A DNA stretch of 64,000 bases from Parasitella parasitica NRRL 2501 (GCA_025201805.1 MU619277.1:65828-129827), one strand, 5' to 3'; numbered from the stretch's first letter, positions 1-64,000 are shown. Notes: generated by a model not told the origin, from the letters alone. Numbers and translations: made by a program.

Positions 1-531
1 CATAAAAAGCCAGCCTTGACGACAGTGAAGATAGCAAGTCCTTTTGCTTCTTTGATGACTGAAACAGGAATAATTGTATCAAATCCATTTTCAATCTCTT
101 CTTTAACTGAAACATAACATGAGGGGGGGGGGGGAAGAGGGCTGTTGGTGGATGCTCACATTTTATGCAACACATGAAACGAAAAACTTACTAATGAACT
201 GCTCCAAGATGCGAGACGCTTTCTGACATTCTTCGCCAAGACTTCCAGGAATGGGGCTGTTAAACTTGGGCCCACTTTGAGCTAGACGATGGTACATGAT
301 TCTATGTTGGTTTATACAGAATCTAGTCTTGTTTTCTACACTTACTTGCAGATGCTGCCATGTCGCCGATTTGACGAGACGCCTGCTGGCCAAACGTCGA
401 TGCGCCTATGCTTACCAGTCAACAACAACAACAACCACAGCACTAACAAAATATGGCTCCAAGAGAGACAAATCAAACTTACTTGATGCAGCGCGAGATG
501 CTTGTTCTTTGAAACGATCAAACATGGACAT
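1..531 (-). CDS. Ysc84/LSB3/SH3YL1-family (SYLF actin/lipid-binding domain) protein, 5' part; runs off the window start
   Basis: Spliced manual translation from ATG at 531 over GT-AG introns gives MSMFDRFKEQASRAAS...FNSPIPGSLGEECQKASRILEQFI|IKEEIENGFDTIIPVSVIKEAKGLAIFTVVKAGFL, matching the Ysc84 motif IPxxVLxxAKGLAIxTVxKAGF. Confidence 0.85.
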
Positions 532-730
532 TTTCTTGTTATTTTTTTTTTTTTTAATAGTTGTGATGAACAAAAGCGAAAAAGGGAAAAACAAAAAGAA
601 AAAAAAACCCCCCAAGAGTTTCTTTTATACAAATGATACACACACTCTGACACTACATCATACATTACACAATTTATGCTACACAACAGAGAATCACATG
701 TGTGAAAGGTGTATTACAACAAGGTTATTT

Positions 731-2420
731 TTAATGAAACCAAGCAAGCTTATGGATATCGTTTAGCGAGATTCGCTTGGCAGGGTCTCTTTCTAAAATT
801 GCTTGGACAACGAGCTTGGCCTCTGTCGAAATAATGCAATCCTGCGGCCATTTCACTTCGGCTCGAACGATGCGGTAAAACAGCTGAGACACTCTCTCAC
901 CCTTGCGTCGATCGTAACGGAATGGCAAATAGCCAACCAGCAGACTGTATAGAATAATGCCCAATGCCCATATATCTGTTTTCCGTCCATCGTAATCCTG
1001 CTGCTGTACAATCTCAGGCGCAGCATATTCTTCGCTTCCACATCTTGTAACTAGCAGCGGTGACTCGGGGTCGACCACACGGGCTAAACCAAAATCTGTA
1101 ATTTTCAATATTTCTTGGTCGGATTGCTTATGGATCAAGATGTCTAACAAGAGGAGAGAATGTCAGTAACATTTCGCATGTGTACTTGGAACAAAGAAAA
1201 AACCCCCCCCCCCCTCTTACTCTCTAGTTTGAGGTCTCGATGGACAATGTTGTGTTCGTGCAGATATTTGACAGCATTCAACAGCTGTAAAAACAGCGTT
1301 TTGACTTGCACCTCATCGACGCTTGTGTTTGTCAGATTCAACTGATGGTGCATTTTCTGCACAAAGTCAAACAGCTCGCCGCCCTCTACGTATTCCAGCA
1401 CTATGCACATCATCTGCTCTGTTTCCATGGTTGCTTCGAGACGAACAATGTTGAGATGGTCGATGAAATTCAATATTCCCACTTCCCTTTCTATGCTGGA
1501 TCTCACCCGGGGGTCGTCTAATAATTTGCCCTTTTGGATAGTCTTGATGGCGACAAGCTTGCCTTGTGAACTGGATGCTAAATAAACTCGGGAAAAGGCG
1601 CCCACGCCCAGCAGCTTGACAATGTGGAAGCCTCCAATATTGCTGCCGACAATATCGATGCTCTCTGCTATCTGCGATGGTATTAGGGGTATCGTGTTGG
1701 GCTGGTCTCCAAGATTAGGCTGCTCTGATAAGGTTGGGATGGCTGTTGTCGGTGTGCCTGTAAAGCAAGATAGCACAGGGATGTCTTGCTTGATGTGTGT
1801 GGCACCTATGGCTGCAGGAGGAGGGAATACAAAGTGTTTGGTGGTGTTACTATTGGGCAGAGGTGTCGGTAAGCTGTTCAAGGTGTCTGTCTGCAAGTCT
1901 GGTGTCGTGGGAGAGGGTAATGATGATTCTGTAGCATAGAGATGCTGTGGGATGGGCGATGGTGCAGGTGCCTGTGATGCCTGACGTGCAACCAATTGAC
2001 GCAGGCGATTAGCATAGCTATCATGATGATACAAGTCATCCTCTTTAAGCGTTGGTATGGATGATGTGGGCGATGACGGAGGCACACTTTGCCTTATAGA
2101 GATTTTGCGAGATATGGAGGGTGGTGGACGAGGTGTCTCGGATGACGTGTGAAAAAATGAGTTTGTCTTGCTTGTATCTGTGTTTATTTCTAGTGTGGGT
2201 GTGGGTCGACGATGATGACCACTGCCACTACTACCAACTGCTGCAGTCTAAACAGGAATTAAGATCCCAACGTTGCGCAAGGAAATATAGCCTGATGCTT
2301 ACCTGTTCTTGTTCTTGCTGCTTGTTGTGAGATGTGGTAATCTGAATAGACGTGGCCTAGCATTTTCATTGTTGACGTCCTTGTTTTATGCCAATTAAAT
2401 TCATGCTGGCTACTTACCAT
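731..2420 (-). CDS. CAMK-group Ser/Thr protein kinase with a long S/P/T-rich N-terminus (4 exons)
   Basis: Motifs LGVGAFSRV, VAIK, HRDLKLE|N, ITDFGLAR, TRCGSEEYAAPE and DIWALGIILY. Introns 2357-2417, 2248-2302 and 1144-1220 (all GT-AG) join the frames. The first coding exon is the ATG alone (2418-2420). Confidence 0.9.
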
Positions 2421-5400
2421 GACGTGGAGCGTTGTAGATGTTGAAAGGCAAGAGGCAAATGGACCGACGGAGAGAGAAAAAGGACAGAAAGGAAGGGTTT
2501 GAAACAGAAAGATTTTCAACTTGAACAATGGAAGCCATGTTATTTCGAGTCACGTACAACCACACTGCACCAATAGTTGAATCCTCATTTTTTTACTCTT
2601 TGTAGCATATTAATAAACATCAAACCGATTGGTCACAATCTCTCATTGCAATGATGACTAAAGAGCATTTATGCAAGCCAATTTGGCTATTCCTTATATA
2701 TAGAATACTGCTTTGCTATGAAAGCATACATTGATATCGAGTCATCTGTTAACATTACACATCTTCAATATTTATATCTAAAGCTCTAATTTTACTCAAG
2801 GCGCTGATTGCTACAGCACTACCAAAGGTATTCATCATTCATAATAGGCCTCAATGCACTTGCATCATGTTCGCTATGAAATGTCCTTGATCTTGATGCA
2901 TGGCCCGACGTAGTGAGGTCAACCACAACAGCATATTTATCTGGATCAAACCTTGCGTAGTGCTACCCCACTCCCCAATTATTCCTCATCATGCCATCAA
3001 CTTGCTTTGTCGCACGAATTTCCAGACGAGGCAGGCTCCTTGTGAAATGTCTATTATCAAGTTGGAGATGTATGCTGGTGCTCTTACACCCAGTTAAGAC
3101 TATAACATCTGCTTTTCTGCATCCACATATATTCTTTGTGCAAGTGTCTACATAGGCACTTGGTACCATTCTTGAGACCCCAAAATCAGCCAAAAAAAAA
3201 GGCAAGCCATCTGGGATTCATTCAGTGCATGATCCGTGGTACTGGATTTGGCTCTCAAACACGAAGATGTGCATTTTGACAGGACTAGTCTGAAACTGCT
3301 TGGAATACAAATGCCCTTTCATATCACACAACTTGTGAACTTGGGGGGGGGGGTTTGACTTTCAACAACAAGAAAATTAAATGGAGGCAAGGCGCTGCAT
3401 CTACCAAATAGTTTAAATTGAATGCCATTTTTAGTCCTATTTCCATGGATTGTCATTCCATGGATGCAATTCCAAGGAGGATAATCTCAATACCGAGGCC
3501 TCCATATGCATAAAGTGGAACACCTTACCACGCGTTTTTTTTTTTTTTTTTGCAGGTGGCATTTTGATTTTTTTACTGATTTACGGAGGATGAAGTGTGA
3601 GGAGTGTCTTTCGAAAAATCACAACGACCTTACGCTTTCGAGGCTGAGAACATTAGATGCCTTGTCAGTTAAAGCTGTTAATGCAAAACTAGCGGTAGTT
3701 TTAAACATACAATACTTACCTTTCTGTCTCTTTTGGTTTTATAGTCAACACAGAGCCAAAATGGTCATGGTTTCTAAAATAACAAAAAATAAGGAAGGTG
3801 AGGGGGGGGGGCAGACTTTAATTAATGCTTTGAATGCATTTTTGAGGCTATGAGAAGAGCCATGCTGCTAAAAAAAAACTCCCTCCCCATTAATTTATGA
3901 GGTTTCAAGGCGATGTTCACCGTTTCTTGTGAATCCAACCTCAACAACGATATCTTCAATATCTACTTGTAGTGCACAACATGGAATTTTTTTTGTTTTC
4001 GAAATCTTGGCATGATGGATATTATCGGGTATAATTCAATCCATAGAAGATTATTACAATCTTTTTATTTTTCCATGACACGGGCGTCAGTTCATTTATT
4101 AGCTGAGTTGACCTGTCAAAGTAGTTGCCTTCCAAAAAGAAGGCAAAGTGAGTTACATTAGCAACGGACAGAATTTTCTACGTTCAAAAATATTGCTGTC
4201 GTATCAAAATAAAGAAGCAAATCTTACGAGTTTTAAGATATAACTATTTCAAAAGTAGCTTAAATTGCATTTTGTGAAATAAGCTCATATATAGCTGACG
4301 GAAAATCAAGTATTACATAAATGTGGTACCAACTTAGAGCAGACTAATATGCTCTTTTGCTATAAACTGTAACTGGCAATCAAAACCTAATCTATTTGAT
4401 AAGCAGTATATATTATAATACCCAGGAGTATATTTTTTCTTTGTGAAAAGGTACAGATGCATACGGAGCAACCAATCATGGCGCAAAACAAGTGAAAATC
4501 ACATGTGTCACGGAAGTCTTTTACTAAAATATCGCTATCTTATCACCTTCCTTTTTCTGTAGGGTGATCCCTTATTATATGGGAGAAAAGACGCGACCTA
4601 TTGAGCATCTTTGATGGAATAAACGTTGCGTATATGATTACAAGGATTCCTTTCATGAAATAGCGCTTCCATTTTATTGTTGGGATCGCAATACCTTTTT
4701 GACTTACTACTGCTGTTAGCGAATAGCATCGAATAAATACAATGCAACAACATTCGAGCACACAACCGCATCTCAAACCCAGGATTAGATGTGTACAATA
4801 GTAGGCTGATTTTTCAAGTGAAATTTGAAACCTATTTATACATGCAACCCATCTTGATTGTTGTAATCATTTATCCGTTGGAAAGATCTAATGCGTATTT
4901 CGCCCAAAAATGTAAAGGGTAGTATGTTTATATGAATGTCTGCTAGTGATTCAGCCAACTATCAGCCATCCCGTATGAGGAGCCGTGGATCAATGCAATC
5001 CCACTTTCTTAGTACGAGTACACCAAATGTTGTCCATGTGAGTCATTTCTTATCTTTGATCGGAGACTCTTAGGAAATCCCAGGAACCACAAATAAAATG
5101 GCTTGCACAAACAAATGCGCGCGCTTTGCATTGCAAATGCTTGATTTGCTCTATTTGTATCAACCCAAAAATAAACACGACAAACAAAAGAGGCCTGATT
5201 CATGCAAAACATGTGTGTAGTTGTATTTCGGAGATGATCGTAAAGAAACTAGGGCGAAAGATCAAAATAAGCAATTTGACAATATGTAGGCATTTAAGGT
5301 TTTCGAACCAATAATACGTTGGTGACCCCACAACTGAAGGTCTTATCTATACGCTTTAGCAGTCATTTCCGCCCATACGGCCAATTCAATGACATCTCCC

Positions 5401-5543
5401 CATCCCTGCTACCCTCCTTATATTCTATGAATCATTTCATTCAATCTCACATCTCTTCTTCTTTTCTTTTCTTTTTCTTTTTTTCTTTTTTTTTTTTGTC
5501 TTTAACCTTTTCTTTTATATTTTAATATAATTCAATTGCAAAT

Positions 5544-8035
5544 ATGGCTCATCAAGCTCGTATCAACACTGTCGTGGAGTCTCTTACAAGAGGTCCCCGC
5601 AACGTCGTTTTCCCTCAGAAAAATGGCCAGGTGCAGCCTGTCTCGGAGATCTTTGGGCAAAATGTCTTTACACGTAGCGAAATGGCCAAGATGTTGCCCA
5701 AGCCAGTTTACAAGACCTTTGTCCAAACCTTGAAGGGTAAGAGCACCATTGACAAGGTCACTGCCGATGCCATTGCTCATGCCGCCAAGGTCTGGTCCAT
5801 TGAGCGTGGTGCTACTCATTTCACTCACTGGTTCCAGCCCTTGAATGACTCCACTGCTGAAAAGCACGATTCTTTTTTGACTCTCAAGTCTTCGTTTGTG
5901 GATGGCTCCGAGGTTGTAAGTATATTTCCTTTATTTTTGCAAATGCGTGATTTGACATGATCTAAATACAAACGTTAATGGAATCAAGGTTACTGCTATT
6001 GATACCTTCTCTGGCTCTCAATTGTTGCAATCGGAACCCGATGCTTCATCATTCCCTTCAGGTGGTATGCGTAGTACATTTGAAGCTCGTGGTTACACTG
6101 TTTGGGATACTAAGAGGTAACAATGATATGGAGTNNNNNNNNNNTCACAACACTGGAGCAGCAAATTAACTTTTACATGAAAAAAAAAAAGCCCCATGTT
6201 TATCCAAGAAGGCCCTCATGGTACCTCTGTTCTCTATATTCCCTCCGTATTCATCTCTTACAACGGCGAGGCTCTGGACGAAAAGTCAGTTCTTTTAAGA
6301 TCTTCCGAGGCTTTGGAAAGAGTCGCCTTGGAAGTCCTTAATGTCATTGAACCCAAGGATTCTGGTAAGTGACAGGAAAAAAATAAAATAAAAAGGAGGT
6401 AGATAAAAGTCCGGTTTTAAATAATGCATTGTCAATGTAGACTCACGTTCTAAACTCGTCTACACTACCCTCGGAACTGAACAAGAGTACTTCTTGATTG
6501 ATCGCTCGCTCTACACCCTTCGTCCTGATCTCAAGATTACTGGCCGTACCTTGATTGGCGGTCTCCCTCCCCGCCACCAGCAATTAGAGGACCATTATTT
6601 TGGCAAGATCCCCACTCGTGTATTGTCTGCCATCAGTGAATGCGAATTAGAGCTTGCCAAACTGGGTGTTCCCATCAAGACCCGCCATAACGAAGTCGCC
6701 CCCGCTCAATTCGAAGTTGCTCCCATCTTTGAGGAAGCTCTGTTGGCTGTCGATCACAATCTGTTGACCATGGATGTTTTGCATCGTGTCGCTCATCGTC
6801 ACAAGCTCAAGGTTTTGTTCCATGAAAAGCCATTCCAAGGTGTAAATGGTTCCGGTAAGCATTGTAACTGGAGTATGTCTACCGATAATGGCGAAAACTT
6901 GTTGGATCCCTCAAGCACTCCCGAGACCAACTACCGTTTCTTGCTCTTTTTGGTCGCTACTCTCAAGGCTGTCTTGGATCATGGTGATCTTTTGCGCGCT
7001 GGTATTGCCTCTGCTTCCAACGACCACCGTCTAGGTGCTCAAGAAGCTCCTCCTGGCATCATCTCTGCTTTCTTGGGTTCTCAATTGACCGAAGTTCTTG
7101 ATTCTGTTGAGGAGGGTCGTGATGTCAACTACGGCGCTGCCGGCCTTGAGTTCCAGCACGTCCGTGTCAAGGGCACAGTTCTTGACTTGAAGGTTGCCAA
7201 CTTGCCTCCCATCTCCCGTGATTTGACTGATCGTAACCGCACCTCTCCTTTTGCCTTCACCGGTAACAAGTTTGAGTTCCGTGCTGTTGGCTCCAAACAA
7301 TCGCCCTCTTTCCCCATGACCTTGCTGAACTCTGCTGTTGCCAAGGCATTGACCGAAGTTTTGGCTGATTTGAACGAAGCCAAGGGCGACAAGCCTGTAG
7401 CTTCCGAGGAGGACCAACTTCAAGTTATTCGCAAGTACATTAAATTGACCAAGTCTGTCCGCTTTGAGGGTGACAACTATTCCGATGAATGGGTCCAAGA
7501 AGCTGAGAAGCGTGGATTAGCAAACATTAAAAAGAGCCCTGATGCTTTCGTTCGTCTCTTGAGAAAAGAAAATGCAGATATGTTGAAGGAAATGGGTGTC
7601 TTTTCTGATGCTGAATTGAACTCTCGTTACCATATTTTGGTTGAAAAGTATGCCAAGGATGTTACAATTGAAGCCCAAACCATGATTACCATGATTATCC
7701 AACAAGTCTTACCTGCTGCCTACGAATACAGACGCAATCTAGCTGAATCTGCCTCCTTCATGAAGACCGTTGGCGTTGAATCCTCTCCCGAGGTCGACTT
7801 GTTGAACGAATTAACTCCCATTGTTGGCTCTCTGCAAAAAGACATCACTGCTCTCAAACACCTCATGGTCGATCTCCTCAACGTTGAGGACATTGTTGTG
7901 CTGGCTGACAGATGCTGCAATGAGGTCCTCCCCAAAATGCAGGTCATTCGTGAGTTGGCTGACAAGCTGGAGCGCAACGTTGCTGACAAGTTGTGGCCTT
8001 TGCCCAAGTACACTGAATTGTTCTTGAACATCTAA
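5544..8035 (+). CDS. Glutamine synthetase type III (GSIII, GlnN/GlnA3-like), 4 exons
   Basis: GSIII signatures [95 protein letters not shown] and [22 protein letters not shown]. Three GT-AG introns; strong codon bias. Confidence 0.95.
6135..6144. other. Assembly gap (10 N) inside GSIII intron 2
   Basis: Run of n characters. Confidence 0.99.
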
Positions 8036-8714
8036 GTTGTGTGTTTTTTTTATTGTTACTATTTCTATCTACTTCATTTCATTCAATTATATATTTCCAT
8101 GGTTTCTTCTGTTGTAAACATACAAACAAACAAAAAACAAAAAACAAAAAAAAAGAGAAAAAAGCAATTGCTTTTTTGTGTAGTAATAATAAATTCTAGT
8201 AGTATCGACTGCTCAAGCAAAAGCTGCTTGCAAAGCGTATATGCAAAAATATTCATTGTCAATCCTTTACTTGTTTAAAAATAGGATGTTTTGTATTTAA
8301 TGCCGCAAAACTAAAATACCAGGACAAAGACCAGGTTTTGTTCATTATACGAAAGCAAACTACCACAACAGTAACCACTCACTTTTACTCATGGCAGAAG
8401 CTTCCTTTGATGTTGCTATGATACCGAAATGCGAAGATTTAATTTTAGCTACCGTTACAGTACAGTAAGTAGTGAGAATCGATCTGTTTGTGTCACAAGA
8501 TTGCGTAGAAAGGACCTCTATCATACAAAGTAGGAGGAGGAGGAGGGAATATTCGATCAGGAGCTAAATAGATGTTTAGGTGTTGATCCCCTTAAACTCA
8601 TCCTTCTTCCCTTTTTTTTTGTCTCTCTCTCTCACTTTCACATCTCTATCTTTTTTTCTCTTGATCAAACATTGGTTAGCTTTCCTACGGCAAGATACAT
8701 AATCATTTAAAAAA

Positions 8715-10171
8715 ATGGTTACGCTTCAAAAAATTGTAAGGCGTTGATGATCAACCGGCTTGTATCCATCACTGATGCTGACTTTTATTAAATGTAGAAA
8801 GATCGAATAAATCAGTCGAAATGGACCAAGCTGTATATCATTATTGCATGTCTGCAGGGAATTACCATCATAGCATTACAAGCAGCGATTGCCTACTACA
8901 ATACAGCTCAGGTCAACCGAGGGTTGGAATCAGACGCTATACAAAGCTACGATCTAGACGACTTTGAGCAAGAAGCCATCACTGATGCAATTGAAAGACT
9001 AAGACGAATCAAATGGGAGAACATTGCATTTATTGGATTTCAATTCTGGTTTGTTGGCATGTCATTTGATGCAGTAGGTACTCATTCATTTAGCTTGCAC
9101 ACTATCATTAACCCTGCTGGATTTTTTTTAGACAGTTTATCAAAACGCTGCAGAGGTGATTGCATTAGCTGTCATGAATTTGGCTTGTGCAATCTTTGGA
9201 GCTTTAGAAGTCATCGATGGCAAACGCTGGCTGAAAATACTGACCGACATCAAACTGAAGCATGCGATTCCCATCATTACAACACCTATACAGGTTGCTT
9301 TTTACGTCGAAATTGCCTTATCCATCTGCGTAGGCCTGTACGCCATCCTATTTGCCTATCTCTCATTTGCTGTAGTCCGAGAATTTGGATGGGTTATTTA
9401 CAAGAAAATAGGCGCTGACTTGGCGATACAACGTATGTATATCATTATCTACCATCTGCCACAAATGCTATTTGCTCAACATGGTTATAAATGCTTTGTA
9501 GGGATGTACAGAACAGTACAGCTGTTTGTATTGGCATTGAAAATCGATATTTTTATTGAATTTTTGGTTTCTGTATTCTACTTGATCCAGTTTGCTTTGA
9601 AGAGTGGATTCAGCTCCTGGACAACGTATGTATTCGTTGTCATCACCATACTCATGCTACCCATGCTTTATTTCGGACGTTCCGCTGTAAGTTGTATATT
9701 ATATACTATTGGAAATGAAGGAGTAGCACATGTATACTTACTTTATATAGGTGGCAAGCGAGAGCCCATTCAAGGTCATTGTCTTTGTCATCTTTCAGCT
9801 ATGCATAGTGTTTCAGCTGGTGCTGATAGCGATTGAAGCAACGTCAGGTAAAGACTATTGGTACACATGGATCTGTTTTGGTAAGTGAATAGTAAATTAA
9901 CACGCAGAAAAGAAAATCAAGGCTAACAAATTCATCACTGATAGTTATCCTTGGAATGATCATTGCTGTGGTAAGTGTGTATAGATTGACATGATGGGTT
10001 TATTATCCTTGATTAAAAATTCAACAGGCAACCGCTGTTCTGGCTATACTGTGCATGGTCAACTTTGGAAAAGGATTAAAGCCATACATTCAAAGAGGTG
10101 CGGAAAAGAAGGAAATCCTTGAACAAATACAGAAACAACCTAGTGGACAGTGGATCATTGATGAAGATTAG
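8715..10171 (+). CDS. Multi-pass membrane protein, UPF0658-like fungal family, multi-exon
   Basis: Hydrophobic exons joined by GT-AG introns; motifs REFGWVIYKKIGAD, LALKIDIF and C-terminal NFGKGLKPYI; stop TAG at 10169-10171. Confidence 0.75.
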
Positions 10172-10181
10172 GCTTTGCGGT

Positions 10182-11172
10182 CTACTTCGATCTGAACTCT
10201 GGACTTCTACTTCTGCTATCTCTACTATCTCTTCTTCTTCTGCTTCTTCTGCGTCTGTTATCATCATGTTCTCGACGGCTATGGTAATAGTCATCACGAT
10301 AGTGATGTCTTTTGCTACGTGAAGGTGATCTTGATCTTGATCTATATCTGCGGCGTGGAGGAGGAGATCGACTATATTTTCTGTTGCTACTACTACTACT
10401 ACTATTTTTACCTCGGACATCCTAATATCACATTCATTTTAATAAAATTCTATTGCTTACAGAATAGAAAACTTACAAAGCGAGAACTTCTCTTTCTGAC
10501 TTCTTCGAAAGCATCAAACTCCTCAGCCTTCTTTTGACGGATCGTATCCATCACCGAATCACGCTGAACTCTTCTTTCATCTTCTTGTGTTTGCTTTCGA
10601 CGCAATTCTTCTTTCTTTTGCTCAATAAACTCTTGTGGAATACCTCCCACTGAATTTTGCGCACTTAACAACAGCTTCCAGAGTTCGCCCATAAACGGTT
10701 GCGTTTTGCCCTCCAGAAATCCTGTTAGATTGATTTGCATTCTTTTAGGATCTTGAGCCTTTATATTCATCGTCAGTATAAGTAAAAAAGCAACGCTATA
10801 TTGTACTATACCTTTTCTTCTAGCAGACTGCAGGTGTAATCGATCACTACCTCATCCTCAAACCCAAGAAGCTCGGTTATTCTATTACTTATCCAAGGTT
10901 TAATAACATCCAAGTTGACTTTTTTCATATCCACCTAGTTGGTATTTAGTCAAAAAAAAAACTAAAATCAATCCAGTTGCAGAATGGAACCTGCGCTCAC
11001 CTTTTGATCAAATTCTGAAGGAAAGGTCATCGTCTTGAGCAACTTCTTCTCCTTGTTGCTGAAACGACTATCTTGATCAGCACTTGTACCCTATGCGTAT
11101 AAACTGGTTAGAATAACCATTTTGTACAATTTAACCAAAGCGTTTTACCTTGAAGAAGCCAGCGTCACCCAT
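10182..11172 (-). CDS. PWI-domain SR-related splicing protein (SRm160/SRRM1-like)
   Basis: MGDAGFFK|GTSADQDSRFSNKEKKLLK...KPWISNRITELLGFEDEVVID...DPKRMQINLTGFLE...FMGELWKLLLSAQ, followed by an RS-rich last exon (RSRSRSPSRS) ending at TAG 10184-10182. Confidence 0.92.
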
Positions 11173-11687
11173 ATCTATGACACTTGAAAAGAATGAAAAG
11201 ATGAGTGTACAGCAAACCAAAACTTTGGGCGTTTTAACAACAGGCCAAGAGAAATTTTTTTAAAGCTAGTCGCTGACTGCTGCATTAACATCATGGAGTT
11301 GTAGAATCATTTTATTTTTTTAAGGCTATTTACAATTGATTCAAAAAGAAATCAGGCAACTAATGCCATACAGATGTTCTTTTTTCTATTTGATACAAAT
11401 CTCTTGTAAGCATTCGATTTTGAAAAAAAGGCGTATTACGTTCAATCAGTATATAATAATGAGTACTATATTGAGGTCGTTGTCGTTTTTAATCCAAATG
11501 ATTTGCCTTCGAGATTGATGTTTTTGCTGTTTTCATTGTTTTTTTTTTTTTTTTTTTTTTTGCCAGTTTTATTATAGTTTTGTTGATTCATACAAGCTTG
11601 GAACAATTAGTAGCCTATGATATAGTAATCAAATCAATAAAAGTGAATTATATAAACATATATTATATACATTGTGCTTACAAGCTA

Positions 11688-12374
11688 TTAAAGAGAAACA
11701 TAAAAATGAGTGTTTCGGATCATGGTGGTTTGATCATCCTCGTAATAAATATAAACAAGCACAAATTCGTTAAAGTTGACTTGTCGCCTCGATGAAATAT
11801 TATGCATACGATCATCTTCTGATTCTACTGAATCTTGGGATAAGATCAATGGAGCAGTGTCATAAGAGGACGCCGACATGTCACGGGCCATAGGCGCGGA
11901 TGCAAGTGTTGGTGATAGTATTGAAAATGATGGGGATCTCTGATCATGAGATGGAGAAACGGAGGGGGAAGGGAAAGGAGAAGTAGGAGGAGGGAAAAGT
12001 TCGTATGTAGATTCGGTTCTAACAAGTCTAGGAATTGGTGTGTCAGAAGATGTAGCGGGTGAAGGCGATGGCAAGGATGTATCATGAAAGGAGGGAAGAG
12101 AAGTTAGGGCCAGAGGCGAGGGCAAGGTAGAATGACGAGGCGAGGAAGACGCAGAGAAAGTTGCAGAGAAAGACGCAGAGGAAGTTGCGGGCTCGCATTT
12201 GACAGGATTCAATTTTTGCTTTCTCGATGGTTGTTGCTGGTAAGGGTCTTCATTAACTTTTCTTTTTCTATTAACAACAGGATTGTGCTACAATACTAAT
12301 TAATACAGACATAATCGATATTTTGTAAGCATGCAAATACTTACAGGAAACTCGAAACCAGAACGTAATAGCAT
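11688..12374 (-). CDS. Small Ser/Pro-rich disordered protein with a C-terminal RVxF-like motif
   Basis: ATG 12374 MLLRSGFEFP, then a GT-AG intron, then HNPVVNRKRKV... in frame with the 174-aa ORF. Basic NLS-like RKRK; C-terminal RRQVNFNEFVLVY. Confidence 0.65.
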
Positions 12375-13914
12375 TTTCAAATATAGATTAAAATAGTACT
12401 CGAAGAAGTGCAATGTTTGCGTAAAACAAATTAAAAATGCTTCTACAAGAGGGAAAGAGCAAAGAAACAAAAGCATGAATTAATTTCAAAATATCAGTTT
12501 ATATATAATAAACATCCTCTATATGTCTATTATCACGTTTACAATTCTTTCAGAATGAGAACAATATCCCTTGTGCATAGATATATTAATAAATTTTCGA
12601 AAAGATGCTCTTTCAGCAATATATTTAAATGTCACTTCAAGGACATTAGACAATGGTCCATGAATAATCGCATTTTCTTAGATTCAACCTTTTATCTTTG
12701 TATAGAACAAAAAGACCAGATAATCCATTATTCATTGAAACTGGGCGATCTATATCATACATCATAGTGATAGCTAAAAAGGCAAATTAATTGATGTACA
12801 TTAATGTAAGATACACCTGAGAAGACCCTAAATTGTGTCATGAGTTACAATTCCCATATAGTTTTGAAACTTTTAAGCAATTCTTCAATTAGAACACATG
12901 CGTTTATATTAAACATTATAATGAGGAAAACACTGTTGATAGCATTGAAGGCTCCTGGTGACAAGTATTACGCTTCTTATTTTAAAAAGCACGATGTGTA
13001 ATGTAGATAGGTCCAACTTTTGCAAATAATCCTATCGCATCCTAAACGTTTGCTTACTTTAATTTCTTCCACCTATCAAGCTATCAAATCAAGTATTATG
13101 AATGTAACTGGTGCTTGGAATTTTTTATCACTTAAATATATCAATGAAACAAAAAGTAAAAACACACAACGCTTTAGTAGTATTCATACAACAATGATCA
13201 TATGGGTAGTGTTTCTTACAATACTACCAGGCAATACTTTTTTGAGCTAGAAAATGTATGCCGTAATGAACCATATATGAAAGTGATTCACAGAAATCTT
13301 GTATATTTGACTCACAAAGTTGTAAAACTTCGATTAACTATTTTAGCAGATAGATATTAGGTACAACTGAGGTGTTGTAAAGAATTAAAGCAAAATGGAT
13401 GGATACTGCTTAAACTGATGGTGTTGTTTCTACTTGAGATTACATCATGTTGCTTTATTTCAAAATTGAGATGCCTGTATTTCGTTAATATGTAACCAAG
13501 TCAAATGATATATATAACTGTATTAAAACTATAAGAGCTATTTGCAATAATATATTGAGACGGATTTGTGTTCTCCAGGGGAATTGGTGTTGACTATGTA
13601 AATTTTGTAATAATGAAAAAAATTCCAATGATGTCTATTCAGTGCATTTATATTTTCAATCACTATCTATTGTTTTATCTTAAAGCTATGGCAGATCAAA
13701 CAACATATATCCATCCATTTGAAAATCTTATTTTCTAATTGATAATATCTTGGTTCCTTGATACATTTTCTTTCAAATGGGGTTCATTTGACCAGAGTAT
13801 TAGTGGTACCTTCGCTGGCGTAAATAAAATCATGATCAATTAGCCATTTAGATACATCCACAATTGATAGCCAATAAAATCTCGTTTTTAATTAAATTCC
13901 GACAGCAAAATGCG

Positions 13915-14136
13915 AAACTGTTTTTGCAGATAAGTTTTGATAAAGACATCGCCATGTGGAACCCAAGTTATGCTCAAATAGCGATGATCATGTCTGTTCT
14001 TATGGCGCATAAAACAGTGTTTACTTTGCTCTTTATCGAAGCCTATCATGGATTATATGCAATTCTGATATGTAAATTTGTGATATCATCTGATAACTTT
14101 ATAGATATCGATGAAAACATTGATACCAATATTGTT
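13915..14136. repeat. Dispersed ~200-bp repeat, copy 1
   Basis: Shares blocks tttgata.agacatcgcc, tatgctca.atagcgatgat, cttatggcgcataa.acagtgttta and gataacttt.tagata with copies at 14253 and 56566. Confidence 0.85.
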
Positions 14137-14252
14137 GCCAGGTAGCGCCAGATCAACGCTAAGTTTTCCAAGTTAGATCGTGGTTCTATGGTTATTTTAT
14201 CACAAGTTATGAGCAAATAGTATCTGTTATTCATAATAAATAATGAAAAATA

Positions 14253-14465
14253 AAACTGTTTCTGCAAAATAATATTTGATAGAGACATCGCCCATTGGAA
14301 ACCATGGTATACTCAGATAACGACGATCATGCCTGTTCTTATGGCGCATAAGATAGTATTAATTATGCTTTTTATTGGAACCTATTATCAGCGATTATAT
14401 ACCAAAAGTTGTGGCTCCTGCTGATAACTTTCTAGATATTGATGGGGACATCGATACAAATGTTA
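14253..14465. repeat. Dispersed ~200-bp repeat, copy 2 (direct, tandem-like with copy 1)
   Basis: Same ordered blocks as 13915-14136. Confidence 0.85.
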
Positions 14466-15688
14466 TTTAAACTAATTTTAGCATCTATATTTTATGTTTT
14501 ATTTTTTTAAAAAAAACAGTATTTGAATTGTTGTATCCATACAAAGTGTCTACATATGTCTTGTTTCACTTAGTTATAAAGCACGGATATTGGTAATATC
14601 AATTGTTGGTAATTCTTTTGCAAATAAGGAATAAGCTACAAGTTATATACGGTATAACTCAACCTCTTGCAAGGTTCTAGGCTTATTCAAGGATTCCATT
14701 AAGATCAGATCGCGGGATGTCGGGAAGACATCTTACCCAATCTTCTCTTTAATGTAAAATATAAGAACAGGTCTGTTCCTGGAAATGCTGTGATTTAATA
14801 TAGTGTTTGGCACTTCTTGTCAAACATCAAATGTCAAGTGGACAAACATTGATTAGGATAAATTTTAGAGATCATATCTAATGTCAATAAAAGTCTTCAA
14901 TTTAGTATCTGGTTTTATTCAGAGAAAGTCTTATTACTTCTTTTCATATAACATTTACACAACATTTTGCTGCGCCCTTTTACATTGGCACAACATGAAT
15001 TATTCGCCTTAGTATGTTATTGCCTTTATTATTATTCTTAGCACTATGCCATGTCCTCGAATATGTATCATTATTATTCAATTATAGTTAAATCTTATTT
15101 GACCAGGTGATGATATTTAGATAAAAGTTCGTTACTACTCATAGATAGTCTGGTAAAATAATGCTTGTTCTTGCTATAATATGTATCTGGTAAATATGAA
15201 AGATCTACAAAATGCGACTTGAATTCAAAAATATTGATAAATTTCAATTATAATCGGTAAAGCCTTTTGACATATAGGCGGTTTGAGGTTTTTTCTTCGT
15301 GACGAAAATATCTTGATTTTCCTCGAGATCCGTATAAGTTTGCGTCTTTTTCCGTTATTTTATTCAAAAATAATACATCATATCCTCATGTTGTTTGGCC
15401 TGTTTTCTGTGTACTCTCAGTAACCCTTCGTTTTCGTATTTAACATAACTATATGTCTTCTAGAGGACTTACAATGTTCATGTTATTCAATAATTGTAAC
15501 AAGGTCTCATACAACAATCAGGATGAGCAACATTTATACTAGATGTTATGTTACAGGAAGAGGTATACCTGACAGCCCCCCACAAAGCGGAATATTCCAT
15601 GGAAATGTGCTTCGGCTGAAGAAATAAACGATGCGTCAACAATACAACTATTTATAAAATACAATGTTTATTTATTTATGGTATGCAG

Positions 15689-17733
15689 CTATGCTAAAGT
15701 AGCGGTAGTTTGAGATGTGTTTGTGGAAGACATGGCAGGTGATTTTGTATTTGTTGTGGTGGATGTTTCAAGTCTACTGGTATTGTGCTCCTCAACACCT
15801 ACTAATTTGAGTTGTGGAGAATCAAGCTCATCCAGAGCTTGTTTTGCTGCCATTAATGTTTGTTCTGATGGCAAATCAATCAATGACAAGTTTGATGTCG
15901 TTAAAGAAGATGATGACGAAGAGGATGGGGACATTGTCACACCACTATCAAGTTTTTGTTGTGCTTCCACTTTTTGCAGCATGTTTGTCGTACAGACTGC
16001 CACAATGTCGTTTTGTAAGTTTGCCAATTCCTCATCCATGGGCTATAAACTATGAGTAAAGTTTGGTTCTTAAAAACAAGATACTGCTACACTTACTGGG
16101 ATATTAATGTCTAAGAAGGTCAGAGTATGATTCATCTTTATGGAAATGGCAAGGGCTAAGACACCAGCCATGTCAATGTCGGGATTCTTTGAGAGGTCCA
16201 ATCTACAAAGCGAAGTGTTCTCAGGAAGTGCTTCAGCTAATGCGATGGCTGTGCTAGAACCAAGTTGCGTTTCAGATAAGTTTAGGCTTTGTAAACATGA
16301 ATTACGAGTTAAAGCATTCTTTAATGCCAAAATCTACATTTTTATATCCCACAAAATAAATCAGTACTGTCAAAGAGCTAAAAAAAAAAAAAAATAAAAA
16401 AGAAACTTACGCCCTCATCACTATCATGTCCCAGAGGATTTATTGATAGATCTAGTTCTTCCAAACGATGATTATCTCCAAGTGCGTTTGACAATAGCGA
16501 TAGTCCCTCATAATTTATCTGACAGTCAGACAGATTCAAATGTAATAAACTGGTATTATTTCTCAAAACTGTTGCCAATGGTGCCAACATTAAATTCAGT
16601 TGATTTCCAGATAAATCTAGATCCTTGATCCCATCTAAGCGAGGGGCCACAAGATTAGCGACCCATGTCCCTTGATTTGGTACAAAATAATTGTTGCGTA
16701 AGGACAAAGTCTGCAAAGATGTGGCTTTATAGATGCCTTCCGAAAACGATTGAAATGTTTCTGCTGGTGGTTTTATATGACAATTATCTAGTACCAGCTT
16801 CGATAGTGTAGTTGCATGCTGTAGCCCTTGTGCCAAATATTGCATTCCCTTTTTCTCCAATGTACATCCTGACAAGTCAACAGATTGAATTGTTTTGGAC
16901 TAGGTAATTGATTAATTTTCTACTCCCCCCCCCCTCTCTCTCTCTTCTTTGCAAATAAATACCTCTTTAATAAAGATCGCAATGTATTTGTACCCTTTTG
17001 ACTTGAAATTGTTTTGTGATAGATTCAAATGTTGAATTGTGCCACTCACTAACAAGCTACATAGTATAGTACGTACAGCCTATTATATTTTAGCTTATAT
17101 GTACATATGAATACACTTGCGTCTTCTTACTTCATCTTCTAATTTGCAATTCGATAAATTCAACCACTCAAGGCCAAATTTAAGTATGAAAATATCAGAT
17201 AATGGTCCTGCCTGATGAACTGCGATTGGTTGCATGGATAGGTCTATGGCCAGCAATTGCGATGTGCTATCATCCGTAATAAGTTTGTATAATAATGTGA
17301 TACTGCAAAATCATGTTTACCGGCTTTTCCTTAAAAGACTTCTGAAACGATCTATGCAACCTTCTTCTCGTTGAATACAAGCATGATCGTAATGGTTAGC
17401 CAGGTCTGTAACTTGTTGCGATTGTTGTCTAGTAACAGTATTGCTCTTTTTTTTCTCATATACTTCATCTCTAGGTTTGTCATTTGAATAGAATGGATGT
17501 TCGATTATGAGGTTGCAAACAGAAAAAGTTACTCTTTTCAATTCTTGCTTAGCTAGCAATAAAGGATTATCTCCATCATTTTCCTCTTGTGAAATATCTG
17601 TTTGCGCATATATTTTAGACTGTAATCGGGACAGCCATGAGCTTCTTGGTGACGTTATTGTTGCTATCATATTGTCTTTACAGTTGATATTGTTTTCTGG
17701 ACGATATTTCAAGATGCTCTTGGGCTTGTTCAT
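15689..17733 (-). CDS. RNI-like leucine-rich-repeat protein with SILK and RVxF motifs (PPP1R37/MHP1-like PP1 regulatory subunit), multi-exon
   Basis: N-terminal KPKSILKY and LKRVTFS; repeated LxxLxLSxN units (LQTLSLRNN, LDLSGNQL, LHLNLSDCQI, LEELDLSINPL, LCRLDLSKNP) across GT-AG-separated exons. Confidence 0.82.
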
Positions 17734-19212
17734 TTTGTTTTAGTGGAAAGAAAAAAGGAAATAAAGAATCCCGATGTTTTTCAATAAGCGGTTTTTATTT
17801 GCCTGGCAATGTATGTGCAAATAATGCTCATATACGTAAAAAAAAAAAAAGGGGGGGGGGAGGGAAAGAGCATGTAAACTGTCCAAAAAAAATACTCTTG
17901 GTACATAAAAAATACACACAGACATAATTGCGATCAATTTCTTCCTCATTTTTATTAAATACCTTTGATTTTTAATATCTTTTTTTCATTTCATCCTTTC
18001 GTTAAGCGGAGTCGCTTTGGGTCTTTGTGTAAAAGATAGACTCAATAATTGGGTTATTTCAAGGAGATATTATATATTGTGGTCAAGTGAAAGGAGAAAC
18101 ATTCAAAAAGGAAGTAAGAAGGGTTCAATGCTAATGGTTTTTCTTGGCTTTGTGTGAACTTTAATAACGTTTTTGTACAAGATACTTTGTAGCTTAATCT
18201 TCATGTAGTAGAGTAATCTTTTCAGGCACCACGTAACACAATGAAGCTTGTTAATCCTGCATTTTGTTGGTCTTCAGGGTAATACTATCCTCAACGTTAA
18301 AGCAAGTTACAGCCATGTTAACTGCTATATATCCTAATCCTTATATCTTTGTTTGGATGTGTTTATGAGATTATGATATTGTAAGCACTAGATCACTAAA
18401 ATGTGAATGATCCTGGCTTAATACCCCAGCATCAAATCTCTTATGTGTGCAGAATTCATAGAAGTCCGGTATACTGCTTGGTTAATTAAAATTACTAAAG
18501 TGATACCACTTAAGAGCTTCTCGGGTACATATTTTCAATCTTTAGGGTAAAGATTGATTGAATCGAACTACCTTATTTTTTTTAAAAAAAATAATAAAAA
18601 AAATAGAACTTAATACGTCGTGCTTCTGCTCAAGCTACCAGTATATACTCAAAATGTATAAAATCAGCTACCTTTGCTAAAGCAAATATGATGACTACAT
18701 AGCGAGTAAAACATGAGATTTGAGAAATGGGAAAGTATCTAAATTAAGGTACCATACATCTGCATTGAGACTGCATTTGCATGAATGTAGTGCTTACAGT
18801 TTCACGGTTTTACCTTGGCTCTATTATATAAGCAATCCTGATACGATGTAAATACTAATTGCTTTAAGTAACACCTTGATATATAACAAATAAAGACATC
18901 GAAAACAGATGGGTAGGTTAATAAAACAATTTTCCATGTTATCTTGCTTAAGCTTTATAGTTTCGCAGCAATGAATAACGAAGTAGGCAAGATACACTAA
19001 AGCAAAAATTATTAATTGTATTACTTGATGGCTTAGTTTATACCATTATATGTTTCTAACAAAATCAGTCTTCAATGGGATCTACACAAAATCTAATATG
19101 AACGGTTTCTTTTTGTTTTTAGATTAACAATAAATATACAATAATACCATGATTACATACCGAATTCACTAATTCCACCCATAAGAAACTGCTGCGGTTT
19201 TATTCTGTATGA

Positions 19213-21102
19213 TTAAACAATTTTTGGATACATATTTGAATTGTCTGCACGGAATACATCCGGTAAGAGATTATTTATAAAAGACGCAGGTGTCACATCA
19301 GTACCAGCTTGAGGAAAGAAGTAAAAAAACAAGAATATGCCCCAAAAGATAATTTGCAACCAAAACAAATGTTGGGAGGATCTTGAAGAGAAAAGCTCAT
19401 CTTGCTCCAGAGAAGCTTGTTTGTTAAACTCAATCTTTCTTGGTTTAGGTGTCATTCCAAAGCTTTTGACGACTTGATCTGATGTTAATTTACTTCCTGC
19501 AAGGACAATAGGAACACCGGTACCTGGATGCGTACTATAGATGCGTATGAAATATTTATTAATATATATTTTGTTTTTATAGTGTTTGATACGCGGAACA
19601 TACCTAGCACCCACAAAGAAAACGTTGTCATAGCGACCAGTAGAGTCCTTGGTGCTTGGGCGGAACCACAGCACTTGAAAAATATCGTGCGATAAACCCA
19701 ATATTGAGCCTCTCCAAAGATTAAACTTGCTTTGCCACACACTAGGGTCGTTCACTTGTTCGTGTTCAATCAAATCAGCAAAATCAGACATGCCTAAACG
19801 ATGTCCAATGACTTGCAACACCATTTTACGAGCCTTATCTACCATTTCAGGATAATTCTCATCGGAAGCATCGCCTGTTTTGCTCTTCATATGACCAATA
19901 GGGACTAACACGATGATAGAGTCCTTATCTTTAGGAGCAGCAGTGGGATCAATGCGAGAAGGCACATTGACATAAAACGAAGCTTCAGAGGGCATAGTAA
20001 AATTCTTAAAAATCTCATCAAAGCTTTCTTTATATGCTTCAGCTAGAAAGATATTGTGCACATCTAATTGAGGAACCTTGGCAGACATGGACCAATAAAA
20101 CGAGATAGAGGAAGAAGTCAACTTCTTGGAAGCCAAAGTATTTTGCGTCCACTTGCAGGGTGGCAAAAGATTATGATACGCATAAACAAGGTCTGCGTTA
20201 CAAACAACAGCATCCGCTTCAATGACTCGGCCACACTCTAACGTTACACCTGTGACATGTTTGTTGCCAATAACCGTGTTGATCTTGGAAACAGGAGAAT
20301 TATAGATGAATTCTGCACCATACTTGTTTATAGCAATGGCTTCCAGCTTTTGTACTACCATATTAAAGCCGCCACGAGGATACCAGATGCCTTCAGCGAA
20401 TTCAGTGTATTGCAGCAGGCTATAGACAGCAGGAGCATCGTAAGGAGACATGCTATAGACATGAGAAAGATGTCAGTACATGTATGATTGGCCTTAGAAG
20501 CGTCATATTACTCACCCCATATACATGGTTTGAAATGTAAATGCCATGCGCATCTTCTTGGTTTTGAAATACTTTGACGCACGATCATAAATCTTGTCAA
20601 ACAAGTGCAAACGAAAGATTACTGGTGCATATTTGATACGAATCATATCCCAAATGGATTCAAAATTTCTCTTGAGAGCTATCATGGTGCCGCTTTCGTA
20701 ATGAACATGAGTTTCTTTTAAAAAGTCGAGAAAACGACCAAAACCTAAAGGGCCTTCCACACGGTCCAACTCGGCCTTCATGCAAGTCAAATCAGAGGTC
20801 AGCTGAATAGAATCGCCATCATCAAAATGAACTTTGTAGTTGTTGTCACATTTCAGTAACTCCAAATGGTCTTGGATGCGCTCATCAATGTCAGCAAATG
20901 CGTCTTCGAAGTACTTGGGCATAAGATAAAGAGAGGGCCCCTGATCGAAACGATGACCATTGTGATGAAGCAATGAGCAGCGGCCACCGCTAAACTCATT
21001 TTTTTCCACCACGGTAACCTTGAATCCCTCACGAGCTAAGCGAGCGGCTGTAGCAGTTCCACCAACGCCAGCACCAATGATCACAATATGTTTCTTGGGC
21101 AT
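19213..21102 (-). CDS. carB: Phytoene dehydrogenase (desaturase), 3 exons
   Basis: FAD motif IIGAGVGG, RFDQGPSL, FTFQTMYMG|MSPYDAP, YPRGG and VGAS|THPGTGVPIVLAG. Introns 20453-20515 and 19535-19603. Confidence 0.97.
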
Positions 21103-21614
21103 TTGAAGACTTGGAAAATAAAGAAGAAAGGATCAAAAAAATGTTAAAAGTTTATATATACACGCAATATTGAAATCTTAATCTCATGTCAAAACTCTGA
21201 TGAGAGAAAGGAGGGTTTTTTTTATTTAAGCTATAAAATAACTGGGTATCGGAACAGTGTATTTTCAGGAGCAAACACAAACAAAAAACTTTGAGTCTAT
21301 GTATACAATACATGCAACTTAAAACGGTAAGTGGATATGCAGTTTTCATTGTCTTTGCATTATCAAATATTATTGTATAGAAAGGAGACATTTCGCATTT
21401 GGCAAATTTGGCTTCTTGAAAATAATATTCTCCTTGATAGTCAAAAATCTAGAAGAAATGCACACATAGCAATGGAATAAAAAAGCATATGGGCCAACAT
21501 TTTGTTGAGCCTTTCATCAGAGACTCCTCGCCTTTGTATAAATATGAATATCTATTTTTTTCTCGCATCTTCTTTTCTCACCCTCTTCATTACCCTCAAG
21601 TATACATATCAAAC
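21103..21614. promoter_or_regulatory. Bidirectional carB/carRP promoter (512 bp)
   Basis: Head-to-head ATGs at 21102 (-) and 21615 (+); TATA-like tataaa/tttatata near each end. The divergent layout is known for Mucorales car genes. Confidence 0.8.
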
Positions 21615-23524
21615 ATGGTACTCACATATATGGAAGTTCACCTTTATTACACAATGCCTATACTAGGTGTATTATGTTGGTTATCAAAGCCATATTTTAC
21701 ATCCATAGATTCATTCAAATTCAAGTTTTTGACATTTGTTTCTTTTACTACAGCCTCTGTTTGGGATAACTACATTGTTTACCATCGTGCCTGGTCGTAT
21801 TGTCCTACTTGTGTTGTTGCCGTTATTGGCTACGTACCTTTGGAGGAATACATGTTCTTTATCATCATGACCTTATTGACGGTCGCGTTTACAAATTTGG
21901 TCATGCGTTGGCATTTACACAGCTTCTATATCAAGCCCGAAACGCCAATAATGCAATCTATTTTGGTGCGATTTATACCTACGACGTGCTTACTGGCCAT
22001 TGCATACAAATCATGGGCAAGTATCATACGGACATCTATATGAATGATTGATGGTTTGCATGCTAATTTTGGTAACGATTTCATCAGTATTTTGCTGTCC
22101 CTGCAACATCGCTATTCTATGGATCTTGCATTCTATGGTATGTTTGTCCGGTGCTAGCGTTACTGTGGTTTGGTACTGGCGAATATATGCTACGTCGTCC
22201 TCTGGCCGTCTTTTTGTCTATTGCTGTGCCTACTTTGTTTCTATGCTGGGTTGATGTGGTGGCTATTCGTGCTGGTACCTGGCATATTTCTCTTGCTACA
22301 AGTACTGGGAAATTCGTTGTACCTCATTTACCAGTAGAAGAATTTCTGTTTTTCGCTTTGGTGAACACTATTCTGGTATTTGCTACCTGTGCAATTGATC
22401 GTTCTACGGCAATTCTTCATCTTTTCAAGGAAAAGAATCCCTCCCAATCTCAAAAACTGCAAAGCGAAATTTCATTGTGGCGACAGATGCTTGAGATGAT
22501 TTGGGCATTCTTTTTGACAGATCAAATGCTGAATTACGAGACGGTTCAAGATCTATCAGTAAGCTGGGACATTCTTCGAAAAGCATCTAGTTCATTTTAC
22601 ACTGCTTCTGCTGTTTTTCCGAACTATATCAGGCAGGAATTGGGCGTGCTATATGCTTTTTGTAGAGTCACTGATGACCTTTGCGATGATGAAACCGTCC
22701 TCATACAAGAGAGGCGCCAGCAACTAAAGACAATTCGCCAATTCGTCAATGATTTATTCGGCCAGAAGAGCAGCTCTCCTCATGTCATCGACTGGGACCT
22801 CTACAATGGCAAATTGCCTGATTCTTGCATTTCTGCTTTTAAATCGTTCACTCGTCTTCGCGATGTTCTGGAGGCTGATGCCATACATGAATTGCTGAAT
22901 GGATACAAGTGGGATCTCGATCGTCGTTCGATCTTGAATAAAGATGATCTCCGCCGTTACTCAGCTTGTGTTGCCAGCAGCGTTGGTGAAATGTGCACCC
23001 GTATCATATTGGCCCATTCTGACAATAAAAATACACGAAAAGAATCTCAATGGATTATCCAGCGTGCTCGGGAGATGGGGCTTGTCCTTCAATATACAAA
23101 TATCGCGAGAGATATTATCACTGATAGCAACGACCTTGGCAGATGCTACTTGCCACAAGAATGGCTCACAAATAATGAAATCAACTTGATCCAAAGCGGT
23201 GATGCTCGAAAAATAAGCGAACAAAGGTTACTATCGTTGTCGCAACATTTAGTTGCTCAGGCAGATGATTTGATGGTTATCGCCAACAAGGGCATTGATA
23301 GATTGCCAAGCCATTGTCAGGGTGGTGTTCGTGCTGCTTGTAATGTGTATACCTCTATTGGCATTCGGCTTAAATCATATAGAAATCATTATCCAACTAG
23401 AGCTCATGTCGGAAACCTGAAGAAGATGAAAATTGCTCTTCTTAGTGTCTACAATTTATACGCCCCTCCAATCACAGCAAAACAGAACAGACAAGGAAAA
23501 ATGAGAAATCTGAACACCATTTAG
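21615..23524 (+). CDS. carRP: Bifunctional lycopene cyclase/phytoene synthase, 2 exons
   Basis: [13 protein letters not shown]..., cyclase motifs WDNYIVY and VPLEEYMFF / LPVEEFLFF; synthase motifs [18 protein letters not shown] and [10 protein letters not shown]...GRCYLP. Intron 22017-22087 (GC-AG). Confidence 0.97.
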
Positions 23525-23670
23525 GTTTGTGTAAATGCCGTTATTGACACATTTACCCTTATATATAAACGATGTGGATTCAGAAGAATCCCAAATTCTA
23601 TTTTAAAAACCCCTTTTCTGGTTAATAAAAGTAATGAGCTTCTTTTTTTCTCTCTATTTATATACAATTC

Positions 23671-24609
23671 ATGAATAAACATAGCAGACATCCCAATTTA
23701 CCTTTACTGTCAACATTATTAATACCAGATCCACCCGTTATAGTTGTTAATGCTAAATCAAACTATCCGAATCACCATATAGATTATAAATTATCGCCAT
23801 TATCTTCACCTATCGACTCAATTTCATCAAACTGTTCGTCTTTACCGTCGCCAAATCTGTTGGCAGTAAATCAATCTTCTTTTTTGCCTCCATTGCAAGG
23901 CGATGATCCACCTAAAAGACTAAAAAGGTATCCTTCCATCTCAAGCATTGCTTCAAATAGTTCTTTGTTATCTTTAAATACTAAGCCCACGCTATGGCAC
24001 GTTTCAGCGCCATCACTGTCACCCTTAATGCCTTCCATAAAATCGCCATCGCCGTTCTTACCTTTTTCATATTTAGCGGCAAGTGAGCAACAAGAGGAAT
24101 TGCCTCTTTTGTCTCCTACCATTTCTCAGCAAGATCATAGACCACTACCACCATTGCCTCCATCTACTCAAACCATAGTAAACGAAGAGGGCAAAACTAT
24201 TCTTAAGCGCAGAAGAGGCAGACTACCAAGCTTAAGGGAGCCTTCTTTAGAAGGTGGATGGACTTTTCTGACTCCAACTGTATGGGATGTCAAGAGTCAG
24301 CAGCAAGTATCTCAAAATCCAGATGTAGAAGAGCCTCAGCCTTCAATGTCCGTAAACAACGGCGCTGTAGCTACATTCTCAAGCTCTGATGTGAATATGA
24401 CATTACCAATCTCTAGAAAGAAGCGGGGTAGAAAGCCCAAGACGCACATTGTTGGGAATTCGTGCTTTGTGTGGAAAGACATTTCTGTTACTAGAAAATG
24501 CTCAAAAGTAATTAAACTGGCTCAGCAGCAACAAGATGTTGAGCATCCACCTATTACTGCGACTAGACTAAGAAAAATCGAAAAAGCTCCTCCTACTCCT
24601 AATATCTGA
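23671..24609 (+). CDS. Pro/Ser-rich putative nuclear protein with AT-hook-like basic motifs
   Basis: 312-aa ATG-started ORF with KRRRGRLP and RKKRGRKPK motifs plus a short ordered segment GNSCFVWKD. Confidence 0.7.
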   Translation: MNKHSRHPNLPLLSTLLIPDPPVIVVNAKSNYPNHHIDYKLSPLSSPIDSISSNCSSLPSPNLLAVNQSSFLPPLQGDDPPKRLKRYPSISSIASNSSLLSLNTKPTLWHVSAPSLSPLMPSIKSPSPFLPFSYLAASEQQEELPLLSPTISQQDHRPLPPLPPSTQTIVNEEGKTILKRRRGRLPSLREPSLEGGWTFLTPTVWDVKSQQQVSQNPDVEEPQPSMSVNNGAVATFSSSDVNMTLPISRKKRGRKPKTHIVGNSCFVWKDISVTRKCSKVIKLAQQQQDVEHPPITATRLRKIEKAPPTPNI

Positions 24610-24834
24610 TAAATATATATTTTATTTATTTATTTAATCAAGTGATGAAGTGTTTTGATTACTCCAATTATTTATTTATTGCAACACTAAGCATTTGTAC
24701 GATAATAAACCTCTTATTTTATGCCATAACCAACATTCAAAACACAAGTGTGTGACCGTACTAACAACCACTGACAGTAATAAACCCGGGATCCTTTGTT
24801 TTTTGTTTGACCCATACGCTCAACTCAAAAGAAG

Positions 24835-25821
24835 ATGAACAGCACAGCAATCAAAAGATGTATTCCCACTTGTGCTAGATCCATTAGGAGCTATTCCTCG
24901 AAGGCTGTGAATATATCCTTTGATAAATTCTCTTTAAAGCCCTCTCAGGAATCTCCCGTTTTGATTTGTCATGGATTATTTGGCTCCAAGCAAAATTGGT
25001 CATCACTTGCCAAAGCCATGAGCAATAGACTAACAAGAGATGTTTATACAATCGTAAATTTCCTTTATTAGATGTTTTTTCTATATTTACCATACATGCA
25101 TCTTTTTAAATTAGTTGCTTTAGGATCTTCGTAACCATGGTGACAGCCCGCATACAGCAGAACACACCTATAATGCTATGACTGAGGATCTCAAAACATT
25201 CATAGATAAACACAATATCAAGCAACCGATTTTGTTGGGTCATTCTATGGGAGGAAAAGCCGTGATGAATACGGCATTACAATATCCTGACCTAGTTTCC
25301 AAGTTGATTGTAGTCGACATGCCTCCATTGGCCATGAAACTCGCCCGTAGTTTCAGCAATTACGTTACTGCAATGAAAGCCATTGAGACAGCTAATCCTT
25401 CCAAGCAGAGCGAAGCTGACAAGATCTTATCTCAATATGAATCCAATGTAGGGGTGCGCATGTTTTTATTGACAAACCTCAAGCGCATGCCGGATGGTGC
25501 TTTACGTTTCCGCATCCCTTATGATATTTTAGGAAATTCATTGGATAACATTGGCGGCTTTCAGATTCCTGAAAATGCATTTTATAAAGGTGAAACTTTG
25601 TTTATCGCAGGAGGTGAAAGTCCTTATCTACCTCCTTTTCATGAGAAAGAAAAGCAGATCAAGCATTTGTTTCCAAATTCAAGATTAGAAGTAGTTGCTG
25701 GTGCTGGGCATTGGGGTAAGTTTTGTTTTTCGTTCGGTGATTTTCACTAAATCAAACGGATATAATAGTTCATGCGGAGAAGCCAGACGCTGTATTGAAT
25801 CTGATCACATCATTTGTATGA
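24835..25821 (+). CDS. Mitochondrial alpha/beta hydrolase, ABHD11/IMO32-like, 3 exons
   Basis: Arg-rich presequence, HGLFGSKQNW, DLRNHGDSPH, nucleophile GHSMGG and AGHW|VHAEKP; stop at 25819-25821. Confidence 0.93.
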
Positions 25822-26122
25822 TATTGTTGTGTGGTGGCATGTGCCATATAGTCTCATTGCCCCATATATTAGTCAGACAGTCAAAACACTCCCCCCCCCC
25901 CACTATCCAAATATTATATAATTTATATTTTATCCAAAAAAATTAACAATGGTCTTTATCCCATTAACCATTAGTTTTGGTAACTTTGCTTATATCTCTG
26001 TTGCGTGTTATAAATATTCGTTATTGAATAATCGCTTAGTTTAAATCCTATATCAGGTAAATATCGGTTCACGCAACAATATAGAATAAAAATAAGAAAA
26101 ATTGTTTCTTAATATTCGATTA

Positions 26123-26400
26123 AGAGCATCTCCAACGGAGATGGTAAACGAAAAGCCATTTAAAGCACCCTTTTTTTTTAACAACCCGAAAATTTTTTGT
26201 CTGCTTTTTTGGCAGTGCTAATTTGAGACGAAAAACGTTTATTGAGTTCATATGACATTATTAAGTTTCTCCACACCTTTTTTCTTAAAAAATCTTGCAT
26301 GTTTTTGCATAATACCTTAATTTCAAGATTTAAGCTTTTTGCTATCAAAAATAACCTTATTCAAACCTAGTATAAATATCCTCAATTACTTTTTTACTTA
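26123..26400 (+). mobile_element. Left end of a PIF/Harbinger-type DNA transposon (orphan TIR; right boundary uncertain)
   Basis: TTA|AGAGCATCTCCAACGG at 26120-26138 matches the typical Harbinger/Tourist terminus with a TTA target site. No matching right TIR was seen in the window. Confidence 0.5.
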
Positions 26401-26710
26401 TAAATCTTTTACTGGTGTAATTGTCTCTGCTTGCTTACTGTTGCTTTGCTTTTTTGTCTCTGAAGCTCTTTGAATTACTCCCTTGGCTCTTGCATCCATT
26501 GTATTCTCTTTTACTATTTTACTCTTCTCTTTTCTTCTTTATGCAAAGTCATTCTACTTACAAAACAGGAGCTGGTGCTCACTACTTTTATTCAACCCAC
26601 ATTTATATATTTCATACTATAAACCTCACAATTCTAATATTAATATGAGCATTCAGGACAGAAATACTGGCCATTTTAAAAAATGTTAATAAAGTTTGTA
26701 TAGATAGTTA

Positions 26711-28268
26711 AACTTTATACACTATACCCTTTTTTTTTTCGAGTATCCACTGTGTTGATCGTAATGCACTTTGAGATTTTGCATTGAGCCTAATTTTTCA
26801 AATTCAACATAATACATCACTGAATGTTGTAAGTTCATCCCTTCTTTTTCTTTCCTGAATTTACTCCTCACACATATATGAAGCGTAAACATAAAGACGA
26901 TCCACCAGATAGGAAAGGAAAGAGAGCTATAAGAAGTAAATATCTAACACATACATTGTGAAAAGAATATATGCCTTACTATGTTTTAGGTGCTGATTTG
27001 AATCACCAAAAAGAGGAGGCTGATTTGACAACACCAGGCATTCCCACCACCAACGATGCTTCAAGTTCAACAGCAAAGGCTTCTAGCTCAACAGAAAAGA
27101 CTGCTAGCTCATTTAATGATATAGGTTCTTCTTCCAGCAAAACTCTTACTTTGTCTAAGAAAGTCCAACAGAAAGAAGACAAAAAAGTAGCTTTAGAGGA
27201 GTTCAAGAAACAAAACAAATCCAACAAACCAATGCTGTGTCCTTCATGTAAACAGACAGATCATGCAAGGTCTACCAGTAAACTCTGTCCACATCGAAAA
27301 GAAAAGAAGGTGGTTCAATACAATGATGACGAAAAGATAGGAGCTTTCACCATCAAGTCTTCACTTAAAACCACATGCACAAATACAACATTCATGAAAT
27401 CAATTGACAACTTGGTGGAGTACGCTACCAAAATTACCTATATAGGCTCATTGTTTGCAAACTTTATCATTCTGAAATGTGCAGGTGCCAATGAAGATAC
27501 GCCAATCATTAGTCAAGATTTTGTCTATGCTATATTTTCTACCTTAGCAGGTAATGGGAGTAGGGCTCCTGAGTTCATCCGTCAATATTTTGAAGAGTTC
27601 AAAAATGCGTGCGAGATTGACGAGCAAATTTTAAAATCATTGAAGTCTATTGGTTATGCGACTATTCTTTCCATTTCTGCCAAGCAGTATGAAACCCTTA
27701 TCCGAAATCATGTTTCTGAAGACAACAACGAGAAACAACAATTCTTACCCTCACCCTCCACCACTTGATGGATCAGTTAAGGCAAATAAAACCATCATTG
27801 CCTATGGAGATGGAAGATTTTCACCTACCATGAGAAGCAAAAGATCTGGACCTACAAAGACTATCATAAAAGCTCTTCAAAAATGTAAAGAAAATCGTGG
27901 TGTTACAGTCCAAATGGTAGACGAATACCTCACCAGTCAAGTCTGCAACAACTGCAAAAAAAGAAATGTTGAAAACGTTGTGCAACGATCAGCAAAGCGA
28001 AGAGTACATTCTGTATTACAGTGTCAAGAAACCGCTTGTAATATTATATGGAATTGCGATATAATGACTGCAAAAAACATCCTCAACATATTTTTACATG
28101 CAGCAAGAAACAATGACGCTCGTCTTTCACCATTCCAGCGTTCTGAATCAAAAGAATAATTGCAAGCATTGCGTGTCATTGATATTACTCTTTGATTCGC
28201 CATGGGTATTCGGTTTTTATTACGAAGATGGACTAGATAATGTCTTCAACGAGAACGGGGATAAAGTT
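26711..28268 (+). mobile_element. Non-autonomous Fanzor1-carrying element with short imperfect TIRs and TA (or TTAA) target duplication
   Basis: Left gtTA|AACTTTATACAC (26709-26722); right GGGGATAAAGTT|TAaa (28257-28272), whose reverse complement is AACTTTATCCCC. Encloses the Fanzor ORF and a 3' structured RNA. Confidence 0.75.
26878..28159 (+). pseudogene. Fanzor1 (TnpB-derived RNA-guided endonuclease), internally deleted and frameshifted
   Basis: Exon 1 MKRKHKDDPPDRKGKRAIR (NLS-like); intron 26936-26989; CCHC knuckle CPSCKQTDHARSTSKLC; YETLIRNHV; frame change near 27720. Then IIAYGDGRF, RuvC-II VDEYLTSQVCNNC, zinc finger RVHSVLQCQETAC and RuvC-III WNCDIMTAKNI. No RuvC-I Asp motif is present. 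Confidence 0.85.
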
Positions 28269-28290
28269 TAAAGGGCAAAATGAAACGCAA
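28145..28290 (+). ncRNA. Predicted Fanzor omegaRNA (scaffold ~28145-28268, guide from ~28269)
   Basis: Long stem 28145-28160 (GAATCAAAAGAATAAT) / 28184-28198 (ATTACTCTTTGATTC) overlapping the stop codon; inner hairpin GCAA-gca-TTGC; hairpin GAAGATG/TGTCTTC (28224-28247) inside an outer stem 28207-28218/28251-28263. Ends at the element right end. Confidence 0.65.
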
Positions 28291-28426
28291 AAACCTGATG
28301 ACTGAGGAGACTTTATCTCAAAGAATTGCTGATGCTTGCAACAATGTCCGCGTAAGCGACCTTCGTGCTTTTTGTAGCCATTCTAAGCGTCATATTAGTT
28401 TCTGTCGAGATAAAATTCATTTTTAA
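28268..28426 (+). mobile_element. C-terminal fragment of a Tc1/mariner-IS630 (DDE_3-type) transposase
   Basis: Translates LKGKMKRKNLMTEETLSQRIADACNNVRVSDLRAFCSHSKRHISFCRDKIHF*, resembling the post-catalytic tail of Mucorales IS630/Tc1 transposases (after the SPELNPIExFW motif, which is absent here). Confidence 0.75.
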
Positions 28427-28539
28427 TAAATTCGCCCAATTTACCAAGAGCCAAAGTAATTATCCAAATGAACCAATATAAAGATTATATAATCAACCAA
28501 TTATTTTTTAGTATTTCACCAATTTCTTTTTCAGTTGGC

Positions 28540-29910
28540 CCCATCTGAACCAGTGCCCAGCGCGTAAAACCGAGAAAGACCAGGGCTTATTCAAAGATCT
28601 CTATCTTTGTTCTGCCAGGAGTGGGAAGTTGTTGGTCTCGGGTCTTCGTTGATCTTGGATTCAGCTGCGTTGGTCATGTCACTAACTATAGTTTTGCAGT
28701 TCCTTCATAGTTGGTATGTCCTTTTAAAATCATCTTCAAATGTTACTGAAGTAATTAATTTTTATCTATACGCAATTTATCAACAAAATTCACCAATTTA
28801 CCTTTTAATTCTAACATTTCTTATTGTGCTAAAAAGCAGCTCAAACATTCTGGACCACAAAACCTGGAAATAGTCATTTTCTGTGTACTTATCTTTCTTG
28901 CTTTCTTTCATCAAAAGATGAGGATAATCCTCCATTATGTCTAGACTACACGATGAAATCAAATGTCAAAAACAAGGAAGGGGAGAGGTCATCGTATTAA
29001 GTGTTTCTTACAAGTGTTTCATCATTTCAAGAATATTAATCTCCTCTTTTGTTAGCAATTCAGTAGCAAGTAACTTGCGCAGGTATCTTTGACCTGGTTC
29101 GACTGAGGATTTACTAACCTTTTTTTAAAAAAAAAAAAGTTTACTATGAAATATCAACAGAGTGTTTTATTATACCGCAAATACTTACATTACATACGAT
29201 GATCCAAGTGTTCTCGAAAAATTTTGGCATCTTTTTCGAATTTGCCAAAAACGTTTGTCGAATTTGTCAAAAATATTTGATCAAAATTGATAATTAATGA
29301 AAAATTTATTGCTCTGAAATTCAACATACGAGCATTTGGATACATCTACAACTTGAGAGAAGTCGAATAGTGCACTTTAAAGCGCTGATAACGATGCGTG
29401 TCACCTAAAACAAAGCTGGTCTGGTGTAACAATGGTACAAATTTGTTGTTTGCTCAGATGAAGACCTTTTTTTTGCATTAAGAAAATATGCTTAGTTGCC
29501 AGCCAAGCATATTAAAGAAACTCTTTATAGCACAAAGGGCAATTTTTTTTATCATGCTTAAACATGGTAAGGCGTTTAATCTTTCGTTCAGGCATTAAAA
29601 TGGTAAACGCCAGTCAGCTTCTTCGTTCACTGCAAATTCTGGTATTATTGCTTTGATTTCACGTACAATGAGGTATAAAGATTACATGAGCTCACCTAAA
29701 GTTGGTTGCTTAGATCCCATTTTGCGTATATATTTGCTCGGTCATGTTGAAATCAATGTGCCGAAAAGATTTGCTACAGCAGTTGTCAAGGACAATAGAT
29801 TGATATAAGCGATGATGTTTCCAGAATATATAGAAATTGTTGCGCTTGTCAATAATCTCATAGTACCTTTAAGCCTGAGCATCATCCCACATAAAGTACT
29901 CTTTATGAAA
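28540..29910 (-). pseudogene. Degraded multi-exon gene of a repetitive Mucorales family (possibly REase/Crinkler-like or TE cargo)
   Basis: Exons with intact GT-AG junctions: ...IFENTWIIVCN|VSKSSVEPGQRYLRKLL...HL|DIMEDYPHLL...YTENDYFQVLWSRMFELLFSTIRNVRIK|. In-frame stops in flanking exons. Confidence 0.45.
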
Positions 29911-30937
29911 ACGTCTTTGATCACTTTGTTGTAGACCTTGGAGTTTCCGTTACGACACTAATAGCATTAGTTACATTAGCAACCGAAAAGACCCTACAAC
30001 CAAATCGGGATAATGCGTATCTAAATGTTGTCAATGCTGCAATGGACATAAAATATGTGTTCACCTTCATGTAGCCTCAGTTTTGATAATTTTTTGATGC
30101 TAAAATAGCTCGTGCTTACAATTATATGAATGAACTAGCGATAGTTTTCCAAGCCATGGATTCGCTGGTAGCAGACTGCTGCCGACACCCCCACAGGATT
30201 CAAATACCTAATCAAGTACCATTCAACATCTTTTTAGCAAACATCTGGAGCGCCCATGAATTTAGCTGTATATATTATACACTTATTTTAAGCTTTTTTT
30301 CTTCTTGACTGATTATATCAATTTAAATTATTAAATGAATTCAGGTTTCATTTATAATGAGGGACGCCAGAAAACTTTGCTGATTCAATTCTCTTCTGTG
30401 TATAATGAATCCACGGTAACGAAAGATCCTCCATAAAATGTAGCAGGTTTATATAAATCATATGATTGCTATCTTTTTCTTTTCTTTTTTTTTCTACTCT
30501 TTATCTTTTCCCTTACATATACCAAGCATGATCAAATCACTGAATCATGTTTTATTTATTTTCCAAAGCTTGATTATCTGTTGTACAGTTCTTTACGCCT
30601 TACAATACATCGATAAGAATCAGAAAGTTTATGGATTAGAGCTTGAAAAAGAGATGGAAACCTTTCACATTCCTCCATCACTTTGTATGTTCTATAATAA
30701 ACATTACAGAAAAGGTTTTTATAACTGTATCTAACATCCAAAGCGTTTTTCACCCATTAGTTAATCCTAAATGTAACCATGGAAGTTTACAATCTGGACC
30801 AGCAGTGGGCACATTGACGTTTAAATCAAATACAACTGAAAGCTTTCAATTGAATTACTTTGATCTTAATAACATCGACGGTATTTATCAAAAAAACCCA
30901 ATCTGTAGGTTTATCATAATTTATCATTATTTGTCTA

Positions 30938-33900
30938 GTGAGCGACTGTCAGATTTCGACAATCAATTTTCAAGTATCAAGAAAAGATGCAATATTTTTT
31001 GATACCTGGATCTTGCCAAACAAACCTTTAGCTTATAGACTGCTGGTCGAGTTTGATGTGGTTAGAGAAAACTTGCTGCATACACACGATACTCTGCTGA
31101 ACAACAAATTTTACAAATTATACAAGCTTCTAAGCTTGGCTTTGCTGATTGCATTTATACAATCTATATTCGAGTCTTTACAACTGCTCTTCAAGAATTC
31201 AATGATTTTTCTGTTTAAGCTGCTTAATTTTTTGGACGAAATTATGAACTCTACACTATATTGTTACAATTTCATGGAAATCATTCGTATCTTCAAAAGC
31301 AGCCCATATCCATATAAGTACAATGGAACGAATAATGGGACGGACACTCATAATGACAGCAACAATGAAATCAATAATGAACGCAATCAAGAGATGGCTC
31401 AACACGTTGCTCAAGTAACATCTCCTTCGACCACTTCTCGGGAAGAGATAATTACCCGCGAACTTGCCTCTGATTTGATATCATCAGCCGAACAAAGAGA
31501 AATCAAGACGCAAAGTATGGCCAATATTAGTCATACTTCTGCTTCAAGACAAAGTCCAGGCTCCTGTGCAATTTCTGCCATTTTAAATGCTTCAAACCCT
31601 GCAAAAGTAGCTACTCTCAATATTAAGTCTGATGATACGAATTCATCCCACAAAAAACTAAAAGGTTCTCAAGAAGCCTCGGTCACATCTGCTTTGTCAA
31701 GCGCTATTCCTGCGCGAATTATTAGACAACCCAAGTCCCTCAAAGCTAGAAAATCCCTAAAAAGCAACAATCCTGCTATAAATGCTGCGAATAATACTAT
31801 TTTTATTACAGCCCGTATGAGTTTATCCGCCCCACACCGTCAAATTTCCTCGCAGCTGTCTGCCACTACTCCCACATCTTCTCTGGAAGGTCGGAACGAT
31901 GCAACTACAACTGCTTCTGCTTCCCAAGGTTTTTCACGTGAGATACCTCCTTCAAGTATACCAATGTCTAACTTTGTCCCCTCTCCACTGCCTACTTTCA
32001 GCTTTAATCAAACAAACCTCGCACAAAGTACTCTTTATGGGCTACCTAATCCCTCAAATATACAAAGCTCAAATGTGATATCTACTCTGCAAGATGTTCA
32101 GCCAATTGTCCCTCGTCATGACTTTTCTTTCGCAAATATTGCTGCGTTTAGCTTTAACTTTGGTGCACCACTACCTGCTGTTGGCTCGATGTCGCATAAT
32201 TTTTCTCAGGATGTTCAAGGTATTATAAATGCACCAATACAGCAACCTACTCATGCAGCTGTCGATCCATTTCATAAAGAAATTGATGATTTACTTGCTG
32301 AAATATTCGCCCCTGATTATATTGACCCATCCGATAAGCCTGTCGATATATTCAATGACGCCTTTCCTTACAACCTTCAGCAATTCGATATTACTCAACC
32401 AAACACTACTCAATATGGGCACTCTCAACCTGCAATAATTCAACCTATAAATGTGGATATTGGCACGGAGAGCATCAATCCCGTCTTGGACAACGTTTTA
32501 GCTGAATCTATGGCTAATGACATGACAAGCGCAATGGTTAATGTTGCAGCTCATACATTGATTGATACAAGGGACAATGCCATGGTAAGCAATATAACTC
32601 TTCCTATGGAAAATACTCTGGACAATTGGATAAATTACTATATGGCTAATCCATCCATGGCTGATCCCTTCATGGCTGCTTCAGCAATGTCTGATCCAAT
32701 AATTCAGGGCCATATGCTTAATCCATTGTTTGATTCAATGATAAATGCTATGGCTAATTCAATGACTGATCCCATAATACCTACAATGGAGTATTCAACG
32801 ATGGTATATACAGGAGATTCCACGACTGAAAATAGCGTAAATTTCCAGTGTTTTCAAAAAAGCAAGCAAAGTAGGAAACAAAACCAGAAATCACGTAAAA
32901 GCCTAGTCAAGAAGCATTTCAAACAGACTTTTAAGAAGACTCCTAGGAAGATGCTCAAGACTAAGCGTTCTCATTACTTGAAGGGACTCGTCAAAAATAA
33001 CTTGAAGATAAAAGCTTTAAGACTCCCTACACTATGTTTATCGTCTGCGTACCAACTAGGTGTCAGTAATGAAACTAACCATTGGGTATCATATGCTGGT
33101 GAAACTGATACTGATACCAAAAAATCCCTGGCTGATGAACTCTTTCCTAATGCCAGTGGTAGTGGTATTGATGGATACAGTCTGCATTTCAGCAATGTCA
33201 TTACTAAAGAAACCAGCGCCAATGGTGTTATAACAGAAGAAACCAGCTCCAATGTCTACGACACTACAACTGACTTTTTTGAGGTGAAGCAGGAAGAATC
33301 TCCTGTTGATACAGATAGTAGAATTATTCAATCACCACTCACATACCAAGCAACTGTAAAATCTACTCAATCTACTTACAAAGACCACCAGAACAACTAT
33401 GCATATGCCGAAGAAGATTCTCGGACTGTTCATGAAGAAATAGAGCATCAAAGTGCTGCTGCTGAAACCGACGTGATGAGGACTCTGGTACGGCAGAATG
33501 CATTCTGGTATATTCCTGATAATCAAGACTCTGAGCAAGTTGTTTACGATGAGTCTGGTCATCCTAATTATACTTCACCTCAGGGAGCTCAAATTTACGC
33601 TCTAGATTACGAAACTGTAGCATCATCTTTAGCCGAATGGGCTTTCCTTGCTGAAGCATCAAGCCCTCCGCAGGAAAGCGATGCATATGGTTGTTCTCAA
33701 AAAGACATATCCTCTTGTAATCGCACAGCAGCTGTTTCTAGTATTGACGAAAATGACTCGCACAACGACTCTGGTTCTGATACTCAAGACATCTATTCTA
33801 CTGAGCCTGCTTCTAGTCTCCATGAAGATTTCTCGCTTGTTACAGCCTTAGACAGCGCCAATGACGATGGCAATGTAGATCTCGAGTCTGATGCTATGGA

Positions 33901-34453
33901 TAATCTAGTTAGGTTAGCAAACACAATATCTGTGGATGATGAAACTATTTCTACTCCCCCTTTCTTCCCAACACCTTCCAGAAGGCGGTCGTCAGAAGAC
34001 ATCAATACAAACTTTGGACAACAAATTTTTGAGGCTCACCTTCTAGTAGATTCGCTGATATCGGTCAAACGCTCAAGAGAATCAACTCCTGACAGTGGTG
34101 ACGCAACTCAGAAACCTCACACTAAAGGCTTCAATTCATCAGTAAAACGTCAACGAAAGCAGCTTTCAGGATCCTTTACAAATGCATATGCGACTAATGA
34201 CTCTGATGGTGGCAATCTTGAGATCAGCAGTAGTGCTGTGATTCCATTAATTGATCCCGATGTTCCAAGAGGCACTTGCGCTATACAGCATAATCTTGTT
34301 TCCACACGTACCTATGATGATAATGACCCTTCTTCTCCTCTCATTGTAGATCAGCAAGTAGCAACAGAAGATATCAGCCCAGATCTGGTTAATACTGATC
34401 CCTTATGTGCTCAAGTAGCTGCCCTGCACGTTGATAGGCCTTTTGGTATGTGA
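30938..34453 (+). CDS. Large intronless low-complexity (S/T/N/D-rich) orphan protein; true start uncertain
   Basis: 3.5-kb stop-free frame in AT-rich DNA; Met/Asn/Pro-rich repeats, a Lys-rich NLS-like block (KSKQSRKQNQKSRKSLVKKHFK) and an acidic C-terminal half; no recognisable domain. Confidence 0.65.
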   Translation: MSDCQISTINFQVSRKDAIFFDTWILPNKPLAYRLLVEFDVVRENLLHTHDTLLNNKFYKLYKLLSLALLIAFIQSIFESLQLLFKNSMIFLFKLLNFLDEIMNSTLYCYNFMEIIRIFKSSPYPYKYNGTNNGTDTHNDSNNEINNERNQEMAQHVAQVTSPSTTSREEIITRELASDLISSAEQREIKTQSMANISHTSASRQSPGSCAISAILNASNPAKVATLNIKSDDTNSSHKKLKGSQEASVTSALSSAIPARIIRQPKSLKARKSLKSNNPAINAANNTIFITARMSLSAPHRQISSQLSATTPTSSLEGRNDATTTASASQGFSREIPPSSIPMSNFVPSPLPTFSFNQTNLAQSTLYGLPNPSNIQSSNVISTLQDVQPIVPRHDFSFANIAAFSFNFGAPLPAVGSMSHNFSQDVQGIINAPIQQPTHAAVDPFHKEIDDLLAEIFAPDYIDPSDKPVDIFNDAFPYNLQQFDITQPNTTQYGHSQPAIIQPINVDIGTESINPVLDNVLAESMANDMTSAMVNVAAHTLIDTRDNAMVSNITLPMENTLDNWINYYMANPSMADPFMAASAMSDPIIQGHMLNPLFDSMINAMANSMTDPIIPTMEYSTMVYTGDSTTENSVNFQCFQKSKQSRKQNQKSRKSLVKKHFKQTFKKTPRKMLKTKRSHYLKGLVKNNLKIKALRLPTLCLSSAYQLGVSNETNHWVSYAGETDTDTKKSLADELFPNASGSGIDGYSLHFSNVITKETSANGVITEETSSNVYDTTTDFFEVKQEESPVDTDSRIIQSPLTYQATVKSTQSTYKDHQNNYAYAEEDSRTVHEEIEHQSAAAETDVMRTLVRQNAFWYIPDNQDSEQVVYDESGHPNYTSPQGAQIYALDYETVASSLAEWAFLAEASSPPQESDAYGCSQKDISSCNRTAAVSSIDENDSHNDSGSDTQDIYSTEPASSLHEDFSLVTALDSANDDGNVDLESDAMDNLVRLANTISVDDETISTPPFFPTPSRRRSSEDINTNFGQQIFEAHLLVDSLISVKRSRESTPDSGDATQKPHTKGFNSSVKRQRKQLSGSFTNAYATNDSDGGNLEISSSAVIPLIDPDVPRGTCAIQHNLVSTRTYDDNDPSSPLIVDQQVATEDISPDLVNTDPLCAQVAALHVDRPFGM

Positions 34454-35459
34454 CCATGGGAGATACATTTACATATATGTATATTAGCTACTAATTAATT
34501 TAACAAATTAAAGACGCCAAAGAAGAAAATTAATGCATTTTAAAAAAAGGTTAGTATCATTATGCCGTGAGAGAGATGATAAGAAGGCGTAATATCCAGG
34601 ATATATAGCGGGCTAGCATTACTAAATTTGCATATTTCCAGGATGCAGAATCGTATTCCCTAAAAGATATATAGCTGATTAAATGAATAATGGCTTTTAT
34701 AATGTAAATACTTCAAATTTTGTAAATATATACAGCTTAATACATGTAAAGATATCCCGAGTTATGAATAATATAATCATACTATTAAATGATAATGCAT
34801 TTATGTAGTCTATTTCGAGGCTAGCAGAACTATATTGTATCACTCGTGAACGCTGTATATCTTGGCGTTTCTTTTCAATTCTCAGTATTGTAAGAAGCCT
34901 CTTAATGATTAAATGTTTATGAGAATGAGCTTGTGGCCGTCTTAACAAACTGTAGCGGATCAATGACAACTTTGGCATATTGTGTTACATGAAAGTGTTT
35001 ACATGTTTCATGATTCTATAAGCGCCATCAGGATAATACTGTTAACATCAGGCACAGCCGATTCAATCTTCGCATTTTGACTATTATTATACTCTATTAC
35101 GTAGAGTGTCCAAAAAAAAAGTCCAAGAATCATCTTGGCTATGTTACCACAATCAGATCAGTCGGCTATCTGAAGATTTACCACTCAAAAGTATTTCAAA
35201 AAACATTTACATTTCTCTAAATAAAAAAATTACAAATTTGTGTCTCTATTCAAGGAACATGCATGAATCAACCCCTTAGTGAAGTTCTTATATTTAATGC
35301 AAACGAATACAAACATATAAACCGTAAGTATTTTTGCGTATAGTTCTGCTGTAATCACGTGTGCTACGAAAAACATCTATTCCGTACTTCGAGTTAAAGA
35401 GAAAACTATTCCCCTTTTCCTTGGTTTTATATTTTTCGCCGCTATTTGAGCCATATAAT

Positions 35460-36650
35460 ATGCCATTTGCCAATACTACCTTGTCAGAATCCTTGTACGT
35501 AACTCAAGTGCGATTTTGCAGAGCATTGGCAGTCGTCCGCTCACTGCCAACAGAAAGCGGAAGTGGTTTTCAACCCTCAATGGCGGACAAACTAAATTTC
35601 TATGGGCTTTATAAGCAAGTGCTGAATGGGGACTGTATGCTCATAAAACCTTCATCAAGAAAGGTTGTGGCCTATGCAAAATGGTATATATAATGTAACT
35701 GATATTATTTTTGAACTTTTATACTAAATACCATGTGTATCTATAGGAGAGCATGGGATAAAGTGAGAGGGAAAAGCCCAATCGATGCTCAAATAATGTA
35801 TATTAATGCATTGGTCAAGTTATTAAAAGAGGTAAACATATTTTATAAAACCAAAGTAGGTTTCTTGAATTATTGACATTGTTCAGTTTTTGTATATGTT
35901 TCCGAATTCAGAATTGACAGAAAGCCTGAACGAGTCTGTGAACTATTTACTAGAAGTAAACGACGATACAACTACCACTGATGGCGCAGAAGAAGGTACA
36001 GTATAAATCATCCCCACAAACAATCCCAGTCCTAAAATTTCTCTATATTCGTGACACTAGAAAACCTTATTCGATGGGATACAAATGACCAAGAGAAAGA
36101 TGAATATTATTTAGGCCAAATGGAGCAGGAGCAAATCTTACTTGAACAGCCGTTGTATTCACATTATTCTACCCCGATCGTCAGCGAATTCCCATTGACA
36201 CCTGAGCTTTCTCCAAAACCAAGAATTTCGTACAACAATGGGCTTAATGTAGAATTTGACGAATATGATAATGAAGTCGCCACTGCCACATCCTCGCTCT
36301 ATATATCCACACCTACACAACATCCATATACCAGTGTCAGAAAACACAGGAAGAGAAAGTCATCCGATGCAGCTATACAAACTTTGCAGACAGAAGTAGC
36401 TGCATTATGCGAAGAGATTGATTCTTTACGAAGACGAGACATGCTCAAGTCAAGATCACTGTATCAATGGCGCTCGCTATGGTTACTGAAATTCGTTGCC
36501 AAGCAAGCATTTTTCAATCTTTTAATATTCGCCATCCTATTTATTGTGCTGTGGAGACGCAAATCCCCTATTGCTTATGCTGTGATTAGTTATACTGGAT
36601 CAAGGTTGAGACATCTTGTGCAATGCGTGTTTTATCACACTGTGCAATAG
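35460..36650 (+). CDS. Acyl-CoA-binding domain protein with coiled coil and C-terminal TM anchor (ACBD5/Atg37-like)
   Basis: ACB motifs KLNFYGLYKQ...GDC and AKW|RAWDKVRG...AQIMYI; coiled coil AIQTLQTEVAALCEEIDSL; TM FFNLLIFAILFIVLW. Confidence 0.85.
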
Positions 36651-37244
36651 AAGTTTACTGTTTAGTTTTCTTTTATATACGCATATTTATCATCATTAAC
36701 TGTATCATATTTTCATGCCAATAACCAATGTCCTAAAATAAAGCTCACATTATATTCATTCCATGTTTTGCACTCTCTTCAACGCAGCGGGTCCACTTCG
36801 AATCTTAAAATTCATTTCTCAACTTTTCAAATTCGCTTCGGTCTCCTTCTTGCAACTCACTCTTCTGTCACTCAAAATTCGTTTTTGTCATCAGACGAGC
36901 AAGGCGATGAGGCAATATGTTTTGAGATGGAAGTCGAACCTACAATGTAGCTCCGTCGGCTCTTTATTGTTGAAACTAACAAATAGCTTGATTCAAAAAA
37001 ATGGTGATTAGCAGAAGTATAACCGTTTATTTTGACAGTAAACACCAAGAAAGTAACAGAATGATAATAACCGGAAAAAAAATTGCATCAAAACGGGATG
37101 CTTGTAAATGAAAAATTGTTTACCTTTAAAACAATATAGCAAAGATAGTTCTTCGGCTTGCCTCATTTCAAATAATTATTGTTGGCAAATAAACAATTGA
37201 TTACAGCAACCGTAGTACGGAAAAACCTAAATAATGAATTATAT

Positions 37245-37435
37245 TTTTTTCTTCTTCCTTTGCACTTGGTCTCTTTGAGAATTAGCTTGGCAACGTCTTT
37301 AAGCATTTTGACGCTTATATAATATATGTCATAACGCCTTTGAAGAGTCTCATGCTGGAGCTTAGACAAAGTGGCTGTATTACTATTGTTAACCATGTAG
37401 ATTATAATTTGTTTATGCCCCTCCTTGAGTATGCT
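37245..37435 (-). mobile_element. Degenerate IS630/Tc1 transposase HTH remnant
   Basis: ILKEGHKQIIIYMVNNSNTATLSKLQHETLQRRYDI...MLKDVAKLILKETK resembles the LxEEHxxFL...NPxATLxx...CxLxLK winged-helix segment of Mucorales Tc1-like transposases. Confidence 0.5.
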
Positions 37436-37685
37436 TCTTTGTCATTATTCATATGCTTGTTTGATGTTTTGGTAAAAGAATTGACATAAAATACATTTTA
37501 TTCAATAATCAAATTACGGGTTGCCTCAGAGTAGTTGATTTGACATTACTTTGGTATCTGCCCTTCTCAATGCTAATAATTAAGTCGTTGAATATACCTA
37601 AAAGAGTTTATATTGTTCGACAATTAAAAATGTATTGCGTTGATCTGTGCTTTAAATTTCTATTTTCAAGTATTAAAAGCAATAA

Positions 37686-38910
37686 CGGGCTGTTAAGCGC
37701 ACGAAGGGGCTGAAAATTGACCTTCATTTTTTTGGGGGTCCACAGCTCGCACCTGCGGTACCAAGCAGGGTTCTTTATATCTAGTTGCACGGTAGAACAG
37801 CTAGTCAAGCCTGTGCCATCTTTTCCATAATATTAGAATGTTTCAAAAGTGTGTGTCTTTGCAAAACCAGCTAATGTAGATTTTAGGCGCACCTAATTTT
37901 TTTGGTCTAAATTTACGCAAATCTCAGTGCGCTATCGTCAGAAAAAGACAAAAACTGTAAGAAACAATTTTTAGCGACCTCAAATACAAAAACAAGTAAT
38001 TCAAAGTAGTACATTACAATACAAGGCACCTTTTGATCACATATTTGCATAGCTTGGATCAAGTTTTTGGACTTTTTAAGTTGACATCAGATGAAGATAG
38101 CGACTTTTCTGACTTTTTTCGAAAAAGTATTTTTCTAAATCGGAGTGTGAGATCGTCAGGCCAGGTACAGACATGCAAGTACTACCATTAGAAAGCCAAA
38201 AAGCATACCATTTAGATAAACTAAACTGCAATTGTTTTTCTCTTGAATTGGGTAAGCTGTGGCCCCTTAAAGCTAATACTTTCTTGAAAAAACCACCATT
38301 TATTTTCTTTGAAAGCGGAGATTGAACACATCCAAAATCAGGAAGGAAAAGTTCTTTCAAAAACTCCATTTGGACATTTCGAAAAAAAAATTACTCCTTT
38401 GAGGCAAAATATCATTCTTTGGTACTATGCATACCACGGCTATCCGTCTATGATAATAGCTGTATTTTTGGGCGCTCTACATGATGGTACCATTTCATAA
38501 TTCCCGTATGCTTATGGAAGGAATTCTGCCGAGAAAACCTCAAAAGCAGATTAAGAGGAAAAAGTCAACATTTTGCTTAATCAGAGCGCATTTTTAGTCT
38601 TTGAGACCAAAGAACGGTCTTTTACGATCATTTTCCTCCAATATAAGCTATAGTAAAAAATTGCATTTTTGAGGTCTAAATTGAGGATAATGCATAATCG
38701 TTGATTTTGGATGCATGGATACAAGAAAAAAATCGAAAAAAATCCGTCATTTTGCATCGAAAAAAAAATCATGCTCAAATTGCACCAAAATCATATACAA
38801 TATAGTTTTTTCCCAATGGATACTATTTTTCGTGTTTTCAAGGCACTTTTGATTATAAAAATTAATCAAAAAATGGCACACGAAGCTGAATTTCTTGCTT
38901 TTTAGCTGTA
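37686..38910. mobile_element. Probable non-coding DNA-transposon terminal region
   Basis: Abrupt GC-rich start (gggctgttaagcgcacgaaggggctg...), repeated tttcgaaaa/aaaaaatc motifs, no credible ORF, located among TE fragments. No matching end was found. Confidence 0.3.
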
Positions 38911-39407
38911 AAAATTATCTATCTGGAGATGATATCACGTCAATATCAATTCTAGTACATGACACAGCTTTATAAAGTAAGTATTTTTGATGCCACAAGT
39001 ATACCTTTGTTCATAGTAATATGATCAAACAGGTGAGGCTCTTCGAGTTGGTAGCAGAAGAGAATAAATAATGAATACGATGCTTTGCTGTGATAACCCC
39101 TTGTCATTTGTGAATAATTCAAAACTTGCTAATTGCTAGGGACACAGAAGCCCTACTACCATTGTTGCTTATAATAATGCTTAGTGACAATTCAAAAGTT
39201 CTGTTTTTTGTAATTCTAAAGCTAGACATGTAAAATGGAAAGTAAAATAGAGATTAGGATTGAGGTTGAGAGTAATTTTATTAGCAAAAGTTAAGCTTTA
39301 TAATAAGCTTCTGATAAATTCCAGGTTCCAGGTCTCAGGTACTGTAGAGTATCAAAGTCTGAATAGGGGATAACTCGCTATACCAAACAAATTTGTGTAC
39401 ACCAACC

Positions 39408-39434
39408 CGTCCGTTATAACAAGTCCCGACTGTA
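39408..39434 (-). mobile_element. Solo pogo/Tigger-like terminal inverted repeat with TA
   Basis: Reverse complement reads TA|CAGTCGGGACTTGTTATAACGGACG, the CAGT...TTATAACG pattern typical of pogo-family TIRs. Confidence 0.6.
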
Positions 39435-40309
39435 TATTCATTTCTTGATTTACTTAACTCAATAGATGTAATATGAAATGAAAATGCAAAGTTATAAAAT
39501 AGAGATTGCCATTTGCTTGAATATGCTACGATTTTTGAAAAGAAATATAATTGACTGAGAAAACAGAATAAAATGGTTGGTTCAAACTTTGATTTCACGG
39601 GTAAATTGCCATTGTTTAAATGCATTTAGACGGATACGTACAACTAAATGCCTTATTAGTATATGCAGCTTGGTACTTTGATGCTTTGATGGTTTTGTAA
39701 TTCAGCCATTTTTTAGTTTGTATACCTATGCAATTCTATAGACTTGTCTAAATATTCGAGCTCATTTAGATGTTTAATATCTATCGAATGTATCTGAAGT
39801 AATTTATCAACGTTTAAACTTTATGGAATTTAAACAATTTTAAATTGTGGTTCGTTGATGGTTGTTCAGTTTTAGGTTCTGAAGTACATGTCGATAGTGT
39901 TGATAAAGAATTTTTATTGTATGGAAAAATAACACCAATGTTTCGGTTGAAAACGCCTAGCAACGTTTTTCTTTCCTTAATTTATTTTTAAATCAAAACC
40001 AAATGTAAGGTCGCCAACTATCAATACCAGAGGTTCATATAAACTGAACATAACAATAAAATGAGGTCTTCAAACCCCATAAAAGAATATCTTAACGTAC
40101 GCTATGAAGAGAAATTAGCTCTCATGATCTCTCTTTCTCAAAAAATAAGAAGACTCATTGAAGAAGCGGGATCCCCTTATTTTCTGTCATTAATAAATGG
40201 TTAAAGAGTATGTGGCTTCGAGTGGCTATTGATGACCTTTCAAGACAAACAAGAATAATACCAAGATAATAACTCTAATCATGTCTGAAACTTCACCTAT
40301 CATATATAG

Positions 40310-40735
40310 TGAAGCTAATATCAAAAATGCATTGAGCATAATGCCTTCGAACCAATCAAGGGAAACTACCATTGGATGTAGTAATTTATGTTAAGACCTC
40401 AGTATGGGAAGCATGTTTATTAAAGATGAACGAATACTGCAGTATTAAATGGACAATACTAAGGAAATGGTAGAGTAGTGACAAGTGGTATTTGGAGAAA
40501 CAAAACAATGCTATCGAAGTGGAGCATACGAATCCAAGCGATCTGTACGTAATGATCAAAAGGACAGTAAACGCTGTGGGTGTGTAGTGCAACTGAATAC
40601 TGCTAGCTATCATGCAAATGTGCCAGCTCATTTAAGATCAGATGTTGTAGAGATCAAACTTTTGTAAGATCAGACAAATCATGCTCCTGGTGATTTAAGA
40701 GGACTGGGCATGTTGCCTATCAACAGAGAAACTGC
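40310..40735 (+). mobile_element. Degenerate MULE (Mutator) transposase N-terminal WRKY/FAR1-GCM1-like zinc domain
   Basis: CYRSGAYESKRSVRNDQKDSKRCGCVVQL...VVEIKLL*DQTNHAPGD...LPI, a CxRxG...SKxCGC...NHxPG pattern with stops and a frameshift. Confidence 0.7.
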
Positions 40736-40744
40736 CCAAATTCA

Positions 40745-41585
40745 TAGTTTAGGGACAATTGCTTGAGTGCCTTTTGCAGGTCTTGCTGTGAGGGGTCTCA
40801 TGTTGATATCAAATGCCAACTTTTCCAAAATGACCTAATTGTTCAGATAATCCATATCTGTCCGAGACCAACTATTTCCTCTTGATGCGCGTTTTTTCAC
40901 AGCTTCTAGCCACAAAATAACTAGTGATTCAGTTGACAGTCAAGTTGCATTGATCTTCTTCAGTAGACTCTTTCAAGCCAAGGCCCGTGAATGCTGTGCA
41001 AAGGCCATCATTGATATCCTTGCGAGTTGCTTGATTACTAAATGCTTACTTTCTTCCTGCAGTTGAGAGTCAGCACGATTGGCTTTGTTCGTAAGCTTGC
41101 CGTATATGCCCCACTCGAAGACAGGCAAAATCTTCTTCTGCTGGATAAAAAGGATGTTTAAATTTGCTCATCCCCTCCTCTTTTTAATACGAATATGAAA
41201 TAATATATAGCGCCTGAGCTGATGGGAACAAACTGTTTCCAACCATTTAGCGGTAGCAAAGACAGTTTTGGACTATTAAACATATGGCTTGCAAGAAAAC
41301 AGAAACACCACTTTTGTTACTAGATCATCAACAAAACATCAAAAAATATGGATAGATAACAAAAGCTTTCCATTAACCATAGACTATTGAATTCGTCTGT
41401 AATGGAATGCATCGCTTGATCAGTCATTCTTTGGGTTTCATTTGACATTAGACAGACGTTTAGAGTGTCGAGCTGATGAATAAAAGAAGAAGTAGTAGAT
41501 GAATTCCAAATGTTGGGAACTCTCGATGCAGCCGTTTCAAAATCGAAATGGGTGAAACCCTTAAATGTAAAGGTGTAATTGCCTA
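40745..41585 (-). pseudogene. Degraded unknown gene (multiple in-frame stops)
   Basis: Exon-like blocks with AG acceptors (GNYTFTFKGFTHFDF...; QKKILPVFEWGIYGKL...) and three in-frame stops in the last block; family not recognised. Confidence 0.35.
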
Positions 41586-41633
41586 AATTTCTCTTTTTTT
41601 TTTTTGTGTTTAAAATAAATACATCCATACAAA

Positions 41634-43311
41634 ATGCCATTTGGGTTTGCAGCAAAGTTTTGTAAAGAGTGGGCTCGCGTATCTTTGTGGTCATTTTTTT
41701 CAAAGGTTCTTATCGAAGGTTATGAAGATGCTACCACAGAAAATCAACCCTATATCTTGTAAGAGCTAAATAAACTAGAAATATAAAATAGCTAATACTC
41801 GCACAGTGCTGCAACACACCAAAACATGTTGCTGGATCCAGCTGTACTCTGCAAAGCATGTTCAAACGAATACCTCCATTACTGGGCCAAACACTCAATA
41901 TTTGTTAATAAATACGCCGCAAAGTTTTTAAACAGTGTTGGCTGTGTTCCTGTTGATCGAAAATCTAAAGACCATCATAGCCTCTACCAAGCAACGTTTG
42001 ATGTAATGGATTTGAAAGAGTCCATTGCTATATTTCCAAAGGAACTAGCCATACTTTGTCCCACATGAGTAAATTGAAAGATGGCGCTGCTTTTGTAAGT
42101 ATAATTTGAAGCTTATGCAAGTTTATCTAATTTAAGCTCCCATACACAGGTCGCATTAGAATATGCTAACTCATTAAAGGTCAAGCCTAGATACAATAAA
42201 CACGGACAGTTGATAAAACCTGCTGCTATTGTCCCTGTTGGCATCGTTTACACAGATAAAACCAAGTATCGTAGTGAAGTCTTAGTGAGGTAAGCTATAT
42301 GCAGATGCCCCCCTCCCTCCTTCTTTGACACTAAATACAGCAAAGCAGATTTGGCAAGCCAATTCAAATGGCATATTATGTAGCAGATTTCGAGAAAACA
42401 CCTAAAACAACTGCAAAAGCAGTTACCAAAGCATTAGAGGATGCACTATTGAGTTTAACCGTCAATTCGCCTGATTGGCTCAGTCGAAAAAGCGCTGCCA
42501 TGGCCAGAGAAATGCTGTTTCCTGCTGAGTATGGCGATATGACCGATTTTGTTCAGGTATCGCAAAGGTAAATAGGACAATATATACCCAGCCAAAAGTA
42601 TGAAGTGATATTCATGGTAAATACTGCTACACCTATAGTCTGATCAACATTTTTGTTCAGCAACGGGGAATGAATCACCTAGCAGATAACTTATACGCCT
42701 ACAGTTGCGAACTGAGCGATCTAAAGTTACGAGAAACTGATCTCACGTGTTACGACGACAAGCTCCTACCCAGAACCATCACCAAGGATTTTTTAAACAA
42801 GTCTTTGCTATAATTAGCAGACTTGCCTTTGGCATTTCCTGTCATTGTGGCACATGTGCCTCTTTATATCATCAGTCATCACTATGCCAAGCATGAAGTG
42901 CATGTCGAAGTCAAAGCACAAGACAAAATACTACATGCGACGTTGATAGTCCCTGTTGTCTACTTACTTCTCTTTGTTTGGGAGTGGTATTATCTCTATA
43001 GTCTCACATTTTATGGCTTTTTTCTTGCCATCATAACAGCCATCATCTTCTTTTGGCTGCATGTTGTATCCATTGATGCAAGATATGAACAAATCAAGCA
43101 ATGGAAAGGCGCTTTTTACTTGTTTGATGCATTTGTCTTGAAGCGAGGTTTGGGCAATTGCGAAAAACGCATCATGGAGGTTGTCAAGCTTAGGAATATT
43201 ATCCAAAATGATCTTGCACGGGTATTCAAGAGCAATGTTGAAGCTGATAGCGTCGATTTGGATGCAAAAGCAGTTATGCAAGCAATTAAATGTCGAGCTG
43301 TATTAGAATAA
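41634..43311 (+). pseudogene. Glycerol-3-phosphate/DHAP O-acyltransferase (SCT1/GPT2-like) with two disabling lesions
   Basis: Motif I THQNMLLDP, CVPVDR, motif III FP(E)GTSH broken by a 1-nt deletion at ~42039, IVPVGIVY; premature TAA at 42811-42813; introns intact. Confidence 0.85.
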
Positions 43312-44291
43312 TCGTCAACAATACACACATAAAAACATTGCAAAATCCTTTAGATGTTTTATTTGATCTTACTGCGATTATACAGTGGAAATACATCAGA
43401 TAGTAACTAAAAAGTCTGGAAAACCAATTTGATGTGGTTATGAGCACTTGGTTCGACTGGCAAAAGATTGAATTTTAAGCTATTAAAATTCAAGTACGTC
43501 TGGTAAAAACCAAGTGCCCTCTCTTCAGTCAGCTCATCCCGGCATTCCGTTGATCTCTAAAGAGCGCTCATCAGATGTCATATCGATAGAATATTAGTAT
43601 GATTTATCAAGAAAGACATATTTTGAAAGACGGAATAGATTGATCACACCAATTGCCATACCATATACCAACGTTATCTGAAAATCTAGTAAGAGTAATA
43701 GCACATCAACCCGGGATTTTAAAGCGAAAAGGTTTGTTCCCTGTGACTGGGCGCTGCAACAATATCTTTGAAGCGTAACTTGACAAAGATATAAACCTTC
43801 CCTTTTACCAAGCCTTCGACACAGTAATATGACTGTAAGTTATCATATATCACTGTAGCATGTAAATTATCAAAGCAAAAACATGAGACACAAGCATTAT
43901 CCATGTCATATATACCACGCGCAATGTAGATGGATGGACTAGATGGATGGATGGATGGAGATGAGCTTTGACAGTGCTTCAAATTCAGATTTCAAAGTCT
44001 GTGTAAAAAAAATTAAAACCAGGCCTGATGAATTATCACCGTTATCATGGCAACCTAAAATATTGATAATTCGCATCAATAAACGACATTGCTGTCTATT
44101 CAGCAAGAGGACAGCTTAGTGTTTTGGAGCTATTGTCAACATGGCATATCAATACTACAGTTTTACAAAGCTACTACATGTGCGTGTGTATATAGACAAT
44201 GCTGTTATACTGCGCCGTGATCACATGTTGCTGCTGCGGTAGTTTACATACCATTGCCAATATTTACTAATTTAATCTTATGATCTGTTAG

Positions 44292-44598
44292 TTGGCCGTC
44301 GATCTTCTTAACCCTTCCGTTGAACACGAGAAGCGCTCTCACAAGCTCAAGAGACTTGTGCAGTCTCCCAACTCTTACTTTATGGATGTCAAGTGTCCTG
44401 GTAAGTTTATGAATATAGCTTGGAAAAGAAATGTCATCTCATTCGTTTTGCTTGTCAGGTTGTTTGAACATTAGCACCGTTTTTAGCCACGCTCAAACCG
44501 TTGTTTTGTGTTCTTCTTGCGCTACCGTTTTGTGCCAACCCACTGGTGGTCGTGCTCGTTTAACTGAAGGTTGTTCTTTCCGTAGAAAGGCCAACTAA
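44292..44598 (+). CDS. RPS27: 40S ribosomal protein S27 (eS27); start-codon exon not resolved
   Basis: LAVDLLNPS...[20 protein letters not shown]|[45 protein letters not shown]; acceptor AG precedes 44292. Confidence 0.95.
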
Positions 44599-45600
44599 AG
44601 TGTTTCCTTACAACAAGTTATCGCTTTTTTTTTTTCAAACAAAAAAAAAAAAAATCAATAAAATTAACGAAACCTCTTTTCCTTCAACAAACGAAGGCTA
44701 AGCCTAAATAACATCTTGTTCTCCCTTGGTTTTCATTTGCATTTAAAATCATCAGTATTCGCTCGATGTATAAACTCGTACAAATGTTAATGTTATGGTC
44801 ATGTCAAGAGGCTTCCTAATGTTCTTGTCCAAGCATACCCAAATGTAAATGTTTCAAGTTATTCAACTTGTTCAACAATAACCTTATGCTCAATACGAGG
44901 GAGTAGGTATAGGTTGCGATCAAACGCTTTTTGATCTGATGATATCCAATCTTCAACACCTTTTTTTCCTTGAAAAAACTAGATTTAATGAAAATACTTA
45001 CCTCGAATTTGAAGGTGTACACGTCGTTCACCCGTTCATATGGTCATATTTCCATTATAACGTTTCGTAGCAGCTTTATTTAGATAAACTCCCGTCCTCT
45101 TTTATCCTCTCTATAGTTTGCACTGTATCGTTATCTAATCCATAAAAATCTGCTTTTTATATTCATGTCATTTACTGCGGAATGGGCGGAATAAGGGCTA
45201 TACTACAATATTATAAAACCTTTTTACTATTCTTCATTTGCTTGGCTGTGAGGCAATTAGGAACCCTTTACCCCAAACATCAGGCCTTGCTTTTGATTTC
45301 AACTATTTGTACAGGCACTAGAGACTATATTCCATCATATTATAATTAGTGACCATAATGAGTGCAAACCTACTTAATATACTTCTTTAAGGCAGGTTTT
45401 GTCAGTGGTGAATGAGAAGGCAGTGACCTTTCAAGGATCATTGAGCAACCGTTTATGTAAGAAATGTTTGATATTGACATTATCAGAAAAACGAGCTCTA
45501 CATGCATGTATTATCATCCTCATATCCTTGAGAAAAATTTGCGATTCAAAACGTAAAACGATTTTCACCCTATAAATCACATTATTTATCTGTCTAAAAT

Positions 45601-46379
45601 CTAAGAATTTATTATTGCAGTAGTCGCTGTAGTAAAGTCGTAATAAAATATCAGAGCATCAACGAGCTTGTCAGGGCTATTTTTTAATCTACCAGCATTG
45701 GGAACACGGCCTATTTGCTGGAAACCTAATTTTCTCCAAATGGCAATTGAGGCAGGATTGTTTTCAAAGACAAGATTAAACATCGAAGCTTTGTAACCAA
45801 TAGCAGGAACCAATACTTTAAATGCTTCGCCCATTACAACGCCAGCACCTTTACCACGATGACTATCCATGACGAAAAATCCACCGTTACATATATGAGA
45901 ACATCTTCCTGGATAATTTGGCTTGATGTAAAACATGCCTACCACTTTCTTGTCCCAGTTGTAGGCTGTGTTGGGGTCAATTAAGCCATCCAAAGACATC
46001 ACAAAAGCGTCAGACCTATTTAACTGATTAGTGACATTGCTCTTGAATATTTACCAATCCAAGCTGTTATTTACCCTAAAAAATAATCTCTAAATTGCTT
46101 CTCATCAAGTAAATTCTCTTGCGGATATGTAGAACTATTTTTACAAAAGTGGTTTAGTGCGTCCTGTCATCTAAACAAAGAGGGATACATATATACACAC
46201 CCATCCTCGATCTCTTGATTAAAGCGAGCATGCAAATGGTCAACTAAAGGCTTATTACTAGAATCTACTTTTTGAATCAGGCCTTCAGTGCCATTACGCA
46301 ATATCTTAGAAATAGGTAAAATGGCTTCCAAGTCTACAGTCGTTACTGGTTTTGGGATTTTGCCGTATGCCGTTGACAT
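45601..46379 (-). CDS. GNAT N-acetyltransferase, Mpr1 (L-azetidine-2-carboxylate acetyltransferase)-like, 3 exons
   Basis: FNQEIEDG|STYPQE, GMFYIKPNYPGRCSHICNGGF, HRGKGAG and FNLVFENNPASIAIWRKLGF. Confidence 0.88.
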
Positions 46380-46689
46380 TATATTCTAAATGATAAGAAA
46401 GGGAGCAAAAATAAAAACCAAACAATTTATATACCCAGCGAATGGGTAAAACTTTTCCAACTTCTTTGGATAATCGATTTACAGGAAGCTTGCCCGTGTT
46501 GAAAGTGCCATTTGAAAATCAGATCTAACAAAAGCTGGATCAACGGTAGCTGTCTTTATAAAATGAGTGCAATTTGGTGATATGCTGCGTCAAAAAAAAA
46601 AACCTCTATCCCAAACACATCATGTAACTTGATAAAATGCGAATGTGCATGAATTGAGAAAAAGGGCAATGGTAAAAATCAATTTTAGT

Positions 46690-46692
<3 letters not shown>

Positions 46693-46732
<40 letters not shown>
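46693..46732. repeat. 40-nt poly(A) tract
   Basis: Direct observation. Confidence 0.95.
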
Positions 46733-46734
<2 letters not shown>

Positions 46735-46915
46735 AGAGAAATCAGAGTGCGCTGAAGAGGTATCGATGACAAAAGTAAAGTTAAAAGTTGATACGTTATT
46801 AAAAATGTTGATATGGTGTATGTATAATGTTGTGTAAATGTGTTGAAAAGTGGAGATGATTTGTATTGTATAGCGATTTTGTGATGTTCCAAATGGACCA
46901 GGGCCGATCGACACC

Positions 46916-48242
46916 CTAATCCAATTGCCATACATTGTCTTGAACAAATTCAGCAATTGATTCAAAGAAACCACTCTAATGAAAAACAGTGTTGGTCGAA
47001 ACAAACTACGACAAGTGCAAATAACAGCTTGATTCCTACCTGCATACATGTATCGTTGTGTGTTCCATTCTCAAAATCTCTCCAAACTTTGACTCCACTT
47101 GTTTGCGATATGCTGTATAACTTTGCCATGTGTCCGGGAGGAACTAGCTCGTCTTTCAGGCTGGATAGAAATAGTATAGGAACATGGTGAACGTATTTGA
47201 TCGTCTTGTAAGATCTCCATGTTTGATGCACCAAATACACCAAATGTCTTAATGCTGGAAATATGTGTGGGACGAGTAGAGGCTGTTGCAAATTAGCCTT
47301 TGCCTGGTCTTTTCAAAAATATTATACTTACCACGCTCAAAAACGTATTTTCAATAATCAATGCGTCAAACTTATCCTCATTTCTCGATACAAGACTGAT
47401 CGCAACTGATCCCCCCAGAGATTGACCGTAAGCTATTAATTTGGTATGTTTAAGAATTGGATGCTGTTTAATGTATTCAAGCATAGTCTAAATATTTATG
47501 TGTTACAAAAAAAAATACCCCATTAATTTTTTGTAGTTACCTGCGCGTCAATTTTAAGCCCTTTTTCAGTAGCTCTTCCTTCGCTGAGACCATATCTTTT
47601 CCCTTCCATGTCAATGATAATTTGCAGTGAAAAACAAAAATAAAACTTACCCTCTATACGACAGCATAACCACATTGTAACCTAATTTCTTGTAAAATAC
47701 TTGGGCAATTGGCAATCGATGACCCTGTGAATATTTTGATTAATGATTGTCACTCATTTTTATGTTGAATTGTGGTAGCCTAGACACACACGATCCAATC
47801 CCCCCCCCCTTTTTTTTTTCATAAAATAAACCCCATTCATTTACCATATTTCCAGTATGTGCCTAGAAAAATTCTATTTGTTACTTCGTTGCAATTGGTG
47901 AGAAAACAAATCTACTTACATGAAAACATACTACAGTGGGCGATTGTATCGCAACTTCTTCGCCGCGCTGAATCATGACATAGGATCGTATTTTATATCC
48001 ATCTTTAGTCACCAATATAACTTCTTTATCAGGCAAGCCATATTGTGATGGTCTTGCCACCTAATTTTTGATTTTGTGAATATAAAACTACGATAAAGCA
48101 CATCAATACTTACTACTGTTCTTGACCCGGTCGGGAAACCTGCTGCATACAATAATTCGCACTGGTAGGTATATAGTAGTAATGACAGTGCTACCGTCAC
48201 AGCGATTGCAAAGTATAATAAATATAGCAAGTAAATGATCAT
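46916..48242 (-). CDS. BEM46: BEM46/ABHD13-type alpha/beta hydrolase with N-terminal TM, multi-exon
   Basis: N-terminal TM then LYTYQCELLY; VVMLSYRG|YGLSEG, nucleophile GQSLGG, IIENTFLS, KDELVPP and NGTHNDT. Confidence 0.9.
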
Positions 48243-48937
48243 TGGATCTTCTGTTGAAAAAATTCGAGCAAAGATAAAGTAAAGAGATAGAGAGAAAGAA
48301 AAAGAGATTGCTGCTGATCTCAAGGACGCTTCCTTTTTTTCTCTACACTAGAAATATTAAAAGAGGATGAAAAAGCAGTGAACGGTCGACAAACAACAAG
48401 CTCAAGAAAACCCCATTTCTCACGTGATACCCCCATCAAAAAACCTCAACAAGTCAATCTCTTGAAACTATCAAAGCCAATATCGATTCAAAAACTATAA
48501 GAGAATATAAATTTGTGTCATTTCTGAACTTGCATCAATCATTAAGACGTTGACCAATCTTGGTCAATTCATATTCCCAAAGCATGAAAATATATTCAAA
48601 CTAGGAAACCATGTCTTTCCAAAAAAAGGTTTGGGGGTGGAGATCAAGGAGATTCATTTTTTCACAGGCAATTCACTCACTCAACCATGGCGTTTTAAAC
48701 AACCGAAGTAGAACCATTATACATTTCCTACGCTATTGAAAATAAACAATGTGGGCCTTCGAGTATATAATGCTTACACGACCAATTGAAGCCAAATGCA
48801 GCCATGTTTAGCTTTGTACCTATGTTGAAAATCCCTGAAAAGAATGTAATGTAAAATAGATTGAAAGACAAACAGTCTTGCTAAAACGATGATAAAGGAT
48901 TATGCGCCCATATTTTATTAATTGAATATTCATTCCA

Positions 48938-49369
48938 ATGTCTTATCCTTCTTCGCCTCGAGGAAAAGTGCCTCCGCCTCCCCCAATGAGGCAAAATACA
49001 GAGAGAAGAACCATGCCAGCTCCTCCTCCACCAGTCAGCAATAACACAAGACACAATCATTTGCAGGAAACTAGCATGCAATCACCACTAAATCGTTTAT
49101 CGACAATTCCTGTGCAATCAGCTTATCATAGTGTCGATATTGAGTTTCCTGAACCACCACAAACGGAAGCTGGTCGTTGGACTTTTCGTTCTCAAAAGGA
49201 ATTTCCTCCTCCACCACCTTTTGAAAAAAAGTTGAAAAGATATCCCACAGGTGCAGAAACTGGTAGCTGTAAGATGGTCATATTGTCTTGTAAAGCAAAC
49301 TGATTACTCAAATTTTACTTGATTGTAGCGATTCCTATCGATTTATCCCATCTCCAGGTATATCAGTAG
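48938..49369 (+). CDS. Short proline-rich WIP/verprolin-like protein (WASP/Las17-binding C-terminus only)
   Basis: GRWTFRSQKEFPPPPPFEKKLKRYPTGAETGS|SIPIDLSHL resembles the verprolin C-terminal Las17-binding segment; one GT-AG intron; no WH2 motif seen. Confidence 0.65.
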
Positions 49370-50118
49370 AACGACTCTTTTTTTTTTCTTGCAATAAAAC
49401 AACCCATTTTGCGTAACAGTTTCGCACCTACTATTTTACAACAATACCCTTTTTATAATGCTCAGGGCAATCAGGAGCACGCTAAATTTGGAGGAACCAA
49501 TTGTACACGTCTCGAGTATCATACCTCAACGAATGCATATCTCAAAGATAGATTGATAATGAAGAAAGAATGAATGGTTTCGCAACAAAGCTTGTGGTTA
49601 TGGATCACCAAGAAAGAATTTGCTTGTTAGATCTGAACCAGGATGACACTTTAAATATAGGTTGAAGTTTCTGCAAGTTGAGTTAGATTTAAATAAGCTG
49701 ATATGCTGTAGAATATGGCTTCAAAGTCTTGAGATTACGTTTCTGTGGTCTGTGTTGGTGATACAATTTGGACTCTTGCGGTATCAGAAAAAACTGAATC
49801 TAAGGAGTCATGTTAACGACTCACTTTTTTCATCGAGACATTGGGAGTCTGTGTGTAAGTTTTTAGTCTATTGTAGAGTAGATTACTTTTTGTTTTTTAG
49901 CACATCCATTTCCATAAGCTCCTCTACTACTGCAGCGACCATTGATACATCCTATTCTACCCCTAGTTTGTTGGTAAACTACAAAATCAATCATGTTTTT
50001 TTAAACTTCAAACCTTTGTATTGATAGAGTTCAGACAGTCACCAGCATTTGTTGGGCTGATGTGCTTTTCTATTTCAACATTTCTTTTTCTTTTTACAAC
50101 AGTTATTTAAAAGCAATC

Positions 50119-51731
50119 ATGGAGCATGTATTAATGTGGGATGAAAGTAGAGTGACTAAATGGATGTCTGGTATTGGCTATTCTTCATATGAAAAACTAT
50201 TTAAAGGTAATATCATGATTTTCATCATGATGTTGGTTATTGATATTCCCTTTTCAGAACAAGGCATCACGGGAGATGTTCTCGTCAATCTTGATCATGA
50301 ATCATTGCGAGATCTATCCATACTCACAGTAGGGCAGAGAATGGATTTGCTGAAGAATATTTACCAATTGAAAATGCATTATCGAGTCCCTGTGAACGAA
50401 TGGGACTACATACCACCAAGTATGTTGTGTTGTTTCTATTGGAATCGAATGATACTAATCCGATTTATAGGTGTTTTATATGAAACTGTAAAAAAAAAAA
50501 CTGTGTCATTTATTCACACGACGATCCATATTTAAAGTTTTTATTGTTTATTGTAGGATTGGTTAGGACAAAATGGAATGGCAGACTACAGAAAGATTGA
50601 AGCAGCATTTCAGGAACGAGGTGAGGCTGCTTGCATGCGGGACAAAAGTGGGTAACTTTATTCATATTTTTGTTAGATGCCCGTATAAAAAGATTGACCG
50701 AGGATTTGCAGAGAATGAACCTTGATATGACTATATTAAAAGAAGAAATTGGACATATAATAAAGCTAAAAGACAAAAAGGTTAGACATTCGTGATCAGG
50801 AACTAGGGAGAAGTTGACTTTTTTTTTTTAGTCACCCCTGGATGGCAATGGTATGAAATCATCCACGCCAACAAAAACATCTTATCACAGCACCAGCAGT
50901 AAACATGTCAACTCACCCACAAAGATCAACAATAGCGATCATCATCACAACAATAAGCCTTCAACGGACGAGAAACTCACGCCCAATGTAATGATCAACG
51001 ATGGCGGAGCAATCAAGGTGTATGGAGACAAGATATCCAAAATTGAGCATGAGCCAGAGTCGTCTAAAAACGTTCGATTGTTGCTTGATGATCCCACATC
51101 CAAAGTGATTACATCTGCACTTAAAAAGTACAATGTTGTGAGCGATTGGCAACAATACGCTTTATGGATCCAGTACGGCCTACACGATAACATGCAAGGT
51201 AAATATTTGTAAACAAGCAAACAAATCATTAATACTAATCTAGCAACATCATTAGAACGCGCTTTAGGTTATGACGAACGGCCTTTAAGAATCTCGCAAA
51301 AACTAAAAGAAGCTAAGCAGAACCCAGTTTTTGTACTAAAGCATGTTAAAGATAACAAACCGTTCATTCCACCAAGCTACAGCAACCCCAGGCCTGCCCC
51401 ACCCAAACCTTATGATAGCAATAGTAAATCGTACAATAATAACAATAAATCATCGTCGCCACTTACTAATACCAATACAACAACATCGACTGCAACTATG
51501 GCAACGACAACGCCTCCTTTGTCTGGAAAGGGTGGGTTTGAAGTGACAATTCCCGCTGCGTCTTCTTTCGTTGCATCCCCCACTACCTTGTCACCTTCCT
51601 CTGCAAAAAAAACCCCTCCACTGCCAGCGCCAGCCCCTCCACCGCAGCCTTACACGAATGAACTTGGTCTAGACAATGCCATTGTCAATGCCATCTTCTC
51701 CATCAATAACGACACAACACAGAACCCATAG
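50119..51731 (+). CDS. STE50: MAPK adaptor with SAM and Ras-association domains
   Basis: SAM WDESRVTKWM...ITGDVLVNLDHESLRDLSILTVGQRMDLLKNIYQLK; coiled coil; RA domain DDPTSKVITSALKKYNV...WQQYALWI...ERALGYDERPL...NPVFVLK. Confidence 0.88.
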
Positions 51732-51867
51732 GAAATAAAAGCCGGGTGAAACTATAAATTTTTTTTTGCATGAAACCATCCAAATGGAGTTCCAATGAGC
51801 TGATTTATGTGGCCAGATATTGGAAGCGAATCAATCATGTAATAAAACAGAGAGTTCCCAGTGCCAA

Positions 51868-51895
51868 ACACACACACACACACACGCACACACAC
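51868..51895. repeat. (CA)n microsatellite upstream of eEF3
   Basis: Direct observation. Confidence 0.9.
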
Positions 51896-52004
51896 TCTCA
51901 CGCACGCCCGCTTCCTTTTTTCTATTAGAATAATTGTCTCCTCCTTTTTCTTTTTTTCTTTTTCCTTCTTCTCTTTACCCTTTGACTGATAATTTCTTTT
52001 AACT

Positions 52005-55000
52005 ATGGATATTCCCAACTCCAGTACTGCTACTGGCGCCGCAAGAGCCGCCGATCGTAGTAAGCGTCGCTCGTTGACAGAGCTTCAAAAGCCTAAGCGT
52101 TTCCGTATTGGTGAAAAGGAATCTGAAGAGGCAAAGCAAGCTTTGAACAAATTACTGGCTGCCACTGATGAGGCTGAACGAAAGCAATTGGCTGAACAAT
52201 GTGCTGGTTTCGCCAACCATTATGGTGTCCTCGCTCTCAAAACTGGTCATATTTGGCCCGCTATCTCTACTGAGCTCTTTGCCAAGAAGATCCGCTCCCC
52301 TCAAGTCCTGGGTGCTCTTGCTTTGACTCAAGCGTTGATTACGTCCAATGCTCTTTTACGCGGCCAACTTGAACCTCATTTGATTACCTTGTTGAATCCT
52401 CTTCTGGAACTGCAAGGCGGTAAGGACAAGGCCATTTCTGAAGTTTCTGCTGACGTTGCTCGTAATCTGGTCAAAGCCTTCAATCCCATTGCCACTCGTC
52501 ATGTCATATCCTATTGTCTTGAAGGTCTCGAAAATTCCAAAAAATGGCTTACAAAGATGCTCTCTCTTGAGATCATTGAAATTCTGGCTACTATCAACCC
52601 CATGCAAGTTTTGGTGTGTTTGCCTGTTGTGATTCCTGTGGTTTCTGACTGTATGTGGGATACCAAGCCCGATGTCAAGAAGGCTGCCACAAATTGTATG
52701 ACTACCATCACTGCTCTCTTGGATAACAAGGATATTGAACGTTTCATTCCTGCTGTTATTGAATGTATCAACAATCCTGAAAAAGTGCCAGAAACTATTC
52801 ATCAGTTGGGTGCTACTACTTTTGTCCAAGAAGTCGATGCTGGAACTTTGGCGTTGATGGTCCCTCTTTTGAGCCGTGGCCTAAAGGAGCCTAAAACTCC
52901 TATCAAGCGTAAGTCTGCTTTGATTATCGACAACATGTGTAAGCTTGTCGACGACCCTGAGGTGGCCGCTCCTTTCCTGCCTCTTTTGCTGCCCGGCCTT
53001 GAGCATGTGCATGAAACTGTTGCCGACCCCGAATGTCGCGGTGTTGTCAAGAAGGCTATTGAGACTTTGAAGCGTATTGGTGGTGGCGCTGATACCGCTA
53101 CTGTCTTGAGTAACGAACAGAAGCGTGAAAAGGTCGAGAGCACCTTGGACAAGCTTATGACTACAAAGCTTGAAGGTTTCTTTGCCCCTGTTCGCAAGTA
53201 TATGGCTAAGCTTTCTTTGGCACTTGTTTTGGCCCGCGACTACGATCGTAATGCTTGGATTGCTTCTATGTCTCCTCATGCTGCTACCTGGCTCTTGGTT
53301 ACTGGTCGTGAAAAAGAAGACGGAAGCGAGGAACTTGACTCTTCTGCTGAAAAGCTTGCTTTGGCCATTCTCTCTTCTTGTGAAGAAGCCATTGCTCCCA
53401 AAGACACTGAAGAAGAGGAACTCGAAGAAGGAGAGGAACTCTGTAACTGTGAGTTCTCTCTTGCTTATGGTGCCAAGATTTTGTTGAATCGTACTCATTT
53501 GCGTTTGATGCGTGGTCGTCGTTATGGTCTCTGTGGTGCTAATGGTTGTGGTAAATCCACTTTGATGCGTGCTATTGCCAACGAACAAGTCGAGGGCTTC
53601 CCTCCTCGCTCCGTTTTGAAGACTGTTTATGTCGAACATGATATCGATGGTTCTGAGGCAGATACTGGTCTTGTTGATTTCATTGATGCTTCTGAAGGTG
53701 TCGAGTGTCATGACAAAGCAGAAATTGCTCGTATCCTCAAGAATTACGGTTTTACCGATGAAATGGTCAACCATCAAGCTATTGGCTCTCTTTCTGGTGG
53801 CTGGAAGATGAAGCTTGCTCTTGCTCGTGCCATGTTGATGAATGCTGATATTCTTCTTCTCGATGAACCTACCAATCACTTGGATGTTGTTAACGTTGCT
53901 TGGTTGGAGAACTATCTCTTGGGCCTCAAGACTGTCACGTCGATCATCGTATCTCACGATTCTGGTTTCCTCGATCACGTTTGTACTGATATTATCCACT
54001 ATGAGGGCAACTACAAGTTGAAGCGTTATCGGGGTAATCTTTCAGAGTTTGTCAAGAAAGTTCCTCGTGCTGCTGCTTACTATTCTCTGGGTGCTGCTCA
54101 AACCGTTTTCAAGTTCCCTGAACCAGGATATCTTGAGGGTATCAAGACTAAGGAACGTGCCATTTTGAAGATGAAGAATGTTGATTTCCAATATCCTGGT
54201 TCTTCTAAGAAGCAATTAGTCGACATTTCTATGCAATGTTCTCTTGCCTCTCGTGTTGCTGTTATTGGTCCTAACGGCGCTGGTAAGTCCACTTTGATCA
54301 AGCTGTTGACTGGTGAGCTTGAGTCTGAAGTTGGCACTGTCTGGAAGCATCCCAATTTGCGTATTGCCTATGTCGCTCAGCACGCCTTTCACCATATTGA
54401 AAAGCATTTGGATATAACTCCTAATGAGTATATTCAATGGCGTTATGCTACTGGCGAAGATCGAGAAGAACTTGACAAGAATGATCGTATGAATGAAGGG
54501 GCTAACAAGAAGGCCTTGGAACAAGTCTTTATCATTGATGGCGAGAAGCGTACTATCGAGGAACTTGTTGGCCGAAGAAAGCTCAAACAATCTTATGAAT
54601 ATGAAGTCTCTTGGGTCGGTCGTTCTTCTGTCGATAATACTTGGATTTCTCGTCAAAAGCTTGAAGATATGGGTTTCGGTAAGAAGATTGCTGAGGTCGA
54701 CTCTGCTGAAGCTGCCAAGATGGGTCTCAATCGTCCTTTAACTGCTAAGGAAATTGAAAACCATTTGGAAGAGGTTGGACTTGAGCCTGAGTTTGCTTCT
54801 CACTCTCATATTCGTGGTCTTTCTGGCGGTCAAAAGGTCAAGCTCGTTATTGGTGCTGCCATGTGGAACAAGCCTCACATGTTGGTTCTTGACGAACCTA
54901 CGAATTACTTGGATCGTGAATCTCTCGGTGCTCTTGCAACTGCTATTCGTGAATATGGTGGTGGCGTCGTTATTGTTACTCACAACCGTGAATTTTCTGA

Positions 55001-55256
55001 AGCTCTTTGTAACGAAGTATGGATGGTTGATGATGGTCATTTGACTCCTTCTGGTCACAATTGGGTTTCGGGCAATGGCGGTACCCAAATCAAGGAAGAA
55101 GAACAAGAAGATCAGGTTGATGCTCAGGGTAATACTGTCAAGGCTACTCAAAAGAAGAAGAAGTTGACTTCCAAGGAACTTCGCAAAAAGAAGAAGGATC
55201 GTATGGAACGTCGCAAGCGTGGCGAGGAAGTTTATACAACAGACGAGGAATTGTAA
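52005..55256 (+). CDS. YEF3: Translation elongation factor 3 (eEF3), intronless
   Basis: HEAT region (LGATTFVQEV), ABC1 GANGCGKST/LSGGW/LLLDEPTNHLD, ABC2 GPNGAGKST with chromodomain insert (RRKLKQSYEYEVSW), LSGGQKVK, and a basic tail KKKKLTSKELRKKKK. Confidence 0.96.
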   Translation: MDIPNSSTATGAARAADRSKRRSLTELQKPKRFRIGEKESEEAKQALNKLLAATDEAERKQLAEQCAGFANHYGVLALKTGHIWPAISTELFAKKIRSPQVLGALALTQALITSNALLRGQLEPHLITLLNPLLELQGGKDKAISEVSADVARNLVKAFNPIATRHVISYCLEGLENSKKWLTKMLSLEIIEILATINPMQVLVCLPVVIPVVSDCMWDTKPDVKKAATNCMTTITALLDNKDIERFIPAVIECINNPEKVPETIHQLGATTFVQEVDAGTLALMVPLLSRGLKEPKTPIKRKSALIIDNMCKLVDDPEVAAPFLPLLLPGLEHVHETVADPECRGVVKKAIETLKRIGGGADTATVLSNEQKREKVESTLDKLMTTKLEGFFAPVRKYMAKLSLALVLARDYDRNAWIASMSPHAATWLLVTGREKEDGSEELDSSAEKLALAILSSCEEAIAPKDTEEEELEEGEELCNCEFSLAYGAKILLNRTHLRLMRGRRYGLCGANGCGKSTLMRAIANEQVEGFPPRSVLKTVYVEHDIDGSEADTGLVDFIDASEGVECHDKAEIARILKNYGFTDEMVNHQAIGSLSGGWKMKLALARAMLMNADILLLDEPTNHLDVVNVAWLENYLLGLKTVTSIIVSHDSGFLDHVCTDIIHYEGNYKLKRYRGNLSEFVKKVPRAAAYYSLGAAQTVFKFPEPGYLEGIKTKERAILKMKNVDFQYPGSSKKQLVDISMQCSLASRVAVIGPNGAGKSTLIKLLTGELESEVGTVWKHPNLRIAYVAQHAFHHIEKHLDITPNEYIQWRYATGEDREELDKNDRMNEGANKKALEQVFIIDGEKRTIEELVGRRKLKQSYEYEVSWVGRSSVDNTWISRQKLEDMGFGKKIAEVDSAEAAKMGLNRPLTAKEIENHLEEVGLEPEFASHSHIRGLSGGQKVKLVIGAAMWNKPHMLVLDEPTNYLDRESLGALATAIREYGGGVVIVTHNREFSEALCNEVWMVDDGHLTPSGHNWVSGNGGTQIKEEEQEDQVDAQGNTVKATQKKKKLTSKELRKKKKDRMERRKRGEEVYTTDEEL

Positions 55257-56565
55257 AGTCTTTTTTTGTAGATTATTTATTTCGTTCTTCATATACATAC
55301 TCTTGCTCCTCTTCTATTAAAGTTTATTTTAAGCTCTTATTATAGTGGCGTATTATTATCTATCAAGTGTTGCATCAATCAGGAAAACGTGGGTATATAC
55401 TTACCTACTGGTTTAAAGCAAAACAATTGAGAAAAGGGAGCTCAATAAAGAAAGAAATGGACGAAGTTGATGACTGATGTTATACTTGCTTGATACTAGA
55501 AGAATTTGATTTTCATAAAGGCCACTTCGTTTTGTCTTTCTAAGAGTGGCCAAACAGATTTTTTCAAGGTTAGTGAGATTTAGTTGGGTAGTCTGTTTGA
55601 TTCACCAAGAAAATGCGCTTCCTAGACTTTCTTTTTCTTTTTTCCCAAGTTGATATGAATACCGTTATGATACAGTAGTTATAATTTGAGTAGACCCTCA
55701 TGCATATAATAGTTTTTTATGATTAAATGAGGTGCGAAAGTCAAGAGCACTGTCGATAGCTACATTTTTCTTGTCTTACCGAATAGTATTATTGAAAATG
55801 ATTCATTGGGAGCTTTAGTATTCTTCTTTCTTAAGAAATAAATTATTACAGACTTGTACAATATCTGCAATGCTATAGATTTGCTCATGACATGCTATAG
55901 ACATGCTACATATACAGATATGTACCAAGACGAACACCAAGTGATATACACTCAGACATGCACTATTAATATAGACTAAGTAAGACTATACTAGACATTC
56001 TATACGCTTATGGATCGATATTAGTAAATTTCGTATGGAAAATTGATCAGCGTACCTCGGGTAAAGTCTATCTTCTCATTCAGATAATAGATCCAAGATA
56101 TCTTTAGTCTCCTGAGATGTCGTTTAGCTCGAAATTAAAGCTGCTAATGAATCAGAATTGTCGTGTACGTTAAATTATGATGATGGAGCATTTATCCATA
56201 GCTTAACTATATAGAGGTTTATATACCTGGGCAGTAGATGAACTGGATCATTATGCACTTTTCGATTTGATAATAAAACCTATGCATTTACCAACTTCAC
56301 AATTATATTTTTTTATTTTCATTTATTCCAGTGAATCTATATGACATCTTATATCGAATCCACAATCTTTGCCGCAATATAAGCATTTAATGATCAGATA
56401 TTGAATTCCTCAGCTATATGTGTGTTGATTTAAAATCTGGTTTTATGATCGATAAGTATAAACAATGATAAATAACACATTATAGCGATAGTATCTTCAA
56501 ACAGGAGACGGAAAACAAAAACACGTGATTATATTTCAACCTCCAACACAGAAATCCGAAAAACG

Positions 56566-56727
56566 TTTGATAGGGACATTGCCCAGTAGAAACCAAGGTA
56601 TGCTCAGATAGCGATGATTATGCCTGATCTTAAGGCTCATAAGACAGTGTTTATTTTGCTATTTATGGTAGCCCATCAGCATTTATATGCGATTTTGGTA
56701 TGGTTTCTGCAGATAACTTTCTAGATA
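56566..56727. repeat. Dispersed ~200-bp repeat, copy 3
   Basis: tttgatagggacattgcccag...tatgctcagatagcgatgat...cataagacagtgttta...gataactttctagata matches the copies at 13915 and 14253 in the same orientation. Confidence 0.85.
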
Positions 56728-57216
56728 ATCAAGTAATGTTTAAAAAAAATTTAGATCAAATCTTATCGATAATTTATTATAATTGGTATAATACGTCATA
56801 AGTGAGCATGAACAGAACGTGGTATGAAGGGACTACTTCATTAAGACATGGCAAAGAGACGTGAATGGCGCCGTTGAGTGGCTGTAGATCTTAATCCTGG
56901 GAAGATTGGTACTAGCCTATGACACTTTGATCCTGAAAATGGGGTTAAATCCTGATGGTGTTCTTACACTATAATTTTATTATAAAGAACAATCTATCAT
57001 TTTTTACGCATTTGGGCTCTTGTCTTACTGGGACAGATACAAATAGCCAAATCTTAGGAAATTCTATGTCACGGCTACGGTGATTCGCTCAAACTCTTAT
57101 TGATATAGTGAATCTAACTTGGAACCGCCTGTATAAAGATGGTCAATAACTCTCTTTATTTAAAAGTTGATTGTTTGCAAGTAAGAGAGAGAGGGTACTT
57201 TTTTTTTTGTTTCTAA

Positions 57217-58822
57217 TTAGTCTATCAAAATAGTTTGCCCAAATGCAGTTGTTATAAATTTAGTAGATGTAATATTCACTCCTTTGCTATTGACAGCAAC
57301 GGTCGGTGAAATAGATGAAGCAATCGAATCGTCGTCTTGATCCACCACTTGTGTCTGATTCTTCAAGTCATTTGTATATTTTTGCCAAATACTGTCTAAT
57401 GTTTGTCTAGGAGCTAAATAGTGCTCATCCGACATCATAAATGTACCCCAGTGAATGCCAACTGACACGCGAGGACAGCCCAAGTCGAAATGTGCTTTGA
57501 TAGCATCTTCAGGACCCATGTGAAGATGCTTCATTAACTGTGTAGGCATGAAACTACCAATTGGAATAGCTGCTAGAGTGATAGGAGCATACAGGTTACC
57601 AATAGCCTTGAATAGCTCAGGAGAATAGCCAGTGTCACCACTAATTTTTTATTAGTTGATTCATGCACTTCTGTATAGATGGCGAGCTTACCAAAAGAAG
57701 ATCTTGTCGTTTTTTGCTTTAATAACATAGCTGCACCAAAGCGTGTTATTTTTTTCAAAAGGTGTTCGTGATCCACTCCAATGCTATGAAAAGTAATCAA
57801 TACTTCTGCGTCAATGTTTGTATAACTGATTTTACCATTGCAGGCACACAAGCAATCATTAAGTCAGAGTTTTTATGACAAACCTCCTGCCACCAGTCCA
57901 ATTCTACGATGTTGGTTACACCTCTAGTTACGAACCAGTTTTTCAAACCAAGGGGGATATACCAAACAACAGAATTTCCCAGCTTTTTCACGGCAGATTC
58001 ATCCAAATGGTCAAAATGATCATGAGAAACTACAACTATATCCACATTATCGACAAAATCCTCTAATGGACAAGGTATAGGCCTTAATCTTTTGGGCCCA
58101 AAATAATCGTTAATCGAGCATTTGCTAAACACAGGATCAGACAAGATAGTCAAACCGTCAATTGTCATAAGACAGGTGGATTGACTGGAGTAGTACAGAA
58201 AAAGCCCCATCAATACAGTGTCAAATAAAAATATTTTTATACCTTACCCAAACCAGGTGAATGTTACCGATTTGCTTGCGTTTTTAATTTGATTCAAGTT
58301 TGGTTTCATCACGGGTAGTGTTCTTTCGAGTTCCTACAGTGCAATTCATCATTTATACGTCTTTCAAGATAAAACATAAGCAAAGCTTACCTTTTCACAT
58401 TTAGGTATGCCATTGCCTTTCCATCTGCCCATCCAGAACAATACAGTCTTGTAAAATGGAATTTCTGTCCATTCATCGAAAGGGTTTACAAAGCGCTTTT
58501 CAATGCGCAAACTGGCATATTTCTCTTCTGGCCGTTTAAGTGATTTCCTTTTATTTATACCTTTTTGACGGAGTATTTCGATGTCATGATGATGTTGAGT
58601 GCTTGATTTGTGATACCAGTAGTAGGCAATAGCTGTAGCAGCAGCAGTTACAGTAACTAAAACTGCTGTTTGGTGATGGCAGTAGAATTTATAGGCAAGG
58701 TTGCTGCTTTTCACTCGTTTCAATACTTGAGGCATCGTATAAGAGCAAAACAGGGAAAGAGAAGAACCTGCAAATAGCTTTTTTCTAGAGGTACTTGATA
58801 TTTTCTTTATCCTTTCCGCCAT
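57217..58822 (-). CDS. N-acyl-phosphatidylethanolamine phospholipase D (NAPE-PLD/FMP30-like metallo-beta-lactamase), multi-exon
   Basis: RFVNPF, TFTWFG|QST, ILSDPVFS, SHDHFDHLD, ELDWWQ, HWSGS...LWCSYV, GDTGY and GIHWGTFMMSDE. Confidence 0.92.
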
Positions 58823-58995
58823 TGTTTGTTGTTTTTTCTTTTAATTTAAGAAAAAAAAGGGGGTAGGGTACGGAGAGGAGAGTCTCTTTTTATACAAATG
58901 TAGAAAAAACAGTGCAATTGTTTGTCTATATTACCAATTGGCGAACATGAAACTTTATTCCACACTGAAAACTGGAATGAAACAAGACATTATCA

Positions 58996-60839
58996 TTAAA
59001 GGTATTGTTTAAGTTGTGTAGGCAATGGTGTTACCATGGCAATTGATTTGTTTGAGAGCATGTTAGCAAAAGATTTTAATAAATGTTGATGTTCCTACAA
59101 AACAGCTGTTTGAGACCCTTATCAGATTGTAATCAATAACACAGCGCCTTACCTGATTGATAAATGTGATTGCCCACCCCCTTTGCTGCTTTGCATTCTC
59201 TGGTAATGGTTTTTGCAAGATGGCACGGCCAATACGATGCACATAATCATCTAACGTGGCGGCCATATCATAATTGATGACAAGCCGCACAGATGGTAAA
59301 TCGATGCCCCGTGCCAACACGTCTGTTGAAACAATGACATCCCATAATGGTTCTGTTTGATTGATCCCCGCGATAATTATCGCCCTTTCCTCCTGCGTTT
59401 TATCTCCATGCATGGCAACCACTCGTAGATGAGGATTTCGTTTTTTTATAGCTCTGCTTAAAAACTCTGCTCCAAGTCGACTGGCAACAAACACCAGAAT
59501 AGGTATCACAAAATACTTGGGATCTCTTAAAATAGAGTATAGACGTTTTGCTTTACTTTTGTTTTCCACCCAAAGAATTGTTTGTCGTACTTGGTCACTT
59601 GGTTCAGGCAATCTCACCATCTTTTTCTGCTGCTCTACTTTGACTTCAATGGGCAATACAAGTTGATCGTACAGTTTCTTGAGCATTTTGTCATTGCTCA
59701 TAGTAGCTGAAAAATATGATGTCTGTCTAGGAGTTTTGTCCTCCAATTTACCCAAAATTTGCTTCACCTGAGTACCAAACCCTAAACTAAACATGGCATC
59801 CGCTTCATCCAAGACAATCATACGAATTTTCCATAAACGTAGCAGTTTTGGATGGTGAGTGACCACATCTAAAATACGACCAGGAGTTCCAATGATAACT
59901 TGAACCCCTTTTTTCAATCTATGCAACTGATTTGGCAAAGGTTCTCCTCCGATCAATAAACCTGTACGCATATTACGAAGTCTCATTGCCAGCTTTTTCA
60001 TTACATTTTCGATTTGGCAACATAGTTCTCGGGTAGGTGCCATGATCATGGCGTAGGGCCCAGACCGACGCTTATAATCATCCATCACAGAAAGAGATAC
60101 ACAATGAACTAGCATAGGAATACAGAAAGCTGCCGTTTTTCCACTGTGGGTGGGTGCAATGACCATTGCATCTCGCCCTGCAAGTCCAATGGTTACGGCT
60201 TGCCGTTGCACACCTGTAGCCGTAGACCATCCCATGGATTCAATATTGTGGAGAATAGTATCGCCTAATATGGTTGCAAGCTGATCATAGGTGCTAAATG
60301 GTTTCGGTATATTGCTTCCTATTATTTGTACTTCATGTGCTTTTAGCATTTGATTGACTTGCTGTGTACTCATGCTTGCAATTGAAGGCGGTTCTCGGTA
60401 GTTCGTTAGTTTGGCGTGTACATTAGCTGCAACATAATCTCGAATATGTGTGACAATCATTGGCTTTTTGGCCTTTTTCTTCACTAGTTTGTGTTGGCTT
60501 AAATCCGTATTAATTGCTTTGCATTGCAAACTATTTTCGTAGATGAATAATCTTATCATAGTTAGCTTTATCTGCTAGTCACCTGCATATGTCATGATTG
60601 GTATCATTATTGATATATTCGCCGTACTTTCCACACACAACACAAATTGGTTCATCTGGTAAAGCCAATCGCTGATCTGAAGAAAATTGCTTCACGTATT
60701 CTTCTTCCTCGTCATCTATCCCATCACTCTCTAAGCTAGGGCCATTTTGTGTAGAACCTGAATAAATTCTTTTGTTGTTTGAATAGTATTCGCTATTGTC
60801 ATCTTGGCTATATTTTCGTTTTGCAACAAAAGAGTTCAT
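58996..60839 (-). CDS. DDX59: DEAD-box RNA helicase with N-terminal zf-HIT (DDX59-like), 3 exons
   Basis: zf-[26 protein letters not shown]|SLQCK; motifs [33 protein letters not shown] and HRIGR. Confidence 0.88.
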
Positions 60840-61497
60840 AAGGGTAAAAAAAAAAAGATATTGCAGGGAGAACTTGAAATTTTACACTTTGTTTACGTCT
60901 GATGTTTAGAGACACCACAGAGTGTTTTCTCAAGATTACCGTTATACAGTGCTTCACCGTGAGATCCATGTATCTTTCAAGATATAGGATCACAGTATCA
61001 TTATTGACCAATGCTGAAGTTCCCAAGCTCATAATGTAGATAGCAGATCTTGGATTTGTTATCATGAAAAATGTTCTCACTTTACAAAAAATAACTTGAA
61101 TGATCACAAAATCTTGAATCCTATTTTTGAACGCAAATCGCTGAAGTTGCAGCTTTCTTTCCTCTACTGTAATGTGGCTATATTGATTTTATTTTTTGTA
61201 TCATGATTTTGCTTTTTTTGATATCACAATGACAGTAAACGACATGTTTCAATTGGTATATACCAAGTTTTAAATACTTGAAACTCTCACGAAAGAGCCA
61301 TAGAATCTTAATGATAGGATACTAGCTGTGTTTAACTGTAAACTGGTATACTGTATCCAATGTGTACCTTGATCACAGTCAACAGAATACGATGCATAAA
61401 GAGTAAAAAAGGTCACAGCTATTCTAAAAAAAAAAAAAAAAAAAAATGTCAATTAGTTTTACTTGCACCGTCTGTTTCCTTTGATTTAAACTTCACC

Positions 61498-63862
61498 ATG
61501 GCACCTGCGCTTCAAAAGAATACCAAAAAATCTGGCACTATGAAAACTAAAAGCAGAAAGGTGCAAAAGATTGTCCAGAGTTTGGTTGAAAAGAAAAAGA
61601 AGAAAGGTATGTTTCTCAATCAATTTTGTAGTGACGTAAATGTCTAAATCGTGTTTTTTTGTTGTAGACATCGGAAAGAAGCCTGTCTTTAAGGAAATGT
61701 AAGTAAAGTCTGAACTAGACTAGCTGTATTAGTGCTAATGAATACATCTAAGTGAATCAAAGTCTGAGGATGAAGTCATGGAAGACACTCCCGATTCTGA
61801 TGAAGATGATGTATTCAAGGTAAAAATAATTTGTATTCTTGCATAAGATAATGATTGACCAGCTCGAATATTTTACAGAAATTGCAGCGTGTTATGGATG
61901 AGGATTCTGACAATTCCGATAAACAAGTACCTGAAGCCGAAAACGAAGATAGTGGTAGTGATAGTGATCTCCCATCTGACTATGAAAAAGAAATGGCAGT
62001 TGATGAGGATGATGAGAACGAGGGAGAAGAGGTTGATGAAGGTGACGAAGATGAAGAGGATCTGAAAAAAGACATTGAGCAACATAAGAAAGATATGAAA
62101 GCATTAAAGGAGCGTGATCCCGAATTCTATAACTTTTTGCAAAAGGAAGATGATGGACTTTTAGGTTTTGGTGAATCTGGCGATGAAGACGAAGCAGAGC
62201 AGGTTGGAGGTTCTGATGATGACGATGGCCTTTACAGTGATATGGAAGAACCTGAAGAAGATGACGATGACCAAAAACAAGCGGCAGTTCATGTGTTGAC
62301 CAAGACTGAATTATATGAATGGATTGATTCCATTAAATCGAACAAAGATTTCAAAGCCTTTAAGAAGTTATTGTCAGCTTTTAAGACTGCTGCAAGAATG
62401 TCCGAAGAAGATGATAATATTACCTTTGTTTTTAAGATTGAAGATCCTGCCGGTAATATTTCCTATCAATTGTACATTGCATATCAACTGATTTATGAGA
62501 TGTAGTTTTCTCCAAAGTAATTACATCGACGCTTCGGCTTGCACCCATTGTATTCGCGCATCACTTGAAGCCCAAGAAAGAAAATGGATCGCCAATGACC
62601 TCTGGTCGATGGTCATTCTTCAAATCATATGTTAGATCCTATCTCAACAATTTGCTCCACCTTTTGCGCAACTTGACTGATGCTGATATGCTTCGTTTGA
62701 CTATCCGTGAAGCTGAAAAATGCACTAATCTCTACGTTTGTTTTGATCGTCTTGCTAAAGAATACCTGAAAACTCTTTTAAACTCATGGTCCAACCTTGT
62801 TTCCACTGATATTGTGCGTGTACAGGCATTTTTGAGTATCAAATCCTTGGCCACCATCCCTGTGCCTCTCAACAAAGATACCAATCTCCAAGGCTATCTT
62901 GATCTCTGTCTTAAAAATGTCTATTTGACATTCGTCAAGAACTGCAAAAACACAAACTTGCACACTTTACCTGCTATCAACATGATGCGTAACTTGGCTG
63001 TTCAATTATACGGCGTTAACCCTGTCCTCAGTTATCAACAAGGCTTTGTCTATATTCGTCAATTGGCAATTCATCTAAGACAAGCCATGAAGGTTCGTTC
63101 CACTAAAAATCACAATATGGTCTACAATTGGCAATACATTCATTGCATTGATTTCTGGTCTGATGTCTTGAACGCCTATGCTGGTAGTATGATAAATGAA
63201 GAAGAGGAGGTTGTGGAATCTCCTCTAAGCGCTTTGGTTTATCCCTTGACACAAGTCGCTGTTGGTGTGATTCAACTGATTCCTACTGCACAGTTTTATC
63301 CTCTTCGTTTCCACGTACTGCGCTCTCTCAACTCACTCATTCACAATACTAATGTTTTTGTTCCTCTTGCTACTTATGTCTTGGAGGTGTTAGAAGGTAC
63401 AGTTGCTATGGAAAAAGCAAAGCAATCCAATAGTGGCTTACCTACTGATTGGGATTTGGTGTTGAAGGTGAATAAGAAGAGCATTCATGGTCGCATGTAC
63501 CAAGATGAAGTTTTGGATCAATGCGCCAAGGCTTTAAGGAATTACTACAAGGAATATTCTCATCATATTGCTTTTCCTGAAATGGTGGATGCTGATATCA
63601 TTGCTATCAAGCGGTTTGTTAAACTATCAAAAAGTATAAAGGGTAAAGAAAAGTTAGCTAAATTGGCAAAGGATGTAAGTCTTATTCTTTTATTTATATT
63701 TTTCTCTTTCGGCATCTGGTTTATGAACTAACGTTTATTTTGTTGTAGCTTGAGAGCAAAGCCAAGTTTGTTCGTCAACAACGTAGCAAAATTAGTTTCA
63801 GCCCGGAAAATATTACTGAAATTGAAAAGTTTAATAGTGATTTGAAGGCAAAGATGACCTAA
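61498..63862 (+). CDS. NOC2: Nucleolar complex protein 2 (60S biogenesis), multi-exon
   Basis: Acidic N-terminus, HKKDMKALKERDPEFYNFLQ, YQQGFVYIRQLAIHLR, VYNWQYIH, LVYPLTQV, QFYPLRFH and IAFPEM. Confidence 0.95.
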
Positions 63863-64000
63863 GAAGCGAGTATACTTACTCACTTAGAACCTACATACTA
63901 CTCGCGGGTACTTTTTTTTTTTTTCGAATCAGATTATGTAATAAAAATAAACTAGAATTGTATAAATAATCATGTTACTGCTCACCGTGTGCATATGAAT

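Follow-up and report, generated by a model that had tools for sequence, protein, structure and literature searches.

Two open reading frames (26971–27768 and 27650–28159) lie close together in the window, by which the whole analysed stretch of 64,000 nucleotides from Parasitella parasitica NRRL 2501 is meant, and each of them holds a separate piece of a Fanzor1 gene. The region of the two frames, used as a query, proved to be repetitive, as over 50 matches to it were obtained across the 32.8-Mb genome. The features at the locus are as follows, with strands given relative to the window.

26121–26123, no strand: TAA, left copy of a presumed 3-bp TWA duplication whose right copy was lost with the right end
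26124–26147, plus strand: left terminal inverted repeat (TIR), found at both ends of paralogues
26213–26416, plus strand: 204-bp 5' segment, absent from most deletion derivatives
26878–26935, plus strand: putative exon 1 with NLS-like basic stretch, read from the sequence (ATG in 11 of 11 copies)
26936–26989, plus strand: putative 54-nt GT..AG intron that keeps the frame (GT in 11 of 11 copies, AG in 10 of 11)
26990–27768, plus strand: exon 2, N-terminal (REC-side) part of Fanzor1, open to the deletion junction and then out of frame
27238–27294, plus strand: CCHC-like motif C-X2-C-X4-H-X7-C(PH), read from the sequence
27714–27719, plus strand: junction of a ~1.4-kb deletion
27722–28159, plus strand: C-terminal Fanzor1 remnant with stop codon, identified by Pfam PF07282, relatives and hhalign
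28160–28216, plus strand: 57 nt of 3' non-coding sequence after the stop codon, up to the end of family homology
28215–28426 (perhaps to ~28600), plus strand: Tc1/mariner transposase remnant, outside the element

The C-terminal piece, whose stop codon lies at 28157–28159, matches the Pfam family PF07282 (Cas12f1-like_TNB) over 27770–28156; its score of 33.9 bits (E 3.6e-8) exceeds the curated cut-off of 26.3. When its 129 amino acids were searched exhaustively with HMMER (E<=1e-3), they gathered 549 relatives, many of them fragments and some full-length proteins of 550–860 amino acids. The best matches were gene models of P. parasitica itself, a mycoparasite of the Mucorales, and among these models P0001 is 95% identical. 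The profile A1, built from 15 full-length relatives, aligned over about 600 positions with the Fanzor1 structures SpuFz1 (8gkh, E 9e-66), GtFz1 (9cer, 7e-57), and PpFz1 (9cf0, 1e-50); TnpB, Cas12f, and a viral TnpB-like protein aligned to its last ~65 positions only, at 1e-9 or worse. On this profile, the C-terminal piece (27722–28156) falls on positions 510–632 (hhalign 99.9%, E 6e-37) and amino acids 119–244 of the N-terminal open reading frame fall on positions 31–160 (98.2%, E 5e-14). The N-terminal frame was also matched by BLASTP to P0015, an 863-amino-acid relative from Rhizomucor (E 6e-17, amino acids 135–212 to 204–281), and the pieces are collinear on P0015 as well as on A1. A preliminary description of the locus had called it a Fanzor1 and proposed a profile search of both frames as a check; the profile and the collinear pieces bear this call out and show likeness to Fanzor1 over the full length, rather than to Fanzor2 or TnpB. 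All homology searches were run exon by exon. With the C-terminal piece, phmmer against structures detected GtFz1 (9cer, E 2.7e-4) and did not find PpFz1 (9cf0) at E<=1, so that close sequence similarity to PpFz1 is absent over this piece. Single-sequence searches of the PDB with the N-terminal frame and with the RuvC-I exon of the longest family copy (contig C70) returned nothing useful.

Most of the motifs that had been proposed were recovered in place. The RuvC-II DE lies at 27920–27925 (DEYLTSQ, Glu codon 27923–27925) and is identical in 23 of 25 copies, the two halves of the finger are CNNC (27944–27955) and CQETAC (28022–28039), and the RuvC-III motif reads WNCD (28049–28060). The C-terminal features by which Fanzor1 proteins are recognised, namely the RuvC-II glutamate, [TS][TS], the C4 zinc ribbon, and the RD of RuvC-III, are thus present, with C in the place of R in the last of them. 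Position 28055 is a C>T change against the family majority; CGC (WNRD) stands in 16–17 of 20 other copies and TGC in 3 of 20. Comparison of the copies therefore confirmed the suspicion that WNCD is a derived form that arose by a CGC>TGC (CpG>TpG) change. Further upstream, the peptide of the putative first exon begins with MKRKHK at the ATG at 26878 and contains RKGKR further on, in agreement with the NLS-like exon described before. The CCHC knuckle stood in part: the C-X2-C-X4-H-X7-C spacing is there, but at 27238–27294 there was no Pfam zinc-knuckle (zf-CCHC) match at E<=1.

The window copy was also said to be eukaryote-adapted, with a spliceosomal intron at 26936–26989. For the family this holds, since the C70 copy contains introns of 53 nt (3198–3146 of locus L031) and 56 nt (2735–2680), each starting with GTAAGT and each restoring the frame, and both are spliced out of the annotated proteins P0151 of R. 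microsporus and P0005 of P. parasitica. Spliceosomal introns are therefore a part of the family gene, and both of these lie within the part that is deleted from the window copy. The interval 26936–26989 is a plausible intron by its GT..AG borders and its frame; the expected splice joint was not the one observed, as an RNA-like read run (X7) skips another interval. Two contigs of this run join 26926 to 26980 and leave out 53 nt (26927–26979), which on the minus strand read GT..AG (GTAAGG...TATAG). The run was guessed to be RNA from its very uneven depth, from its only 22.6 Mb of contigs, and from the skipped interval, which has zero depth in X7 and is covered by DNA runs. Transcripts over the 5' part of the Fanzor gene thus seem to be antisense and spliced, and no sense-strand transcript of the window gene was seen in the read runs.

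Next to this region, the 5' non-coding stretch 26449–26662 reaches a depth of 5.7–7 thousand in X7, as compared with 130–1000 elsewhere on the element (10–20 times deeper). Within it, 56 nt (around 26493–26560) are 79% identical to the matching place in Rhizopus microsporus (L072:5965–6017), where coding DNA is only 58% identical. The hairpin TIR described below is absent from the locus of this relative. Because of the depth, the 79%-identical stretch, and the neighbouring spliced antisense transcription, a functional RNA (regulatory, antisense, or a left-side ωRNA-like one) was considered for 26449–26662, and it is a rather doubtful reading. When the same stretch was folded, neither of its strands showed a marked structure (z -1.9 and -0.8).

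The left end of the element was located at 26124. The TIR is 24 bp long, GAGCATCTCC-AAC-GGAGATGCTAA, and contains a palindrome (9-bp stem, 3-nt loop) that is perfect in the family and has one mismatch in the window copy (26125–26145). As a pattern, it occurs once in the window, on the left only, and not at all in shuffled sequence; in the genome, it was matched 57 times as compared with 0 matches for the control, and many copies carry it at either end. In the window, TTAA is read at the true left flank, and every family end that was examined has T-T/A-A before GAGC. Direct 3-bp repeats of TAA or TTA (TWA) were found in 13 of 18 end pairs, including all five short elements, and the bases outside are variable there. 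The other 5 of the 18 pairs do not fit a 3-bp duplication; the assembly has gaps at some of these loci. All ends are also compatible with TA plus an optional base. On balance, the target-site duplication would mostly be a 3-bp TWA, which is the signature of PIF/Harbinger rather than a TA.

Elements of PIF/Harbinger type are known for 3-bp TWA duplications, short TIRs, and abundant MITE derivatives, and the Parasitella family resembles them in all three. MITE-like elements of about 600 bp that consist of TIRs without the gene and carry TAA duplications were found at C37:28059–28697, C46:34719–35306, C112:67522–68157, and C116:78821–79447. They share with the Fanzor element only the first ~120 and the last ~45 bp, and their interior is different. 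A PIF/Harbinger-like enzyme might therefore be the mobiliser, as the TWA duplications point to it. The family differs from PIF/Harbinger in that no DDE_Tnp_4 gene bounded by hairpin TIRs was found in the genome: DDE_Tnp_4 (PF13359) has seven matches in the gapped assembly, none of them with a hairpin TIR within 1.5 kb or among the genomic TIR positions. More generally, a transposase gene that has these hairpin TIRs as its own was not found in this gapped assembly.

Mobilisation by a mariner enzyme is the next explanation to be weighed. In this case, the Fanzor1 family would be of Tc1/mariner type and would duplicate TA, like ROr-1, ROr-2, and MCi-1 of Bao and Jurka. Such families exist in Mucorales: ROr-1, ROr-2, ROr-3, and MCi-1 carry Fanzor1 and have TA duplications, and mariner ends have been described as well (PMC3627910). 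In Parasitella, TA lies within one base of GAGC at every end, and at locus L059 a DDE_3 gene stands between two hairpin TIRs. This gene was tried as the autonomous partner and rejected, because it is part of a nested mariner that has ~100-bp TIRs and a TA duplication of its own. Mariner loci L050–L054, moreover, are without hairpin TIR, and the matching 3-bp TAA/TTA repeats with variable outer bases in 13 of 18 pairs and in all five short elements speak for three duplicated bases. Neither a plain TA duplication nor TIRs shared with a DDE_3/mariner element were thus found, and a mariner-type family is unlikely.

The nested mariner itself, which occupies L059:4340–6040 (G000:C89) and lies inside a hairpin-TIR element, codes for HTH_23 and DDE_3, and its TIRs contain many GTGTGCCA repeats. 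Other genes stand beside solo hairpin TIRs. These are a DIRS-like retroelement with reverse transcriptase, RNase H, and tyrosine recombinase (L056:3209–6141), NDC10_II/Crypton-like open reading frames (L058:1–2041), and a Pif1-like helicase fragment (L055:3467–4282). They were considered as partners of the family, and none of them is one.

Inside the window copy, a frame break with loss of the middle of the gene had been proposed near 27720, and this could be substantiated. Across 27714–27722, the N-terminal and C-terminal frames are off by one base, at a point where about 1.4 kb of additional sequence is present in other copies, and beyond the junction exon 2 continues as an out-of-frame reading to a stop at 27766–27768. 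The search for a full-length copy, which had been suggested for defining the deleted segment, led to contig C70 (L031, 5655 down to 1991), the longest copy with ~3.67 kb. It carries 1433 bp at the junction, and this segment encodes the RuvC-I motif VWAVDSGIS, which was aligned with VWSVDPGV of P0015 (E 7e-17). In C70, the segment is flanked on both sides by the 6-bp microhomology TGTGAA, at which the deletion therefore arose. RuvC-I was removed by it together with WED and the remainder of REC, and the frame was shifted by one base. A 3956-nt version in run X8 of a related organism has ~1449 extra letters at the same junction point, and contigs of X7 and X2, two strains of the same organism, continue into the middle segment after 27715. 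The catalytic triad of the window copy is thus incomplete, the RuvC-I aspartate having been removed at 27714–27719. Since RuvC-I is missing and RuvC-III carries the derived R>C change, and since no transposase is encoded, the earlier view of a non-autonomous, nuclease-dead Fanzor1 derivative can be upheld.

The same internal deletion is found in at least two other copies (L002 in C147 and L003 in C24), and therefore the deleted form itself was mobilised in trans before the window copy lost its end. Other copies have other deletions, in which for example 26721 or 27318 is joined to the middle, and such varied junctions are the usual picture for a cut-and-paste family. The copies also vary in their 5' part. 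At most loci, 26212 is joined straight to 26417, and the 204 bp in between are present in the window copy, in C70 (82% identity to window 26119–26384), and in an X8 contig that spans 26275–26392. Among the copies examined, none has an intact full-length gene, as C70 is frameshifted and several copies are interrupted by N runs; activity of the family would be expected by analogy with its relatives. The N runs comprise 700–2975 bases inside copies L008, L011, L017, L025, L028, and L034–L036, and intact copies may be hidden there. Six-frame open frames of 550–1124 amino acids at some TNB matches were also looked at, and those examined turned out to be artefacts of assembly N runs. Further TNB matches with long open frames lie at C8:396623, C21:251784, C64:49842, and C4:367452 and may represent other Fanzor1 families of the genome, perhaps including PpFz1.

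From the family majority, the window copy differs at 25 of 1800 sites (1.4%), 4 of the 25 being CpG transitions, and its insertion is young. The low divergence also bears on the idea that the deleted form was kept for a function of its open N-terminal fragment (~280 amino acids with NLS-like stretch, zinc knuckle, and start of REC), for example as a regulator. It is true that exon 2 is open for 258 codons and that the deleted form has multiplied to three copies or more, but an open frame of such length is expected without selection at 1.4% divergence, many deletion forms with different junctions coexist, and sense-strand transcripts were lacking in the read runs, so that a retained function is very improbable.

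The right end of the element is missing. Intact copies have ~175 nt of conserved sequence from the stop codon to the right TIR, in which paralogues and the X8 contig continue past 28216 as ATCCTATACACC..., and all paralogue matches to the window end at 28216. Accordingly, ~118 nt including the right TIR are gone. The DNA that follows contains an internally deleted remnant of an unrelated mariner transposase gene, consisting of an 18-amino-acid N-terminal piece (28215–28268) and a 48-amino-acid C-terminal piece (28280–28426). On the same genes in L052–L054, both pieces are found 1.2 kb apart (tblastn E 1e-5 and 1e-19), and related full genes are present in L050–L054. The N-terminal motif also occurs in the mariner transposase of ROr-1 (PMC3627910). 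The 28216 junction is identical in contigs of two other strain runs. The DNA after 28216 is a rearrangement partner and not the natural right flank, and it would not be a natural guide.

This loss concerns the presumed RNA component as well. In SpuFz1, the segment that begins at the stop codon and includes the right TIR encodes the ωRNA scaffold, and the flanking DNA after it supplies the guide (PMC10432273). By analogy with this placement, most of the presumed ωRNA region would be gone from the window copy. Compared with shuffles, the C70 3' region has an only moderately better fold (z -2.9), mostly owing to the TIR hairpin, and the copies are too alike for covariation. No match to an Rfam family was obtained apart from one sub-threshold chance match.

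With both ends known, there is next to no chance for the 1.56-kb element at 26711–28268 with 8-bp AACTTTAT inverted repeats and TA/TTAA duplications that the preliminary description had drawn, since its two 8-mers do stand in inverted orientation but occur at chance frequency (8 times in the window as compared with 6.2 expected, equalled in 28 of 100 shuffles), the homology of more than 25 paralogues extends leftwards beyond 26711 as far as 26124 and breaks off at 28216, short of 28261, the latter position lies inside the mariner transposase remnant, and the true TIR, which begins at 26124, also bounds many copies on either side. The AACTTTAT termini are not shared by other copies, and the supposed right repeat is the end of the mariner N-terminal piece. 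Because the homology crosses 26711 and ends at 28216, the quoted TA/TTAA flanks are not target-site duplications, and the TAM predicted from the left flank was drawn from a false left end. For an intact copy, the TAM would be predicted to contain TWA. Of the description as a whole, the Fanzor1 call and the internal deletion stand, and the termini, the target-site duplication, and the logic for the TAM fall. As a separate observation, the supposed left repeat is contained in a local palindrome, ATAAAGTT..AACTTTAT, at 26689–26718, and one X7 contig is without 26668–26730, which spans this palindrome.

Among known systems, Spu-1 of Spizellomyces punctatus, which encodes SpuFz1 (Saito et al. 2023, PMC10432273), is similar in that a single Fanzor1 lies between TIRs of ~25–30 bp without a transposase, and it also has many partial copies and TIR-only 'ghost' elements of ~550–600 bp. 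It differs in its target site, which is a TA duplication with CA upstream there and mostly a 3-bp TWA in the Parasitella family. The latter furthermore has perfect-hairpin TIRs, introns, and a longer N-terminus, and its ωRNA and activity are presumed. PpFz1 (Xu et al. 2024, PMC11423790; PDB 9cf0) is a Fanzor1 of the same species. It is active with the TAM ATN, in contrast to the dead window copy, and by sequence comparison the family described here is distinct from it. The families of Bao and Jurka 2013 (PMC3627910) have in common with the present one that an intron-bearing Fanzor1 is placed in TIR-bounded non-autonomous elements of Mucorales. One of them, PBl-1, has a 12-bp TIR, 4 exons, and a 3-bp TAN duplication and so resembles the Parasitella family also in a 3-bp duplication that contains TA, and MCi-5 is associated with a Harbinger transposase. 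The TIR core of the Parasitella family was not found in the supplementary sequences of PMC3627910; this comparison was made by TIR core and descriptions. With TnpB of IS200/IS605, the core of RuvC-II, zinc ribbon, and RuvC-III is shared (weak matches to TnpB structures), as are hairpins near both ends. IS200/IS605 elements carry a Y1 TnpA, their subterminal hairpins share one orientation, and they make no duplication; in Parasitella, the hairpins are true inverted repeats, inverted including their loops, the ends carry duplications, no Y1 transposase is known to be linked, and the gene is a eukaryotic one with introns.

Taken together, the sequence at 26124–28216 is read, with a probability of roughly 0.9, as one dead member of a young DNA transposon family of P. 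parasitica that is non-autonomous, is present in multiple copies, and has a Fanzor1 as its sole gene. The following history is proposed. The full element, as represented by C70, would be ~3.67 kb long and be framed by 24-bp TIRs, each a perfect 9-bp hairpin, with mostly 3-bp TWA flanks; it would contain the multi-exon Fanzor1 gene, followed by the ~175 nt of conserved non-coding sequence up to the right TIR. An ωRNA from the 3' region and a guide from the DNA beyond the right TIR are assumed as in SpuFz1. A deletion of ~1.4 kb between two TGTGAA repeats would then have produced a form that was mobilised in trans to give at least two other copies (C147 and C24), a CpG>TpG change would have turned WNRD into WNCD, and the window copy would finally have lost its last ~118 bp at the junction with the remnant of another transposon.

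As judged from these data, the window copy bears three lesions, which are the internal loss of ~1.4 kb, the WNRD to WNCD change, and the loss of the last ~118 bp. With these lesions, a nuclease product from it is impossible, as is mobilisation, and most of the presumed ωRNA region is gone. The locus is a decayed copy of a multi-copy Fanzor1 family, with both boundaries redrawn, and therefore an ordinary dead transposon copy. By itself, it holds no functional interest, and the annotation implied for it is that of a Fanzor1 pseudogene in a non-autonomous transposon which is truncated and has the remnant of a mariner beside it. The family adds to a known class, in which Fanzor1 is found inside TIR-bounded non-autonomous elements of Mucorales (PMC3627910, PMC10432273, PMC11423790). 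In Parasitella, from which PpFz1 has been characterised, it represents one further type of Fanzor1 transposon, with hairpin TIRs, TWA duplications, and ghost MITEs.
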